NCBI GenBank assembly: GCA_046330795.1
Contig: JAXLSA010000009.1
Length of the DNA stretch: 64,000 nucleotides
Direction: 5' to 3' (one strand)
Origin: Mycobacterium sp.
GTDB lineage: Bacteria; Actinomycetota; Actinomycetes; Mycobacteriales; Mycobacteriaceae
The translations under genes were made by a program, and so were the position numbers. Positions 1-64,000 of this stretch are shown one piece after another. Under the pieces are notes generated by a model, which saw only the letters and a list, made by a program, of their open reading frames with translations, had not been told where the DNA came from and did not search any database. The first letter of the stretch is position 1; every line of letters starts with the position of its first letter.

Positions 1-316
1 CCTGGGAGTCGGTCGCGTCCGGTGAGAGCAGCGGCGCGCGGACGGCCCAGACGTGCCGGCCGCCGGCGACGGTACCCAGGAACACGGCGTTGGCCGGTGG
101 CCGCTCACCGAGGTCGGCGGTGGTGTTGAAGACCACCTGGCCGTCGGCGATCAGCACCTGCCCGCGCGGGTCGACGCGCAGCACCGCGGCGTCGGCCCAG
201 CCGGCGATCGCCGCGTCGATGTCGGTGCGCAGGTGATCGGACCGGTCGGCGCCGACCCGGGACAGCAACGGGACGTTGCGCAGCTGGAAGCCGGAGCCCG
301 CGGACGACTCCGCCAT
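1..316 (-). CDS. nudC: NADH pyrophosphatase NudC, N-terminal part (runs off the left edge)
   Basis: Manual translation MAESSAGSGFQLRNVPLLSRVGADRSDHLRTD...VFLGTVAGGRHVWAVRA resembles the Rv3199c N-terminus; ATG overlaps the K+ channel TGA. Absent from the ORF track. Confidence 0.85.
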   Translation of the reverse strand, partial: MAESSAGSGFQLRNVPLLSRVGADRSDHLRTDIDAAIAGWADAAVLRVDPRGQVLIADGQVVFNTTADLGERPPANAVFLGTVAGGRHVWAVRAPLLSPDATDSQ

Positions 317-1401
317 CACTCGTCCTCGTCGTCGGCGCTGCGGATGTAGAGCAGCCGGTCCCCGGGCTCCATGGCGTCGACCTTCGGGTCGTCGATGCGC
401 AGCAGGTCCCCGTCGCGGATGACGCCGAGCACCGTCATCGGCAGGTGCCGCGGCGAACCGCCGACCTGTTTGAGGTCGACCTCCTTCTCGGCGATCGCCA
501 GCCCCGCGTCGGGGGTCAGCATGTCCTCCATCAGCTCCACGACCGCGGGCGCCTTCTTGGCGATGCCGAGCAGCCGGCCCGCCGTCTCCGAGGACACCAC
601 CACCGAATCGGCACCGGACTGCTGCAACAGATGCGCGTTCTCGGCCTCGCGCACCGAGGCGATGATCTTGGCGTCCGGGGCCAGTTCGCGCGCGGACAGC
701 GTCACCATGACCGCGGTGGGGTCACTGTTGGTGGCCACGATGATGGTCTCGGCGCGCTGCGCGCCGGCCAGCCGCAGCACATCCGACCGGTTGGCGTCGC
801 CGCGAACGGTCACCAGGCCGGCGGCGCTGGCCGTGTCCAGGGACGCCTGGTCGGTGTCGACGACGACGATCTCGCCCGGCGGCACCCCGTCACCGACCAT
901 GGCGGCGACGGCCGTCTTGCCCTTGGTGCCGTAGCCGATGACGACGGTGTGGTTGCGCACGGAGTTCCTCCATCGCTGAATCTTGAGGGCCTGGCGCGAG
1001 GCGGCGGTGAGCGTCTCGACGGTGGTGCCGATGAGGACGATCAGGAAGGCCACCCGCAGCGGCGTGATCACCAGGACGTTGACCAGGCGCGCCGACGGGC
1101 TGAGCGGGGTGATGTCGCCGTAGCCGGTGGTCGACAGCGACACCGTGGCGTAGTACAGGCAGTCCAGGAACGACATCTGGTTTTCCTGCACATCGCGGTA
1201 GCCGTCGCGGTCGAGGTAGACGATCAACACGGCGGCGAACAGGGCCAGCAGGGCGTAGAGGACGCGGCGGAGGATCCGGTTGGTCGGGCTGACGAACTTC
1301 TCGGGGATCCGCAGGTAGTCGACCAGCGCGGCATCGGGCTTGGCCGTCAGCTCCTGGTCGAGGACCCGCATTCGGTTCCGCAGCAGCCGGGACTCAGCCA
1401 C
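316..1401 (-). CDS. Potassium channel (2TM pore + TrkA-N/RCK domain), Rv3200c-like
   Basis: TTGYGD selectivity filter, two hydrophobic helices, GYGTKG Rossmann motif. Confidence 0.92.
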   Translation of the reverse strand: MAESRLLRNRMRVLDQELTAKPDAALVDYLRIPEKFVSPTNRILRRVLYALLALFAAVLIVYLDRDGYRDVQENQMSFLDCLYYATVSLSTTGYGDITPLSPSARLVNVLVITPLRVAFLIVLIGTTVETLTAASRQALKIQRWRNSVRNHTVVIGYGTKGKTAVAAMVGDGVPPGEIVVVDTDQASLDTASAAGLVTVRGDANRSDVLRLAGAQRAETIIVATNSDPTAVMVTLSARELAPDAKIIASVREAENAHLLQQSGADSVVVSSETAGRLLGIAKKAPAVVELMEDMLTPDAGLAIAEKEVDLKQVGGSPRHLPMTVLGVIRDGDLLRIDDPKVDAMEPGDRLLYIRSADDEDE

Positions 1402-1484
1402 CCCGGACCTCCGAACGGCGTTCCTCGCTCACGTCTGACCGGCGCACGCCATCATGTAACCATGAAGCCGAGACGAGCACGCCC

Positions 1485-1868
1485 ATGAGCCACCCTTCAC
1501 CCGCCGACGCGCAAAAGCTGGCCCTGGGCATGGCCGGAATGCTCACCACGGTGGGCATCCTGCACTTCGCCGCTCCGAAACCGTTCGACACCATCGTCCC
1601 GGCCGAACTACCCGGTAGCGCACGGTTCTACACGCATGCCTCGGGCGTGGCCGAACTCGGCACCGCGGCGCTGCTGGCCGTGCCACAGACCCGGCGCCTG
1701 GGCGCCACCGTCGCCATGGCCCTGTTCCTGGCGGTGTTCCCGGCCAACGTGAACATGGTGCGGTTGTGGTGGGGCAAGCCGTGGCCGATGCGGCTGGCCG
1801 CGATCGCCCGTCTGCCGCTGCAGATCCCGATGATCGTGCTGGCCAACCGGGTGCGCCGCGCGTCCTGA
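1485..1868 (+). CDS. Small DoxX-like membrane protein
   Basis: Hydrophobic 127 aa; GILHF, SGVAELG and FPAN motifs. Confidence 0.7.
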   Translation: MSHPSPADAQKLALGMAGMLTTVGILHFAAPKPFDTIVPAELPGSARFYTHASGVAELGTAALLAVPQTRRLGATVAMALFLAVFPANVNMVRLWWGKPWPMRLAAIARLPLQIPMIVLANRVRRAS

Positions 1869-1872
1869 CCGC

Positions 1873-4800
1873 TCACGCCGCGGACTCGGCGAGCAGGGCG
1901 GTCAGCTGTTCGGCGCTCGAGAGCTCGTCGGGCGCCACCGTCCTGCCCGAGCGCACGTAGTGGAATGCCGTGCGCACCTGCTCGACCCCGCAGCCCTGCA
2001 GTGCCGCCCATGCCAGCCGGTAGACGCCCAGTTGGACCGCTGCCTGTCGCCGTGACTCGGCATCGGCGGGCTCGGCGCCGGTCTTCCAGTCCACCACCGT
2101 GAATCCGCCGTCCGGGTCGGCGAACACCGCGTCGATGCGGCCTCGGACGACATGCCCACCGAGCGTCATCTCGAACGGCACCTCGACGTCGACGGGGGTG
2201 CGCGCCGCCCACGGCGACACCGCGAACGCATCCTGCAGTTCGGCCAGCCGCTCGGTCTGCGTCCGGCGCAGCTCACCGTCCACCGCGCCGGGCAGATCGT
2301 CGAGGTCGAACAGCCGCTCGGAGCCGTAGAACCGCTGCACCCAGTCGTGAAAGGCCGTGCCCAGCAACGCTTCCACATCGGGCCGGGCCGGTAGCCGCCG
2401 GTGCATCCGGCGCACCGCCGCAGCGCGGTCGCGGCCCAGGTCCACCAGGCCGCTGACCGACAGCTGAACGGGCAATGCGGCCGCGGGCGGCACCGCGGCG
2501 GCGGCCCGCTCGGCCAGCAGCGCGTCGACGTCGGCGGCCCAGCCGTGCCGATCGCCGCCCGGCGTGGGGTCGAGCCCACCGGCCAGCGCGGCCCGGGCCG
2601 CGGCCACCATCGCCGCGCCGCTTGCCTGCGCCGTGCTGGCCGGGCGTTGCGGCCATTGCGCTTCGATGATGTTGTTCCGCAACGGGTTCAGCTCACCATT
2701 GGCCGGATCGGGTGCCCACTGGTCGATCTCGCCCGCGGCCTCGGCACCGTCGATGATGTCGCGGACCTCGAGCAGGAATTCCGACGGCCCGCGCGGCGTG
2801 AGGCCGGTGGCACCCCAGTGGTGCCCGGACAGCAACAGCGTGTCCTCGGCCCGGGTGACGGCGACGTACAGCAGGCGGCGTTCCTCATCGAGGCGCCGCC
2901 GGGCCAGCTGATCACGATGCCCGGTGATGCTGTCCGACAACTGCTTTCGGTCGGTGACGGCCGACAGGTCGAGCACCGGCACGCCGTGCCGGCCGCCGCC
3001 CTGATCGCCGGCCCGGTCGCCGCGCAGCAGCGGAGGCAGCTCGCCGGCGTCGGACAGCCAGGTGCGCGCCGTCGCGGTGGACGGGAACACCCGGCCCGAC
3101 AGATGAGGCACCGCCACGATCTGCCATTCCAGTCCCTTGGCGGCGTGCACGGTGAGCACCTGCACGCGGTGGTCGGCGGCACCGACGTCGGCAGTCACAT
3201 CGGCAGGGGGCAGCCCGTCCTCCACCGACTCGGCGGCCTCCAGGTAGCCCAGCAGCGCGGTGACGTCCCGGCTCCTCGGCGCCCCGGCAGCCCACGCGTC
3301 GACGATGTCGGCGAACGCGTCGAGCTGCTCGGTGCCGCGCCCGGCGGCCCGCACCTCCAGGTCCACCCCCATCGACCGGCGGACCTCGGCGACCACGTCG
3401 GCCACCGGATGGTCCAGATGGCCGCGCAGCGCGGTCAGCTCGTCGGCCAGGGCCCGGATGCGGGCCAGCCCGGTCGCCGAATAGGCCTGCGCCGGACCGG
3501 GATCGCATACCGCGTCGGCCAAGCAGGGGTGATCGGCATCGGGCGCGGCGGCCGCCACCACCTCCGCAACGGTGCCCGCCGCCGCGGCCGAACCGTCGGC
3601 CAGGGTGCGGGCGCGGCGCCACAGCGCGGCGAGGTCGCGCGCGCCCAGCCGCCAGCGTGCTCCGGTGAGCACCCGCACGGCGGCGGGGCCCGCGGTGGGT
3701 TCGGCCACCATCCGCAGCATTGCCACCACGTCGGCGACCTCGTCGACACCCAGCAGGCCCGCCAGGCCGACGACCTCGACCGGCAGGCCGTGCGCGCGCA
3801 GCGCCTCCGCCATGGGTGCGGCATCGGCGTTGCGCCGCACCAGCACCGCCGCCGTCGGCGGGCCGCCCTGCTCGCCGGCCAGCGCGCGGTACCGCCCGGC
3901 CAGTTGGCCGGCGACCCAATCACGTTCGGCCACAACGTCGGACAGCAGCGCGCAGCGGACGGTTCCGGGATCGGCGCCGGGCCGTGGACGCAGGGACCCG
4001 ACGGCCACCGACCGGCGCCGGGCACCGGCGGACAGCTCGTTGGCCACGTGCAGCGTGCTCGGCGGATTGCGCCAGCTGGTCCGCAATTCCAGCGTGGGAG
4101 CCGGGCTGCCGTCGGCGAGCGGGAAGTCGGTCTGGAACCGCGGCAGGTTGGTGGCCGAGGCACCCCGCCAGCCGTAGATGGATTGGATCGGATCGCCCAC
4201 CGCGGTCAGTGCCAACCCGTCGTCGGCTCCCCCGCCGAACAACGCCGACAACGCGATGCGCTGCGCGTGGCCGGTGTCCTGGTACTCGTCGAGCAGGACC
4301 ACCCGGTAGCGCTCCCGCAGCGCGGCACCGACCTGTGGAAAGCGTTGGGCCAGTTGGGCTGCCGTGGACATCTGCATCCCGAAGTCCATCGCCTTCTCGG
4401 CCTGCAGCCGGGCGTGCAGCGCGTCGACCAACGGGACCAGTTCGGCTCGCTCGGTCTGGATCGCCAGCAGCTTCAGCAGATACTGGTTCGGGCCGCGGTC
4501 GCGCTGATTGGCTCCCGGTGGCAGCGTGTGCACCAGACGCTCGAGTTCACCGTGGGTGTCGCGCAGCTGCGTGGTGGTGACCAGGTGCTCGGCGAGCTGC
4601 CCCGACAGCCGCAGCACCAGATCGGTGACCGCCGCTGGGGACCGGCTCGTCTCCAGCTCGCCCGGATACCCGCAGACCACCTCGAATGCCAACTGCCACA
4701 ACTCGGTTGGGCTCAGCAGCCGGGTGTCCGGCTCGACGGGCAGCAGCAGGCCGTGCTCGCGCAGCAGAGTGCCCGCGAACGCGTGATACGTGCTGACGGT

Positions 4801-5115
4801 CGGCGTTTCGTCGACGGCGCCCCCGGCTGCGAGCAGGCCGGTGCCGGCCAGCCGGGCCAGCCGGGACCGCACCCGGCGCAGCAGCTGCCCAGCGGCCTTG
4901 CGGGTGAACGTCAACCCCAGTACCTGCCCGGGGTGGGCGTGGCCGTTGGCCACCAGCCACACCACCCGCGCGGCCATGGTCTCGGTCTTGCCGGCGCCCG
5001 CGCCGGCGATGACGACCAGCGGGCCGGGCGGTGCGGCGATGACCGCCGCCTGCTCGTCGGTGGGCCGGTGCACACCGAGCGCATCGGCCAGTTCGATCGG
5101 GCTGTATCGCGTCAT
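1873..5115 (-). CDS. adnB: AdnB helicase-nuclease motor subunit (Rv3201c)
   Basis: AGAGAGKT Walker A, LDEYQDT, VGDPIQSIYGWRGA, TVHAAKGLEW, C-terminal RecB-type GRIDAVF...DWKTG. Confidence 0.95.
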   Translation of the reverse strand: MTRYSPIELADALGVHRPTDEQAAVIAAPPGPLVVIAGAGAGKTETMAARVVWLVANGHAHPGQVLGLTFTRKAAGQLLRRVRSRLARLAGTGLLAAGGAVDETPTVSTYHAFAGTLLREHGLLLPVEPDTRLLSPTELWQLAFEVVCGYPGELETSRSPAAVTDLVLRLSGQLAEHLVTTTQLRDTHGELERLVHTLPPGANQRDRGPNQYLLKLLAIQTERAELVPLVDALHARLQAEKAMDFGMQMSTAAQLAQRFPQVGAALRERYRVVLLDEYQDTGHAQRIALSALFGGGADDGLALTAVGDPIQSIYGWRGASATNLPRFQTDFPLADGSPAPTLELRTSWRNPPSTLHVANELSAGARRRSVAVGSLRPRPGADPGTVRCALLSDVVAERDWVAGQLAGRYRALAGEQGGPPTAAVLVRRNADAAPMAEALRAHGLPVEVVGLAGLLGVDEVADVVAMLRMVAEPTAGPAAVRVLTGARWRLGARDLAALWRRARTLADGSAAAAGTVAEVVAAAAPDADHPCLADAVCDPGPAQAYSATGLARIRALADELTALRGHLDHPVADVVAEVRRSMGVDLEVRAAGRGTEQLDAFADIVDAWAAGAPRSRDVTALLGYLEAAESVEDGLPPADVTADVGAADHRVQVLTVHAAKGLEWQIVAVPHLSGRVFPSTATARTWLSDAGELPPLLRGDRAGDQGGGRHGVPVLDLSAVTDRKQLSDSITGHRDQLARRRLDEERRLLYVAVTRAEDTLLLSGHHWGATGLTPRGPSEFLLEVRDIIDGAEAAGEIDQWAPDPANGELNPLRNNIIEAQWPQRPASTAQASGAAMVAAARAALAGGLDPTPGGDRHGWAADVDALLAERAAAAVPPAAALPVQLSVSGLVDLGRDRAAAVRRMHRRLPARPDVEALLGTAFHDWVQRFYGSERLFDLDDLPGAVDGELRRTQTERLAELQDAFAVSPWAARTPVDVEVPFEMTLGGHVVRGRIDAVFADPDGGFTVVDWKTGAEPADAESRRQAAVQLGVYRLAWAALQGCGVEQVRTAFHYVRSGRTVAPDELSSAEQLTALLAESAA

Positions 5116-8100
5116 GAGGTCTCCGTGGTCGGGTGCTGGGCGGGGCAGGATCGCCGAACCGGGCAGTGCGAGCAGCCGTCGTTGACCCGGGCGGTGAAAT
5201 CCGGTCCGGCGGTGGCGGCCGCGGCCCGGCGGACCTGATCGAGGCGTTCCTCGGCCGTGTCGACGGTCAGCGGGTCCTGTTCGCGTTCGGTGGCCCCGCT
5301 CTTCGCCAGCGCCGGCTTCCCCAGGTAGACCAGGCGCCCGCCGCCGGGCACCGCTTCTTCGCCGGTCAGGTCGTGGGCGATGGCCAGCTGATACAGGCCC
5401 AGCTGGGCGTGCCGTTGCGCGTCGTCCTTGGTGACCGGGCTCTTGCCGGTCTTGACGTCGACGACCACCAGCCGGCCCTCGGCGTCACGCTCGAGCCGGT
5501 CGATGCGGCCCGTCACCCGCACCGCCGGTCCCCCGGCCCCGTCGGCGGGCAGGATCCCCTCGACGGCGACCTCGGTGCCGGCCTCGGTCAGCGCACCGCG
5601 GGTGTCCTCCCGCCAGGTCAGGAAGGTGGCCAGCATGGCGCGGTGGCGGTCCAACTCGTTGCGGGCGAACCATTCCGCGCCGAACGGCAGCTGCGGCCAG
5701 ACGGCGTCGAGCTGTGCGACCAGCTGCTCGTAGCCGGCACCGCGCTGGGCGATCAGGGCATGGATGAGCGACCCCGCCGTCGAGCGTTCGTCGCCGGCGG
5801 TGCGCCCGCCGTGGCGTTCGAGCAGCCAGCGCAGCGGGCAGTCCTGCAGGTTCTGCAGGGTCGACGGTGAGATGGCGACGGTGTGGTCGGGCCCGCTCCA
5901 CAGCGGTTCGGCGGTGCTGATCGCGGTGGCCGATTGCCACTCCGACGGGTCGGCCCCACGCACCCCGGCATCGGCCAGCCGAGCCAATTGCAGTGCGGCA
6001 CAGGACCGGTCCTCATCGCTGACACTGCCCTGCGGTGCGCAGACCACGGCACGCAACCGGCCGACGACGGCCGGTACGGACAGCACGGTCGGCGCGGCGA
6101 CCGGCACCGGCGCCGGGGTGGCCGCACCGGTGGTATGCGCGGCGATGTCGTGGAAGAACGGCGACGGCAGGATGAGGTCGGCCGCATCCCCATCCCCGGC
6201 GTCGACCGCGGTGACCACCAGCCGGCGGCGGGCCCGGCCCATCGCGGCGATCAGCAGCCGGCGTTCGTCGGCCAGCACCGGGGCCCGGACGCTGGCGTCG
6301 TCGGGAACGTCGTCGAGGACATCGAGCAATCGCGCCGTGCCCAGAACGCCGCCCCGTGGAATCGCGTTGGGCCACAATCCTTCCTGCAGTCCGGCGATCA
6401 CGACGGTGTCCCATTCGCGCCCGATGGCCTGGTGCGGGCTCAGCAGCGGCACGGCATCGGGGGTGTGCACCGGTTCGGCCGCGCGCACCGGCAGGCGCAA
6501 CCCGGCGATGTGATCGAGCAGCGCGGCGATCCCCGCGCCGGGGTTGGCGGTGATGAATTGTTCGGCGGCGTCGAACAGCGCGGTGACGGCGTCGAGGGTC
6601 TGGGCGGCCCGCAGGCCGGACTGCCCCCCATGCTCCGAGGAAGTGACCAGGCGCTGCGGCAGACCGCTGCGCCGCCACGCCTCCCACAGGGCAAGCCGCG
6701 GGTCGTCGGCCGCCCGCTGCGCGGCGCGCAGCACCGCGCGGACCCGCCGTAGTGGTTTGCGGTGCGCGGGGGCCAGGGATTCGGGCACCCCGCGGCGCAG
6801 CACCGCCAGCAGCGACTCACCGAAGTTCCGGTCCGGCTCGAGCCGGCGCAGCGCTCGGCGCAGCTGACGCAGGGTGACCGGATCAACCCGCCCGAGGGGA
6901 CCGGTCAGCAGTTCCTCGGCGCATTGGGCGGTGGGACCGTCCGCAGTGGCCGCCAGCACCTGCAGCAGGGCCCGGACGACGGCGTTGTCGGGCAGCGGTG
7001 CGGCCATTGCCGGCGGCGCGACCGGAACCCCGGCGGCCGCCAGCGCCCGCGGCAGGCCCGCCCCGGCCCGCGGCACCGAGCGCACGATGACGGCCATCTG
7101 CGACCACGGCACCCCGTCGACGAGATGCGCCCGCCGCAGGGTGTCGGCGACGACGGCCGCCTCGGCGTGCTCGGAGGCCACCAGCACCGCGTGCACGTCG
7201 CCGCCGTCCCCCTCACAGCCGGTGATCGACCGAACTGGGGAGTGCCCGGGCAGCAGCGCGGCCATCCCGGTCACCGCCCGCGCCACCGCCGGGGCGCACC
7301 GGTGGCTGACGTCCAGGTGCACGGCCGGCCCGTGGCCGCCGAGCAGCGCGCCGGCATCGGCGCCGCGGAACCCGAACACCGCCTGGTTCGGATCGCCGGC
7401 CAGGACCGTGGCCCCGGCGCCGCGGGCGAGCACCTGGACCAGCAGCGCGGCCTGCGGGTCCAGGTTCTGGACGTCGTCGACGAGCAGCAGCCCGATCCGG
7501 GCGTGTTCGGCCGCCAGCAGCCCGCGGTCGACGGCCAGGGCGTCCAGCGCGGCCCCGACCAGATCGGCGGCGCCCAGTGCCGGCACGGTGGCCTGCGGTG
7601 CGGCCATCCCGACCGCCGCCCGCAGCAGCATCACCTGCTCGTACTGCTGGGCGAACCGGCCGGCCGCGACCCATTCCGGCCGGCCGTGCAACCGGCCGAT
7701 GCGCTGCAGCTGCACGGGGTCGATCCCGCGCTCGGCGCACCGCGACATCAGGTCCCGCAGTTCGTTGGCGAATCCGTCGGTGCTCAGCGCCGCCCGCAGC
7801 GCGGCCGGCCAGCCGCGGGCACCGTCCTCGAGGTCGCCGGCGAGCAGTTCGCGGATGACGTTGTCCTGCTCGGCGCCGGTGATCAGGCGCGGCGGCGGAT
7901 CCCCGGCGCGTTGTGCGGCCAGCCGCAGCACCGCGAACGCGTAGGCGTGCACGGACCGCACCAGCGGGCCCCGGATCGCCCGGTGCCCGGCCAGCAGCGT
8001 GGCCGTCAGCGCGCCCCGGGCCTGCGCGCCGAGCCGGCCCGAGCCCGTCAGCAGCAGGACCGATTCCGGGTCGGCCCCGGCCCCGATCCGGGCCGCCGCA

Positions 8101-8219
8101 GCGTCCAGCAGCAGCTGGGTCTTGCCGGTCCCCGGCCCGCCGAGCAGCCGCACGGTGCCGCGCAGCCCGGGGTCGAGCACGCACCCGGTCTGCGCGCTGG
8201 AGGTGTCGGAGGGGACCAT
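5112..8219 (-). CDS. adnA: AdnA helicase-nuclease subunit (Rv3202c)
   Basis: GGPGTGKT, degenerate helicase motifs, nuclease GRIDRLE...DVKTG, Fe-S cysteines (DCP...CSHCPVRRSC); start moved from 8624 to ATG 8219. Confidence 0.93.
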   Translation of the reverse strand: MVPSDTSSAQTGCVLDPGLRGTVRLLGGPGTGKTQLLLDAAAARIGAGADPESVLLLTGSGRLGAQARGALTATLLAGHRAIRGPLVRSVHAYAFAVLRLAAQRAGDPPPRLITGAEQDNVIRELLAGDLEDGARGWPAALRAALSTDGFANELRDLMSRCAERGIDPVQLQRIGRLHGRPEWVAAGRFAQQYEQVMLLRAAVGMAAPQATVPALGAADLVGAALDALAVDRGLLAAEHARIGLLLVDDVQNLDPQAALLVQVLARGAGATVLAGDPNQAVFGFRGADAGALLGGHGPAVHLDVSHRCAPAVARAVTGMAALLPGHSPVRSITGCEGDGGDVHAVLVASEHAEAAVVADTLRRAHLVDGVPWSQMAVIVRSVPRAGAGLPRALAAAGVPVAPPAMAAPLPDNAVVRALLQVLAATADGPTAQCAEELLTGPLGRVDPVTLRQLRRALRRLEPDRNFGESLLAVLRRGVPESLAPAHRKPLRRVRAVLRAAQRAADDPRLALWEAWRRSGLPQRLVTSSEHGGQSGLRAAQTLDAVTALFDAAEQFITANPGAGIAALLDHIAGLRLPVRAAEPVHTPDAVPLLSPHQAIGREWDTVVIAGLQEGLWPNAIPRGGVLGTARLLDVLDDVPDDASVRAPVLADERRLLIAAMGRARRRLVVTAVDAGDGDAADLILPSPFFHDIAAHTTGAATPAPVPVAAPTVLSVPAVVGRLRAVVCAPQGSVSDEDRSCAALQLARLADAGVRGADPSEWQSATAISTAEPLWSGPDHTVAISPSTLQNLQDCPLRWLLERHGGRTAGDERSTAGSLIHALIAQRGAGYEQLVAQLDAVWPQLPFGAEWFARNELDRHRAMLATFLTWREDTRGALTEAGTEVAVEGILPADGAGGPAVRVTGRIDRLERDAEGRLVVVDVKTGKSPVTKDDAQRHAQLGLYQLAIAHDLTGEEAVPGGGRLVYLGKPALAKSGATEREQDPLTVDTAEERLDQVRRAAAATAGPDFTARVNDGCSHCPVRRSCPAQHPTTETS

Positions 8220-8226
8220 GTGGAGC

Positions 8227-8249
8227 ATGACAGCACAGGCCACCGACAA
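8227..8249 (-). promoter_or_regulatory. RecA-NDp/PafBC-type DNA-damage promoter of adnAB
   Basis: Minus strand TTGTCGGTG-N8-TGTCAT, then 7 nt to the adnA ATG; matches tTGTCRgtg-N8-TAnnnT with one -10 mismatch. Confidence 0.7.
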
Positions 8250-9015
8250 GTCGGACCGAGCGCTGCACGTGCACCGGTACGGCCCGGCGGGCGCGCCGCG
8301 GGTGCTGGCCCTGCACGGGCTGACCGGGCACGGCCAGCGCTGGCAGCAGCTGGCCGAGCAGCATCTGCCCGGGGTCGCGGTGGCCGCACCGGATCTGATC
8401 GGGCATGGCCGATCGACCTGGTCGGCGCCATGGTCCATCGACGCCAACGCCGTCGCCCTGGCCGGCCTGCTCACCGAACCGGTTGTGCTGGTGGCGCATT
8501 CGTTCGGCTGCGCGGTGGCCCTGCGGCTGGCCGCCGAGCGGCCCGATCTGGTGTCCGCACTGGTGCTGCTGGATCCGGCGGTGGGATTGCCCGGCGGCTG
8601 GATGGCCGAGATCGCCGACGCCATGTTCGCCTCCCCGGACTACACCGACGCCGCCGAGGCCCGCTCCGAGAAGACGTCGGGCTCCTGGGCCGACGTCGAC
8701 GATGCGCAGCTGGACACCGAGTTCGCCGAGCACCTGGTGACGCTGCCCGGCGGCCGGGTCGGCTGGCGAATCAGCATCCCGGCCATGATGGCCTACTGGA
8801 GCGAGCTGGCCCGCGATATCACGTTGCCGCCCAAGGATATTCCCGTCACCGTCGTGCGCGCAGCCAAGACGTCGCCGCCGTACGTCACCCCCCGATTGGT
8901 CGAGGCGTTGCAGGACCGGCCGGATTTCCGGCTGATCGAGATGGACTGCCATCACATGGTGCCACTGGCCCGCCCCGCCGAGACCGCGCAGCTGATCCGC
9001 GAGCGACTTTCCTGA
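8227..9015 (+). CDS. lipV: Alpha/beta hydrolase LipV (Rv3203)
   Basis: HGLTGHG oxyanion region, AHSFG nucleophile elbow, synteny. Confidence 0.88.
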   Translation: MTAQATDKSDRALHVHRYGPAGAPRVLALHGLTGHGQRWQQLAEQHLPGVAVAAPDLIGHGRSTWSAPWSIDANAVALAGLLTEPVVLVAHSFGCAVALRLAAERPDLVSALVLLDPAVGLPGGWMAEIADAMFASPDYTDAAEARSEKTSGSWADVDDAQLDTEFAEHLVTLPGGRVGWRISIPAMMAYWSELARDITLPPKDIPVTVVRAAKTSPPYVTPRLVEALQDRPDFRLIEMDCHHMVPLARPAETAQLIRERLS

Positions 9016-9016
9016 A

Positions 9017-9313
9017 ATGGCACCGGTCACCGACGACCAGGTGGAGCGGGTGCGGGAGCTGGTGGCGTCGATCCCGGCGGGCCGGGTCGCCACCTACGGC
9101 GACATCGCCTCGGCGGCAGAGCTTTCCAGCCCCCGCATCGTCGGCTGGATCATGCGGACGGACTCGTCGGACCTGCCGTGGCATCGCGTGGTCCCGGCAT
9201 CCGGACGCCCGGCGCCGCACCTGGCCACCCGGCAACTGGAACGATTGCGTGCCGAAGGAGTGCTGGCCGATGACGGCCGGATCCCGTTGCGGCAGTGCCG
9301 CTTTCCGCTATAG
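9017..9313 (+). CDS. Alkyltransferase-like (MGMT family) protein, Rv3204
   Basis: IPAGRVATYGDIA and PWHRVV (Trp in place of the catalytic Cys = ATL). Confidence 0.92.
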   Translation: MAPVTDDQVERVRELVASIPAGRVATYGDIASAAELSSPRIVGWIMRTDSSDLPWHRVVPASGRPAPHLATRQLERLRAEGVLADDGRIPLRQCRFPL

Positions 9314-10162
9314 CGCCAGGCGCACCAGCGCGGCCGTGCGGGCCAGCCCGGGGAACGCCGACGCGGTGGCCCGCGGATGCAGGGCATGGACCGCGAGACG
9401 GAACATCAAGGCGCGCAACAACATCTGCGGCCATTCCGGCAGCGCGTCCCACCGGTCGATCAGCCCGTCGTCGGCCTCACCCCAGGACAGGGCGTCGACG
9501 ACGACCACACCGGCCGCCCACGACGCCGGCCGCCAGTAGGGGGCCATGTCGGTGATCCCCGGCGCGGCCGAGCCGGCGAACAACACCGTGCCGTACAGGT
9601 CGCCGTGCACCAGCTGACTGGCGCTCTTGATCGGTTTACGCAGTGTCGCAAGCTGTTCGAGCAGATCCACCGAGCGTTCCCCGTCGGCCGAGGCCGGCGA
9701 CCACGGCGCTCCGGGCGGCAGTGAATGCAGCGGCCGGTCCTCCCACGCGGCGCGGTCCGCGGCGGTGAAGACGTCGACCTCGGTCCATGGCGGCACGGGC
9801 GCCTGGGTCAGGAACCGGGGCCGCTCGAGCGCGGAGGTGGCCTCGTGCAGCCGGACCGCCACCGACACGACCTCGTCGTGGCGCGGTTCCGGGGTGCCCG
9901 CGACGAACGTGTCGGCCCGCCAGCCCGCCACCACGAACCGTCCGTCGGTGGACCGCACGGGCCGTGCCAGCCGGATGCCGTCGATGAACAACGTCTCGCG
10001 CACCTTGGCCGACCAGGCGGCCCGGGCATGGTCGGCCACCATCGACAACACCACTTCGCCGCAGCGCCAGCCGCCCTCCCAGCCCGCGCCGAGCGGAGTC
10101 GGTTGTGTCCCACGGAGTCCGAACGCGACGAGCACCAGATCGGGCGGGGATTCGAGCGTCAC
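9308..10162 (-). CDS. TIGR02569 family kinase-like protein (Rv3205c)
   Basis: LVHGDLYGTVLF APH-like motif, synteny. Confidence 0.85.
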   Translation of the reverse strand: MTLESPPDLVLVAFGLRGTQPTPLGAGWEGGWRCGEVVLSMVADHARAAWSAKVRETLFIDGIRLARPVRSTDGRFVVAGWRADTFVAGTPEPRHDEVVSVAVRLHEATSALERPRFLTQAPVPPWTEVDVFTAADRAAWEDRPLHSLPPGAPWSPASADGERSVDLLEQLATLRKPIKSASQLVHGDLYGTVLFAGSAAPGITDMAPYWRPASWAAGVVVVDALSWGEADDGLIDRWDALPEWPQMLLRALMFRLAVHALHPRATASAFPGLARTAALVRLAL

Positions 10163-10221
10163 CCCGTCACCCTAACGCCGCGACGTTCCAGTTCCGGGCC
10201 GCTGACCAGCTGTGTCGCGGG

Positions 10222-11391
10222 TCAGTACATGACCATGTCGGGTGCGAACGCCTCGGCCCACGCGCTGATACCGCCGCGCAGATGCCGCGCTTCGGGGTGG
10301 CCGGCCCTGTGCACGACGGGCAGGATCTCCGCCGAGCGCACGCCGGTCTTGCAGTAGAGCACCGGGATCCGGTCGGCCGGCAGCCGCGCGAGCCCGTCAC
10401 CGGAGTCGATGCTGGACCGGGGAATCAGCACGGCGCCGTCGATGTGGTTGATGTCCCACTCGACGGGCTCGCGGACGTCGACCAGGACGACGCGCGGGTC
10501 GGAGTCCAGCAGCTCGCGCAGCTCTTCCGGGCTCACCGCGGCGCCGTCATCGAGGTCATCGGCGGCGGCCAGTCCGCAGAACGCCTGATAGTCCGTCAGC
10601 GCGGTGACCTTCGGCGCCGCGGGATCCTTGCGGATCCGCACGGTCCGGAAGGTCATCGCCAACGCGTCGTAGATGAGGAGCCGGCCCAGCAGCGGCTCGC
10701 CGATCCCGCCGATCAGCTTGATCGCCTCGGTCCCCATCACCGAGGCGACGGTCCCGCACAGGATTCCCAGCACGCCGCCCTCGGCGCACGACGGCACCAG
10801 CCCGGGCGGCGGAGGGTCGGGATACAGGTCGCGATAGTTGATCCCCCGGCCCTCGGGGGCGTCCTCCCAGAACACCGACACCTGGCCGGCGAACCGGTAG
10901 ATCGATCCCCACACGTACGGCTTGCCGGCCAGCGCGGCGGCATCATTGACGAGGTAGCGGGTGGCGAAGTTGTCGGTGCCGTCGAGGATCAGGTCATAGT
11001 CGGCGAACAGGGCGACGGCGTTGTCGGGCTCGAGCCGGAACTCGTGCAGCCGGACGTCGATCAGCGGGTTCACCTCGAGCATCGCCTCGCGCGCGCTGTG
11101 CGCCTTGGACCGCCCGACGTCGGACTGGCCGTGGATGATCTGGCGCTGCAGGTTGGACTCGTCGACCACGTCGAACTCGACGATGCCGATGGTCCCGACG
11201 CCCGCGGCGGCCAGGTACAGCAGGGCCGGTGAGCCGAGTCCGCCGGCGCCGATCACCAGCACCCGGGCGTTCTTCAGGCGACGCTGCCCGAGCATGCCGA
11301 GTTGGGGCAGCGTCAGATGCCGGCTGTAGCGGGCTACCTCGGTGGGGGTCAGCTCGGCGGCCGGGGCAACCAGCGGCGGCAAGGACGACAT
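10222..11391 (-). CDS. moeZ: MoeZ/MoeB1 adenylyltransferase-sulfurtransferase
   Basis: ARYSRH, GAGGLGSP, SNLQRQ, C-terminal rhodanese YCKTGVRS. Confidence 0.95.
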   Translation of the reverse strand: MSSLPPLVAPAAELTPTEVARYSRHLTLPQLGMLGQRRLKNARVLVIGAGGLGSPALLYLAAAGVGTIGIVEFDVVDESNLQRQIIHGQSDVGRSKAHSAREAMLEVNPLIDVRLHEFRLEPDNAVALFADYDLILDGTDNFATRYLVNDAAALAGKPYVWGSIYRFAGQVSVFWEDAPEGRGINYRDLYPDPPPPGLVPSCAEGGVLGILCGTVASVMGTEAIKLIGGIGEPLLGRLLIYDALAMTFRTVRIRKDPAAPKVTALTDYQAFCGLAAADDLDDGAAVSPEELRELLDSDPRVVLVDVREPVEWDINHIDGAVLIPRSSIDSGDGLARLPADRIPVLYCKTGVRSAEILPVVHRAGHPEARHLRGGISAWAEAFAPDMVMY

Positions 11392-11476
11392 CCCACCATT
11401 TTGCCGCCCACTTCTGCATGAGGGTCGTTGCCCACCACGATCGACGACCCTCACGCAGAAATCGGCAACCGGCGAA

Positions 11477-13373
<1,897 letters not shown>

Positions 13374-13397
13374 CCCAACCAGGTCCGACCCCTCGGG

Positions 13398-13658
13398 TCA
13401 GTCCTCGGTGATGGGCGGCGTGACGGGGCCTTCGCCGATCCCGAAGCCCACGCGGCGGCTGTCGGCCGGGCCGAGCTCGATATAGGCGACGCGGGAGGCC
13501 TGCACCAGGAAGCGGCGGCCCTTCTCGTCGGTCAGGGCCAGCAGCTCGGATCCCTTGCCCAGCGCGGCGGTCACCAGCTTCTCCAGCTCATCGGGTGTCT
13601 GCGCGCTGTTGAACACGAGTTCACGCGGGCTGTCCGTGACACCGATCTTGACCTCCAC
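13398..13658 (-). CDS. DUF3107 small protein (Rv3208A-like)
   Basis: MEVKIG...SPREL...DEKGRRFLV...RVGFG. Confidence 0.88.
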   Translation of the reverse strand: MEVKIGVTDSPRELVFNSAQTPDELEKLVTAALGKGSELLALTDEKGRRFLVQASRVAYIELGPADSRRVGFGIGEGPVTPPITED

Positions 13659-13923
13659 GCTGCAACCCTTTCGCCTGTCGACCGCCCCGATGCGCCGGGA
13701 GCGTGTTCTAGATGCAGGTTAGTGGACCCGGGCGCCGGTGCACTCGCGAGGCCGTTCGCGGTCAGCGAAGGGGCCCCGACCAGCGCCGGCACCAGCCGCA
13801 ACGATCCGGTTGCGGTGTGCCGACACACCCCGCACGGCGCGGCACGATCCCGGACGCGTCGATACCATTGCGTGAAAGAAGTTACGCAAGTGACGAATGT
13901 GACTGAGCGACGGTGATAACCCC

Positions 13924-14706
13924 ATGAACAAGCCGTACTGGAGCGGCCCCGGCCGCGGCGGCGCGAGCCGCTTCGCCGACGACCCGCCGGCCTACCCGCA
14001 CGACCCGTTCGAGCCGACGACCGAGAACTTCGGCCGCGTTCACGACTACCCCGGCCATGACTACGGGGACGACTACGGGGACGAGGACTACGACGAATAC
14101 GACGACTACGGCGCCTATCGGGACACCCGGTGGCGCTGGATCGCCGGCATCGCCGGGATCGTGCTGGCGGTCGCCCTGGTGGCCATCGCCGCCGCCTCCC
14201 ACAGCGGCGACACCGCGACCCGATCCGTCACCCCCGCGCCGTCCACCGCCCCGGAACAGGACGCCGTGTCCACCACGCCGCGGACCGTGATCGCCACCGT
14301 CCCGCCCAGTGCGCCGACGCCGACGGCCGCACTACCGCCCGAAACGGTCGTCACCGTCACCACCACGCCGTCGGCCCAGCAAGCCCCGCCCGCGGCCGCT
14401 CCGGCCGAACCGGAACCGCCGTCGGCCATCCCGCCCACGCAGACCATCACCTACACGGTCACCGGCACACGTCAGCTGTTCGACCTGGTCAGCATTATCT
14501 ACACCGATGAGCAGGGCTTTCCCCGCACCGACGTCAACGTGGCACTGCCGTGGAGCCGGACCATCGTGCTCAACCCGGGCGTGGTCACCAAGTCGGTCAC
14601 GGCCACCAGCCTGACCGGCCAGCTGAACTGCTCGGTCACCGACGCGACGGGCGCCACCCTGGCGGCTCGGACGAACAACGCGGCCATCACCAGCTGCACC
14701 CCGTAG
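13924..14706 (+). CDS. MmpS-like transport accessory protein (Rv3209-like)
   Basis: Asp/Tyr-rich N-terminus, one TM, Pro/Thr/Ala linker, ITYTVTG...LPWS...LNCSVT...C domain. Confidence 0.8.
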   Translation: MNKPYWSGPGRGGASRFADDPPAYPHDPFEPTTENFGRVHDYPGHDYGDDYGDEDYDEYDDYGAYRDTRWRWIAGIAGIVLAVALVAIAAASHSGDTATRSVTPAPSTAPEQDAVSTTPRTVIATVPPSAPTPTAALPPETVVTVTTTPSAQQAPPAAAPAEPEPPSAIPPTQTITYTVTGTRQLFDLVSIIYTDEQGFPRTDVNVALPWSRTIVLNPGVVTKSVTATSLTGQLNCSVTDATGATLAARTNNAAITSCTP

Positions 14707-14724
14707 CGCAGTAGTTCGCCGGAA

Positions 14725-15432
14725 TCAGGCCAGGCCGAGTTCGACCATCCGCTCGCCGTGCGTGCGCTGCAACCGGTCGAAGAACTCCGCCATGCGGCCC
14801 AGACCGTCGTTGCCGGCCACCACCAGGTCGACGAGTTCGTCGCGCTGGGCCAGCACGTACTGCGCCTGCGTGATGGCCTCGCCCAACAGCCGGCGCGACC
14901 ACAACGCCAGCCGGCTGCGCTCGACCGCACTGGCACTGACCGCCGCGCGCACCTCGCCGACGACGAACTGCGAGTGACCCGTCTCCGACAGCACGGCGCG
15001 CACCACGTCGGCCGCGTCCTGCGGCAGCGCATCGGCGATCTCGCGGTAGAAATCGGCCGCCAGCGCGTCGCCGATGTACGTCTTGACCATGGCCTCGAGC
15101 CAGGTGCTCGGCATCGTCAGCCGGTGGTAGTTCTCCAGCGCCGCGACGTACTGCCCCATCGCCGGCACCACGTCGACGCCGCGGGCGGCCAGCGCGTCGC
15201 GCAGCACCTCGTAGTGCGCCATCTCCGCGGCGGCCATGCTGGCCATGTTGATCCAGCCGTTGAGGTCCGGTGCCATCCGCGCCTCGTCGGTCAGCCGGTA
15301 GAAGGCCGCGACCTCGCCGTAGGCCAGCAGCGCGAACAGCTCCGTGATGCCGGGGTGATCCGAGGGGATGCGCGGGGGTTCCGGTTGCGCCTGACTCGTG
15401 GGCGTATCCGTCGGCAGAGTCATGGATCCCAC
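14725..15432 (-). CDS. Ferritin-like (MiaE-like) protein (Rv3210c)
   Basis: LAYGEVAAF, AEMAHY, WLEAMVKTY; synteny. Confidence 0.85.
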   Translation of the reverse strand: MGSMTLPTDTPTSQAQPEPPRIPSDHPGITELFALLAYGEVAAFYRLTDEARMAPDLNGWINMASMAAAEMAHYEVLRDALAARGVDVVPAMGQYVAALENYHRLTMPSTWLEAMVKTYIGDALAADFYREIADALPQDAADVVRAVLSETGHSQFVVGEVRAAVSASAVERSRLALWSRRLLGEAITQAQYVLAQRDELVDLVVAGNDGLGRMAEFFDRLQRTHGERMVELGLA

Positions 15433-15703
15433 TGTAGAGCGCGCCGACGATAGCGGTCCTGCAGGCCCGAACCGTTATCATGGTCGGAGGTGGCGATTCG
15501 GCCACCTAGAAATGTGCGTGCACGACATGGGCCCGCCACCTCGGCCACTACGCCGGGAGGAGCCGGGCCACAGAGTTTCGACCGCAGGTCAGAGACTGTT
15601 TCCCCGAACTCGTGCGCGCGTGGACGAACGCGATACGAGACCGGGAGAGCCGGCAACGGCACCGGGAACATCTCGCACTGACCGAAAGGCTGTACGCGCA
15701 GCA

Positions 15704-17206
15704 ATGACACATCTGGATTCCCATCCCAAACACACCTTCGCCGAGCTCGGCGTCCGCGACGAGATCGTCCGGGCACTGGCCGACCGCGGCATCGAACACG
15801 CCTTCGCGATCCAGGAACTGACCCTGCCGCTGGCGATGGCCGGCGACGATCTGATCGGCCAGGCCCGCACCGGCATGGGCAAGACCTTCGCCTTCGGCGT
15901 TCCCCTGCTCAACCGCATCACCGTCGACACCGAGCGGCCGCTGACCGGCGCGCCGCGCGCCCTGATCGTGGTGCCCACCCGGGAGCTGTGCATCCAGGTC
16001 TTCGAGGATCTGACCGGTGCCGCCAAGAACCTCTCGGCCGACGGTCGCCCGCTGTCGGTCGTCTCCATCTACGGCGGCCGGCCCTACGAGCCGCAGATCG
16101 AGGCCCTGCGCGCCGGCGCCGACGTCGTCGTCGGCACCCCGGGCCGCCTGCTCGACCTGGCCCAGCAGGGTCATCTGCAGCTCGGCGGCCTGAGCGTGCT
16201 GGTGCTCGACGAGGCCGACGAGATGCTGGACCTGGGCTTCCTGCCCGACATCGAGCGGATCCTGCGCCTGACCCCGGACACCCGCCAGTCGATGCTGTTC
16301 TCGGCGACCATGCCGGACCCGATCATCACGCTGGCCCGCACCTTCATGAACCAGCCGACCCACATCCGGGCGGAGTCGGCGCAGTCCTCGCAGACCCACG
16401 ACACCACCGAGCAGTTCGTCTACCGCGCGCACGCGCTGGACAAGGTGGAGATGGTCAGCCGGATCCTGCAGGCCGACGGCCGCGGCGCCACCATGATCTT
16501 CACCCGCACCAAGCGCACCGCCCAGAAGGTGGCCGACGAGCTGGCCGAGCGCGGCTTCAAGGTCGGCGCGGTGCACGGCGACCTGGGCCAGGTGGCCCGC
16601 GAGAAGGCGCTCAAGGCGTTCCGCAACGGTGACGTCGACGTGCTGGTGGCCACCGACGTGGCCGCCCGCGGCATCGACATCGACGACATCACGCACGTCA
16701 TCAACTACCAGATCCCCGACGACGAGCAGGCCTACGTGCACCGCATCGGCCGCACCGGCCGCGCCGGCAAGACCGGTATCGCGGTCACCCTGGTCGACTG
16801 GGACGAACTGAGCCGCTGGACGATGATCGACAAGGCCCTGGGTCTCGAGTGCCCCGATCCGGCCGAGACGTACTCCAGCTCGCCGCACCTCTTCGAAGAG
16901 CTCGGAATCCCCACGGACGCAAAGGGTTCCATCGGTTCGGCCACCAGGGCGAAGAAGTCGTCGCCGGCCAAGCGGGAACCCCGCGCACCGCGCGAGGACC
17001 GGCCGCGTAGCAACCGCTCGCGCCAGCGCACCCGGGGCGGCAAGGCCGGGACCGGTCACGTCGAGGGTGGCACCGACACCACGGCTCCCGAATCCGGTTC
17101 TCCGGCAAACGAATCCGGTTCAGCTGGTCATTCCGGCCGACGCCGGCGCCGCCGTCCGCGCAAGGCCACTCCGGACGCAACGGGCACGCCGACCACCGCC
17201 GGCTGA
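15704..17206 (+). CDS. rhlE: DEAD-box RNA helicase RhlE (Rv3211)
   Basis: ARTGMGKT, PTRELC, DEAD, SAT, HRIGRTGR; basic low-complexity tail. Confidence 0.95.
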   Translation: MTHLDSHPKHTFAELGVRDEIVRALADRGIEHAFAIQELTLPLAMAGDDLIGQARTGMGKTFAFGVPLLNRITVDTERPLTGAPRALIVVPTRELCIQVFEDLTGAAKNLSADGRPLSVVSIYGGRPYEPQIEALRAGADVVVGTPGRLLDLAQQGHLQLGGLSVLVLDEADEMLDLGFLPDIERILRLTPDTRQSMLFSATMPDPIITLARTFMNQPTHIRAESAQSSQTHDTTEQFVYRAHALDKVEMVSRILQADGRGATMIFTRTKRTAQKVADELAERGFKVGAVHGDLGQVAREKALKAFRNGDVDVLVATDVAARGIDIDDITHVINYQIPDDEQAYVHRIGRTGRAGKTGIAVTLVDWDELSRWTMIDKALGLECPDPAETYSSSPHLFEELGIPTDAKGSIGSATRAKKSSPAKREPRAPREDRPRSNRSRQRTRGGKAGTGHVEGGTDTTAPESGSPANESGSAGHSGRRRRRRPRKATPDATGTPTTAG

Positions 17207-17208
17207 GG

Positions 17209-18432
17209 GTGATCCGACCCGAACGCCGCACTCGGGGCGACGTCCTCGCCGCGGGTGCCATCGCGCTGGTGGTCGCGATCACCGCCGCCGTCATCTGGTG
17301 GACCAGCGACGCCCGCGCCACGGAGAGTCGCCCGGCAGCCGTCCCGGCCAAGGCGTTGACGGCCGCCAAGTCGGTCCCGGCTGCCCTGCGGCAGCTGTGG
17401 ACGGCGCCGAGCCCGTACACCACGGTGCCCGTGGTCGCGGGCGGCTCGGTGGTGACCGGCGCGGGGCGCACCGTCACGGGCCACAATCCGGTCAGCGGCG
17501 AGGCCATCTGGACCTTCGCCCGTGATCGCGAATTATGCGGTGTCACTTGGATATACAGCCACGCCGTCGCGGTGTACCCGGACGGGCGGGGCTGCGGCCA
17601 GGTCAGCACCATCGACGCCAACACCGGTCGCCGCGGCTACACCCGCAGCGGCTACGCCGACAACCACGTCACCCTGAGCTCCAACGGCACCGAGGTGCTG
17701 GCCGCCGGTGACACCCGCCTCGAGACGTGGCGCTCCGACATGGTCCGGGTGATCGGCTTCGGCGAGGTCGACGCCCGCGTGAAGCCGCCGCAGAAGGGCA
17801 TCGGCCAGGGGTGCGCGCTGCGCTCGGCGGCGGCCAGCCCGGCCACCGTCGCGGTGATGCAGTCCTGCCGCGATCAGGCCGACCTGAAGCTGACCCTGTT
17901 GAAGCCGTCCGATCAGGACGACGAACCCGAGGTCCGTGACATCCCGCTGCCCGGCACCGCAGCCGATTCCGGGGCCCGGGTGCTGGCGGTGTCGGACACC
18001 TCGGCCGCGATCTACCTGCCCGGCCCCCGGCCGCGCGTGGTGATCTACGACGAGACCGGCAACGAGGTGTCCAGCACCGAGCTGCCCGCACCGCCCGACC
18101 TGGCGGCCCTGCAGAACGCGGCCGTCTCCCCCGCCGGCGGCCTGATCACCTGGTGGACGGGCCACGACCTGGTGGTGTTCAACGCCACGGAACTGGCGTT
18201 CCGCTACATCATTCCGGGCGGGCAGCTCACCCTGCTGGGCCCGGCGACCATGATGGCCAACCAGCTGCTGCTCCCCGTGGTCGGGGGGCTGGCCGTGTAC
18301 GAGGCCTCGGCCGGCACCTTCGAGCGGATGATCGCCGTGGACCGGCCGGTCACCCCGGGACCGGTGGTCCCCGCGGTGGCGGGCAAGACGGTGCTCGAAC
18401 AGCGCGGCGACACCGTCGTCGCGCTGGGCTGA
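17209..18432 (+). CDS. Rv3212-like membrane-anchored beta-propeller-type protein
   Basis: MIRPERRT, one TM, repeated W-x-x beta motifs; synteny. Confidence 0.8.
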   Translation: MIRPERRTRGDVLAAGAIALVVAITAAVIWWTSDARATESRPAAVPAKALTAAKSVPAALRQLWTAPSPYTTVPVVAGGSVVTGAGRTVTGHNPVSGEAIWTFARDRELCGVTWIYSHAVAVYPDGRGCGQVSTIDANTGRRGYTRSGYADNHVTLSSNGTEVLAAGDTRLETWRSDMVRVIGFGEVDARVKPPQKGIGQGCALRSAAASPATVAVMQSCRDQADLKLTLLKPSDQDDEPEVRDIPLPGTAADSGARVLAVSDTSAAIYLPGPRPRVVIYDETGNEVSSTELPAPPDLAALQNAAVSPAGGLITWWTGHDLVVFNATELAFRYIIPGGQLTLLGPATMMANQLLLPVVGGLAVYEASAGTFERMIAVDRPVTPGPVVPAVAGKTVLEQRGDTVVALG

Positions 18433-18510
18433 TCGCCTCGCTCCTCCGGCCCTGCTCGTCCCTCGCAGCACCTGCGTCGACTCAGCGGGGCTGATCCGGC
18501 CGAGCGGCGC

Positions 18511-19308
18511 TCAGAGCTCCGGGGTGTACGTCGGCAGCGACTTGCCCGACTTCCAGTGCTTCAGCAGCCCCTCGGCCAGCTCGCGGTAGGCCATCGCGCC
18601 CTTGTTCTTGCGGCCGGTCAGCACCGACGAGCCCGATGCGGTGGCCTCGGCGAAGCGCACGGTCCGCGGGATCGGCGGGGCCAGCACCGGCAACTGGTAG
18701 CGGTCCACCACGTCGAACAGCACGTCGCGGCTGTGGGTGGTGCGCGCGTCGTACAGCGTGGGCAGCGCGCCGAGCAGGGTCAGGTCGGGGTTGGTGATCT
18801 GCTGCACGTCGGTGACGGTCCGCAGGAACTGCCCCACTCCGCGATGCGCCAGCGTCTCGCACTGCAGCGGCACGATGACCTCGGCGGCGGCGGTCAGGCC
18901 GTTGAGCGTCAGGACACCCAGCGACGGCGGGCAGTCGATGATGACCACATCGAAATCGTCGGCAACCTTGGCCAGTGCGCGCTTGAGCGCGTACTCGCGC
19001 CCCGCCCGCATGAGCAACATCGCCTCGGCGCCGGCCAGGTCGATATTGGCGGGCAGCAGCGTCATGCCCTCGGTCGTCTCGACCAGCGCGGCATTCGGTT
19101 CGACGTCGCCGAGCAGCACCTCGTGCACCGAGACCGGCAACTTGTCCGGATCCTGCCCCAGCGAAAACGTCAGGCAGCCTTGCGCATCGAGATCCACCAG
19201 CAGAACCCGCTTGCCGAGTTCGGTCATGGCCGCGCCCAGCGAAGCCACCGTGGTCGTCTTGGCGACCCCACCCTTTTGATTCGCCACTGCAAGTACGTGT
19301 GTCCCCAC
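18511..19308 (-). CDS. ParA/Soj family ATPase (Rv3213c)
   Basis: NQKGGVAKTTT deviant Walker A, DCPPSLG. Confidence 0.92.
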   Translation of the reverse strand: MGTHVLAVANQKGGVAKTTTVASLGAAMTELGKRVLLVDLDAQGCLTFSLGQDPDKLPVSVHEVLLGDVEPNAALVETTEGMTLLPANIDLAGAEAMLLMRAGREYALKRALAKVADDFDVVIIDCPPSLGVLTLNGLTAAAEVIVPLQCETLAHRGVGQFLRTVTDVQQITNPDLTLLGALPTLYDARTTHSRDVLFDVVDRYQLPVLAPPIPRTVRFAEATASGSSVLTGRKNKGAMAYRELAEGLLKHWKSGKSLPTYTPEL

Positions 19309-19375
19309 GTCACCATCCTGACACGGCCGGGACCGCGCGGCTCGGCCCACGTCGGGTGCGGCAGAATTGGGCGGC

Positions 19376-19984
19376 GTGAGTGTCGGTGAGCATCGGTTGG
19401 TGTTGCTTCGCCACGGCGAGACCGAATGGTCGCGGTCCGGGCAGCACACCAGCACCACCGATCTCGATCTGACCGACGCCGGCGAGGAGCAGGCCCGCCT
19501 GGCCGCGTTGACCCTGCGACATCTGGGTCTGGCCGATCCGATCGTGTTCAGCAGCCCACGTCGCCGCGCCCTGCGCACCGCCGAGCTGGCCGGTCTGACG
19601 GTCACCGAGATCACGCCACTGCTGGCCGAATGGAACTACGGCGACTACGAGGGCCTGACCACCCACCAGATCCGGACCGAGCGCCCGGGCTGGCTGCTGT
19701 GGACCAACGGCTGTCCGGGCGGTGAGTCGGTGGACCAGGTCAGCGCACGCGCCGATCAGGCCATCGATCTGGCGCTGGATCAGATGGTCAACCGTGACGT
19801 CGTGTTCGTGGGGCACGGGCACTTCTCCCGGTCGATGGTCACCCGCTGGGTCGAACAGCCGCTGCACGAGGGCGCCCGCTACGGGTTCGGGCCGGCGTCG
19901 GTGTCGGTCTGCGGCTTCGAATACGGCCTGCGGCAGCTGAGGTCGCTCGGACTGACCGCGCACCGCGAACCGGTGACGGGGTGA
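19376..19984 (+). CDS. gpm2: Histidine phosphatase Gpm2 (Rv3214)
   Basis: RHGETEWS motif, EWNYGDYEG, GHGH; alternative TTG start at 19367. Confidence 0.88.
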   Translation: MSVGEHRLVLLRHGETEWSRSGQHTSTTDLDLTDAGEEQARLAALTLRHLGLADPIVFSSPRRRALRTAELAGLTVTEITPLLAEWNYGDYEGLTTHQIRTERPGWLLWTNGCPGGESVDQVSARADQAIDLALDQMVNRDVVFVGHGHFSRSMVTRWVEQPLHEGARYGFGPASVSVCGFEYGLRQLRSLGLTAHREPVTG

Positions 19985-21075
19985 GTGCCGAACCGTCGTT
20001 CGTGCTGGGTGGTCCGACCGGTGCGGTGTTCGGCGACGGGATTGTCGCCGGGTACCGCGACGTTGCCGCCGCGGCGGCCGCGCTGCGCACCGGTTCGGCA
20101 CGGATTATCTTGGGCGCCTTGCCTTTTGACCTGTCGCATCCGGCCGCCCTGCATGCACCCCGGTCCGCGCGCCGGGTAGCGGACCTGCCGGACTGGGCCG
20201 GCGAGGTACCTCATGCCCGGATCGGGCGGATGCTGCCGGAGGCCGGTGTGCACCGCGAGCGGGTGGCCGCGGCGATCGCCCGGTTGCGTGACCCCGACAC
20301 CGGCCTGCAGAAGGTGGTGTTGGCCCGCGCGCTGGAGTTGACGGCCGAAACCCCTTGGAGCCCAACGTCGGTGCTGCACCGACTGGCCACCGCCGATCCG
20401 TCGGCGTATGTGTACCTGGCCGACCTGAGCCCGGCCGGCCCGGAGTACGCCGGCGCTGTCCTGCTGGGCGCCAGCCCGGAACTGCTGGTCGACCGCGACG
20501 GCGATCGCGTCCGGTGTGCGCCGTTCGCCGGTTCGGCGCCCCGCTCGGCCGACCCCGACGTCGACGCCGCCAACGGCGCCGCGCTGGTCGCCTCCGGGAA
20601 GAACCGCCATGAGCACCAGTTGGTGATCGCCACGATGCGCGACGCGCTGGAACCGCTGTGTACCGACCTGCAGATCGCCCCCGAACCGCAACTGCACCGC
20701 ACCGACGCGCTGTGGCACCTGGGCACCCCGATCACCGGCCGACTGCGCGAAAGCTCCATCACCGCACTCGATCTCGCGCTGGCGTTGCATCCCACGCCCG
20801 CGGTGGGCGGTGTGCCGACGGCCGCCGCGACGGAACTGATCGCCGAGGTGGAGGGCGACCGCGGCTTCTACGCCGGAGCGGTCGGCTGGTGCGACGACCG
20901 CGGCGACGGACGCTGGGTGGTGTCGATCCGCGGTGCGCAGTTGTCCGCCGACCGCCGCAGCGCGCTGGCACATTGCGGCGGCGGGATCGTCGCCGAATCC
21001 GACCCCGCCGACGAACTGGACGAGACCACCACGAAGTTCCGGACCATCCTGTCCGGGTTGGGAGTTGACACATGA
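19981..21075 (+). CDS. entC: Isochorismate synthase (Rv3215)
   Basis: KVVLAR, GASPELL, KNRHEH, LHPTPAVGG, GGGIVAES...ET..KF. Confidence 0.92.
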   Translation: MSAEPSFVLGGPTGAVFGDGIVAGYRDVAAAAAALRTGSARIILGALPFDLSHPAALHAPRSARRVADLPDWAGEVPHARIGRMLPEAGVHRERVAAAIARLRDPDTGLQKVVLARALELTAETPWSPTSVLHRLATADPSAYVYLADLSPAGPEYAGAVLLGASPELLVDRDGDRVRCAPFAGSAPRSADPDVDAANGAALVASGKNRHEHQLVIATMRDALEPLCTDLQIAPEPQLHRTDALWHLGTPITGRLRESSITALDLALALHPTPAVGGVPTAAATELIAEVEGDRGFYAGAVGWCDDRGDGRWVVSIRGAQLSADRRSALAHCGGGIVAESDPADELDETTTKFRTILSGLGVDT

Positions 21076-21551
21076 GCGAACTGATCCGCCGGGCCCAGCC
21101 GGGTGACGAGATCGCGATCGTCGAGATGATCCGCGAGCTGGCCGAATTCGAGGAAGCCGCCGACGAGTGCACCGTGACCGAAACCCAGATGCACGCCGCA
21201 CTCTTCGGTCCCAATCCGACCGCGTACGCGCACATGGTCGAGGTCGACGGCGCGGCCGCCGCCACCGCGGTGTGGTTCCGAAACTTCTCCACGTGGGACG
21301 GCGTGGCGGGGATCTACCTGGAGGACCTCTATGTCCGCCCGGCGTTCCGGCGCCGCGGTCTGGCCCGAAAGCTGTTGTCCACGTTGGCCGCCGAATGCGT
21401 CGAGCACGGCTACACCCGGCTGAGCTGGGCGGTGCTGAACTGGAACGTCAACGCCATCGCGCTCTATGACTCCGTCGGCGGTAAGCCGCAGACGGAGTGG
21501 ACCACCTACCGGGTGTCGGGACCGGAACTGGAGAACCTCGCGCGCGAATAG
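21072..21551 (+). CDS. GNAT acetyltransferase (Rv3216-like)
   Basis: YLEDLYVRPAFRRRGLA, VLNWN..AI..Y. Confidence 0.9.
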   Translation: MSELIRRAQPGDEIAIVEMIRELAEFEEAADECTVTETQMHAALFGPNPTAYAHMVEVDGAAAATAVWFRNFSTWDGVAGIYLEDLYVRPAFRRRGLARKLLSTLAAECVEHGYTRLSWAVLNWNVNAIALYDSVGGKPQTEWTTYRVSGPELENLARE

Positions 21552-21628
21552 CCGGCGAGCGTGCACCCATATGCAGATTCGGGCCAGGCAGATGCATATG
21601 GCTGCACCCTCGCGCGAACAACGGGGAG

Positions 21629-22030
21629 TCAGTCGCGCGACCGGATCACCCACTGCACGGCGGCGGGGCTGAACAGCAGCCCGAGCACCACCAGCGCGGC
21701 GACGACCACCAGGGCGGCATACAGCGGCTGGCCTGCGCCGTGGATGTACCAGGCCACCCCGAGCAGCAGCAGGTTGGCGAACACCGCGACACCGCGCCCC
21801 CAGCGCCGCCCCGTGATCAGGGCCCAGCCGGCGGCCAGGATCGCGCCGCCGATGAGGGCGAACCACGCCGCGGTGCCATAGCCGAACCCGCCCAGCGACT
21901 GGCCCCGCACGACCTCCTGGTTGGTGCCTGCCAGCGCGTGGATCAGGTAGACCGCTGCCACCGCCACGCCCGCCAGACCCTCGGCCACGACCAGGTAGCC
22001 GGCGTAGCGGACCACCGCGGGCGGACTCAT
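21629..22030 (-). CDS. Membrane protein (Rv3217c-like)
   Basis: Four hydrophobic segments, GRRWGRG, synteny. Confidence 0.8.
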
Positions 22031-22467
22031 CCCAGCGCGCCCAACAGATACCGGACCGCGAACTCGTAGCCCTGCGCGCCGGCACCGGCGATCACCACCG
22101 CGGCCACCTCCGAGACATAGGAGTGCCGCCGGAACTGTTCGCGTGCATGGATATTGCTCAGGTGCACCTCGGCCACGGGCAGCGCCACCGAGCGCAGCGC
22201 ATCGGCGATCGCCACCGAGGTGTGGCTGTAGGCGGCCGGGTTGATGACGATGCCGGCGCAGTCGTCCCGGGCGGCGTGGATGGCGTCGATCAGCTCACCC
22301 TCGTGGTTGCTCTGCACGGCGCGTACCTGGTAGCCCGCTTCGGCGGCCGTCGCGGCAACCAGCGCCTCGATCTGTACCAGGGTGGTGGTCCCGTAGACCT
22401 CGGGCTGACGGGTGCCCAGCAGGTTGAGATTGGGCCCGTTGACGAGGAGCAGGCGGCGTTCGGTCAC
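22027..22467 (-). CDS. aroQ: Type II 3-dehydroquinate dehydratase
   Basis: [46 protein letters not shown]. Confidence 0.96.
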
Positions 22468-24293
22468 GTTCGTACGGTACCGACGCGGCCGCGCTGGGCG
22501 GCCAGGCGCACCGGGGCATTGTCGACGCCGTAGCCGTCGTAGCCACCGAACCGCTGCACGAACTCGAAGAACACCGACCCCACGGTGCGGGTGTAGAAGT
22601 GCACGAAATGCCCGTCCGGACCCCGGTCGTAGAGCAGGTCCAGCGCGCGCAGTTCCGCGACGTAGCCGTCGTCGAGGCCGAAGCGGCCGGACAGGTAGTC
22701 GTAGTAGTTGTCCGGCACGGGCAGGAACTCCAGGCCGGCCGCCCGGGCGGCGCGGGCCAGCGCGACGACGTCGTCGCAGCCGAACGCGACGTGCTGGGTT
22801 GGATCGGCGTCGTCGAGGACGTGCGGGGCCACGTTGAACGGGATCCGCACCTCGCCGGCGCCGGGTTCGGCGAGCGGTGTCGTTCCGCGAGCACGAGGCC
22901 CGGCGCAAACCCGACTGCGCAGCACCTGGCTGCGGATCAGGCCGGTCGGGCCCGGGACCTCGGTGGGCTCCTCGGCGTGCAGGCCGAAGACACTGGTCAG
23001 CAGCAGCGCCGCGTCCTGCGCGGTCTGCCAGGGCAGGCTGAGGTTGACGTGGTCGATGACGCGCACCGGCGAGGGCGTCTGCGGCATACCGTCGTGGAAC
23101 TCCCCCACCCAGGCCGGCTCGCTGGTCCAGAACACCTCGACTCCCCCGGGGACGGTCGTCGCGCCGAACGGCTGCTCGGAGGCGTAGGTCCGCCGGTAGG
23201 CCGTCGGCGCCATCAGTGCGCGGGCCCGGCCGGAGGTGGCCTCGGCGTCGGGCACCTGCAATCCGATCGCGGCCACCTGCGGGCGCTGATCGCGGGCCTG
23301 CTGCTCGTTGAGTACGACACGGGCCTGACCCGCGCACCACAGCGACACCGGCTTGCTGCGGTGCCGCCCGCGGGGCGTGAACCCGAGCTGCCCGAGCAGG
23401 ACCTCGACCTCGCCGGTGTCCTCGGCCTTGATCTCGACGAAGTCGAATCCGTTGGGCGGCTTGGCATCCGGGATGTCGATCAGGTGCAGTTCGTCCTGCA
23501 GCCAGCGCAGGGAACGCAGTGCGTGCACGGCAGTGCGCTGCGGGTCGGTCTGCCGGAAGGTGTCATTGAACACCTCGAGCGACAGCGGGCCGTCGTAGCC
23601 GGTGGCCAGCACATGCCCGACGAACGCCGTCAGGTCGAAGGCGCCCTCGCCGGGGAACAGCCGATGGTGCCGGCTCCAGGACAGCACGTCCATGCGCAGC
23701 GCGGGGGCGTCGGCCAGTTGCAGGTAGAAGATCTTGGCGCCGGGGATGTCCTCGATACCGGCCGGGTCGTGGCCGCGGGAGAGGACGTGGAAGCTGTCCA
23801 GGCAGACGCCGACGGCCGGGTGGTCGGCCAACTGCACGATGCGCCAGGCGCGCCGGTAGTCGTCGACGAAGCGGCCCCAGGCCAGGGCCTCGAAGGCGAT
23901 CCGGATGCCATAGGTCGCGGCCAGGTCGCCGATGCGCCGCAGCTGGCTGGCGGAGACGTCGTCGTCATCGACGGTGGCGGTGGCCCCAGCGTTGCTGCAC
24001 ACCAGGACGGTGTCGATGCCGAGGCGCTGCGCGGTGACGAAGGTGGCGCGGGCGCGGCGCAGGTTGTCGGCGAAGGTGGTCTCGTCGACGCCCTCGAGAT
24101 CGCGCAGCGGTTGGTAGAGATTCAGGGACAGGCCGAGCCGCGTCGCCAGGGCGCGGATCTCCTCGGGTGAGTGGTCACCCGCGATCAGATCGGGCTCGAA
24201 GATCTCGACGCCGTCGAAGCCGGCGGACGCGCACGCGTGCAGTTTCTCCACCAGTGAGCCGGACAGCGACACCGTCGCAATGGAGGTCCTCAT
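22464..24293 (-). CDS. 3-dehydroshikimate dehydratase (AP-endonuclease-2/TIM barrel + HPPD-like domain), QsuB/QuiC type
   Basis: [39 protein letters not shown]-terminal FFEFVQR.GGY.GYG. Confidence 0.88.
22860..22910. repeat. Intragenic palindromic element, copy A (inside the DHS dehydratase gene)
   Basis: 46/51 identical to 40233-40283; inverted repeat GCGCCGGG...CCCGGCGC. Confidence 0.85.
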
Positions 24294-24299
24294 CACAGC

Positions 24300-24319
24300 A
24301 ATGTACCAATTAGTTAATT
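24300..24319. promoter_or_regulatory. Candidate TetR operator / divergent promoter
   Basis: AATGTACCAATTAGTTAATT, 15/20 identical to the reverse complement of 25143-25162; contains minus-strand TACATT 6 nt before the qsuB ATG. Confidence 0.55.
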
Positions 24320-24358
24320 TGATGGGAAGGGTGCGCTGCGCCCGGTAAGCTCCCCGTC

Positions 24359-24997
24359 GTGGTCAAGGAGGTGAAAGCGTCCCGAGACGCCGAGCGCACG
24401 AGGGCCGAGCTGTTGGCGGTGGCCACCGAAGTGTTCGCCGAGGCCGGGTACTCCGGCGCCCGGGTCGACGAGATCGCCGAGCGCACCCGCACCACCAAGC
24501 GGATGATCTACTACTACTTCGGCGGCAAAGAGGGCCTCTACCTGGCCGTTCTGGAAAACGCCTACCGCGGCATCCGCGACGCAGAGCAGAAGCTGCGGGT
24601 CGATCACACTGATCCGGTGGAGGCCATCCGGCGCCTGGCCGAGGTCACCTTCGATCACCACATCGCCCACGACGCGTTCATCCGGCTGGTGTCCATCGAG
24701 AACATCCACCGGGGTGAGTTCATCCGCCAGCTGCGCGAACTGCCCGAGCTCTCCCGGCCGGCGACGTCGCTGCTCGACGAGATCCTGCGCGACGGCCGGG
24801 CCGCCGGGGTGTTCCGTGACGACGTCAGCGCGCTGGACGTACACCTGGTGATCAGCTCGTATTGCGTGTTCCAGGTGGCCAACCGGTACACCTTCGGGTA
24901 CCTGTTCGATGTCGACCTGGCCGAGACGTCACAGCGCGCTCACCTGCGCCGGATGATCGGCGACGTCGTGGTGGGCTGGCTGACCCACCGCCCGTAG
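24359..24997 (+). CDS. TetR family regulator of the quinate island
   Basis: HTH ARVDEIAERTRTTKRMIYYYFGGKEGLY. Confidence 0.92.
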   Translation: MVKEVKASRDAERTRAELLAVATEVFAEAGYSGARVDEIAERTRTTKRMIYYYFGGKEGLYLAVLENAYRGIRDAEQKLRVDHTDPVEAIRRLAEVTFDHHIAHDAFIRLVSIENIHRGEFIRQLRELPELSRPATSLLDEILRDGRAAGVFRDDVSALDVHLVISSYCVFQVANRYTFGYLFDVDLAETSQRAHLRRMIGDVVVGWLTHRP

Positions 24998-25017
24998 CCG
25001 CTCGGGCACCCCACCCC

Positions 25018-25078
25018 ATCTGTTCAGCAGTCACCGACACGACGTGCGAGTAGACCTCGCAGCCAGCACTGAACAGAT
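25018..25078. repeat. 61-bp REP/MITE-like element, copy 1
   Basis: ATCTGTTCAG...CTGAACAGAT terminal inverted repeats; same length as copies at 36012 and 49090. Confidence 0.8.
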
Positions 25079-25142
25079 CCCGGAGACCCGGATCACATTT
25101 TCCTCTTGACGCGACGGCGGGCACAGTGCTTCACTCTTCACT

Positions 25143-25162
25143 AACGTACTAGTTCGTACATT
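25143..25162. promoter_or_regulatory. Candidate TetR operator upstream of the shikimate dehydrogenase operon
   Basis: AACGTACTAGTTCGTACATT, AT-rich, near-palindromic, similar to 24300-24319. Confidence 0.55.
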
Positions 25163-25171
25163 AAGGACCGG

Positions 25172-26041
25172 GTGACCACCATGCAGAACTCCTATCTCGT
25201 CGGCCTGATCGGAACGGGCGTCGGCCCGTCGCTCACACCGGCGATGCACATGGGCGAGGGCCGGGCCCAGGGCCTCGATTACGTCTACCGGACCATCGAC
25301 CTGAACACCCTGGGCATCTCCCCCGACCGCATCGGCGAGGTGCTGTCCTGGGCGCGCGACCTCGGCTTCGACGCCGTCAACGTCACCCACCCGTGCAAGC
25401 AGCTGGCACTGGCCCACCTCGATGACATCGACCCGGTGGCCGCCACCCTGGGCGCGGTCAACACCGTGCTGTTCACCGGCGGCCGCACCGCCGGATTCAA
25501 CACCGACACCACCGGCTTCGCGCACGGCTTCGCCGAGGGCCTGCCCGGCGCGCAACTCGACGACGTCGTCCTGGTCGGAGGGGGCGGGGCCGGCACCGCG
25601 GTGGCCGACGCGCTGCTGCGGCTGGGCACCGGCCACCTCACCATCGTCGACCTCGACGTCGACCGTGCCGCCCGGCTGGCCGCCGAACTGGCCGGCCGAC
25701 ACCCGAACTCCCGGGTGGACGCATCGTCCTTCGACAAACTGTCCGCCCTGCTGCCCGACAGCAACGGCGTGGTCCACGCGACGCCCACCGGAATGGCCGA
25801 GCACCCCGGCATCGCGTTCGACCCCGCGCTGCTGCACCCCGGGCTGTGGGTGGCCGACATCGTCTACCGGCCATTGGACACCGCGCTGCTGCAGGCCGCC
25901 CGCGCGGCGGGCTGCCGGACCCTCGACGGCGGTCACATGGCCGTGTACCAGGCCGTCGACGCGTTCGCCCTGATCACCGGACGCACCCCGGATGCCGCCC
26001 GGATGACCGCCCATTTCCGCAATCTCGTCACCAATTCGTAA
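25172..26041 (+). CDS. Quinate/shikimate dehydrogenase (QsuD/AroE family)
   Basis: SLTPAMH..EG, NVTHPCK, GAVNT, NTD..GF, GGGGAG; alternative ATG 25181. Confidence 0.92.
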   Translation: MTTMQNSYLVGLIGTGVGPSLTPAMHMGEGRAQGLDYVYRTIDLNTLGISPDRIGEVLSWARDLGFDAVNVTHPCKQLALAHLDDIDPVAATLGAVNTVLFTGGRTAGFNTDTTGFAHGFAEGLPGAQLDDVVLVGGGGAGTAVADALLRLGTGHLTIVDLDVDRAARLAAELAGRHPNSRVDASSFDKLSALLPDSNGVVHATPTGMAEHPGIAFDPALLHPGLWVADIVYRPLDTALLQAARAAGCRTLDGGHMAVYQAVDAFALITGRTPDAARMTAHFRNLVTNS

Positions 26042-26076
26042 TCCGCCCAGCACAATTCACCAACAAGGAGCCCACC

Positions 26077-27414
26077 ATGACGACACTCGAGCCGCCGCCG
26101 GACGCGATTCCGGCCAAGACACCGCGACGGGCCGCGCTGGCCAGCTTCATGGGCAGCGCCGTCGAGTACTACGACTTCTTCCTGTTCGGGTCGGCGGCAG
26201 CGCTGATCTTCCCGCACATCTTCTTCCCGAAGGACGACACGGCGGCACTGGTCATGTCGTTCATGACGTTCGGCTTCGCCTACGTCGCACGGCCCGTCGG
26301 TGCGGTCATTCTCGGCCACTTCGGCGACCGCATCGGACGCCAGCGCGTGCTGATGTTCACCCTGGTCCTGATGGGCCTGTCGACGTTCCTGATCGGCTGC
26401 CTGCCCACGTTCTCCACCATCGGCTGGGCCGCCCCGGTGCTGCTGGTGCTGTGTCGTCTGATGCAAGGCTTTTCGGCGGCCGGCGAGCAGGCCGGCGCCA
26501 GCTCCCTGACGCTGGAACACTCCCCCGACGACCAGCGGGCCTTCTACACCTCCTGGACGCTGACCGGCACGCAGGGCGGCCTGATCCTGGCGTCGTTGAT
26601 CCTCATCCCATTCATGGCCCTGCCCGATGATGCGAAGTACAGCTGGGGCTGGCGGGTGCCGTTCTGGTGCTCGGCCGTCGTGGTCGTCGTTGCGTACTTC
26701 ATCCGCCGCCAGCTGCACGAGACCCCGCAGTTCACCGCGGCCAGCGAAAAGGGCGAGTTGGCCGCCGTTCCGCTGGTGCCGCTGCTGCGCAACCACTGGC
26801 GCGACGTGCTGCGCGTCATCTTCTGCGCCTTCATCGCCGCTGTCTCAACGGTTTTCGCGAACCTGGCCCTGGCCTACGGCAAGAAGGTCGGGCTGCCCGC
26901 CGACATCACCCTGTGGCTGGTGGTGGTCGCCAACGTGGTGGCCCTGTTCACCCAGCCGATGTTCGGCAAGCTCGCCGACCGGATCGGCCGCAAGCCGGTG
27001 TTCATCTACGGCGCCCTGGCGTCGGCCGTCCTGATGCCCTTCTACATGCTCTCCATGAGCGACGACAACCAGTGGGTCACCTTCGCGCTGGCCGTCGCCA
27101 CCTTCTCGTTCGGCTACGCCGCCGCCAACGCGGTGTGGCCGTCGTTCTACGGCGAGATGTTCTCCACCGAGGTCCGCTTCTCCGGCATGGCGATCGGCAC
27201 CCAGCTCGGGTTCCTGATGGCCGGCTTCGCCCCGTCGATCGTGACCGCCCTGGGCGGTGTGCGCGAGGGCGGCTGGACCGTCATCGCCGGGTTCACCGCG
27301 GTGGTCTGCCTGATCGCCGCCGGTTCGGCGTTGACCGCACCCGAGACCAAGGACGTCCCGACCGAACTGCTCGGCCGGTCCGCCGATGGCACCAAAGAAC
27401 TTGTCCACCACTGA
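26077..27414 (+). CDS. MFS transporter, MHS/ShiA shikimate family
   Basis: VEYYDFFLFG, GHFGDRIGR, QGFSAAGEQAGA, about 12 TM; AAGGAG RBS. Confidence 0.9.
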   Translation: MTTLEPPPDAIPAKTPRRAALASFMGSAVEYYDFFLFGSAAALIFPHIFFPKDDTAALVMSFMTFGFAYVARPVGAVILGHFGDRIGRQRVLMFTLVLMGLSTFLIGCLPTFSTIGWAAPVLLVLCRLMQGFSAAGEQAGASSLTLEHSPDDQRAFYTSWTLTGTQGGLILASLILIPFMALPDDAKYSWGWRVPFWCSAVVVVVAYFIRRQLHETPQFTAASEKGELAAVPLVPLLRNHWRDVLRVIFCAFIAAVSTVFANLALAYGKKVGLPADITLWLVVVANVVALFTQPMFGKLADRIGRKPVFIYGALASAVLMPFYMLSMSDDNQWVTFALAVATFSFGYAAANAVWPSFYGEMFSTEVRFSGMAIGTQLGFLMAGFAPSIVTALGGVREGGWTVIAGFTAVVCLIAAGSALTAPETKDVPTELLGRSADGTKELVHH

Positions 27415-27430
27415 CTTTCAGGAGTACGAC

Positions 27431-28225
27431 ATGACGATCCTCAACACCGATCCGGACAGCGCGTCGGCCAGCCAGGCCGAGATCAACACCGAGATCGCCG
27501 CCATAGGAATTGAGGCGTCCGCCCATGGGAGGTCCGGCATCGAGGAAACCCAGCCCCGGCTGAACTACGCGCCGTATCGCAGCAGCCTGCTGCGCCACCC
27601 GACCAAGGACGCCCACCACGCCGATCCCGAGGGCATCGAACTGTGGACCCCGGTGTTCGGGACCCGTGACGTGCACCGGCTGGAGTCGGATCTGACCATC
27701 CAGGGCGGCGGCGAACCGATCGGCGAGCGCACGGTGGTCACCGGGCGCATCGTGGATGGCGAGGGCCGGCCGGTGCGCCGCCAGTTGGTGGAGATCTGGC
27801 AGGCCAACGCCGCCGGCCGATACGTGCACAAGCGCGATCAGCACCCGGCACCGCTGGACCCGAACTTCACCGGCGTGGGACGCTGCCTGACCGACGACGA
27901 CGGCACCTACCGTTTCACCACCATCAAACCCGGCCCTTATCCGTGGAAGAACCACCACAACGCGTGGCGGCCCGCGCACATCCATTTCTCGCTGTTCGGA
28001 ACGGATTTCACGCAGCGGATGATCACCCAGATGTACTTCCCGGGCGATCCGCTGCTCGAGCTGGACCCGATCTACCAGTCGATCACCGACCAGAAGGCCC
28101 GCGAACGCCTGATCGCCACCTACGACCACGATGTCACCACCCATGAGTGGTGCACCGGCTACCGCTGGGACATCGTGCTGACCGGATCGCAGCGCACGCA
28201 CTTCGAAGAGGAGAACGACCGATGA
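27431..28225 (+). CDS. pcaH: Protocatechuate 3,4-dioxygenase beta subunit
   Basis: YAPYRSS.LRHP, EIWQANAAGRY.H, PGPYPW.NH.NAWRPAHIHFS. Confidence 0.96.
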   Translation: MTILNTDPDSASASQAEINTEIAAIGIEASAHGRSGIEETQPRLNYAPYRSSLLRHPTKDAHHADPEGIELWTPVFGTRDVHRLESDLTIQGGGEPIGERTVVTGRIVDGEGRPVRRQLVEIWQANAAGRYVHKRDQHPAPLDPNFTGVGRCLTDDDGTYRFTTIKPGPYPWKNHHNAWRPAHIHFSLFGTDFTQRMITQMYFPGDPLLELDPIYQSITDQKARERLIATYDHDVTTHEWCTGYRWDIVLTGSQRTHFEEENDR

Positions 28226-28773
28226 CAACGTTGCTCGCCCCAACGCCGGGCCAGACCATCGGCCCGTTCTACGGTTTCGCGCTGCCGATCGACCGCGGCA
28301 GCGAGCTGGTGCCGCCACGGAGCCCGGGCGCCATACGTTTTCACGGTCATGTGCTCGACGGCGACGGCAAGCCGGTGCCGGATGTGATGCTCGAGATCTG
28401 GCAGGCCGACGGGGACGGGAACGTGCCCCGCGAGCCGGGTGGGCTGCGCCGCGACGGCTGGGGGTTCAGCGGTTGGGGCCGGGTATCCACCGACGACGAC
28501 GGGCATTTCAGCTTCAGCACCGTCGAACCCGGTCCGACCGAGGGCAGACCGGCGTTCATCATGGTCACGATATTCGGCCGCGGACTGCTCAACCGCCTGT
28601 TCACCCGCGCCTACGTCCCCGCGCCGGCGCTCGAGAGCGACGCATTGCTCGACAGCCTGCCCGAGGACCGCCGCGACACCCTGATCGCCGAACGCGATGC
28701 GCAGGGCCTGCGATTCGACATCCGGCTACAGGGCGAGCGGGAGACGGTGTTCCTGAGTTACCCGGGCCAGTGA
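28222..28773 (+). CDS. pcaG: Protocatechuate 3,4-dioxygenase alpha subunit
   Basis: TPGQTIGPFY, EIWQAD, RGLLNRLFTRAY, FDIRLQGERETVF. Confidence 0.95.
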   Translation: MTTLLAPTPGQTIGPFYGFALPIDRGSELVPPRSPGAIRFHGHVLDGDGKPVPDVMLEIWQADGDGNVPREPGGLRRDGWGFSGWGRVSTDDDGHFSFSTVEPGPTEGRPAFIMVTIFGRGLLNRLFTRAYVPAPALESDALLDSLPEDRRDTLIAERDAQGLRFDIRLQGERETVFLSYPGQ

Positions 28774-29972
28774 GCGACCTGTTCTGGCCGGGCGACCAGC
28801 GGGCCGGCGACCTGATGAGCGACGCGGCCTTCCTGGCCGCGCTGATCGGCGTCGAAAATTCCTGGCTCGCAATACTTGTCGAGTCCGGGGTTGCTCCCCG
28901 TGCGGCGGCCGCCGATCTGAGTCGGCTGGTCGGCCCGGGCGACCGCGACGCAGTCGCGGCGGCGGCCGAGCACGACGGCAATCCGGTCACCGCCCTGGTG
29001 CGGCTGTTGCGCGAGCGGGCCGGCGCCGAGACGGCGCGCTGGCTGCATCGCGGGCTGACGAGTCAGGACGTCGTCGACTCCGCGTTGATGTGCTGCCTGC
29101 GCGACGCGCTCGGGGCCGTCGACTTGCAACTCGGCCAGCAGATCACCGCGTTGGTCACGCTGATCGAAACCCACCGGGACGCACCGGTTCTGGCCCGGAC
29201 GCTGACCCAGCCCGCGCTGCCGTCGACCGCGGGCCTGAAGTTCGCCACCTGGCTGACCGCCGTCCTCGACGTCTCGGAGGTATTGGGCGGCATGTCGGCT
29301 CTGCCGGTGCAGGCCGGCGGGGCGGCCGGCACCATGGCCGCCGCCACCGAGCTCACGGGTTCTCCCGAAGGCGCACTGGCACTTTCGGATGCGCTGGCCG
29401 ACGCGCTCGGGCTGGCCCGCGCCACGCCCTGGCACACCACCCGCGGTCCGCTCTCCCGCGTCGGCGATGCGCTCGTCGGTTGCTGCGACGCGTGGGGACG
29501 CATCGCCAACGACGTCGCCACCGGCGCCCGGGCCGAGATCGCCGAATTCGCCGAGAGTTCCGGTGGCGGTTCGTCGACCATGCCGCACAAGAGCAATCCG
29601 GTGCTCTCGGTGCTGCTGCGCCGCACGGCGCTGGTCGCCCCGCCGCTGGGGGCCACGTTGCACGCGGCCGCGGCGGCCGGCGTCGACGAACGCGCCGACG
29701 GCGGCTGGCACGCCGAGTGGGCCACCATCCGCACCCTGGCCCGCCGCACCGTCGCCGCGGCGGGGCAGTGTGCCGACCTGCTGACCGGCCTGCGGTTCGA
29801 CGCCACCCGCGCGGCCGCCAACCTGTCCGCCGCGAGCGGCATCCTGGCCGAACAGCAGGCGATGGTTGAATTGACCGGTCGCCCAACATCTCCCAGCTAT
29901 CTGGGGACCACCGATCTGTTGGTCGACGCCGCCTTGCGGCGGGCCCGCGAACACCTGAAGGGATCCCAGTGA
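28770..29972 (+). CDS. pcaB: 3-carboxy-cis,cis-muconate cycloisomerase
   Basis: HRGLTSQDVVDSA, ARTLTQPA, GGSSTMPHKSNP fumarase-family signature. Confidence 0.92.
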   Translation: MSDLFWPGDQRAGDLMSDAAFLAALIGVENSWLAILVESGVAPRAAAADLSRLVGPGDRDAVAAAAEHDGNPVTALVRLLRERAGAETARWLHRGLTSQDVVDSALMCCLRDALGAVDLQLGQQITALVTLIETHRDAPVLARTLTQPALPSTAGLKFATWLTAVLDVSEVLGGMSALPVQAGGAAGTMAAATELTGSPEGALALSDALADALGLARATPWHTTRGPLSRVGDALVGCCDAWGRIANDVATGARAEIAEFAESSGGGSSTMPHKSNPVLSVLLRRTALVAPPLGATLHAAAAAGVDERADGGWHAEWATIRTLARRTVAAAGQCADLLTGLRFDATRAAANLSAASGILAEQQAMVELTGRPTSPSYLGTTDLLVDAALRRAREHLKGSQ

Positions 29973-30343
29973 GCACCTACGACGAGGGCATGACGGTTCG
30001 CCGGGAGGTACTCGGCGACGAGCACGTCGACCGCGCGACCGCCAACGCGACCGAGTTCACCGCGGACTTCCAGGAGCTGATCACCCGCTACGCGTGGGGC
30101 GAGATCTGGACGCGGCCGGGCCTGGACCGCCGGTCCCGCTCGATGGTCACCCTGACGGCACTGGTGGCCCGCGGCCATCACGAGGAACTCGCCCTGCACC
30201 TGCGCGCCGCGCTCCGCAATGGGCTGACTGCCGACGAGATCAAGGAAGTCCTGCTGCAGACCGCGATCTACTGCGGGGTGCCGGATGCCAACACGGCGTT
30301 CCGGATCGCCGCACAGGTGCTCGCGACACCCGAGGGTGCATAG
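29969..30343 (+). CDS. pcaC: 4-carboxymuconolactone decarboxylase
   Basis: GMTVRREVLGDEHV, YAWGEIWTRPGLD, QTAIYCGVP. Confidence 0.95.
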   Translation: MSTYDEGMTVRREVLGDEHVDRATANATEFTADFQELITRYAWGEIWTRPGLDRRSRSMVTLTALVARGHHEELALHLRAALRNGLTADEIKEVLLQTAIYCGVPDANTAFRIAAQVLATPEGA

Positions 30344-30426
30344 AAGTACGGCCCACGCGGTGTGTCGGCGGACCGACACGCACACTCGGCGGGGAAATGG
30401 CGTGCGCGCCACTAGGCTGGGGCCTC

Positions 30427-31404
30427 GTGCGCGCCGTGCTGATCGTCAACCCGAATGCCACCTCGACGTCGGCGTCCGGTTTGGCGCTGTTGGCCCACGC
30501 GCTGGAGAGCCGGGTCGAGCTGACGGTGGAACGCACCGACCACCGCGGCCACGCCATCGAGATCGCTCAGCGGGCCGCACAGGACGGCGTCGACGTGGTG
30601 ATCGTGCACGGCGGCGACGGCACGGTGAACGAGGTGGTCAACGGCCTGCTGGGGCCGCCGGGGCGGCTGACGGCCCGGAGGGTGCCCGCCGTGGCGGTGG
30701 TGCCGGGCGGTTCGGCCAACGTGTTCGCGCGCTCCCTGGGCATTCCGCACGACCCGATCGAGGCGACGAACCTGCTGATCGACCTGCTCGGCGAGTACCG
30801 CCAGACACACGCCTGGCGGCGGATCGGGTTGATGGACTGCGGCGAGCGCTGGGGCGTCTTCACCGCCGGGATGGGCGTTGACGGCGAGGTGGTGGCCAGC
30901 GTCGAGGCCCACCGTAAGCGGGGCCGCAAGCAGAAGGGCGTGACCGCGACGAGGTACATCCGCTCGGCGATTCCGACCGTCCTGCGCAGTGCGCGACGGG
31001 AGCCGACGCTGACGCTGCGATTGCCCGATCGCGACCCGGTCACCGGTGTGCATTTCGTCTTCGTGTCGAACGCGAGCCCGTGGACGTATGCCAATGCCCG
31101 GCCGGTGTACACGAATCCGGATTGCCGATTCGAAACCGGGCTGGGGGTTTTCGCCACGACCAGCATGAGTGTCTGGCGGAATCTGGGGCTGGTGCGCCGG
31201 ATGTTGTCGAAGAAGGGCAAGGTCAAGGCGGCCCATCTGGTGCGCGACGACGACGTCGCCTGGCTGCAGGTCACGTCCGACACGCCGATCGCGACACAGA
31301 TCGACGGGGATTACCTCGGGTTGCGCGAAGAAATGATGTTCCGGTCGGTACCCGACGCCCTCGACGTTGTAGCCGTTGTCGCTCCCCCGCAGAAACCTTC
31401 GTGA
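30427..31404 (+). CDS. Diacylglycerol kinase family protein (Rv3218)
   Basis: LIVNPNAT, GGDGTVNE, PGGSANVFA, QIDGDY.G. Confidence 0.92.
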   Translation: MRAVLIVNPNATSTSASGLALLAHALESRVELTVERTDHRGHAIEIAQRAAQDGVDVVIVHGGDGTVNEVVNGLLGPPGRLTARRVPAVAVVPGGSANVFARSLGIPHDPIEATNLLIDLLGEYRQTHAWRRIGLMDCGERWGVFTAGMGVDGEVVASVEAHRKRGRKQKGVTATRYIRSAIPTVLRSARREPTLTLRLPDRDPVTGVHFVFVSNASPWTYANARPVYTNPDCRFETGLGVFATTSMSVWRNLGLVRRMLSKKGKVKAAHLVRDDDVAWLQVTSDTPIATQIDGDYLGLREEMMFRSVPDALDVVAVVAPPQKPS

Positions 31405-31495
31405 CCTGCGGTAATGGCGCATATCGTGCAAATCTTGGGCACAACTGGTTTTAGTGTAGTACAACTGGGAAGCAGTTCCGGTAACGGATCCGGCC

Positions 31496-31555
31496 AGTGA
31501 CATTGACCACGTGTTAACGAAGTTCTATTGACATCTGTCCAGGCTCTGGAACGAT
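31496..31555 (+). promoter_or_regulatory. whiB1 promoter with CRP-like site
   Basis: GTGA-CATTGA-CCAC (31497-31510); TTGACA (31528-31533); AACGAT (31550-31555) as putative -10. Confidence 0.6.
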
Positions 31556-31652
31556 CGTACGCAACAGTGCAGAAACATTTGTGTGCACGCGTTAACAGCC
31601 GAAGACACAAAACCGGTGTGCATTGCTGCGCGCCCAGATAGGAGTAATAGCC

Positions 31653-31907
31653 ATGGATTGGCGGCATAAGGCGGTCTGTCGTGACGAGGATCCGGAACTG
31701 TTCTTCCCGGTGGGAAACAGCGGCCCGGCCATCGCCCAGATCGCTGACGCGAAGCTGGTGTGCAACCGGTGCCCCGTGACCACCGAGTGCCTGACCTGGG
31801 CGCTTGATTCGGGTCAGGACGCCGGCGTGTGGGGCGGCATGAGCGAGGACGAGCGCCGTGCGCTCAAGCGCCGCAATGCCCGCACCCGGGCGCGCAGCGG
31901 GGTCTGA
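31653..31907 (+). CDS. whiB1: WhiB1 Fe-S transcription factor
   Basis: MDWRHKAVCRDEDPELFFPVG...C..C.V...C...GVWGG. Confidence 0.97.
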   Translation: MDWRHKAVCRDEDPELFFPVGNSGPAIAQIADAKLVCNRCPVTTECLTWALDSGQDAGVWGGMSEDERRALKRRNARTRARSGV

Positions 31908-31924
31908 ACCCCAAAGGCATTGAC

Positions 31925-31960
31925 AAGAACGGCCCCGGTGAATTCACCGGGGCCGTTCTT
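31925..31960. terminator. Bidirectional terminator: perfect 36-bp palindrome
   Basis: AAGAACGGCCCCGGTGAATTCACCGGGGCCGTTCTT between convergent whiB1 and the 576-aa gene. Confidence 0.85.
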
Positions 31961-31971
31961 CGTCAGCAGGG

Positions 31972-33702
31972 TCAGGCGGCGTCGCCGCCGCTGCTCGAGC
32001 TCTTGGACGCCGACGAGCCCGCGTCGTTGCTCCCGGAACTCCCCGTGCTGCCGGTGCTCGACTTCTCGCTCGCCGCACCGGCCTTGGCCGAGTCCTGGTC
32101 CGGAGTCGCCGTCGAGGACGCCGACTTGTCGCTGGATGCGCTGCTCTTGTCCGACGCACTGTCGTCCGAAGTGCTGTCGTCCGAAGCACTTTCGGCGGCC
32201 GCCTTCTTGGCCGCGGCGGTCCCGGTGGACTTGGTGGCGGGAGCCTCGTCGGCCGCGCTCGAATCCGAATCCGCCGTCGCCGTTGACTTCTCGTCTGCCG
32301 CCGTGGACTTCTCATCCGACGACTTGTCGGATGTCGCCTCGGGCTCCGCGGTCTGCGCCTCCGTCTCGGCGGCGTTGCTGCGGGCCACTGCGGCGGCGGT
32401 GGTCACCGTCGACGAGTCGTCGCCGTAGAGCGGGCCGGGATCGATGCCGATCGACTTGTAGAAGTTGTAGAACGTCGGCGCCAACGAGCTGGGGTTCCAG
32501 CCGGTGTTCACGTACTCGTCGGACAGCGGCGCTTCGTTGAAGTCCCAGAATTCGGAGCCTCGCCGGTAGAGCTCGATGTTCCGGTCGATGTTGTGCTGCG
32601 TCGGAACATTCGCCGTGCCGTTGTCGTAGGACTCCAGCCACTGCTCGAGCGTCGTATTGCCGGGCCAGGCGGTGCTGATCGCCCGCACGATCGCCGGGTA
32701 GGCGTCGTCCTGCGACATGCCCTCGCAGGAGTTGGGGCACATCGGGCTGCCCGGAGTGATCGGGTCGAACGCGATGACCATGCCCGCCGTGTAGGTCTGC
32801 ATCATCCGGCCGACCTGCTCGAGGGTCGGGATCTTGATCTGGTTCTCCGCCGGATCCGACATCAGGTGCGCGAAGTAGTTCTCGAACGGTGCCGTCGGCT
32901 CCAACGTGAACGTGGTGTTGGACCACGGCATGTAGCTCTTGCCGTCCTCGCCGTCGACGGTTCCGGTGATGCCCAGGCCGTCGTAGACCTTGCCGCTGGA
33001 GTTCTCGACATCGCCAAAGGTGTAGCCGTTCAACATGTCCAGCGGCGAGACCTTCCAGAAATTGCGGATCAGCGGCATGTCAACGGCGCCGGTGAGCATC
33101 AGGAAGTTCCAGAGGTTCTGGTCGAAGCCGCGGAAGCCGGTGATGGGGCTGACCGGGGTGTTGGGGAAGCAGCCGTCGGCGTCACACGCGGGGTCCACCG
33201 GCATCTCGGCCGCCAGGAACTTCGCGAACTGCTGGGCGAACCCGTTGCCGGTGTACATGTCGTCGTCGGCCCCGGACAGCGCGGGGAAGGGAACCGCGGA
33301 GGCGGCGACACCGAAGAACCGGGCGTAGTCGGCCGGATCGATCCCCCAGATGTTCGACGCACTGGTGACCAGCCAGGGTCCGCCGTAGACGAATCCGGTG
33401 GCGGTCATATTGTTGGCCTCGACCTCGCTGTTCGGGATGTTGATGAGGTCGATCAGCAGGTTGATCGGCACGTTCGTCAGTGACGTAGAAGACACAGCCG
33501 CGGTGAGTTGCACGTCGGCGTCGACGATCCCCGCGTGCGAATCCCGGTCCGCGAGTCCGGACGGAGCCACCTGGCTGCCGACCGCGGTGAGCGCCGTCGC
33601 CAGCGCGACACCGGCGGTGACCTGCGTCAGCAAACCCGAACGCGCCCCCGAAGCTTTGCGTCCTTTTTGATTGCGGCGGCGTGCATGGCGTGCAGCACTC
33701 AT
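31972..33702 (-). CDS. Hypothetical exported protein with Ser/Ala/Asp/Lys-rich tail
   Basis: 576-aa ORF with normal composition (not a GC shadow); basic N-terminus then hydrophobic stretch; CxxxxC and CxxxC pairs; low-complexity last ~130 aa. Confidence 0.8.
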   Translation of the reverse strand: MSAARHARRRNQKGRKASGARSGLLTQVTAGVALATALTAVGSQVAPSGLADRDSHAGIVDADVQLTAAVSSTSLTNVPINLLIDLINIPNSEVEANNMTATGFVYGGPWLVTSASNIWGIDPADYARFFGVAASAVPFPALSGADDDMYTGNGFAQQFAKFLAAEMPVDPACDADGCFPNTPVSPITGFRGFDQNLWNFLMLTGAVDMPLIRNFWKVSPLDMLNGYTFGDVENSSGKVYDGLGITGTVDGEDGKSYMPWSNTTFTLEPTAPFENYFAHLMSDPAENQIKIPTLEQVGRMMQTYTAGMVIAFDPITPGSPMCPNSCEGMSQDDAYPAIVRAISTAWPGNTTLEQWLESYDNGTANVPTQHNIDRNIELYRRGSEFWDFNEAPLSDEYVNTGWNPSSLAPTFYNFYKSIGIDPGPLYGDDSSTVTTAAAVARSNAAETEAQTAEPEATSDKSSDEKSTAADEKSTATADSDSSAADEAPATKSTGTAAAKKAAAESASDDSTSDDSASDKSSASSDKSASSTATPDQDSAKAGAASEKSSTGSTGSSGSNDAGSSASKSSSSGGDAA

Positions 33703-33999
33703 TTTCGGTGTCCTCTAACTCTCGTGACTATGGTTGCCCGACCCGTGATGCGATCGTAGTCTAGCTAACACCAAAATGCACCGCCAGCTCAAGCATTTCA
33801 GCAAATCTCCATTGTTTCTGCACGTCAGGCCCCGATATTGGTGGCGGCTCAGCAAATTTCTGACGCAATGGCAAATTATTTCCCGGCCATTTCGGCGATT
33901 GCTGAAATAGCCAATCCACTAACGGCACAACGAATATCGTTGCCGCGCAGGAGAACTACGGGCGAAAACCTCACCCACAGGCAATTTCAGCGGTGGATA

Positions 34000-35505
34000 C
34001 TATTGCGGCACACGGGCATTGGCGCGCCGCCCGATGGGAACCCGTAGCACCACGTCCGTCCCGCCGCCCTCGGCGGCGTGCATGCCCAGCGAACCATCGA
34101 GCTCGGCGGCGATCAGCGTGCGAACGATCTGCAAACCGAGCCGGTCGGATTTTTCCAGACTGAAACCGTCCGGCATCCCGCGGCCGTCGTCGTGGACGAT
34201 GACGTCCAGCCAGCGCGCCGAGCGCTCCGACCGGATCACCACCGAGCCCTGCCGGCCGACCGGGTCGAAGGCGTGCTCGATGGCGTTCTGCACGAGTTCG
34301 GTGATCACCATGATCAGTGCGGTCGCCCGGTCGGCGTCGAGCACCCCGAGCGCTCCCGTCCGGCTGATCTTGATCGGGGCATCGACGGAGGCCACGTCGT
34401 TCATGATGGGCAGGATCCGGTCGATTACCTCGTCGAGGTTGACCTCCTCGTCCACCGACATCGACAGCGCGTCGTGCACCAGCGCGATGGAGGACACCCG
34501 CCGGACCGATTCCATCAGCGCCTCGCGGCCCTCGGCGTTGTTGGTGCGCCGGGCCTGCAGGCGCAGCAGCGCCGCGACGGTCTGCAGGTTGTTCTTCACC
34601 CGGTGGTGGATCTCGCGGATGGTGGCGTCCTTGGACAGCAGCGCCCGGTCGCGCCGCTTGACCTCGGTGACATCGCGGATGAGCACCGCCGCGCCGTCCG
34701 CCCGGCCGTGCACCACCAGCGGCAGCGTGCGCAACAGCACCGCCGCGCCGCCGGCGTCCACCTCGAGGCGCATGCTCGACCCGCCGGACAGCGAGTCCCG
34801 GACGTGGCCGGCCAGCTCCTGGGCCTCGAACGGGTCCGAGATCAGCGGGCGGGTGATGGCGACGAGGTTGTGCCCCTCGAGCTCGGACGTCAGCCCCATC
34901 CGGTGATAGGCCGACAGCGCGTTCGGGCTGGCGAAGACGATGACGCCGTTCTCGTCGAGGCGGATGAAACCGTCGCCGACGCGGGGGCTGGACCGCGACA
35001 TCGCCAGGTCGCCGACGTTGGGGAACCGGCCCTCGGAGATCATGTGGGCCAGGTCGCCGGCGCAGTCCAGGTAGGCGCGTTCCAGCGGTGAGGATTCGCG
35101 GGTCGACGCCAGGGCCGTCTGATGGGTGAGCACCGCGACCACCGCGGCGTCGTAGCGCACCGGGACGGCCTCCACCTTCAGGTCGGCGCGCCGCAGCCCC
35201 AACCGGGTGTGCGGGTCCTCCTCGCGTTTGATCGCCCCGGACCGGAACGCCTCGGTCACCAGGGGTAGCTCCGAGGCGGCCGCGCAGGTGCCCACGGCGT
35301 CGGAGAGCAGGACCGTCGGCGCGGTGTTCGGGCGGCACTGCGCCACGCACACCAGAGCGCCGTCGTCGCGCTGGACCCACATCAAGTAGTCGGCGAAGGA
35401 CAGGTCGGCCAGCAGTTGCCACTCCCCGACCACCGCATGCAGGTGGTCGACGGCGTTGCCCGGCAGGATGGTGTGCTCGGCGAGCAGATCACCGAGCGTC
35501 GACAC
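34000..35505 (-). CDS. pdtaS: Cytosolic sensor histidine kinase PdtaS (Rv3220c)
   Basis: EWQLLADLSFAD GAF, PAS, EIHHRVKNNLQ H-box, DDGRG. Confidence 0.95.
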   Translation of the reverse strand: MSTLGDLLAEHTILPGNAVDHLHAVVGEWQLLADLSFADYLMWVQRDDGALVCVAQCRPNTAPTVLLSDAVGTCAAASELPLVTEAFRSGAIKREEDPHTRLGLRRADLKVEAVPVRYDAAVVAVLTHQTALASTRESSPLERAYLDCAGDLAHMISEGRFPNVGDLAMSRSSPRVGDGFIRLDENGVIVFASPNALSAYHRMGLTSELEGHNLVAITRPLISDPFEAQELAGHVRDSLSGGSSMRLEVDAGGAAVLLRTLPLVVHGRADGAAVLIRDVTEVKRRDRALLSKDATIREIHHRVKNNLQTVAALLRLQARRTNNAEGREALMESVRRVSSIALVHDALSMSVDEEVNLDEVIDRILPIMNDVASVDAPIKISRTGALGVLDADRATALIMVITELVQNAIEHAFDPVGRQGSVVIRSERSARWLDVIVHDDGRGMPDGFSLEKSDRLGLQIVRTLIAAELDGSLGMHAAEGGGTDVVLRVPIGRRANARVPQ

Positions 35506-35507
35506 GA

Positions 35508-35723
35508 CTAGCCGATCACGGCAATGAGGTCACCGGCCTGGATGACGTCGCCGACCGCGACGGCCACCTTCGTGACCGTGCCCGCGACCTCGGCGAGCAC
35601 CGGGATCTCCATCTTCATGGACTCGAGCAGAACCACGGTGTCGCCCTCGCTGATCGGGTCACCCTCACGGACGACCACCTCGAGCACACTGGCCACGATC
35701 TCGGCGCGCACATCCTCGGCCAT
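35508..35723 (-). CDS. Stand-alone biotin/lipoyl carrier protein (TB7.3, Rv3221c)
   Basis: LLESMKMEIPV biotinyl motif. Confidence 0.93.
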   Translation of the reverse strand: MAEDVRAEIVASVLEVVVREGDPISEGDTVVLLESMKMEIPVLAEVAGTVTKVAVAVGDVIQAGDLIAVIG

Positions 35724-35854
35724 TTCCACCTCTTTGTCTCTCCCCCAGCCCTCACCGGACTGCCGTCCTATCGAACCACAACCCGCTGATTACAGAGCAG
35801 CGGCGTGCGCATGAGACACTGGGGACAATCCGCAGCAAAATCTGGAGGTAGATC

Positions 35855-35941
35855 ATGGCCAAACGAGGCCGGAAGAAGCGCGACCGCAAGCACAGCAAGG
35901 CCAACCACGGCAAGCGTCCCAACGCCGGCGGCTGCAAGTAA
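35855..35941 (+). CDS. Actinobacterial ribosomal protein bL37 (28 aa, C-terminal GGCK extension)
   Basis: MAKRGRKKRDRKHSKANHGKRPNAGGCK*, GGAGG RBS; below the ORF-track size cutoff. Confidence 0.9.
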   Translation: MAKRGRKKRDRKHSKANHGKRPNAGGCK

Positions 35942-35963
35942 CACGCCCCACCGAATACGAACG

Positions 35964-35998
35964 ACCGCCCGGAGCTCACGTGAGCCCGGGCGGTTTTT
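35964..35998 (+). terminator. Intrinsic terminator after bL37
   Basis: ACCGCCCGG...CCGGGCGGT stem followed by a T tract. Confidence 0.8.
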
Positions 35999-36011
35999 CG
36001 TTGCCCTTTAC

Positions 36012-36072
36012 ATCTGCTCAGCGCTGCCGGCGAACTCCACTCGCACAACGTCGCGCTGACGGCTGAACAGAT
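36012..36072. repeat. 61-bp REP/MITE-like element, copy 2
   Basis: ATCTGCTCAG...CTGAACAGAT; internal CCACTCGCACAACG shared with copy 3. Confidence 0.78.
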
Positions 36073-36088
36073 CGGGGGGCGACGTACC

Positions 36089-36385
36089 TCACCCGCGGAT
36101 GATGGTGGTGCGGGTGATCTCGATGCGCAGCCGCTGGCGCAGGCCCTCGGGGGCCCGCTCGCCGCTGCACTTGGTGGCGATCAGCGCCTTGATGCGCTCC
36201 TCGACGCCGTAGTACCGCAGGCAGGTGGGGCACTCGTCGAGGTGCTGGCGCAGTTTGGCGCGGGTGTCGTCGGTGCATTCCCCGTCGAGCAGGGTCCATA
36301 CCTCGGCGATCACCGATGCACACTCGGGGTGCTCGGGGTCGACGGGGCCTACCGGCGGGTTCCAGCGCTCGTCGTCGGAGCTCAC
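36089..36385 (-). CDS. rshA: Anti-sigma factor RshA
   Basis: C...LLDGEC...HLDECPTC (ZAS HxxxCxxC). Confidence 0.95.
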
Positions 36386-37116
36386 GACGACACCTCCTCA
36401 CCACGGATGAAGCCCCGGTCCCGGGCCACGTCGGCCAGCAGTTCGCGCAGCTGTTTGCGGCCGCGGTGCAGGCGGGACATGACCGTCCCGATCGGGGTAT
36501 CCATGATCTCGGCGATCTCCTTGTAGGGGAACCCCTCGACGTCGGCGTAGTACACCGCCATCCGGAACTCCTCGGGCAGCTGCTGCAGCGCGTCCTTGAT
36601 CTCGGTGTCCGGCAGCGCCTCGAGCGCCTCGACCTCGGCCGAGCGCAGACCCGTCGAGGTGTGCTCGGCGTTGGAGGCCAGCTGCCAGTCGGTGATCTCC
36701 TCGGTGGGGTATTCGGCGGGCTGCCGCTGCTTCTTGCGGTAGCTGTTGATGTAGGTGTTGGTCAGGATGCGGTACAGCCAGGCCTTGAGGTTGGTGCCCT
36801 CGCGGAACGAGCGGAACCCGGCGTAGGCCTTGACCATGGTTTCCTGCAGCAGGTCCTCGGCATCGGCGGGGTTGCGGGTCATGCGCAGCGCGCCGCCGTA
36901 GAGCTGGTCGAGCAGCGGGATCGCGTCGCGTTCGAACCGCGCGGTCAGTTCCTCGTCGGTCTCGTCGGAACGGACCGGCGCGGACGAGCCGCCAGCGGAC
37001 GACCCCGTCGGGTGACCATCAGTCTGACCAGCGCTAATCGTCGCAACTCCTTCAGAGTCGGTGAAACCGAACAGCTCCGGCGAGAGCACCGGACGCTCCA
37101 GCAACACCGTTGACAC
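36382..37116 (-). CDS. sigH: ECF sigma factor SigH
   Basis: [38 protein letters not shown]..., [11 protein letters not shown]; GTG start preceded by AGGAGA. Confidence 0.96.
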
Positions 37117-37150
37117 CAGATTTCTCCTCTCGATCCTAGGCTGACGTGTC

Positions 37151-37179
37151 CAACAGTTTTGGCCGGCCGTGCCATTCCC
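37151..37179 (-). promoter_or_regulatory. SigH-dependent (autoregulatory) promoter
   Basis: Minus strand GGGAAT-N19-GTTG, matching the GGAA(C/T)...GTT consensus. Confidence 0.75.
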
Positions 37180-37200
37180 GGGTCCTTGTAGGGTGACGCG

Positions 37201-37692
37201 GTGGCACGCGCGGCAACCCCGGCAATCGCGGCACTGGTGGCCGCCGGCGTCGAGCACGAGGTGCTGGCCTACCGCCACGACCCCCGCAGCGACGCCTACG
37301 GCGACGAGGCCGTCGACGAGATGTCCACGCTCGCCGGCGTCGAGCCCGGGCAGATCTTCAAGACGCTGGTGCTCGCGGTGGGACCGGGCCGGCTGGCCGT
37401 CGCGGTGCTGCCGGTGCCCGAGCGGTTGTCGCTGAAGGCCGCCGCGGCCGCGCTGGGGGCGCCCAAGGCGGTGCTGGCCGATGCCGCGGCCGCTCAGCGG
37501 GCGACCGGCTATGTGCTGGGCGGCATCTCGCCGCTGGGGCAGCGCAAGGCCCTGCCGACCGTGGTGGACGCCTCCGCGTCGGACTGGGACCGGATGTGGT
37601 GCAGTGCGGGCAAGCGCGGCCTCGAGATCGGGCTGGCGCCGGCGGACCTGATCGCCCTGTGCGGCGCCGTCACCGCCGACATCTGCGCGTAA
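37201..37692 (+). CDS. ybaK: YbaK/EbsC Cys-tRNA(Pro) deacylase
   Basis: [28 protein letters not shown]; TAGGGT 6 nt before the GTG suggests a leaderless mRNA. Confidence 0.93.
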
Positions 37693-37695
37693 TCG

Positions 37696-38070
37696 TCAGG
37701 GGAAGAACACTTTCGCCCCGGCGTACATAACCGCCGCGCCCACGATCAGGAACGCCGTCACGCAGGTCAGGTAGCCGACCACCATCCGGCCGAAACCCAG
37801 GGCACCGCCGAGGGGCGGGCCACCGCGCAGCAGGGTGGTCAGGGGCGCGCACGCGGCCAGGAATCCGGTCCCGATGAGCAGCGGCAGGCGGCCGAACACG
37901 TCGCTGATGTCGATGGTTGCGTACGCCGCGCCCAGCAGGAAGGCGACGACGCACACGATGCCCACCAGCGGCCAGCCGCCGGTGGGCCAGCGCCGGCTCA
38001 GCCGCGCGTGCACCACGGCGCCCGACGCCGCAGCCGCCGCGGTCACCAGAACCTGCAGGACGGGCGTCAT
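37696..38070 (-). CDS. Hypothetical small membrane protein (about 4 TM)
   Basis: Hydrophobic 124 aa; ATG overlaps the upstream TGA. Confidence 0.65.
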   Translation of the reverse strand: MTPVLQVLVTAAAAASGAVVHARLSRRWPTGGWPLVGIVCVVAFLLGAAYATIDISDVFGRLPLLIGTGFLAACAPLTTLLRGGPPLGGALGFGRMVVGYLTCVTAFLIVGAAVMYAGAKVFFP

Positions 38071-38420
38071 GCCGGCCTGTCCCGTGCCGCGGCCCGCCCG
38101 CCGGCGTAGCCCAACGTGACGACCACGGGATAGAGCAACACGAAGGACAGCGACCACAGCGGGCGTTGCATCATGCCGAAGCCCACCACCAGCACGGGGG
38201 CGCAGGCGGTCCCGGCGGCGGTCCAGATCACTTGTGCCACCGGTCGATTCCGCATCCGGGTGGTCAGGTACCCGATAGCGGCGGCCGAGGCCAGCGCCAC
38301 GATCAGCACCGCGGTGACGCGGACCGCGGGCGATCGGGTGGTCAGCACCGCCAGCTGCCAGACGCCGGCGCCGACGGCGGCACCGGCCGCGGCCGCGGCG
38401 GTCTCGCGATTCAGCGTCAC
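38067..38420 (-). CDS. Hypothetical small membrane protein (about 4 TM)
   Basis: Hydrophobic 117 aa; GTG overlaps the ydcF TGA. Confidence 0.65.
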   Translation of the reverse strand: MTLNRETAAAAAGAAVGAGVWQLAVLTTRSPAVRVTAVLIVALASAAAIGYLTTRMRNRPVAQVIWTAAGTACAPVLVVGFGMMQRPLWSLSFVLLYPVVVTLGYAGGRAAARDRPA

Positions 38421-39007
38421 CGGCCGCACTCCCCCTGGATCAGCGCCTTGAGTGTGCCGCCCACCTGGTAGGCGAAGATGTAGCTGAACTGCGCCACGGT
38501 CTGCGGGTAGCGCCGCGGGACCGCCACGAACGCGAACGACGCGCCGCTGCCGGCGGCGCACTGGTCGAAGATGAACCGGGCGCGGATCAGGTGGTAGCGC
38601 CAGCTGATGACCACGATGCGACGCCAATGATGTTCGCCGGCAAGGCGATCGGTGAACATCGCCTCGCCGCGGGTGGTCGACGGTTCGGGCTTCTCGCAGA
38701 TGACCCGGACGTCGCCCTGGGTGGTGTCGCACAACCGCTTCATCACCTTGTCCTTGGGCCCGTACGGGTTGGACAGCACGACGGTGGAGGCGTGCAGCTT
38801 GGTGGCCAGCTTCACCCCGAAATCCTCGCGGCCGTCATGTTCCCCGCCGAGCACGACGACGGCGTCGGCCTTCTTGACGGGGTCGTTGGGGGTGCGCATC
38901 AGCACGAAGGTGCCGTAGGCGCCGACGGCGGCGACCAGGACCACCACGGTGACCACCACGGCGGCGATGACGCGCGAGCGCGGAAGCGTTCGATGTCGCC
39001 GAGCCAT
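38417..39007 (-). CDS. YdcF/DUF218 family protein with N-terminal TM
   Basis: DAVVVLGG, STTRGEA, VISWRYHLIRA. Confidence 0.85.
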   Translation of the reverse strand: MARRHRTLPRSRVIAAVVVTVVVLVAAVGAYGTFVLMRTPNDPVKKADAVVVLGGEHDGREDFGVKLATKLHASTVVLSNPYGPKDKVMKRLCDTTQGDVRVICEKPEPSTTRGEAMFTDRLAGEHHWRRIVVISWRYHLIRARFIFDQCAAGSGASFAFVAVPRRYPQTVAQFSYIFAYQVGGTLKALIQGECGR

Positions 39008-39047
39008 GATGGCCTGATCCTATGGCCTAACCGCAGGGGCTGCCCCA

Positions 39048-40580
39048 CTACTGGGCCTGATACAGCAGGCCACGCCCGATCGCCTCACGCACCACCGGCA
39101 GGGCCGCCTCGGCCAGGGCACCGGCGTCCACGCCGTGATGGGTGGCCAGCAGGTCGATCAGGGTGCCCAGTGGCACCTCACCGCGGCAGCCGGCCAGCAG
39201 CGCGCGGGACACCTCGTCGACGCCCAGCACCGCGGCGGGTCCGCCCGGGCGGCGCACCACGGCCGAAATCTGTTGCCACCCTTGCTCACCCGGCAACGAT
39301 CTCTCCTCCAGGAAGACCGGCGCCGTCGACAGCCGGGCGGCCAGCAGCTGCCCATCGGTGGTCTCGCGCAGGTACTCCCGGCCGGCGAAGAACGCCGCCA
39401 CCTCGGGTCCGGTCAGCGCCTCCCCGACGCCGGTGATCTCCTCGAAGAACTGCTCGGGGGAACCGGGCGCCGCCCGCAGCGTGATCATGCCCATGCCGAT
39501 GCCGGTGATGCCCTCGGCGGCGAACCAGTCCAGCCAGTCACCGCCGCGGCGGGCGGTCTCTTCGGGTGTTTCGCCGGCGTCGGCGGTCCACAGCGAGACG
39601 TAGCTGATCGGATCGGCCAGTTCGCGTTGCACCACCCAGGCGTGCAGGCCCGAGCCGGCGAGCCAGCCGGCAACCCGGTCGCGCCAGTCGGCACCGTCGC
39701 GCACGATCCAGTTGGCCATGATCTGGGCGGTACCACCGGGCGCCAGGTGATCGGGAACCTGCTCGATCATATTGCGGCACAACGTATCTCCGGCCATCCC
39801 GGAGTCCCGGTATTCGTAGTCGCGGGTGCCGGCGCCGACCACGAATGGCGGGTTGGACACGATCAGGTCGAAGCGCTCCCCCGCCACCGGCTCGAACAGG
39901 CTGCCGCGGCGCAGATCCCACGACATGCCGTTGAGCCGGGCGGTGGCCGCGGCGAGCGCCAGGGCGCGCTGGTTGGTGTCGGTGGCCACGATCTGCGCGC
40001 AGTGCGCGTCCAGGTGCAGGGCCTGGATGCCGCAGCCGGTGCCCAGATCCAGCGCCCGTCCCACCGGGGCCCGCACCACCGCCCGGGCCAGGGACACCGA
40101 GGCGCCGCCGATGCCGAGCACATGATCGGGCCGCACCGGTCCGGGCCGCGTCGCGGAATCCAGGTCGGAGACCACCAGGAAGTCGGCGGCGCCGTCGTTG
40201 TGCGGGCGGATATCCAGCGCGGCCCGGACCTCGCCGGGTTCGGCGAGCGGCGCAGTTCCGCGAGCGCGAGGCCCGGCGCCAACAGGCACGCCGGGTTCCA
40301 GAACTCCGTTGGCGACCAGCGCGTCGTAGGACACCGACGGCAGGGCGCGGGCGACGTCGTCGCGGGTCTCGGTGCCGCCGAGCAGGAACAGCCGGACCAG
40401 CACACCCAGCCGGCCGCCGGCCCGGCTGGCACGTTCGGCCGGCCACCACACCCCGCGGCCCAGGGCCGCCTCGGCATGCTCGCCCAGCAGGTCGGCCACC
40501 CCGGCAGTGGTGAAATTGGCCGAGCGCAGATCGCGGGCCAGCCCGTCGAGCACAGCAGGGTCGGCGAGCGTCGTCGTCAA
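39048..40580 (-). CDS. Class I SAM-dependent methyltransferase (NPPF type) carrying an in-frame insert
   Basis: LDLGTGCGIQAL, DLIVSNPPF; TTG start overlaps the SRAP stop. Confidence 0.88.
   Translation of the reverse strand: MTTTLADPAVLDGLARDLRSANFTTAGVADLLGEHAEAALGRGVWWPAERASRAGGRLGVLVRLFLLGGTETRDDVARALPSVSYDALVANGVLEPGVPVGAGPRARGTAPLAEPGEVRAALDIRPHNDGAADFLVVSDLDSATRPGPVRPDHVLGIGGASVSLARAVVRAPVGRALDLGTGCGIQALHLDAHCAQIVATDTNQRALALAAATARLNGMSWDLRRGSLFEPVAGERFDLIVSNPPFVVGAGTRDYEYRDSGMAGDTLCRNMIEQVPDHLAPGGTAQIMANWIVRDGADWRDRVAGWLAGSGLHAWVVQRELADPISYVSLWTADAGETPEETARRGGDWLDWFAAEGITGIGMGMITLRAAPGSPEQFFEEITGVGEALTGPEVAAFFAGREYLRETTDGQLLAARLSTAPVFLEERSLPGEQGWQQISAVVRRPGGPAAVLGVDEVSRALLAGCRGEVPLGTLIDLLATHHGVDAGALAEAALPVVREAIGRGLLYQAQ
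40233..40283. repeat. Intragenic palindromic element, copy B (inside the methyltransferase gene)
   Basis: 46/51 identical to copy A; its terminal GCCGGGTTC (40233-40241) recurs as a direct repeat at 40290-40298. Confidence 0.85.
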
Positions 40581-41326
40581 AACAGCTCCGCCTGCTCGGC
40601 GTCGGGATCGACCGCTTCGATGAGCTCGGGGCCGTTGTTGCGGACGCTGTTGACCAGGGTGGAGACCTCCCGGATCGCGATGCGGTCCAGATCGCCGTGC
40701 CCGCGCAGCAGGCCCTGGTCGACGGGCGCGTCCGGGTCCAGCCAGTGGTCCCAGTCGCCGACGCTGATGGTCAGCGGCATGCGGTCGTGGATCTCGGCGA
40801 GCGGGCCCACGGCCTCGGTGGTGATGATGGTGCAGCTCAGCAGGGGCGGTTGGCCCTCCGGCGCGTCGGGGGCGTGCCAGGTGGACCACAGCCCGGCCAT
40901 GAACAGCGGCTCACCGTCGACGGCGTGCATGTAGTACGGCGTCTTCGCCCCTTTGGAGCCGCGCCACTCGTACCAGCCGTCCATCGGCACCAGGCAGCGC
41001 TTGTGCTTGGCCGACGACCGGAACGCCGGCGATTCGGTCAGCTTCTCGGCGCGCGCGTTGATCAGCAGCGGGCCCTTGGTGCTCGGGGCACCGCTGGCGT
41101 CGGCCTTGACCCACGACGGCACCAGGCCCCAGCGCATGGAGCGCACCCGGCGCGTCGGCTCGTCCTCCGGTTCCTGATGGCGGCTGACGACGGTGCTGAC
41201 CGTGGTGGTGGGCGCCACGTTGAAGTTCGGCCCCGCTTCCTTGGCCGCCCCGGTCGCTTCATCGAGGGCCTTGATCTTCTCGGCCAGCAGGGCCGGATCT
41301 GTCGTCACCGCGAACCGTCCGCACAT
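40577..41326 (-). CDS. SOS response-associated peptidase SRAP/HMCES (Rv3226c)
   Basis: MCGRF N-terminus, NARAE, DGWYEW, HDRMP. Confidence 0.95.
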   Translation of the reverse strand: MCGRFAVTTDPALLAEKIKALDEATGAAKEAGPNFNVAPTTTVSTVVSRHQEPEDEPTRRVRSMRWGLVPSWVKADASGAPSTKGPLLINARAEKLTESPAFRSSAKHKRCLVPMDGWYEWRGSKGAKTPYYMHAVDGEPLFMAGLWSTWHAPDAPEGQPPLLSCTIITTEAVGPLAEIHDRMPLTISVGDWDHWLDPDAPVDQGLLRGHGDLDRIAIREVSTLVNSVRNNGPELIEAVDPDAEQAELF

Positions 41327-41368
41327 GCCTGCCATGGTTCCAGACGGGCAGGATGAAAGAATCCAGCC

Positions 41369-42661
41369 GTGGCAGCGCAACAGAACTGGCCGGCCCCTAC
41401 CGCCCCGGCACCCGTGCACGCCACGGTCGTCGTCCCCGGCTCCAAGTCGCTGACCAACCGCACGCTGGTCCTCTCGGCACTGGGCTCGAGTCCGTCGACC
41501 ATCAGCGGCGCCCTGCGCAGCCGCGACACCGACCTGATGATCGGCGCGCTGCAGACCCTGGGCCTGCGGATCGACGGCGACGGATCGGAGCTGGCGGTGG
41601 CCGGCGGGATCGCGCCGGCGCCCAACGCCCGGGTCGACTGCGGGCTGGCCGGCACCGTGTTGCGCTTCGTCCCGCCGCTGGCCGCGCTCGCCGGTCCCGG
41701 CGGCGGATGCACCGTCGAGTTCGACGGCGACGAGCAGGCCCGCGCGCGGCCCATCGCGCCGCTGCTGGACGCCCTGCGCACGCTCGGCGTCGACATCGTC
41801 GGCGACGCGATGCCGTTCCGGGTGCGCGGCACCGGGACGGTCAAGGGCGGCACGGTGGCCATCGACGCCTCGGCGTCGTCACAGTTCGTCTCGGGTCTGC
41901 TGCTCTCGGGCGCGGCATTCGACGACGGGGTGACCGTCGAGCACACCGGCACGTCGGTGCCCTCGGCCCCGCACATCGCGATGACGGTCGCGATGTTGCG
42001 CCAGGCCGGTGTCGAGGTCGACGACGCGACGCCCAACCGCTGGCGGGTGGCGCCGGGGCCCGTCGCGGCGCGGCACTGGATCGTCGAACCCGACCTGTCG
42101 AGCGCGTTCCCGTTCCTGGCGGCCGCGGTGGTGACCGGCGGCACCGTCCGGATGCCCGGTCTGCCGTCGCCGTCCCTGCAGCCGGTCGACACTGTGGTCG
42201 AGCTGCTGGGTCTGATGAACGCCACTGTGGCACAGACTGATTCCCATTTGGAGGTGTCCGGCGACCAGGCCGGCTACTCCGGTCTTGACGTGGACCTGCA
42301 CGAGGTCGGCGAGTTGACCCCGGCGGTGGCCGCGCTGGCGGCACTGGCCGCACCGGGCTCGGTGTCGACGCTGCGCGGGGTCGCGCATCTACGCGGGCAC
42401 GAGACCGACCGACTGGCCGCGCTGTGCACGGAGATCAACGGCCTGGGCGGGGACTGCCGCGAGACGGCCGACGGGTTGACGATCACCGCCGCGCCCCTGC
42501 ACTCCGGTACTTGGCACGCCTACGCCGATCACCGGATGGCGATGGCCGGCGCGATCGTCGGGTTGAGGGTGCCGGGTATCGAGATCGACGACATCGCAAC
42601 CACTTCCAAGACGCTGCCGGAGTTCCCGCAGTTGTGGACCGGCATGTTGGCCGGCGAGTAG
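41369..42661 (+). CDS. aroA: EPSP synthase
   Basis: [43 protein letters not shown]. Confidence 0.96.
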
Positions 42662-42667
42662 ACCTTC

Positions 42668-43645
42668 ATGCCCCGCGCCTACGATGAGTCCGATGTCCGG
42701 ATCCGTCCGGGCAAGGGATCTCGTCCGCGCACCAAGACCCGGCCCGAGCACGCCGACGCCGAGTCGGCGATGGTGGTCACCGTGGACCGCGGCCGGTGGG
42801 GATGCGTGCTCGACGGCGACCCTGAGCGACCCGTCACGGCCATGCGGGCCCGCGAGCTCGGCCGGACCCCGATCGTCGTCGGTGACGACGTCGACGTGGT
42901 GGGCGACCTGTCGGGCCGGCCGGACACCCTGGCGCGCATCGTGCGGCGCGGCGAGCGGCGAACGGTGTTGCGCCGCACCGCCGATGACACCGACCCGACC
43001 GAGCGGGTGGTGGTGGCCAACGCCGACCAGCTGCTGATCGTGGTGGCGCTGGCCGACCCGCCGCCGCGCACCGGCTTCGTCGAGCGGTCACTGATCGCCG
43101 CCTATGCCGGCGGCCTGAAACCGATCCTGTGCCTGACGAAGACGGACCTGGCGCCGGCCGAACCGTTCGCCGCGCAGTTCGCCGACCTGGACCTGACGGT
43201 GCTCACCGCCGGGCGCGACGACGCGCTGGACGCGGTGTCACCGCTGTTGACCGACCGGCTGACGGTGTTCCTGGGCCATTCCGGGGTGGGCAAGTCGACG
43301 CTGGTGAATCGCCTTGTGCCGGAAGCGGATCGGGCCACCGGCGAGGTGTCGGGGGTCGGCAAGGGCAAGCACACGTCGACCCAGTCGGTGGCGTTGCCGT
43401 TGCGCGACGGCGGCTGGGTGATCGACACCCCGGGGGTGCGCTCGTTCGGGCTGGCGCACATCGAACCCGACGATGTGCTGCTGGCATTCTCGGATCTCGC
43501 CGAGGCGGTAAACAACTGCCCGCGCGGCTGCGGGCACATGGGTCCGCCCGCCGATCCGGAGTGTGCGCTCGACGAGCTTTCCGGCCCGGCGGCCGGGCGG
43601 GTGGCCGCGGCCCGTCGCCTGCTTGCCGTCCTGCGAGAGGGTTGA
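42668..43645 (+). CDS. rsgA: Ribosome small subunit-dependent GTPase RsgA
   Basis: TKTD, GHSGVGKST, DTPG, CPRGCGH...C. Confidence 0.95.
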   Translation: MPRAYDESDVRIRPGKGSRPRTKTRPEHADAESAMVVTVDRGRWGCVLDGDPERPVTAMRARELGRTPIVVGDDVDVVGDLSGRPDTLARIVRRGERRTVLRRTADDTDPTERVVVANADQLLIVVALADPPPRTGFVERSLIAAYAGGLKPILCLTKTDLAPAEPFAAQFADLDLTVLTAGRDDALDAVSPLLTDRLTVFLGHSGVGKSTLVNRLVPEADRATGEVSGVGKGKHTSTQSVALPLRDGGWVIDTPGVRSFGLAHIEPDDVLLAFSDLAEAVNNCPRGCGHMGPPADPECALDELSGPAAGRVAAARRLLAVLREG

Positions 43646-43656
43646 CCCCTAACGGG

Positions 43657-43666
43657 ATCTGTTCAG
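43657..43666. repeat. Half-site of the 61-bp repeat family
   Basis: ATCTGTTCAG between convergent rsgA and desA3; no partner arm seen. Confidence 0.45.
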
Positions 43667-43671
43667 AGGTC

Positions 43672-44946
43672 CTAGGCCGCCACGTCGTCCAGTGCAGCGC
43701 GGCTTCGCTTGTCGCGCCGCCACTTTCGCACTGCCGCGACGGCGGTGAGCAGCCCGCGCTTGTTGCCCGTCGCCGGATCCAGCTCGCCGAGGTCCACCTC
43801 GAGCGCGTCGAACATCCGCTCGCTGCGCGTCTCGGGAGCGTCGTCCACGGTGTCGCGCAGATACTTGTTCGGCAGCGACAGCTTGGCGATGGTGCGCCAG
43901 GTCTTGGCGTACTGCACCAGGAACGGTCCCGTCGTGTACGGCAGGTCGTACTTCTCGCACAACGCCCGCACCTTGAACGAGATGTCGTAGAGCCGGTTGC
44001 TCGGGATGTCCGGGTAGATGTGGTGCTCGATCTGGTGGCACAGATTGCCGCTCATGAACCGCAGCACCGGACCGTTCTCGAAGTTGGCGCTGCCCAGCAT
44101 CTGCCGCAGGTACCACTCGCCCTTGGTCTCACCGATCATGTCGGTCTTGGTGAACTTGTCCGCACCGTCTGGGAAGTGGCCGCAGAAGATCACGGCGTTG
44201 GTCCAGAAGTTGCGGATGACGTTCGCCAGGACGTTGGCCTTGGCCGTCGACCCGTAGGTGGCCCACGGCGACGCCGAGGTCAGTGCCGGCCACGCGACGT
44301 AGTCCTTGAACACCTGCCGACCGGCCTTCTCACCGAACTCGCGAATGCGCACGAGGGTGGCCTCGCGGTCGTCGCGGCCCTTGAAGATCTTGCCGATCTC
44401 GAGGTGCTGCAGACCCACGCCCCACTCGAACAGCGATGCCAGCATCGTGTTGAAGAGCACGTTGAACAGGTTGAACGGCTTCCAGCGCTGATCGCGGGTG
44501 ACGCGCAGCATGCCGTAGCCCACGTCGTCGTCCATCCCGAGGATGTTCGTGTACTTGTGGTGCATGAAGTTGTGGGTGAAACGCCAGTGCTTGGAGGCGC
44601 CGGCGATGTCCCACTCCCAGCTCGACGAGTGGATCTCCGGATCGTTCATCCAGTCCCACTGGCCGTGCATGACGTTGTGGCCGATCTCCATGTTCTCGAT
44701 GATCTTGGCCACGCCCAGCGTGGTGGCACCGGCCCACCAGAAGGCCCGTTTGGAACTACCGGCCAGCATCAGCCGGCCAGCGATCTCGAGGGACCGTTGG
44801 AAGGCGATGGTGCGGCGGATGTAGCGCGCATCCTTCTCGCCGAGGGATTCCTCGATGTCGGTGCGGATGGCGTCGAGTTCGATCGCCAGGGCTTCAATGT
44901 CGGCGTCGGTCAGATGAGCGAACGCCGGAACGTCGGTAATCGCCAT
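43672..44946 (-). CDS. desA3: Stearoyl-CoA 9-desaturase DesA3 (Rv3229c)
   Basis: GHNVMH, HNFMHH, QIEHH histidine boxes; MAITDVPAFAHL start. Confidence 0.95.
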   Translation of the reverse strand: MAITDVPAFAHLTDADIEALAIELDAIRTDIEESLGEKDARYIRRTIAFQRSLEIAGRLMLAGSSKRAFWWAGATTLGVAKIIENMEIGHNVMHGQWDWMNDPEIHSSSWEWDIAGASKHWRFTHNFMHHKYTNILGMDDDVGYGMLRVTRDQRWKPFNLFNVLFNTMLASLFEWGVGLQHLEIGKIFKGRDDREATLVRIREFGEKAGRQVFKDYVAWPALTSASPWATYGSTAKANVLANVIRNFWTNAVIFCGHFPDGADKFTKTDMIGETKGEWYLRQMLGSANFENGPVLRFMSGNLCHQIEHHIYPDIPSNRLYDISFKVRALCEKYDLPYTTGPFLVQYAKTWRTIAKLSLPNKYLRDTVDDAPETRSERMFDALEVDLGELDPATGNKRGLLTAVAAVRKWRRDKRSRAALDDVAA

Positions 44947-44973
44947 GCTGCTCCTTCCGCGGTTGTCTACGAG

Positions 44974-45006
44974 TACGTTACCGTAACCTACGCCATCGTA
45001 GGTTAC
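44974..45006. promoter_or_regulatory. Tandem TACG-N4-CGTA sites upstream of desA3
   Basis: 44974-44985 and 44989-45000; includes inverted repeat GTAACCTACG-CCAT-CGTAGGTTAC. Confidence 0.6.
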
Positions 45007-45019
45007 TAGTAAGTAAATG

Positions 45020-46156
45020 CTAAAGGTCGAGCACACAATCTCCCGACGCCGCCGAGATACAGGTCTGAACCCGTGTCCCGGGGCCGTGCTCGACACCGTT
45101 GCGCAGGTCACGAGCGTAACCGTCGATAACGCCCGCCACACAGGATTGGCAAATACCCATCCGACAGCCGAAGGGCATTTGAACACCCGCTGACTCGCCG
45201 GCGTCCATCAGCGACGTCGCGCCGTCTGCCTGCACGGTCTTACCGCTGCGCTCGAACGTCACCGCACCCCCGGCACCGTGGGCCGCCGCACGGCTGGCAG
45301 CAAACCTCTCGAGGTGCAGGTTGGCGGCAATTCCGGCGTCGGTCCAGACGTGTTCGGCATCGGCCAACATGCCCTCGGGGCCGCAGGCCCAGGTCTGCCG
45401 CTCCCGCCAGTCGGGCACCACCGACCCCAGGTCGGCCAGGTCGAGGCGGCCCTCGGTGCGGGTGGACCGCAGCCGCAGCCGGTAGCCCGGATGCGCGGCC
45501 GCCAGCTCGGCCAACTCGGCGCCGAACAGCGCGTCGGCCTCGGTGGGCGCCGAATGCACGTGCTCGACGTCGGTGATCTGATCGTGGCGGGCCAGGGTCC
45601 GCAGCATCGACATCACCGGGGTCACACCGGAACCGGCGGTCAGGAACAGAACCTTGGCCGGCGCGGGGTCGGGCATGACGAAATTGCCCTGCGGCGCGGC
45701 CAGCCGAACGATGGTGCCGGCCGGAACGCCGCCGACCAGGTGCGTGGACAGGAACCCCTCGGGCATGGCCTTGACCGTGATGGTGATGGTGTGGTCCTTG
45801 GTCACCGGCGTGGACGTCAGCGAGTAGGAGCGCCACCGCCAGCGGCCGTCCACCAGCACACCGATCCCGACGTACTGGCCCGGCTGGTAGTCGAAGCTGA
45901 ATCCCCAGCCCGGCTTGATCACCAGGGTGGCCGAATCCTCGGTCTCGCGCCGGACCTCGACCACCCGGCCGCGCAGTTCGCGCGCCGACCACAACGGGTT
46001 GACCAACCGCAGGTAATCGTCCGGTAGCAACGGTGTGGTGATGCGTCCGGCCAGGCGGCGCAGGGTGTGCAGGCCGGGCCGGCGGTCCGCGCCGGCGATG
46101 GTCGGCCGGACGGTGTCGGCGACCCGCGCACTGATCTTGATGTGGTTCTTCGCCAC
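45020..46156 (-). CDS. NADPH:desaturase oxidoreductase (FAD + 2Fe-2S), Rv3230c
   Basis: [23 protein letters not shown]...C; alternative ATG 46171. Confidence 0.93.
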
Positions 46157-46202
46157 GATGCTCCCGCTCATCGGTCGTGTGGTTCGTGCCCCGCGCCGAA
46201 CC

Positions 46203-46221
46203 TACGCAACCGTAACCTACG
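46203..46221. promoter_or_regulatory. TACG-N4-CGTA site plus half-site upstream of the oxidoreductase
   Basis: TACGCAACCGTA; 13-mer ACCGTAACCTACG identical to 44980-44992. Confidence 0.6.
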
Positions 46222-46236
46222 TCGCCAAATCGTGCC

Positions 46237-46767
46237 TCACAGCAAATCGAGCAAAAACGGGAGTTCCTGGGTGGCGTACCACGCCAGATCGTGGTCCTGG
46301 GCGTCCCCGACGGCCAGTTCGGCGTCCTCGTCACCCAGGTCGGCCTCGTCGATGACGGCGATGGCGGTGCGTACGTCGGCTTCGGCCGCAGCAATGTCGA
46401 CGTAGACGGCCAGCAGGTCGTCGACGGCCACGGGCGCCGACAGCCGCACCACCGCGTCGTCGAGGTCCGGGCGCTGCTTGACGGCGTCGGCGGCCACGTC
46501 GGCGACCAGCACCGCGCGCCGGGGCGGCAACGCGGGATCCTCGTGATCGACCGCCAGCAGCCGCAACGAACCCAGCGCGGCCTCGCGCAGCGCCACCTCG
46601 GCCAGTTCGTCGTCGTCGCCCTCGGCGTAGGACTCGCGCAGGGCCGGGGTGACGGCGAACGCGGTGCCGCTGACGGGGAACAGCTGACCGTCGGCGACCA
46701 GCCGCTGCAGCATCGCCAGCGTCGCCGGCACGTACACCCGCACCGGACTGGCCCCGGACTCAGCCAT
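46237..46767 (-). CDS. DUF6912 family protein (Rv3231c-like)
   Basis: VYVPATLAML, WYATQEL; alternative GTG start at 46743. Confidence 0.82.
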   Translation of the reverse strand: MAESGASPVRVYVPATLAMLQRLVADGQLFPVSGTAFAVTPALRESYAEGDDDELAEVALREAALGSLRLLAVDHEDPALPPRRAVLVADVAADAVKQRPDLDDAVVRLSAPVAVDDLLAVYVDIAAAEADVRTAIAVIDEADLGDEDAELAVGDAQDHDLAWYATQELPFLLDLL

Positions 46768-47584
46768 TGTCACCGAGCAGGCTGACCACGTGGTCGGGCA
46801 CGTACGTCGACAGTTCCCGCGACGGCCGCTCGTAGTGCCCGGACTTGGCGACCCTGCTGGGCAGTTCGACCTTGGGCCGGTCCACGTCGTGGTAGTCGAT
46901 GGTGGACAGCAGATGGTTCATCATGTTCAGCCGCGCATGCTTCTTGCTATCGGATTCCACGACGTACCAAGGACTCTCGGGGAGATCGGTGTGCACCATC
47001 ATCTCGTCCTTGGCCCGCGAGTAGTCCTCCCAGCGGAACACCGACTCGAGGTCCATCGGCGAGAGCTTCCACTGCCGGACCGGATCGGAGAGCCGCTTGC
47101 GGAATCGGCGCAACTGCTCCTCCTCCGACACCGAGAACCAGTACTTGCGCAGCAGGATGCCGTCGTCGATGAGCATCCGCTCGAACAGCGGGGTCTGCCG
47201 CAGGAACAGCGAATGCTGTTGCGGGGTACAGAATCCCATGACCTTCTCGACGCCGGCCCGGTTGTACCAGGACCGGTCGAACAGCACGATCTCGCCGCGG
47301 GTGGGCAGGTGCGCGACGTAGCGCTGGTAGTACCACTCCCCCGTCTCGCGCTCGGTGGGCGCCGGCAGCGCGGCGATGCGGCTGACCCGGGGGCTGAGAT
47401 ACTCGGTGATTCGCTTGATGGTGCCGCCCTTGCCTGCGGCGTCGCGGCCCTCGAAGATCACCACGATGCGCGCACCGCTGTGCTTGACCCATTCCTGCAA
47501 CCGGACGAATTCGGTTTGCAGGCGGAACAACTCGGCCTCGTAGACCTCGTTCGACAGTTTCCTGGCAGGCGGCTTCTTGCTCAT
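46760..47584 (-). CDS. ppk2: Polyphosphate kinase 2
   Basis: FEGRDAAGKGG, FDRSWYNRAGVE, WKLSPMD. Confidence 0.96.
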   Translation of the reverse strand: MSKKPPARKLSNEVYEAELFRLQTEFVRLQEWVKHSGARIVVIFEGRDAAGKGGTIKRITEYLSPRVSRIAALPAPTERETGEWYYQRYVAHLPTRGEIVLFDRSWYNRAGVEKVMGFCTPQQHSLFLRQTPLFERMLIDDGILLRKYWFSVSEEEQLRRFRKRLSDPVRQWKLSPMDLESVFRWEDYSRAKDEMMVHTDLPESPWYVVESDSKKHARLNMMNHLLSTIDYHDVDRPKVELPSRVAKSGHYERPSRELSTYVPDHVVSLLGDNG

Positions 47585-47609
47585 CGCCGCATCGTAGACC
47601 GTCGGTGGG

Positions 47610-49022
47610 CTACTTTGCTGCTTCGAGCAGTTCGTCGAGCGATTCCCGCAGCAGCGACGGCAGTACCTCGACGTCGCTCATCGCCTCCCGGTCGGCGTTG
47701 ATGCCGAAGTAGAGCATCCCGCAGTAGGACGTCACGCCGATCGCGAGTACCTGGTTGGCCAGCAGTGGCGGCACCGAGTAGGTCTCGAGCAGCTTGGTGC
47801 CGGCGATGTACATCTGGGCCTGCGGGCCGGGCACGTTGGTCACGAGGACGTTGAACAGCCGGGCCGAGAAGCTGGTGGCCACCCGAATTCCCATGGCGTG
47901 CAAGGTCGGTGGGGCAAAGCCGGACAGGGTGACGATGCTGCGCGCGTCGACCAGGCTGGCGGCCGTCGAGTGCGATTCGGTGGCGTGCGCGATCTGCGAG
48001 AGCCGCACGACGGCGTTGCCCTCGCCGATCGGCAGGTCGACCAGGAAGGGCGCCACCTCGCTGATCGGTTGGCCCGGCCCGGTCTGCAGATCCAGGCCGA
48101 GGTCGCGGTACACCGACATCGGGGCCATGGCGCGCACCGTCGCCGTCGGCGTCACCGGCTCGCCGCGGGAGAGCAGCCAGTTGCGCAGCGCGCCGGCGAT
48201 GACGCACAGCACGACGTCGTTGATGTCGCAGTCGTAGCGCGACCGCAGCCGCCGGTAGTCCTCCAGGTCGGCCGAGGCGACGGTGAAGCGCCGGTTCCGC
48301 GACACGGTGGTGTTCAGCGGGCTGCTGGGGGCGTTGCCGCGGGCCACCGTGCGCGCCACGTCGGCGAACCGCCGGCCGGCCTCGACGAACTGTTCGGAAC
48401 TGGTCAGCACGCCCGCGATGGCAGATCCCACCGCCGCGAGCTGCTGGCGCGGGCCGGCCACCCAGTCGCCGACGGCCCCCGCAAGCAGGGCGGCGGTGCC
48501 GGGCTCGCGGCCGGGGATCCAGATGTCCTCGCCGAACACCGGCTGGCGCTGGGTCCGGTCGGCGATGACGTGGCCGAGCTCGACCGCCGTCATCCCGTTG
48601 ACGAGCGCCTGGTGCGACTTGGTGTAGATGGCCACGCGGTTCTTCGACAGTCCTTCGACCAGGTACATCTCCCACAGCGGCCGGGACTTGTCCAGGGGTC
48701 GCGAGCCGAGCCGGGCCACCAGCTCGTGCAGCTGGGCGTCACTGCCCGGACTGGGCAGCGCCGAGCGGCGGATGTGGTAGGTGATGTCGAAGTCGCGGTC
48801 GTCGATCCACACCGGCCGGGCCAGCCCCATGGTGACCTCGCGGACCTTCTGGCGGTAGCGCGGCACCTGCGGCAGCCGGTGTTCGACGGTTTCGAGCAGC
48901 GTGTCGTAGCTCAGGCCGCCGCGGGGTTTGCGCAGGATCAACAGCGACCCGACGTACATCGGGGTGGCGGTGTTCTCGCGGAAGTAGAACGACGAGTCCG
49001 ATGCTGACAGACGAGTCACCAT
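47610..49022 (-). CDS. WS/DGAT family acyltransferase (intact Rv3234c+Rv3233c equivalent)
   Basis: LDKSRPLWEMYLVEGL, SHQALVNG (variant motif), TNVPGPQ. Confidence 0.9.
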   Translation of the reverse strand: MVTRLSASDSSFYFRENTATPMYVGSLLILRKPRGGLSYDTLLETVEHRLPQVPRYRQKVREVTMGLARPVWIDDRDFDITYHIRRSALPSPGSDAQLHELVARLGSRPLDKSRPLWEMYLVEGLSKNRVAIYTKSHQALVNGMTAVELGHVIADRTQRQPVFGEDIWIPGREPGTAALLAGAVGDWVAGPRQQLAAVGSAIAGVLTSSEQFVEAGRRFADVARTVARGNAPSSPLNTTVSRNRRFTVASADLEDYRRLRSRYDCDINDVVLCVIAGALRNWLLSRGEPVTPTATVRAMAPMSVYRDLGLDLQTGPGQPISEVAPFLVDLPIGEGNAVVRLSQIAHATESHSTAASLVDARSIVTLSGFAPPTLHAMGIRVATSFSARLFNVLVTNVPGPQAQMYIAGTKLLETYSVPPLLANQVLAIGVTSYCGMLYFGINADREAMSDVEVLPSLLRESLDELLEAAK

Positions 49023-49089
49023 CGCTGCGTCGCCCTCCCTTTCAAAATCCGGTGCTATCTGTCAAAACCATACCGACCCTCCCCCACCC

Positions 49090-49150
49090 ATCTGTTCAGC
49101 CACCCGTGCGAGCCCCACTCGCACAACGCCGCAGCCAGCACTGAACAGAT
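49090..49150. repeat. 61-bp REP/MITE-like element, copy 3
   Basis: ATCTGTTCAG...CTGAACAGAT; CGCAGCCAGCACTGAACAGAT shared with copy 1. Confidence 0.8.
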
Positions 49151-49158
49151 GCCGGGGG

Positions 49159-49575
49159 TCAGCCGATGTGCAACGCCACGATCCGCCAGCCCGCGGCCGT
49201 CGGCTCCACGCGGCACGCCAGCGCGCGCGTGCGCACCCCACGCGTGTACGTGGCGGCGACCTCGAACGCCGTCTCGGCGGCATCGACCGGTTGCAGACGC
49301 ATCCGCCGCAGCTGTGCGCTGTGTCCGGGCGCCCGGCGGGCGGCCCCGGCCACCGAATCGATCAGCCCGGGCGTCAGCAGCAGCCGCAGTTGTTCGGGTT
49401 TCCGCCGGCGGTCGATCACCTCGAGGATCACCCGCAGCGCCGCGTCGGCGAACATGGCCGCGCTGCGCAATCGGTCCGACGGGCCGGGCTCCTGCACCGC
49501 GACCAGGTGCCGCCGCCGGACGGGGGCCGCGGGCAGGTCGAGGGGTTCGTAGTCGGCGATGGGTGAAACGGTCAC
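49159..49575 (-). CDS. Rv3235 family protein
   Basis: DYEP, FADAALR.ILEVIDRRR, ALACRVE, W...ALHIG; GGAGG RBS. Confidence 0.85.
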   Translation of the reverse strand: MTVSPIADYEPLDLPAAPVRRRHLVAVQEPGPSDRLRSAAMFADAALRVILEVIDRRRKPEQLRLLLTPGLIDSVAGAARRAPGHSAQLRRMRLQPVDAAETAFEVAATYTRGVRTRALACRVEPTAAGWRIVALHIG

Positions 49576-49704
49576 AATGCGGCCCTCCGGCGGAACGACA
49601 GATCGGCGCCTGCCGGAGAGGAGCAGGTGGGACCCCGCGATGATGGCACACCGAGGCCGGTTCAGGTGTGCACGGCGATCCCGGCCATCTGATGCCGGAA
49701 GGGG

Positions 49705-52518
<2,814 letters not shown>

Positions 52519-52772
52519 AGAGAATCCCCTAGAGCGGTTGGAGCGTGGTTTCGCGACCCATCGTAGGTGACGCGGTGTTATGCCCCGGTCAGGTCGGTCG
52601 TGCCGAGGTGGCCGGATTTGCCCCTGACGGCTTGCCCGGCGGCTGCGGGGCGGCCCGCGCCGCGGAACCGGTCGGGGCGTGAGGGGCCACTTTGTGTCCC
52701 TGGGGACGCCCAAAAGTCACCCAAGTGGCTCCTCACCGAGGCCGCGACCGGACGCTCGTCAGCGGTGATCGC

Positions 52773-53435
52773 TCACTCGAGGCGGATCAGCCCGTAGTCG
52801 AAGGCGTGCCGGCGGTACACCACCGAGGGCCGGTCGGATTCCTTGTCGTGGAACAGGAAGAAGTCGTGGCCGACGAGTTCCATCTCGTAGAGCGCCTCGT
52901 CCACGGTCATCGGCGTGGCCGGGTGTTCCTTGACGCGGACGATCTGGCCGGGTTCGTGGTCGTCGACGGCGTCGATCTGGGCCGGCGTGGCGACGGCGTC
53001 GGGTTCGAAGAGGTGGGGCACGACGGCCGTGGCCTCGTGCAGCGAGACCGGCGTCTTGTCGCCGTAGTGGATCTTGCGGCGGTCCTTGTGGCGGCGCAGC
53101 CGGGCTTCCAGTTTGGCGACCGCCGATTCGAGTGCGGCGTAGAAGCTATCGGCGCAGGCTTCGCCACGGACCACCGGTCCGCGCCCGCGGGCGGTGATCT
53201 CGACGTGCTGGCAGCTCTTCCGCTGGCGGCGGTTGCGCTCGTGGTCGAGTTCGACGTCGAACATGTAGATGGTCCGGTCGAAGCGTTCGAGCCGAGCGAG
53301 CTTCTCCGCGACATAGGCCCGGAAGTGGTCTGGCACCTCGACGTTGCGACCCTTCACCACCACCTCTGCGCTGGGGGCTTCGGTCTCATCCACCGCTTCG
53401 GGGGCATCCACGAATTGACTTGACATGCTTGACAT
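52773..53435 (-). CDS. hpf: Ribosome hibernation promoting factor (long HPF, Rv3241c)
   Basis: VKGRNVEVPDHFR, ELVGHDFFLF, YRRHAFDYGLI; exact start uncertain (53426/53435/53453). Confidence 0.93.
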   Translation of the reverse strand: MSSMSSQFVDAPEAVDETEAPSAEVVVKGRNVEVPDHFRAYVAEKLARLERFDRTIYMFDVELDHERNRRQRKSCQHVEITARGRGPVVRGEACADSFYAALESAVAKLEARLRRHKDRRKIHYGDKTPVSLHEATAVVPHLFEPDAVATPAQIDAVDDHEPGQIVRVKEHPATPMTVDEALYEMELVGHDFFLFHDKESDRPSVVYRRHAFDYGLIRLE

Positions 53436-53772
53436 CTCGATTCGTTGTCGCATGGCACGCGGGGCGTGCCCGGGCAATTCAGAACATGCGCTGCGAGCCT
53501 CGCGGATGATCACGCGTCACTCCGCGGCGCCAGGGGTCGAGTACCACCTCCTTCGCGCCCGCCGCAATCGCGTCTCGCGTTCATGGATCGTTGGCACCGA
53601 AGGTAGTCCTTGTTCACCCGCCGGGCCACCTTTTCGCGCACCTGTTGCCAGAACTTTCGGCCCTTGTTACAAGGACCTGCGGCACTATGCGGCAAGTTTG
53701 CGGTTGCGGCCGTCGACATACCGCACGCCAGCTGCTGTTTCGCGTGACATTTCCCAACACCCACGCCACGAA

Positions 53773-54402
53773 CTACGCGGCGGCCAGCACCAACACGCCC
53801 GCTACATGGGCCCCGGCGGCGCGCAGGACACGCACGGATTCGGCCGCGGTGGCACCGGTGGTGACGACGTCGTCGATCAGCAGGACGTCGCCGGGCACCG
53901 GGCCGGTTGTCCGGATCCGGCCGGCGATGTTGCGTTCGCGGGCCGCGCTGTCCAGGCCGACGGAGTCGCGCACGCCGGCCCGGAATCGCAGCACCGGGGC
54001 GACGCCGATCCCGGGGTGCGCGCCGGTGGCCCGGATGGCCAACCGGGTGACCGGGTCTCCCCCGCGCCGGCGTGCGGCCAGCCGGCGCGTCGGTGCGGGG
54101 ACGACGGTCAGCGGGGTGTCGAGGATGCCCCAGTTCAGCAGCCGGTGCAGCCCGAGCGCCAGGGCGTGGGCCAGCGGTGCGGTCAGGTCGCTGCGGCCGC
54201 GTTCCTTCAGGGCGACGACGGCCTGGCGGCGCGGTCCGGCGTGGCGGCCCAGCGCGAACACCGGGACGTCCGGGTCGACGCGGGGGGTGACGACGTGCGG
54301 CTGGTCGTCGGCGACGGTCAGCGCGGCCGCGCAGTCGGGGCACCACCGGGTGGCCGGCGCCCCGCAGCCGCCGCACTGCAGCGGCAGGAGCAGGTCGAGC
54401 AT
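53773..54402 (-). CDS. comF: ComF family phosphoribosyltransferase-like protein (Rv3242c)
   Basis: CGGC...WCPDC zinc finger, LIDDVVTTGATA; CACACT 6 nt before the ATG. Confidence 0.9.
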   Translation of the reverse strand: MLDLLLPLQCGGCGAPATRWCPDCAAALTVADDQPHVVTPRVDPDVPVFALGRHAGPRRQAVVALKERGRSDLTAPLAHALALGLHRLLNWGILDTPLTVVPAPTRRLAARRRGGDPVTRLAIRATGAHPGIGVAPVLRFRAGVRDSVGLDSAARERNIAGRIRTTGPVPGDVLLIDDVVTTGATAAESVRVLRAAGAHVAGVLVLAAA

Positions 54403-54464
54403 GGCGTCAGTGTGGCCCGCCGGTACGACACGGGCCGCCGTGACGGACATCAGCATTCCCTTCG

Positions 54465-54509
54465 ATGTACGCCGTGGACATGGGCAGCTGCGGCTCCGGA
54501 ACCTAACCT
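54465..54509 (+). promoter_or_regulatory. Leaderless gabT promoter with upstream palindrome
   Basis: ATGTAC-GCCGT-GGACAT (54465-54481); TAACCT (54504-54509) 6 nt before the ATG. Confidence 0.5.
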
Positions 54510-54515
54510 GCACAC

Positions 54516-55859
54516 ATGACCAACACCCTGACCCGCCTTCCGCAGGCGCGCCGGATCCGCACCGAGATCCCCGGACCACGCTCCCGCGAACTGGCGGCCC
54601 GCCGGGCGGCGGCACTGCCGGCCGGCTTGGTCAGCAGCGCCGGCGTCTATGCGGCGGAAGCCGGCGGCGGTGTGCTCGTCGACGTCGACGGAAACTCGTT
54701 CATCGACCTCGGTAGCGGCATCGCGGTGACGACCGTCGGCAACTCCGCACCGGCCGTCGCCGCCCGGGCGGGCGAACAACTGACCCGGTTCACCCACACC
54801 TGCTTCCTGGCCACCCCGTACGAGGGCTACCTCGACGTCGCCGAGCGGCTCAACGCGCTGACCCCCGGCGATCACGTGAAGCGCACAGCGTTGTTCAGCA
54901 CCGGCGCCGAGGCCGTCGAGAACGCCGTCAAGTACGCCCGGGCGGCCACCGGACGGCCCGCGGTGGTGGTGTTCGACCACGCCTTTCACGGTCGCTCGCT
55001 GCTGGCGATGACGATGACCGCCAAGAATCAGCCCTACAAGAAGTCGTTCGGTCCGTTCGCCCCCGAGGTGTACCGCGCGCCGATGGCCTACCCGTACCGC
55101 TGGCCGTCGGGACCGGACAACTGTGCCGCCGAGGCGTTCGAGATGTTCGCCCAGCTCGTCGATGCGCAACTGGGCGCCGACGCGGTCGCTGCCGTGGTGG
55201 TCGAACCCATTCAGGGCGAGGGCGGGTTCATCGTGCCCGCGGCGGGGTTCCTGCCCAGGGTCGCCGAGTTCTGTCGCGACCGCGGCATCCTGCTGGTGGC
55301 CGATGAGGTGCAGACCGGGATCGCGCGCACCGGCGCCTGGTTCGCCTGCGAGCACGAGGGCCTGGTGCCCGATCTGATCACCACCGCCAAGGGGCTGGCC
55401 GGCGGGCTGCCGCTGGCCGCGGTCACCGGCCGCGCCGAGGTGATGGACGCCGCACACCAGGGCGGGATCGGCGGCACCTACGCCGGTAATCCGGTGGCGT
55501 GCGCAGCGGCACTCGGGGTCTTCGAGGAGATCGAGTCCGGTGGCCTGATCGAGCGCGCCCGCGCGATCGGCGAGCTCATGGTGTCCGAGTTGCGCGGCAT
55601 CGCCGCAGCGACGGGCGTCATCGGCGAGATCCGCGGCCGCGGCGCGATGATCGCCGCCGAACTGGTGCGTCCCGGCACCCGCGAACCCGACCCGGCCGCG
55701 GTGGCCGCCGTCGCCCGGTACTGCCACGACAACGGCGTATTGACCCTGACCGCAGGAACTTTCGGGAACGTCCTGCGCTTCCTGCCTCCGCTGGCCATCT
55801 CCGACGAGCTCCTCCTGGACGCCTTCGGCGTGCTGCGCGAGGGCTTCGCCGCACTCTGA
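54516..55859 (+). CDS. gabT: 4-aminobutyrate/5-aminovalerate aminotransferase (class III PLP)
   Basis: TGAEAVENAVK, FHGRSL, EPIQGEGG, DEVQTG, TAKGLAGGLPL, GGTYAGNP. Confidence 0.9.
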   Translation: MTNTLTRLPQARRIRTEIPGPRSRELAARRAAALPAGLVSSAGVYAAEAGGGVLVDVDGNSFIDLGSGIAVTTVGNSAPAVAARAGEQLTRFTHTCFLATPYEGYLDVAERLNALTPGDHVKRTALFSTGAEAVENAVKYARAATGRPAVVVFDHAFHGRSLLAMTMTAKNQPYKKSFGPFAPEVYRAPMAYPYRWPSGPDNCAAEAFEMFAQLVDAQLGADAVAAVVVEPIQGEGGFIVPAAGFLPRVAEFCRDRGILLVADEVQTGIARTGAWFACEHEGLVPDLITTAKGLAGGLPLAAVTGRAEVMDAAHQGGIGGTYAGNPVACAAALGVFEEIESGGLIERARAIGELMVSELRGIAAATGVIGEIRGRGAMIAAELVRPGTREPDPAAVAAVARYCHDNGVLTLTAGTFGNVLRFLPPLAISDELLLDAFGVLREGFAAL

Positions 55860-55873
55860 GAAAGGACCCCCAC

Positions 55874-57067
55874 ATGACTGCCACGATCGCTCCCGCCACG
55901 GACACCCGAGGCCCGCTGGAACTGTTCGACATCGACCGACTGCTGGACGCCGACGAACGTGACATCGCCGCGACCGTGCGCCGTTTCGTCGACACCCGGC
56001 TGCGCCCCGACGTCGCTGAGTGGTTCGAATCCGCTACCCTGCCAAAGGAATTGGCCAAGGAGTTCGGCGACCTCGGACTGCTCGGCATGCACCTGACCGG
56101 CTACGGCTGCGCCGGCACCAACGCCGTCAGCTACGGTCTGGCCTGTCTCGAGCTCGAAGCCGGTGACAGCGGCTTCCGCAGCTTCGTCTCGGTCCAGGGT
56201 TCGCTGGCGATGTTCTCCATCCACCGGTACGGCTCCGAGGAACAGAAGAACGAGTGGCTGCCGCGGATGGCCGCCGGTACGGCCATCGGCTGCTTCGGCC
56301 TGACCGAACCCGATTTCGGCTCGAACCCGGCCGGCATGCGCACCCGCGCAAGGCGCGACGGCGCCGACTGGGTACTCGACGGCACCAAGATGTGGATCAC
56401 CAACGGCAACCTCGCCGATGTCGCAACCGTGTGGGCACAGACCGACGACGGAGTGCGCGGCTTCCTGGTGCCCACGGACACCAAGGGTTTCACCGCCAAC
56501 AAGATCACCCGCAAGCTGTCGCTGCGCGCCTCGATCACCTCCGAACTGGTGCTCGATAACGTACGACTGCCCGCCTCGGCGCAGCTGCCGCTGGCGCAGG
56601 GCCTCGGCGCCCCGCTGTCATGCCTGAACGAGGCCCGGTTCGGCATCGTGTTCGGCGCCCTGGGCGCCGCCCGGGACAGCCTGGAGACCACCCTGGCCTA
56701 CACGCAGTCCCGCGAGGTGTTCGACCGGCCACTGTCGAGTTATCAACTCTCCCAGGAGAAGCTGGCCAACATGACCCTCGAGCTCGGCAAGGGCATGCTG
56801 CTCGCCCTACACCTCGGGCGCATCAAGGACGCCGAAGGTGTGCGGCCCGAGCAGGTCAGCCTCGGCAAGCTCAACAACGTCCGCGAGGCCCTGGCGATCG
56901 CCCGGGAATGCCGAACCCTGTTGGGCGGCAGCGGTATCACACTGGAGTACTCACCGCTGCGGCATGCCAACAACCTGGAATCGGTGCTCACCTACGAGGG
57001 CACCTCCGAGATGCACCTGCTGTCCATCGGCAAGGCACTCACCGGGCACGCGGCGTTCCGGTCATGA
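55874..57067 (+). CDS. Acyl-CoA dehydrogenase, glutaryl-CoA dehydrogenase-like
   Basis: DSGFRSFVSVQGSL, CFGLTEPDFGSNP, LLGGSGIT.EY...RH..NLE...TYEGT. Confidence 0.85.
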   Translation: MTATIAPATDTRGPLELFDIDRLLDADERDIAATVRRFVDTRLRPDVAEWFESATLPKELAKEFGDLGLLGMHLTGYGCAGTNAVSYGLACLELEAGDSGFRSFVSVQGSLAMFSIHRYGSEEQKNEWLPRMAAGTAIGCFGLTEPDFGSNPAGMRTRARRDGADWVLDGTKMWITNGNLADVATVWAQTDDGVRGFLVPTDTKGFTANKITRKLSLRASITSELVLDNVRLPASAQLPLAQGLGAPLSCLNEARFGIVFGALGAARDSLETTLAYTQSREVFDRPLSSYQLSQEKLANMTLELGKGMLLALHLGRIKDAEGVRPEQVSLGKLNNVREALAIARECRTLLGGSGITLEYSPLRHANNLESVLTYEGTSEMHLLSIGKALTGHAAFRS

Positions 57068-58521
57068 CGGTCGCGATCCGCCAGCTGCTGGCCGGGCAAT
57101 GGCGCGACGGCGCCGGCGACCCGTTGCGCAGCCTGAACCCGGCGCGTCCCGACGTCGTGGTGGCCGAGGGCGGACTCGCCGGCGCGGCCGATGTCGACGC
57201 CGGCGTTGCCGCTGCGCGCGACGCCCTGCCCGGCTGGGCGCGGACGCCGATCCACGAGCGCGGCGCGGTGCTGTCGGCGGCCGCCGACGTGGTCGACGCC
57301 AACGCCGAGGCGTGGGGCGTCGAGCTCGCCGCGGAGGAGGGCAAGACCCGGGCCGAAGGTGTCGGCGAGGTCCGCCGGGCCGCGCAGATCCTGCGCTACT
57401 ACGGCAACGAGGGCGACCGCCAGGCCGGCGAGATCTACGCCTCCCCGCGCGCCGGCGAGCAGATCCTGGTGACCCGCAAGCCGATCGGCGTGGTCGGCGT
57501 CATCACACCGTTCAACTTCCCGATCGCGATACCGGCGTGGAAGATCGCCCCTGCGCTGGTGTACGGCAATGCCGTGGTGTGGAAGCCCGCGAGTACCGTG
57601 CCGTTGCTGGCGATGCGGCTCGCGCAGGCACTCACGCAGGCCGGGCTGCCCGCCGGCGTGCTCGGTCTGCTGGTCGGCGGCACCGATGTCGGGGACGCCA
57701 TTGTCGGTCACCCCGGGATCGATGCGCTGACGTTCACCGGGTCCACCGGTGTGGGCCGGCGCATCGCCGCGGCGGCGGCCGCCCGCGGGATCCCGGCGCA
57801 GGCCGAGATGGGCGGCAAGAATGCCGCCGTGGTGCTCGACGACGCCGACCTCGATCTCGCGGTCGATCAGGTGATGGCCGGCGCGTTCCGTTCGACGGGC
57901 CAGAAGTGCACCGCCACTTCACGTCTCATCGTCACCGACGGTATCGCCGACCGGTTCCTGGCGGCGCTGACCGAGCGCGCCCGAGCGCTCACGGTGGGTG
58001 ACCCGACCGACGACGCCACCCAGATGGGCCCGGTCGTCAGTGCGGACGCACGGCGCACGATCCAGGCCGGGATCGACGCCGCCACCGCGCAGGGCGCCAC
58101 GGTGCTGGCCGGCGGGGAGCCGTATGCCGACGGCCTGCTGGCGACGGGCTTCTTCGTCCCGCCGACCGTGGTCGAACTCGGTGCCGCGGCCGACGTCTGG
58201 ACCGACGAGCTGTTCGGCCCGGTGCTCGCGGTCCGCCGGGCCAGCGGCGCCGAGGCGGCCTTCGCCCTGGCCGACGACAGCGAGTTCGGGTTGTCCGCAG
58301 CGGTATTCACCCAGGACCTCACCCGGGCACTGCAGGCCGTCGAGCACATCGATGTCGGTGTGCTGCACATCAATTCGGAGTCGGCCGGCGCGGATCCGCA
58401 TGTGCCCTTCGGTGGGGCGAAGAAGAGCGGGCTGGGCCCCAAGGAGCAGGGCGGGGCAGCCCGGGAGTTCTTCACCCACACCACCACGGTGTATCTGCGC
58501 GGCGGGACGCCCGGCGCATGA
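57064..58521 (+). CDS. Aldehyde dehydrogenase (semialdehyde DH type)
   Basis: PFNFP, FTGS, EMGGKN, GQKCTATS, ELFGP. Confidence 0.92.
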   Translation: MTVAIRQLLAGQWRDGAGDPLRSLNPARPDVVVAEGGLAGAADVDAGVAAARDALPGWARTPIHERGAVLSAAADVVDANAEAWGVELAAEEGKTRAEGVGEVRRAAQILRYYGNEGDRQAGEIYASPRAGEQILVTRKPIGVVGVITPFNFPIAIPAWKIAPALVYGNAVVWKPASTVPLLAMRLAQALTQAGLPAGVLGLLVGGTDVGDAIVGHPGIDALTFTGSTGVGRRIAAAAAARGIPAQAEMGGKNAAVVLDDADLDLAVDQVMAGAFRSTGQKCTATSRLIVTDGIADRFLAALTERARALTVGDPTDDATQMGPVVSADARRTIQAGIDAATAQGATVLAGGEPYADGLLATGFFVPPTVVELGAAADVWTDELFGPVLAVRRASGAEAAFALADDSEFGLSAAVFTQDLTRALQAVEHIDVGVLHINSESAGADPHVPFGGAKKSGLGPKEQGGAAREFFTHTTTVYLRGGTPGA

Positions 58522-59630
58522 GCGCCGGCGCACTGGACGGCATCGTCGTCGTCGACTTCAGCCGGGTGCTGGCCGGGCCGTACGCGACGATGATGCTGGG
58601 CGACTTCGGCGCCGAGGTGATCAAGATCGAGCGGCCCGGTACGGGCGACGACACCAGGCACTGGGGCCCGCCGTACGACTCCGCCGGTGTGGCAACGTAT
58701 TTCAATTCCGTCAACCGCAACAAGCGGTCGGTGGTGCTCGATCTCGCCGACCGGGCCGATCAGCAGCGGGCCCGGGAACTGGTGGCCGGGGCCGATATCG
58801 TGGTGGAAAACTTCCGGCCCGGCACCATGGAGAAGCTGCACCTGGGCTATCCGGACCTGGTCGACCTGCGCCCTGACCTGATCTACTGCTCGATCACAGG
58901 TTTCGGCCACGGCGGCGGTGCCGCCCTCCCGGGCTACGACCTGTTGGTCCAGGCCGTCGGCGGGCTGATGAGTATCACCGGCACCGGGCCGGGCGATCCC
59001 ACCAAGGCCGGCGTGGCCCTGGTCGACGTGCTGGCCGGGTTGCATGCACTCAGCGGTATCCTGGCCGCACTGGCGTATCGGGACCGCACCGGGCAGGGCC
59101 AGCGGGTGGACACCAATCTGCTTGCGGTGCTGTTGTCCTCGCTCGTGAACCAGGCCTCGGGCTATCTCGGTGCCGGGTCGGTGCCCGGCATCATGGGCAA
59201 CCGGCACCCGAGCATCGCGCCGTACCAGGTGTTCGACACCGCCGACCGCCCGATCACCGTCGCGGTCGGCAACGACAAGCAGTTCGGCGCGTTCTGCGGG
59301 GCGATCGGACTGCCGGAGCTGGCGGCCGATCCGCGGTTCGCGACCAACCCGCAGCGGGTGGCCAATCGGGATGCGTTGTGCGCGTTGCTCGAACCGGCGT
59401 TGAAGGCGGCCGGCGCCGATCACTGGTACCAGCGGCTCACCGCGGTCGGCGTGCCGGCCGGTCCCATCAACGACGTCGCCGAGGCGTTCGCGTTCGCCCG
59501 TTCGCTGGGGATGGAGGCCGTCGTCACCGTTCCCGGCGGCACCGCGCCACAGGTCGCCAACCCGGTGTCCATGTCGGCGACGCCGGTGAGTTACCGCAGT
59601 GGCCCGCCGCGGCTGGGTTCCGGTGACTGA
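58518..59630 (+). CDS. Family III CoA transferase (CaiB/BaiF; succinyl-CoA:glutarate CoA-transferase-like)
   Basis: RVLAGPY...LGDFGAEVIKIE, NRNKRS, ENFRPG, GYD...QA. Confidence 0.9.
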   Translation: MSAGALDGIVVVDFSRVLAGPYATMMLGDFGAEVIKIERPGTGDDTRHWGPPYDSAGVATYFNSVNRNKRSVVLDLADRADQQRARELVAGADIVVENFRPGTMEKLHLGYPDLVDLRPDLIYCSITGFGHGGGAALPGYDLLVQAVGGLMSITGTGPGDPTKAGVALVDVLAGLHALSGILAALAYRDRTGQGQRVDTNLLAVLLSSLVNQASGYLGAGSVPGIMGNRHPSIAPYQVFDTADRPITVAVGNDKQFGAFCGAIGLPELAADPRFATNPQRVANRDALCALLEPALKAAGADHWYQRLTAVGVPAGPINDVAEAFAFARSLGMEAVVTVPGGTAPQVANPVSMSATPVSYRSGPPRLGSGD

Positions 59631-61081
59631 CCGCGTTCGGCCAGCAGCAGATCGGCCTTGACCGCCAGCCACAGTTGCGCGCGGCTGTCGGCGGACTCCA
59701 GTTCGTCGCCCAGCAGGGCCCGAATGCGACGCATCCGGTTGCGGACGGTGTGCCGGTGGATGCCCAGATCGACGGCAGCCGAATCCATCTGACCGTTGTG
59801 GCGCAGGTATGCCGCCAGGGTGGGCGACAGTTCGCGCTCGCCACGCAGGGCGGCCAGGGGCTCGGCGAACACCCGCAGCTCCGCGGTGGTGCGGCCGCCG
59901 AGCAGCATTCCGAATGTGCTCAGCTCGTCGAATGCGGTCAGTCCACCGCCGGCGCCGGCGCGGGCCGCGGTGCGCGCCTGCTCGGCGCCCACAGCCAGCT
60001 CGGCCAGACCCACCGGCCGCGACACCCCGCCGCCGGCGGCACCCGAGAGCCGCTGCCCACTGCCGGCGGCCGGCACCACCAGCACGATGTCGTCGCCGTC
60101 GGGGGCCATCAGATACGGGCCCGCGCCGAACAGCCGGCCCACCCGCTGCTGCGCGGTCAGTACCGGACCGGTTCCCGCCAGCACGGCCACCGTCACCTCC
60201 GCGGTCGGATCGAAGCCGAAGTAGCGCAGCACCCCGTCATCGACAATGCCTGGGCCGCTGAGCAATTGGCGGGTGACCGCGGCGCGCAACAGGTCCTCGG
60301 CGTCCACCATCCGGGCGGGCTTCTCAACGGCAATCGCGACCAATGCCACCGCATGGGCCAGCAGTAGCCGGTCGGCGTTCGACATGGGTTCCCCGGTGCG
60401 CACCGCCAGGTGCCCGCGCACCGGCTGCGCCGCCCGCAGTGCCTGCACGGTCACCAGGTCCTCGCCGTCGGAGACCACCCAACCCGCCCCGGGCCGCTTC
60501 GAGTCCGCCAGGACCGACAGCAGGCGGGGCTGCGCGGGCCCGGCGCCGGCCAGTGCCGTGCCGTCGGCGCCGGCCACCACCACGGTGGCCGACAGGGCAT
60601 CGGCCAGCGCGGCCACCACCGCGGGGATGCCGCCGCGCAGCGTCGCGCGGGCCAGTACCTGCTGACGGTCGGCGACCCGCTGTACCGCCGAGAGCTCCTC
60701 GGCCCGTAGCGCGTCGACGACCACCCGGGTGATCGCGATGAACGGCGTCGACGGCGGCACCGCCAGAACCGGGATGCCCAGTTCGTTCCCCGCGCGCAAC
60801 ACACCGGCGGGCACCGCCCGCAGGGTGGTGCCGGTGTCGACCGCCAGCGCCGCGGTGCCGGCATCGGCCAGCCGTTGGACGTAGGCGCGCTGGGCCGCCG
60901 CGTCGGCGCCGAGGTTGATGCCGGTGGTCATCACCAGTTCGCCGCCGGCCAGGTACGGCGCCGGGTCGGCCAGTTCGATGGCGTGCGCCCAGGCGATCTC
61001 GCGGTCGGCGGCCTGCGCACCCGCAGCCAGCGTCAACCCCAGGGCCTGGTGACCCGCCAGATCGCGTGCGGTGATCGCCAT
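59591..61081 (-). CDS. PucR family transcriptional regulator
   Basis: N-terminal WAHAIELADP..YL.GGELVMTTG; C-terminal HTH LGIHRHTVRNR. Confidence 0.92.
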   Translation of the reverse strand: MAITARDLAGHQALGLTLAAGAQAADREIAWAHAIELADPAPYLAGGELVMTTGINLGADAAAQRAYVQRLADAGTAALAVDTGTTLRAVPAGVLRAGNELGIPVLAVPPSTPFIAITRVVVDALRAEELSAVQRVADRQQVLARATLRGGIPAVVAALADALSATVVVAGADGTALAGAGPAQPRLLSVLADSKRPGAGWVVSDGEDLVTVQALRAAQPVRGHLAVRTGEPMSNADRLLLAHAVALVAIAVEKPARMVDAEDLLRAAVTRQLLSGPGIVDDGVLRYFGFDPTAEVTVAVLAGTGPVLTAQQRVGRLFGAGPYLMAPDGDDIVLVVPAAGSGQRLSGAAGGGVSRPVGLAELAVGAEQARTAARAGAGGGLTAFDELSTFGMLLGGRTTAELRVFAEPLAALRGERELSPTLAAYLRHNGQMDSAAVDLGIHRHTVRNRMRRIRALLGDELESADSRAQLWLAVKADLLLAERGQSPEPSRGGPLR

Positions 61082-61091
61082 CCGAGCAGTT

Positions 61092-61907
61092 CTACTCGCT
61101 GCCCGCCCGAACGGCCACCCCCTGCAGCCGCGCGGCCGCTGCGGCCTCGCAGGCCGTGACGAATGCGTCGAACAGTCGCAGCCGGTCGGCCGCGGGGCCG
61201 TCGTCGTCCTCGGGATGCCACTGCACACCCAGATACCAGCGATCCGGGTCCTCGATGCCCTCGACGATCCCGTCGAGTGCGCGCGCCGCGACCACCAGAC
61301 CGTCACCGACCCGGTCGACGGCCTGGTGATGACCCGAGCGTCCGATGATGCGGTCGGTTCCCAGGATCGACGCGAGCCGGGTTCCGGCGACGATGTCGAT
61401 CGGCTCGTCGACGAATTCCGGTTCGCCCGGCGCCCCGTGGTGCAGCACGTAGTCGGCGATGTCCCCGATGATGCTGCCACCGCGGGCTACGTTGAGCAGT
61501 TGCGAGCCGCGGCAGATGCCGAACACGGGCCGGCCGGCGCGCTCGGCCGCTGCGATGGCGGCCAGCGCGTCGCGGTCGGCCCGCAGATCCACGCCGTATG
61601 CTTTCGGATTCACCGCCGCGCCGTAGCACGATCCGTCGATGTCACCGCCGCCGAGCAGCATCAGGCCATCGAATTCTGCTGCACCGGATGGGTTTTCGAG
61701 CGGCTCGGTGGTGTCCCACAGTTCATGTCGGACGCCCAGCTGCACCAGCGTGGTGAGGGCGACGCGGGTGAACCGGGTGATCAGCTCGGCGTCGGACGCG
61801 CTGATGTCGGGATAGTTCAACGAGGCCAGGACGCAGATCCGGGCGCTGGGCGTATACGGTGGCCGCACCTGTGGGATGACGTCCTCGCGACGGACCCGGA
61901 AAGTCAT
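61092..61907 (-). CDS. Gamma-glutamyl-amide hydrolase (peptidase C26/PuuD-like), copy 2
   Basis: GGGDID, GICRGSQLLN (Cys), HHQAVD, QWHPE (His-Glu). Confidence 0.88.
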   Translation of the reverse strand: MTFRVRREDVIPQVRPPYTPSARICVLASLNYPDISASDAELITRFTRVALTTLVQLGVRHELWDTTEPLENPSGAAEFDGLMLLGGGDIDGSCYGAAVNPKAYGVDLRADRDALAAIAAAERAGRPVFGICRGSQLLNVARGGSIIGDIADYVLHHGAPGEPEFVDEPIDIVAGTRLASILGTDRIIGRSGHHQAVDRVGDGLVVAARALDGIVEGIEDPDRWYLGVQWHPEDDDGPAADRLRLFDAFVTACEAAAAARLQGVAVRAGSE

Positions 61908-62617
61908 TGCTGCTCCTGACGTTTGGCTGCCCGGTCCACCAGGTCGGCGAACAGTGCGGCGTCGGTGGTCGACGTGGCGTGGCGGTCCTCGGGGTGCCAC
62001 TGCACGGCGAGGATGTCGGCATGCCGGTGCTCGACGGCCTCGACGATCCCGTCGGGCGCCACCGCGGTGACCACCAGATCGGCGCCGACGCGGTCGATCG
62101 CCTGGTGGTGATAGGACGAGACGTCGATGCTCTCGGCCCCGAGGACGGCGTGCAGCCGGGATCCGGGTGTCACGCGAACGTCGTGAACGGCGTTGTGGTG
62201 CAACGCCTCTTCGTCGGCCACGTCCTGGTCCAGCGTGCCGCCGGTGGCGACGTTGAGGATCTGCATGCCGCGGCAGATCGCCAGGGTCGGCAGGCCCAGC
62301 GCGATCACCGCGCGGGTGACGCCGAGGTCGAGGTCGTCCTGGAAGGCCACGGTGTCGACGGTGAGGGGGGAGGGGTCGGCACCGTAGCGGCAGGGCTCGA
62401 CGTCGGCGCCACCCGGCAGCAGCACACCGCCGAATCGCGACAGTCGTTCCGGTAGTTCGGCCAGCGGATCGGCGGCCGGGCCGTGTACCACCACCGGCTC
62501 ACCGCCGGCGGCCCAGATCGCTTCGCACATCGCCTCGGCGGCCAGGGTGGCCGAGTAGCGCAGGATCGGTACCTGTGCGGCCCGCCGTCCCACCACGGCC
62601 ACCAGCGGACGCGACAT
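61904..62617 (-). CDS. Gamma-glutamyl-amide hydrolase (peptidase C26/PuuD-like), copy 1
   Basis: LPGGADV, AICRGMQILNVA.GGTL.Q, SYHHQA, QWHPE. Confidence 0.9.
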   Translation of the reverse strand: MSRPLVAVVGRRAAQVPILRYSATLAAEAMCEAIWAAGGEPVVVHGPAADPLAELPERLSRFGGVLLPGGADVEPCRYGADPSPLTVDTVAFQDDLDLGVTRAVIALGLPTLAICRGMQILNVATGGTLDQDVADEEALHHNAVHDVRVTPGSRLHAVLGAESIDVSSYHHQAIDRVGADLVVTAVAPDGIVEAVEHRHADILAVQWHPEDRHATSTTDAALFADLVDRAAKRQEQQ

Positions 62618-63325
62618 TCAGGGTCCGCCGAAGGGATAATCGAGGGTCGGCAGCCACTCCTTCCAGATCTGCTGCAGGCGACCGGATTCGACGAGCCGGC
62701 CGAGCGCGACATCGAGCTCGGCCAGGGTATCGGAGCGCTCCTTGGACACCGCGATCCCCCACTTGTTGGCGGTCGGCACGGTGAACGCCAACTCGTAGTC
62801 GGGATGCGTCGCGCCGAGGGGCACGAACACCACGTCGTCGTCGACGACCGCGTCGACGTCCTCGGCCCGCAGTGCTGCCAGCATGTCGGCGTAGACGTCG
62901 TCGGAGCCCGCGCCGAACGCGACAGGTACTGCGCCGGTGAAGGTTTCGACCAGCGCCATGTTGGTGCTGTTCTCGATCGCGGCCACCCGGCGGCCGACGA
63001 GGTCCGCGGGGGTGTGGATGCCCGCGCCGCGGCGCACCAGCACGCCCTCGTGGAACACCGCATAGGGCCGGGTGAAGTCCACCTGGGCCCGGCGCTCGGC
63101 GGTGATGCCCTGCCCGCACAGCACCGCGTCGGCGTCGCCGCGCTGCACGGCCGGGATCATGTCGACCCACGGCACCCGCACCCACTCGACGGGCCGGCCG
63201 AGTTCGGCGCCCAGCGCCGCGGCCACGGCGGGCTCGTAGCCCTGCCGGCCGTTCTCGGGCGTCCACAGCGAGAACAGCGGCGGCGCTTCGGCATCCAGGC
63301 AGGCGAGTCGCAGCGGCCCGGTCAC
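62618..63325 (-). CDS. Amino-acid ABC substrate-binding (SBP family 3) fold protein without signal peptide
   Basis: GYE..VA..L...L..PVEWV, ITAER...VDFT.PY; no hydrophobic leader or lipobox. Confidence 0.82.
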   Translation of the reverse strand: MTGPLRLACLDAEAPPLFSLWTPENGRQGYEPAVAAALGAELGRPVEWVRVPWVDMIPAVQRGDADAVLCGQGITAERRAQVDFTRPYAVFHEGVLVRRGAGIHTPADLVGRRVAAIENSTNMALVETFTGAVPVAFGAGSDDVYADMLAALRAEDVDAVVDDDVVFVPLGATHPDYELAFTVPTANKWGIAVSKERSDTLAELDVALGRLVESGRLQQIWKEWLPTLDYPFGGP

Positions 63326-64000
63326 GGCAGGTCATCCCAGTACATGGTGCGCTCCCAGTCGGTGACGTATCCACAGAACCTGGCCCACTCGTCGGCGTGG
63401 AAGTCGACGAGGAGTTCGGACAGCACGGGACCCAGCGCCTCGGTGAGCACCCCGTCGGCCCGGAACGCCTCGATGGCCTCGCCGAGCGTCAACGGCAGCG
63501 CCGGGAAGCGGACGTCGGCAGGCGTGTCGTACGACGAACCCTGCGTCGGGGCGCCGGGATCGGTCGAGTTCTTCAGGCCGTCCTCGCAGGCCGCCAGGAT
63601 CACCGCGTGCGACAGGTACGGGTTCACGGCCGCGTCGGGCAGCTTGTACTCGAGGCGCCCCACCGCCGACAGCCGGACCGTGCAGGTCTTGTTGTCCAGA
63701 CCCCAGTTGATCCGCGACGGCGCGAATTGCCCTGCATCCCAATACCGTTTGTAGGAGTTGACGGTGGAGCCGTTGATCAGCATGGCACCGGCCGAGTGCG
63801 ACAGCAGACCGCCCAGCGCGTGCTTGCCGACGTCGGTCAGGTGCAGTTCGGTGACACCGGGGTCGGCCAGCACGTTCACGCCGTCGCGCCAGAGGCTGAA
63901 GTTGTGGTGGCAGCCGTTGCCCATCATCCCGGTGGCCGGCTTGGGCATGAAGCTGGCCTCGATGCCCAGTTCGCGGGCGACCTGCTTGCAGATCTGCCGG
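63322..64000 (-). CDS. Glutamine synthetase-like gamma-glutamyl-amine ligase, C-terminal part (runs off the right edge)
   Basis: FMPKP...GNGCHHNFSLW, WGLDNKTCTVR, RLEYKLPD...NPY. Confidence 0.88.
   Translation of the reverse strand, partial: RQICKQVARELGIEASFMPKPATGMMGNGCHHNFSLWRDGVNVLADPGVTELHLTDVGKHALGGLLSHSAGAMLINGSTVNSYKRYWDAGQFAPSRINWGLDNKTCTVRLSAVGRLEYKLPDAAVNPYLSHAVILAACEDGLKNSTDPGAPTQGSSYDTPADVRFPALPLTLGEAIEAFRADGVLTEALGPVLSELLVDFHADEWARFCGYVTDWERTMYWDDLP

Follow-up and report, generated by a model that had tools for sequence, protein, structure and literature searches.

Why would two functionally unrelated genes of a mycobacterial genome share a nearly identical short stretch of DNA, translated in the same frame in both of them? 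Within the window (the 64,000-nucleotide stretch of a Mycobacterium sp. genome analyzed here, corresponding to C9:34492-98491), positions 22860-22910 and 40233-40283 are identical at 46 of 51 positions, and each is part of a long ORF of the minus strand, the two sharing orientation and frame, a similarity that is far beyond chance. The original prediction took the pair for a mobile, palindromic mini-element akin to the Rickettsia palindromic elements (RPEs), inserted in frame into a dehydroshikimate dehydratase and a methyltransferase. Its sequence-level observations were reproduced: neither copy contains a stop codon in any of the six frames, and the first of them (copy A) does contain an 8-bp inverted repeat, GCGCCGGG/CCCGGCGC. 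The genome itself (4.55 Mb, 68% G+C, 15 contigs, 93.6% complete) allowed us to ask what kind of repeat this is, where else it resides, and how it might have gotten there.

Size of the repeat family and anatomy of the unit

An nhmmer search of the whole genome, iterated to convergence, yielded 76 copies at 48 loci, and a pattern made of 30 nt of the core matched 74 times (vs. 0 matches for the reversed control), so that the dispersed nature of the repeat, which a genome-wide search had been expected to reveal, is well borne out. The unit measures ~57 bp (19 codons) and consists of a 47-48-bp conserved core followed by a 9-10-bp variable spacer. The core consensus, (T)CGCCGGGCCTCGYGCTCGCGGAACNNCNCCGCTCGCCGAACCCGGCG, is able to form an imperfect hairpin with a stem of 16 pairs, and the unit carries 7-bp terminal inverted repeats (CGCCGGG/CCCGGCG). 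Nineteen of the loci hold head-to-tail arrays of two to four units that repeat every 55-58 bp (57 bp in most cases), the other loci being single; the spacer, loosely fitting GGTYCAGTTG, is uniform inside an array and variable among loci.

The palindromic character of the element survived only in part: the inverted repeat of copy A is real, but the hairpin is imperfect, and neither of the window copies had, on either strand, a folding energy significantly better than that of shuffled sequences (z = -0.3 to -1.6). Covariation was seen in a single stem pair (C:G 24, G:C 5, U:A 3, unpaired 11), whose variable base agrees with the flanking repeat at well-preserved loci, and a structured-RNA reading is weak given that this is the only covarying pair. 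Rfam scans of the window and six repeat loci matched no family, and a full-text literature search with the core DNA and with the peptide found nothing.

The two window copies and their host genes

Copy A occupies positions 22859-22915 of the minus strand as a 57-bp unit (core ~22859-22906, followed by the spacer-like GTCGGGTTTG at ~22907-22915; nhmmer match C9:57351-57396, E=8.5e-13), and copy B, likewise a 57-bp unit on the minus strand, occupies positions 40232-40288 (core 40232-40279, spacer TGCCTGTTG(G) at 40280-40288; nhmmer match C9:74724-74769, E=3.6e-11). Each encodes 19 aa within its host protein. The host of copy A is a dehydroshikimate-dehydratase-like gene (22464-24296, minus strand, from the ORF list; 602-610 aa, according to which start codon is taken), in which a sugar-phosphate-isomerase (TIM barrel) domain is fused to an HPPD-like one; it has 576 relatives, the best of which, at 77-80% identity, are found in Mycolicibacterium, and an exact-protein look-up returned no record of an identical sequence. 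Copy B resides in an ORF (39048-40580, minus strand; 501-510 aa) for a class I SAM-dependent methyltransferase of the DUF7782/DUF7059 family, homologues of which in Mycolicibacterium and Mycobacterium spp. are annotated as methyltransferases or DUF7782 proteins. The contrast in A/T-ending codons that had been pointed out for the repeat holds as well, GC3 being 0.60-0.67 in the inserts and 0.88-0.92 in the host genes.

Clean insertions into conserved proteins

That the repeat had been inserted in frame into both of these hosts was the central claim of the original prediction, and alignments of their orthologues (16 for the dehydratase, more than 13 for the methyltransferase) show just the clean gaps that it called for. 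Such gaps, 16-20 aa in length and located exactly at the repeat, were found in five hosts altogether. The dehydratase orthologues (50-80% identity) have a single clean gap, 17 aa long, precisely where the repeat lies, and the methyltransferase orthologues (9 and 6 further ones) have a gap of 16-18 aa; in Fpg, query residues 70-91 are unmatched by solved MutM structures from the PDB, in whose chains residues 68-69 are contiguous; in NuoN, comparison with its M. smegmatis counterpart (8e9g_N, 780 bits) leaves a 20-residue gap at the unit; and in an AccD-like carboxyltransferase, which carries an antisense copy, seven congeners (77-89% identity) show an exact 19-aa/57-nt gap. Further putative hosts, named from sequence comparison only, are CydB, NirD, an ECF sigma factor, an esterase, a MocR-type regulator and a KstD-like flavoprotein (the alignment of the latter to the PDB is fragmented around the insert), and C-terminal extensions of three units are seen in a flavin monooxygenase and a polyketide synthase.

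A sister cluster of the methyltransferase (P0023, 87% identity) has the empty site VVEP|EVRAALD, whereas all eight same-species alleles, stemming from independent NCBI, ENA and JGI assemblies, contain the insert, from which it follows that the event was specific to this lineage, has reached fixation in the species and is no assembly artefact; the mobilization within this lineage that had been proposed is thereby upheld for this gene. An empty methyltransferase site is also available from another carrier of the family, G217, where it reads GAGCCCGCGGG. The peptide predicted across the methyltransferase insert junction is VLEPGVPVGAGPR.

As to the proteins, intact frames and conservation suggest that the inserts are translated. 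In an AlphaFold2 model of the dehydratase (38 sequences; pLDDT 87.5, pTM 0.86), residues 456-471 of the insert have a pLDDT below 50 and no secondary structure and are located between strands 444-453 and 476-481, i.e., the surface loop that had been expected appears as a low-confidence loop separating two beta-strands; according to the model, the insert would be an extended hairpin turn.

Genomic contexts

Contexts of the 48 loci were assigned using a crude codon-usage gene caller trained on 1294 long ORFs of the genome, with a homology check for the verified hosts only, and should be read accordingly. Fifteen loci fall inside called genes (12 sense, 3 antisense), 16 between co-oriented genes (the element having the same orientation at 9 and the opposite one at 7), as well as 8 between convergent and 7 between divergent genes, 46 of the 48 loci being covered by these classes; some two thirds of the loci are intergenic. 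The intergenic copies frequently start 0-25 nt past a stop codon, and at C1:914258 an ORF running through the unit starts at an ATGA overlap and has the same phase as the GTG downstream. Outside genes, the orientation of the element is unbiased, which argues against a strand-specific RNA role, e.g., that of a terminator.

Reading frame of the genic copies

Eleven of the 12 sense genic loci read the unit as one common peptide frame (P of at least 11/12 in one frame ~5e-5, assuming equal frame odds), and all three antisense loci read it as GGFGER..SAS.RP. The sole sense-frame exception lies seven codons past the start that was predicted for its gene, the true start probably lying downstream of it. 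Both frames are found again at 36 loci from 13 other species, which were fetched and scored regardless of frame, as well as in the database proteins found via the peptide (a TetR regulator, RocD, CydA, a GH5 protein and one unknown). Of the alternatives, frame 1 of the unit would give the hydrophobic SPGLVLAE, and frame 2 the Arg/Cys-rich RRASCSRN. The reading frame of the hosts is kept because the genic copies are whole units.

A bias of this kind might be seen as a hallmark of selection on the peptide, but much of it is already present in DNA without the repeat. The last ten bases of the unit, GAACCCGGCG, when occurring in ordinary long ORFs of this genome, are read in the frame GAA-CCC-GGC in 17 out of 22 cases, and when occurring on the antisense strand of such ORFs, they fall into one frame in 29 out of 33; the genic copies use precisely these two frames. 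From the shorter motif CCCGGCG, the observed frame would be expected in only 48% of cases, so that either a longer target or a contribution of selection on the peptide to the bias has to be assumed.

Junctions and copy-number polymorphism

At copy B, GAACCCGGCG is found immediately to the left of the unit (40289-40298, minus strand), identical to the unit's own last 10 nt (40232-41) and spaced exactly 57 bp from it (10/10 match, gap 9), and may be read as target-site homology or duplication. A left flank matching the last 10 nt of the unit at 7 or more positions, at exactly unit spacing, was seen at 16-18 of 45 loci, i.e., a good left direct repeat is present at only ~40% of the loci; copy A has no convincing left repeat (4-6/10), and its CCGGCG|CCGGCG is on the right side only. 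Direct repeats at filled sites are 6-19 bp long and include the 3' end of the unit (CCCGNCG, at best GAACCCGGCG). The spacer resembles the right flank more within than between loci (permutation, 0/5000), the signal being strong in ~8 of 43 loci, where the direct repeats reach 13-19 bp; this similarity would also fit a long target-site duplication by an unknown enzyme.

Empty and filled alleles illustrate the process at single sites. For RocD (ornithine-oxo-acid transaminase), near-identical alleles of uncultured Mycobacterium sp. within one 90% cluster have 0, 1, 2 or 3 units at one Glu-Pro-Gly (GAACCCGG) site. The empty allele reads ...ACC GAA CCC GGG GAG CAG ACG..., the insertion site being ACC GAA CCC GG|G GAG CAG, and the filled ones read ...GAACCCGGCG-GAGCAGATG-core-GAACCCGGCG-ATCAGACC..., which indicates that the unit entered a pre-existing E-P-G site, the locus having then changed by whole-unit steps. 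A similar picture emerges for the AccD-like gene, where the empty site GTCGGCGGCCTGGTC corresponds to the filled ACCGGCGG[57 nt]ACTGGTC, with a 6-9-bp repeat that again involves the end of the unit.

Distribution in the genus

Among 40 relatives, a search at BLAST level turned up next to nothing, and the uniqueness to this genome that it suggested was overturned by pattern and covariance-model searches. An exhaustive pattern search of 400 genus genomes recovered the family in 11 others (21 matches in G313, a MAG that is 67% complete, 10 in G217, 6 in G121 and 1-2 in the rest), and a covariance model extended this to 17 of 401 genus genomes, the present one included, with a patchy distribution. 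Carriers include [Mycobacterium] wendilense, and some of the carrier genomes are complete (e.g., G336, G121 and G041). Orthologous genes bear units at differing places depending on the species: the array is upstream of the TetR gene here and internal in P0001, and it is CydA that bears units in one species and CydB that does so in the present one. The distribution is one of repeated, lineage-specific insertion.

What the family probably is, and what it probably is not

Taken as a whole, we consider it likely (roughly 80%) that the family is a non-autonomous, MIRU-like interspersed minisatellite with an RPE-like behavior in coding regions, the route of its spread being one that we infer. The reading that the pair is an isolated product of gene conversion, or of faulty assembly, linking two unrelated genes is refuted by the existence of the further copies in this genome, by the presence of the methyltransferase insert in eight independently assembled alleles and by the occurrence of the family in 16 other genomes of the genus, and nothing beyond the original pair speaks for it. 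A more serious contender is a MITE, i.e., a deletion derivative of an IS moved in trans by the transposase of that element, with the direct repeats representing target-site duplications. The 7-bp terminal inverted repeats, the fact that filled as well as empty sites exist and the many copies flanked by direct repeats would all suit such an element, yet the unit is merely 47-57 bp long, head-to-tail arrays of identical units are the rule, and the direct repeats, anywhere between 6 and 19 bp in length, never lack the conserved end of the element, which is unlike a fixed-length duplication of an arbitrary target. No longer element with both ends at an IS-like spacing was found either: the search for a parent IS gave no such end pair, and that for orphan ends gave chance-level 3-mismatch coding matches and a few degenerate copies. 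We therefore regard a MITE as unlikely.

Even less can be said for the two remaining readings, one of which starts from the protein and the other from the hairpin. Were the repeat a selected linker or loop peptide spread among genes by gene conversion, the intergenic copies being decayed coding remnants, then the use of one frame per orientation and the recurrence of the peptide in unrelated proteins of several species would be readily accounted for; such a module is, however, hard to reconcile with two thirds of the loci being intergenic and in both orientations (9 same vs. 7 opposite between co-oriented genes), with DNA that is conserved at synonymous sites and has an atypically low GC3, with the different peptide that the antisense copies encode, and with a frame bias largely predicted by the frame of the GAACCCGGCG motif, and it seems quite improbable to us. 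More improbable still is an extragenic palindrome of the REP/BIME type that a RAYT (Y1) transposase has multiplied and whose genic copies would be accidental. The short GC-rich hairpin and the many copies located just 3' of stop codons, some between convergent genes, are reminiscent of this class, but a search for the RAYT/Y1 transposase domain (PF01797) had no match in the 93.6% complete genome, the same search being positive in 6 of 14 control genomes; moreover, the folding energy is no better than that of shuffles, a single base pair covaries, and head-to-tail arrays with spacers differ from the REP/BIME layout.

How, then, might copies of a MIRU-like minisatellite spread? Host enzymes are proposed here, as no dedicated transposase was found in this 93.6% complete genome, although a mobilizing gene may have escaped the search. 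A site resembling the 3' end of the unit would prime the copying of a unit from a donor, by way of either template switching during replication or microhomology recombination carried out by the enzymes of the host, and the resulting arrays would then grow and shrink through slippage or unequal recombination. Copying primed by short homology to the 3' end of the unit via host replication/recombination, with subsequent slippage, is our working proposal, to which we would give somewhat less than even odds. As GAACCCGGC in coding DNA mostly represents the codons Glu-Pro-Gly, a unit arriving there would be translated in one peptide frame; its stop-free, Pro/Gly/Ala/Arg-rich peptide may form a disordered surface loop, tolerated at turns between secondary-structure elements, and purifying selection would clear the remaining insertions. 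Put together, this would make the family a self-propagating, frame-preserving, transposase-free minisatellite that primes on GAACCCGGCG matches and prefers E-P-G turns for the disordered 19-residue loops that it seeds, a combined picture that is more tentative again than its copying step. If true, it would provide the first tractable model of MIRU-type dispersal and a natural source of loops in core enzymes (NuoN, CydB, Fpg, AccD-like and RocD).

Comparison with known repeat systems

By anatomy, the closest known system is the mycobacterial MIRU. MIRUs (Supply et al. 1997), as outlined in PMC3184786 and PMC12548453, are 40-100-bp units occurring at some 40-50 loci of a mycobacterial genome in tandem arrays, with copy-number variation, imperfect terminal inverted repeats, sites that are either empty or filled, the latter with short direct repeats, and no known transposase; they are intergenic in operons and contain a small ORF overlapping the neighboring stop and start codons (-4 coupling). 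The present family resembles them in the 57-bp unit and its 76 copies at 48 loci of a host from the Mycolicibacterium/Mycobacterium group, in the head-to-tail arrays, allelic copy-number variation, terminal inverted repeats, relatives with empty sites and the short direct repeats of filled ones, and in that no transposase was found. With respect to placement the picture is mixed: many copies start shortly past a stop codon, and ORFs running through the unit may abut neighboring genes, as at C1:914258, but only 9 of the ~33 intergenic loci share the orientation of a putative operon (7 being opposite and 15 located between convergent or divergent genes). The family departs from MIRUs in that ~15 loci are inside genes, core enzymes included, a placement absent from the MIRU description in PMC3184786 and PMC12548453, and in that, by the covariance model, the family has reached only 17 of 401 genus genomes.

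The RPE comparison, from which the whole question arose, holds for behavior and fails for identity. RPEs (Ogata et al. 2000) are described in PMC3184786 as palindromic elements of Rickettsia measuring ~100-150 bp (more closely, ~105-146 bp), without tandem arrays. What is shared is in-frame insertion into unrelated conserved protein genes (five hosts here), with a peptide added at surface positions; the mycobacterial unit, however, is actinobacterial, 57 bp instead of 100-150 bp long, arrayed in tandem, mostly intergenic with copies adjoining stop codons, and devoid of any sequence relationship to RPEs. Other small repeats, such as REP/BIME with RAYT, BOX, RUP and SPRITE of Streptococcus pneumoniae, and BRE of Bordetella (PMC3184786, PMC3733652), are similar in being small GC-rich hairpins by gene ends, some members of which are fused to or inserted in ORFs, and different in that the present family has no RAYT, consists of head-to-tail units with spacers and has no Rfam match. 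Finally, its 57-bp (19-codon) units expand and contract in frame, as shown by the 0-3 units of RocD, much as those of coding VNTRs do. Ordinary coding VNTRs are locus-specific, whereas here one unit is dispersed to 48 unrelated loci. What we would rate as new is the combination: a dispersed, frame-preserving coding minisatellite of environmental mycobacteria with a recognizable target motif.

Implications

To our knowledge, the way in which MIRU-type repeats move has been unclear ever since their first description, and the family characterized here offers several handles on it at once: many young copies, alleles both empty and filled, and a recognizable target motif. Moreover, core genes of respiration, DNA repair and metabolism are seen to accommodate a mycobacterial interspersed repeat, whose uniform 16-19-residue loops there amount to a natural experiment in the tolerance of proteins to insertion. 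On the more practical side, the units can mislead gene callers via N- and C-terminal extensions, and, being coding VNTRs, they could act as strain-typing markers for environmental mycobacteria.

MIRU-Like Units at and within Genes

A three-unit tandem array of the MIRU-like unit (contig C3 of the genome harboring the window, 280642-280802; locus L126) lies immediately upstream of the start of a double-TetR regulator gene, whereas in the orthologous gene of another species (encoding the TetR-type protein P0001) a three-unit array is embedded in the coding sequence, downstream of the HTH-encoding part, and the arrays at these two orthologues are independent insertions into one and the same gene. 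Three-unit arrays also supply the final ~55 codons of two genes, one for a type I polyketide synthase (C5:278622-278783; L127) and one for a flavin monooxygenase (C5:114136-114296; L128), where they are predicted to form the C-terminal tails of the products, with the stop codon following only a few codons past the array in both cases.

The right half of the unit, CCGCTCGCCGAACCCGGCG, has a perfect 19-nt match on the minus strand at C4:330767, apparently surrounded by coding sequence and lacking the left half. This half-unit is either what is left of an earlier copy or a preformed target for insertion. The sole covarying stem pair of the unit (columns 14 and 56 of the alignment of unit copies, A2; C:G, G:C and T:A) has, at the well-preserved loci, a base identical to that in the flanking direct repeat, as though the 3' arm had served as the standard for correcting the 5' arm or as the template for copying it.

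Other Small Repeats

A third repeat, small and exactly 61 bp long, with 10-bp terminal inverted repeats (ATCTGTTCAG/CTGAACAGAT), is present at window positions 25018-25078, 36012-36072 and 49090-49150, with a half-site near 43657; its sequences were confirmed.

Outside the window, the same genome contains a second repeat family (~52-65 nt, pattern GAAATGGCG..ACTCG..GCCGAAACGTACGTTTCGGCGTG; e.g., C1:365358-365511, C2:743806-743984 and C7:56337-56490; loci L123 and L124), for which Rfam gives no match. Its perfect 20-bp palindrome is scored on both strands in many of the ~110 nhmmer matches, which thus correspond to roughly 70 loci; copies sit directly 3' of stop codons, and inverted pairs are frequent between convergent genes. 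At six loci (C2:111210, C2:387991, C2:831274, C2:851514, C3:70921 and C5:263850; L125), MIRU-like units are fused directly to a second-family repeat, and the usual 5' flank of the latter, CCGAGATCGAC, is similar to the 3' end of the MIRU-like unit, CCGAACCCGAC, which hints at a relationship between the two families, or at seeding of one by the other.

Follow-up and report, generated by a model that had tools for sequence, protein, structure and literature searches.

Gene content and layout of the island

The window, by which we mean the whole 64,000-nucleotide stretch of Mycobacterium sp. DNA that was analysed, carries nine genes in two tightly packed convergent operons at 54516-64000, as determined from codon-position GC and from Pfam and NCBIfam scans, confirming the gene content, order and strands given in a sequence-only reading of this DNA. 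Inspection of start and stop codons revealed that neighbouring frames share 4-nt overlaps or are separated by short gaps, and the 3' ends of the plus- and minus-strand operons overlap by 40 bp. In the following list, the plus-strand operon is given in its order of transcription and the minus-strand operon from its last gene (PucR) back to the ligase:

54516..55859, plus strand: GabT-type class III aminotransferase, 447 aa (Pfam Aminotran_3, NCBIfam GabT models)
55874..57067, plus strand: glutaryl-CoA dehydrogenase (GcdH), predicted decarboxylating type, 397 aa (PDB matches, motifs)
57064..58521, plus strand: aldehyde dehydrogenase (ALDH), 485 aa (Pfam Aldedh)
58518..59630, plus strand: family III CoA-transferase, 370 aa (Pfam CoA_transf_3)
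59591..61081, minus strand: PucR-family regulator, 496 aa, last gene of its operon (Pfam PucR and HTH_30)
61092..61907, minus strand: proposed C26 gamma-glutamyl amidase b, 271 aa (Pfam Peptidase_C26)
61904..62617, minus strand: proposed C26 gamma-glutamyl amidase a, 237 aa (Pfam Peptidase_C26)
62618..63325, minus strand: signal-less amino-acid-binding-fold (SBP-fold) protein, 235 aa (Pfam SBP_bac_3)
63322..64000, minus strand: proposed GS-like gamma-glutamyl-amine ligase, C-terminal 225 aa in the window (Pfam Gln-synt_C)

The minus-strand operon is interrupted by the window edge, and another 5 kb or so of it is present in the contig. The complete GS-like gene encodes 461 aa and reaches window-equivalent position 64707 (L001 3814-5199). 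Immediately upstream of it, at a distance of 21 nt, lies a P450 gene, followed by genes for a soluble dCache protein, a GntR/FCD regulator (the PipR orthologue) and, divergent from the latter, an APC permease. The full island consists of 13 genes and, by extrapolation of the coordinates, extends from 54516 to about 69145; it is located between lpqB and comF-like/hpf/secA1. All 13 frames are intact and have a strong codon bias.

Proposed ligase and amidases, P450 and regulators

The GS-like protein scored under all NCBIfam cut-offs for GS, GmaS and PuuA, and its best PDB match was a glutamate--methylamine ligase (9qur, E 6.5e-60). It lacks the equivalents of FDGSS (D50/S53) and E327, which GlnA1 and GlnA2 of the same genome retain. 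With these ammonium-site residues missing and all GS cut-offs failed, a true glutamine synthetase was rejected, in line, at the sequence level, with the earlier proposal. The family, the missing residues and the genomic linkage suggest that the protein is a gamma-glutamyl-amine ligase. Both C26 proteins (Peptidase_C26 E 1e-51 for a and 1.2e-37 for b) keep the Cys/His/Glu residues, with the nucleophile motifs AICRGMQ and GICRGSQ, respectively, and the His/Glu motif WHPE in each; the best NCBIfam match of C26 a was the PuuD model, under its cut-off.

The SBP-fold gene is translationally coupled and located between the ligase and amidase genes. No signal peptide was found in any of the 74 SBP-fold orthologues listed, the window protein included, and the protein is presumably cytosolic. 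Residues R78, S120 and D162-D164 are invariant among the orthologues. The AlphaFold model (pLDDT 92.4) is nearest to ligand-bound Arg/Gln/Glu binding proteins (TM 0.83-0.86), and the residues binding an alpha-amino acid are retained. Most likely, this protein binds the gamma-glutamyl head group of pathway intermediates.

The P450 belongs to CYP151: it shares 81% identity with MorA of Mycobacterium sp. HE5 (AAV54064.1) and 82% with its M. smegmatis counterpart, ABK70871.1. MorA and PipA are referred to as N-heterocycle hydroxylases in PMC9477822, and CYP151A2 in PMC10382289. The sequence-only reading had pointed past 64000 to a CYP151 with a ferredoxin and a permease; the P450 and the APC permease were indeed present, but no ferredoxin or ferredoxin reductase gene adjoins the P450 at this locus, which in lacking a ferredoxin gene departs from the majority of its relatives. 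No close MorB or MorC homologue was found in the genome and, since the best matches are only 42% and 36% identical, respectively, the P450 would have to borrow its redox partners. Many other P450s, ferredoxins and reductases are encoded elsewhere in the genome.

The GntR regulator of the M. smegmatis locus, MSMEG_6700, is cited in PMC2018728 as the regulator of piperidine and pyrrolidine metabolism. An inverted repeat, TCTA-N4-TAGA, overlaps the promoter of the P450 gene at its -10 box, and the 4.55 Mb genome has just two occurrences of it. Of 80 loci, 48 conserve the promoter/operator TTGAC-N7-nnTCTA-N4-TAGAGT. The structural model of the dCache protein resembles the amine sensors CqsR, TlpQ, McpU, PctD and PctC, suggesting that it probably senses an amine. 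The PucR-family regulator (PucR E 2.2e-29, HTH_30 E 4.4e-18), which accompanies the CoA-transferase-ALDH-GcdH block in 17 mycobacterial loci, is probably an activator of the aminotransferase-GcdH operon.

The proposed glutarate module

The aminotransferase (Aminotran_3 E 2.5e-120) scored above two NCBIfam GabT cut-offs (NF004714, 705.8 bits against 639; TIGR00700, 557.9 against 506.65) and is proposed to be a 5-aminovalerate/GABA:2-oxoglutarate transaminase. It is the second copy in the genome, with a 58% identical paralogue on contig C1. The PDB matches of the acyl-CoA dehydrogenase included 3swo, annotated as 'glutaryl-CoA dehydrogenase' (E 6.9e-240), and human GCDH, 1sir (E 2.3e-105), while the non-decarboxylating 3mpi matched at 1.9e-39 only. 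Together with the active-site motifs DSGFRS and TYEGT, these matches identify it, as far as sequence can, as a GcdH of the decarboxylating type, as had been surmised. It is 89% identical to its counterpart in the M. smegmatis locus. A genome paralogue search found no second GcdH (the next paralogue is 31% identical), and as the sole copy the enzyme may have a further role in the degradation of lysine or tryptophan.

The ALDH (Aldedh E 2.4e-151) reached no NCBIfam equivalog cut-off (best GucD, 481 against 770) and has generic ALDHs as PDB neighbours; it is proposed to act as a dehydrogenase of glutarate semialdehyde and/or gamma-glutamyl-aminoaldehyde. It is the only ALDH of the island, and the route proposed below would involve two aldehyde oxidations, which counts against that route. 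The CoA-transferase (CoA_transf_3 E 2.1e-122) also missed the NCBIfam equivalog cut-offs, the best being succinate--glutarate CoA-transferase (354 bits against 750), and matched human succinate--hydroxymethylglutarate CoA-transferase in the PDB (9br7, E 4e-85). A succinyl-CoA:glutarate CoA-transferase is the proposed function.

Related loci, proposed route and alternatives

The island matches the pipR/pipA locus of M. smegmatis mc2155 gene for gene, all 13 being colinear with 62-91% identity. This locus (PipA is CYP151A1 and PipR is MSMEG_6700), reportedly the subject of a 1999 study by Poupin et al., shares the order permease, GntR, dCache, P450, GS-like, SBP, two C26, PucR, CoA-transferase, ALDH, GcdH and aminotransferase. 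The island differs from it in having no ferredoxin gene after the P450 and no SSADH-like ALDH beside the permease, and in lying at another chromosomal site. In the accessible literature only pipA and pipR of the M. smegmatis locus have been studied, and no studies of the other 11 genes were found. With morABC of Mycobacterium sp. HE5 and RP1 (P450mor or CYP151A2, Fdmor and FdRmor) the island has in common the 81% identical P450 with a GS-like gene downstream, but morB (a 62-aa ferredoxin) and morC (a reductase) are missing.

Neighbours were scored within 10 kb in 72 actinobacterial loci (Mycobacterium, Streptomyces, Nocardioides, Arthrobacter, Actinomadura and others). The recurrent core comprises the permease, GntR, dCache, P450, GS-like, SBP and two C26 genes; P450, GS-like, SBP and C26 a co-occur in 72/72 loci, and C26 b is present in 68. 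Both morB and morC are found in 42 of the 72 loci, ferredoxin alone in 12, and neither in 17. The P450 has GcdH within 10 kb in 35 loci and the CoA-transferase in 31, and the placement of the glutarate genes varies, with at least seven arrangements among several genera; 27 loci have none of GabT, GcdH, ALDH, CoA-transferase and PucR within 10 kb. Streptomyces-type and Actinomadura-type loci carry an ALDH gene between the two C26 genes (best NCBIfam match PuuC, under cut-off).

A ligase and P450 pairing also occurs outside actinobacteria. The pip genes of Pseudomonas sp. KU43P reportedly encode a gamma-glutamylpiperidide synthetase and a P450, with glutamylation first. In a Gemmobacter locus (L081), genes for a reductase, two GS-like proteins, an aminotransferase and an ALDH accompany a P450 of 58% identity, with no SBP or C26 match. 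Two C26 amidases, the soluble dCache protein and the SBP-fold protein that lacks a signal peptide set the actinobacterial islands apart from the proteobacterial loci, and often these islands also have GcdH with the CoA-transferase. The same logic of ATP-dependent gamma-glutamylation, oxidation of the masked amine and release by a C26 enzyme is known from E. coli Puu (PuuA, PuuB, PuuC, PuuD), isopropylamine Ipu and aniline degradation (AtdA1/TdnQ with the C26-like AtdA2/TdnT). The island, however, employs a P450 instead of a flavin oxidase or dioxygenase, its proposed substrate is a secondary cyclic amine, and its ligase and both amidases are far under the PuuA/PuuD equivalog cut-offs. Pseudomonas putida gcdH-gcoT and human GCDH/SUGCT likewise combine a decarboxylating GcdH with a family III CoA-transferase; unlike gcdH-gcoT, the module studied here shares an operon with the GabT-type transaminase and ALDH, and its regulator is of the PucR instead of the LysR type.

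We consider it probable (about 0.7) that the island, an orthologue of the M. smegmatis pipR/pipA (CYP151) locus, serves the degradation of piperidine/pyrrolidine, with gamma-glutamyl intermediates leading to 5-aminovalerate, glutarate and glutaryl-CoA. Piperidine or pyrrolidine would be taken up by the APC permease, with PipR acting as a repressor on TCTA-N4-TAGA and the cotranscribed dCache protein as a probable amine sensor. The GS-like ligase would use ATP to couple the amine to glutamate at its gamma-carboxyl; CYP151 might then hydroxylate the carbon beside the nitrogen, the ring opening to gamma-glutamyl-5-aminopentanal (or its C4 analogue from pyrrolidine). An aldehyde dehydrogenase could yield gamma-glutamyl-5-aminovalerate, from which a C26 amidase would release 5-aminovalerate and glutamate. 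Unoxidised gamma-glutamyl amide may be hydrolysed by the second C26, a safety valve by analogy with aniline degradation. The GabT-type transaminase and ALDH would lead to glutarate, the CoA-transferase to glutaryl-CoA and GcdH to crotonyl-CoA, the convergent operon probably being turned on by PucR.

The placing of the ligase before the P450 is likewise a proposal. In the classical Mycobacterium model, the free cyclic amine is oxidised first and the ligase then glutamylates 5-aminopentanal or 5-aminovalerate, blocking re-closure to piperideine, with ALDH and C26 acting afterwards. Known GS-like ligases mostly use primary amines. The gene content is compatible with either order. According to PMC9477822, free morpholine was oxidised by recombinant MorA together with its ferredoxin and reductase, which favours the P450 acting first. 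The strict coupling of P450, ligase, SBP and amidases in 72 loci, under one promoter, fits a P450 acting on a glutamylated substrate, and the P450-first order is considered unlikely. Gamma-glutamylation precedes oxygenation in isopropylamine and aniline degradation and, reportedly, in the piperidine degradation of strain KU43P. The absence of the dedicated ferredoxin and reductase, with just 21 nt left between P450 and ligase and no close homologue of MorB or MorC genome-wide, might mean that the copy studied here is decaying or silent. This appears quite improbable: every frame is intact with strong codon bias, both genes are also missing from 17 related loci, a further 12 have ferredoxin alone, and the genome is rich in other P450s, ferredoxins and reductases. 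Mycobacterium sp. M26 likewise has its locus laid out with no ferredoxin gene.

The sequence-only reading had favoured a C5 amine, cadaverine or piperidine, degraded via 5-aminovalerate. The C5 route gained support, and cyclic secondary amines (piperidine, pyrrolidine) are now favoured over cadaverine because the CYP151 gene adjoins. A Puu-like pathway, with cadaverine or putrescine instead of cyclic amines as the substrate of the ligase, would account for the GS-like, C26, ALDH and GabT genes, and cadaverine likewise leads to 5-aminovalerate and glutarate; it is the least probable reading, as the island has no PuuB-type oxidase, oxidation falls to a CYP151 that shares 81-82% identity with piperidine/morpholine-linked enzymes, its regulator is a PipR orthologue, and a separate Puu-like locus (ALDH, C26, GS-like, APC) exists in the genome at C1:1317861-1322980. 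It is also very improbable that two unrelated modules merely adjoin, the GabT-GcdH-ALDH-CoA-transferase genes and PucR forming a general 5-aminovalerate/glutarate (lysine) operon into which the P450/ligase amine does not feed. The sole genomic GcdH and the 27 loci devoid of the five module genes would agree with this, but chance proximity of a single-copy gene is expected in well under 1% of genomes, as against GcdH near the P450 in 35 of the 72 loci and in so many arrangements, and the ligase operon itself ends with the PucR gene.

The mycobacterial pip cluster has already been partly studied in M. smegmatis, and the window carries one half of such a cluster.

Gene content of the island and its likeness to the M. 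smegmatis pip locus

In a region of about 70% G+C, where raw ORF lists are crowded, nine real genes up to position 64000 were picked by third-position GC together with profile searches. Starts, stops and 4-nt overlaps delimit two compact convergent operons, and the gene content, order and strands proposed by the sequence-only reading were borne out in every detail. The window corresponds to C9:34492-98491 in a genome of 4.55 Mb and 15 contigs. Reading on for 15 kb past position 64000 (L001), where the sequence-only reading had proposed to look for a CYP151 and a permease, revealed a P450 about 81-82% identical to MorA/PipA and an APC-family permease.

Genes of the island, with the basis of assignment and identity to the M. 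smegmatis locus protein (L001 is the continuation of the contig)
54516-55859, plus strand: class III aminotransferase of the GabT type, above the cut-offs of the curated models TIGR00700 and NF004714; 84% over the 289 residues present in that locus
55874-57067, plus strand: acyl-CoA dehydrogenase (GcdH below), profile search and third-position GC; 89%
57064-58521, plus strand: aldehyde dehydrogenase (ALDH), profile search and third-position GC; 76%
58518-59630, plus strand: family III CoA-transferase, profile search and third-position GC; 80%
59591-61081, minus strand: PucR regulator, last gene of the ligase operon, profile search; 62%
61092-61907, minus strand: Peptidase_C26 protein, profile search
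61904-62617, minus strand: Peptidase_C26 protein, profile search
62618-63325, minus strand: SBP_bac_3-fold (SBP-fold) protein, profile search; 87%
63322 to beyond 64000, minus strand: GS-like ligase, 461 aa in full, profile search; 91%
L001 5221-6432, just outside the window, minus strand: cytochrome P450, 403 aa, 21 nt upstream of the ligase; about 81-82%
beyond the window, minus strand: Cache-type (dCache) protein, 235 aa, after the 113-bp P450 promoter region; 66%
beyond the window, minus strand: GntR/FCD regulator, overlapping the Cache gene by 4 nt, Pfam GntR+FCD; 81%
beyond the window, plus strand: APC-family permease, divergent from the GntR, Cache and P450 genes; 84%

The two C26 proteins, a and b, are 74% and 75% identical to their M. 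smegmatis counterparts. Both M. smegmatis contigs carrying the P450 (L082 and L083) match all 13 genes in order and orientation, and differ from this locus in an extra 62-aa ferredoxin gene after the P450. In one of them (L082 7696-9316, from a 7.0-Mb genome), an ISL3-family transposase and a PRiA4_ORF3 gene lie between dCache and the P450, cutting the latter off from GntR and dCache; this insertion is absent from L083. The regulator upstream of the P450 carries the GntR and FCD domains of a PipR-type GntR/FadR protein and is 81% identical to MSMEG_6700 (PipR), which is cited as controlling piperidine and pyrrolidine metabolism (PMC2018728).

Predicted activities of the encoded proteins

The GS-like ligase scored below the cut-offs of all curated glutamine synthetase (GS), type III GS and PuuA models, and its closest solved structure is a glutamate-methylamine ligase. 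In an alignment with GlnA1 and GlnA2, which together with three GS-like genes make up the five further GS-fold genes of the genome, the ligase has Q-HQTAV in place of FDGSS and AGQFAP in place of GYEAP. It is thus without D50 and S53 of the ammonium site (FDGSS) and the glutamate of the GYEAP flap, and retains the metal and ATP motifs EPE, E..E and H.H. On the sub-cut-off scores and missing ammonium-site residues, a real glutamine synthetase was rejected; judged by its sequence, the protein is something else, as the sequence-only reading had held. Both C26 proteins contain the motifs of a catalytic triad, G-x-C-R-G with the Cys nucleophile and W-H-P-E with the His and Glu, and both score under the PuuD equivalog cut-off. 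No PuuB flavin oxidase was found in the island by profile searches; unlike in the Puu-type pathway, a P450 takes its place. By analogy, the chemistry predicted for the island follows the known gamma-glutamyl logic. A separate Puu-like locus (C1:1317861-1322980, on another contig) consists of ALDH, C26 amidase and GS-like ligase genes with a divergent APC permease, the proteins being 28-42% identical to their island counterparts.

Membership of CYP151 was judged by an identity to PipA/MorA of 40% or more for the family and 55% or more for the subfamily, and by two motifs, the heme Cys-ligand loop and the I-helix acid-alcohol pair. These read FGFGAGVHYCLG and GGFDTT in the P450, whose identity is 81% to AAV54064.1, MorA of Mycobacterium sp. 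HE5 (PMC9477822), and 82% to ABK70871.1 of M. smegmatis. MorA oxidises morpholine together with its ferredoxin and reductase, and piperidine induces pipA in M. smegmatis (both as summarised in PMC9477822); the enzyme of strain RP1 was named CYP151A2 (PMC10382289). No gene for a MorB-type ferredoxin or MorC-type reductase was found beside the P450, which is separated from the ligase by 21 nt. A dedicated pair elsewhere in the genome was also rejected, the best matches being 42% (MorB) and 36% (MorC) identical. Among 72 related loci, the interval between P450 and ligase holds both ferredoxin and reductase in 42, a ferredoxin only in 12 and neither in 17, this locus included.

The plus-strand operon encodes what may be a complete glutarate module. 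The aminotransferase exceeds the cut-offs of both GabT models (TIGR00700, 557.9 against 506.65; NF004714, 705.8 against 639). The acyl-CoA dehydrogenase, the only GcdH-type gene in the genome, matches the glutaryl-CoA dehydrogenase (GCDH) structure 3swo (E 6.9e-240) and human GCDH 1sir (E 2.3e-105), compared with about 2e-39 for the non-decarboxylating Acd 3mpi; on these E-values, a generic FadE or an Acd-type enzyme was rejected. Its motifs DSGFRS (Arg-Ser) and TYEGT (Tyr-Glu) presumably correspond to Arg94/Ser95 and Tyr369/Glu370 of human GCDH. Structure matches and motifs thus bear out the glutaryl-CoA dehydrogenase-like enzyme of the sequence-only reading, which on sequence criteria is a decarboxylating glutaryl-CoA dehydrogenase. 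The CoA-transferase carries the Pfam domain CoA_transf_3; its best NCBIfam match is a succinate--glutarate model (354 bits; cut-off 750), and it matches human SUGCT 9br7 with an E-value of 4e-85. The ALDH scores highest with GucD in NCBIfam, and reaches 272 bits with the PuuC model, the cut-off of which is 850. In Streptomyces-type and Actinomadura-type loci, an ALDH with PuuC as its best match sits between the two C26 genes, supporting a gamma-glutamyl-aldehyde intermediate.

The predicted model of the SBP-fold protein (pLDDT 92.4) has TM scores of 0.83-0.86 to ligand-bound Arg, Gln and Glu binding proteins. Its residues R78, S120 and D162-164 are invariant among orthologues and, by HisJ and LAO, are taken to be the alpha-carboxylate and alpha-amino contacts of amino-acid binding proteins. 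No signal peptide was found in any of the 74 orthologues listed, the window protein included, and the first strand begins within a few residues of the start. An exported transporter component was rejected: the protein has no export signal or lipobox, and profile searches found no ABC permease or ATPase genes in the island. The Cache-type protein is predicted to form a double-Cache domain (pLDDT 94.7) in which the N-terminal helix, read by eye, does not look hydrophobic and the invariant residues are mainly Trp, Tyr and Asp. The structures closest to it are amine sensors: CqsR (ethanolamine), TlpQ (histamine), McpU (putrescine), PctD and PctC (GABA).

Conservation, genomic setting and regulation

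Genes of the P450, GS-like ligase, SBP-fold protein and C26 a occur together in 72 of the 80 related loci, accompanied by the permease in 70, GntR in 70, dCache in 69 and the second C26 in 68. The hosts include Mycobacterium/Mycolicibacterium, Streptomyces, Nocardioides, Actinomadura, Intrasporangiaceae, Arthrobacter and Brevibacterium, among others; one MAG contig is 100% identical, and the nearest species are Mycobacterium sp. M26 and sp. shizuoka-1. The sole clear exception to P450-ligase coupling among full-length loci is an actinobacterial MAG (L066), in which the P450 (10001-11191) is 69% identical and none of the other island genes lies within 10 kb. The alphaproteobacterium Gemmobacter aquatilis (L081 6780-18057) has a different arrangement: a P450 58% identical, a reductase, two tandem GS-like genes, an aminotransferase and an ALDH, with sigma-54/PAS regulators and no SBP-fold or C26 matches.

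Within 10 kb, the 72 loci contain GcdH in 35 cases, CoA-transferase in 31, ALDH in 30 and aminotransferase in 29; these raw counts are inflated by shared descent, and differing arrangements, of which the glutarate-module genes show at least seven (downstream and convergent, upstream facing either way, or immediately downstream), were counted as separate events. Linkage of GcdH is far beyond chance for a single-copy gene in a genome of 5-7 Mb. In the mycobacteria among the loci compared, PucR always accompanies the CoA-transferase-ALDH-GcdH block.

Within the family, an orthologue of the ligase was found in at least four of 201 sampled genomes, a possible undercount since no more than 8 candidates per genome were scored in the initial filter; the island is an accessory trait. 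Together with a gene for a 947-aa protein it is flanked by comF-like/hpf/secA (window 49705-54402) on one side and lpqB-mtrB-mtrA (L001 14112-18399) on the other, and it therefore lies within a housekeeping block; the two flanks are near neighbours in M. tuberculosis. A genomic context conserved in relatives was rejected, since, among the related loci compared, the flanks (lpqB, 947-aa protein) are common only to the same-species MAG contig (L002). The island appears to have reached its present site by insertion or relocation. The 947-aa protein (L001 10759-13602, minus strand, about 6.3 kb past the window end) carries a C-terminal ADPrib_exo_Tox domain (Pfam, E 9e-12). Its gene sits between the permease and lpqB, beside two or three small ORFs without a known family, and is shared only with that MAG contig among the related loci compared.

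The region preceding the P450 gene contains TTGACA-N7-AATCTACTTTTAGAGT and, after it, a GGAGG ribosome site. The pattern TTGAC-N7-nnTCTA-N4-TAGAGT recurs in 48 of the 80 loci, in several genera, at an unchanged 13-nt spacing in almost every case. The inverted repeat TCTA-N4-TAGA, which overlaps the -10 hexamer, has two copies genome-wide, one in the P450 promoter and one at an unrelated site, and is a predicted PipR operator. Since their genes overlap by 4 nt, GntR and dCache are probably made together.

Proposed order of steps and its implications

The family assignments and linkages described here are observed; from them we infer a chemical route, modelled on the gamma-glutamyl pathways already known (Puu, Ipu, aniline) and on reported intermediates of piperidine degradation. 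The ligase would convert the amine to its gamma-glutamyl amide, which the P450 might hydroxylate at the alpha position with ring opening, and an ALDH could oxidise the ring-opened product to a gamma-glutamyl-amino acid. The C26 amidases would then release 5-aminovalerate or GABA, plus glutamate. Transamination would yield the semialdehyde and ALDH action glutarate, to be activated by the CoA-transferase to glutaryl-CoA and converted by GcdH to crotonyl-CoA. GcdH and the CoA-transferase are required for a C5 substrate only; therefore, their linkage points to piperidine, and the C5 argument made from these two genes in the sequence-only reading is upheld.

In the main variant of this scheme, the P450 would act first, before the ligase. 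The reading in which the ligase comes first has a wider form, to which a probability of about 0.3 is given: it is possible, though doubtful, that the substrates of CYP151 (PipA/MorA) are gamma-glutamyl amides and not free cyclic amines, that the signal-less SBP-fold protein is a new pathway component and that the soluble dCache protein is a cytoplasmic amine sensor partnering PipR. If amides are the substrates, the SBP-fold protein may be a carrier that hands the glutamyl amide over to the P450, or else an enzyme derived from an SBP that processes the ring-opened carbinolamide.

Piperidine, pyrrolidine and morpholine are widespread in industry and also occur in nature as pieces of alkaloids. 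Since 1999, mycobacterial degradation of these amines has reportedly been linked to one P450 and one regulator, those characterised in that year from the M. smegmatis pip locus; a literature search by MSMEG locus tag found no studies of the remaining genes of the cluster, and one on gamma-glutamylpiperidide and KU43P gave nothing useful. Nor did the literature searched yield a description of the constant signal-less amino-acid-binding-fold and soluble dCache proteins, two amidases, the conserved candidate operator TCTA-N4-TAGA, the recurrent link with a full glutarate module, or ferredoxin-less variants.

For the Mycobacterium sp. genome itself, the result is mostly ordinary annotation, an accessory island for catabolism whose type is known. 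Across 70-odd loci, the P450 is accompanied by a ligase for glutamate tagging, a pair of amidases for removing the tag and two ligand-binding proteins as yet uncharacterised, often alongside genes for a complete route from 5-aminovalerate to crotonyl-CoA. The locus of M. smegmatis, a laboratory strain, thus offers a full testable pathway, a conserved candidate operator and two candidate new components. The pathway itself would not surprise a specialist; the two unassigned components and the step order can be tested in M. smegmatis. If true, the glutamyl-amide reading would change the textbook view of how actinobacteria begin to degrade piperidine, pyrrolidine and morpholine, and add two hitherto undescribed protein roles.
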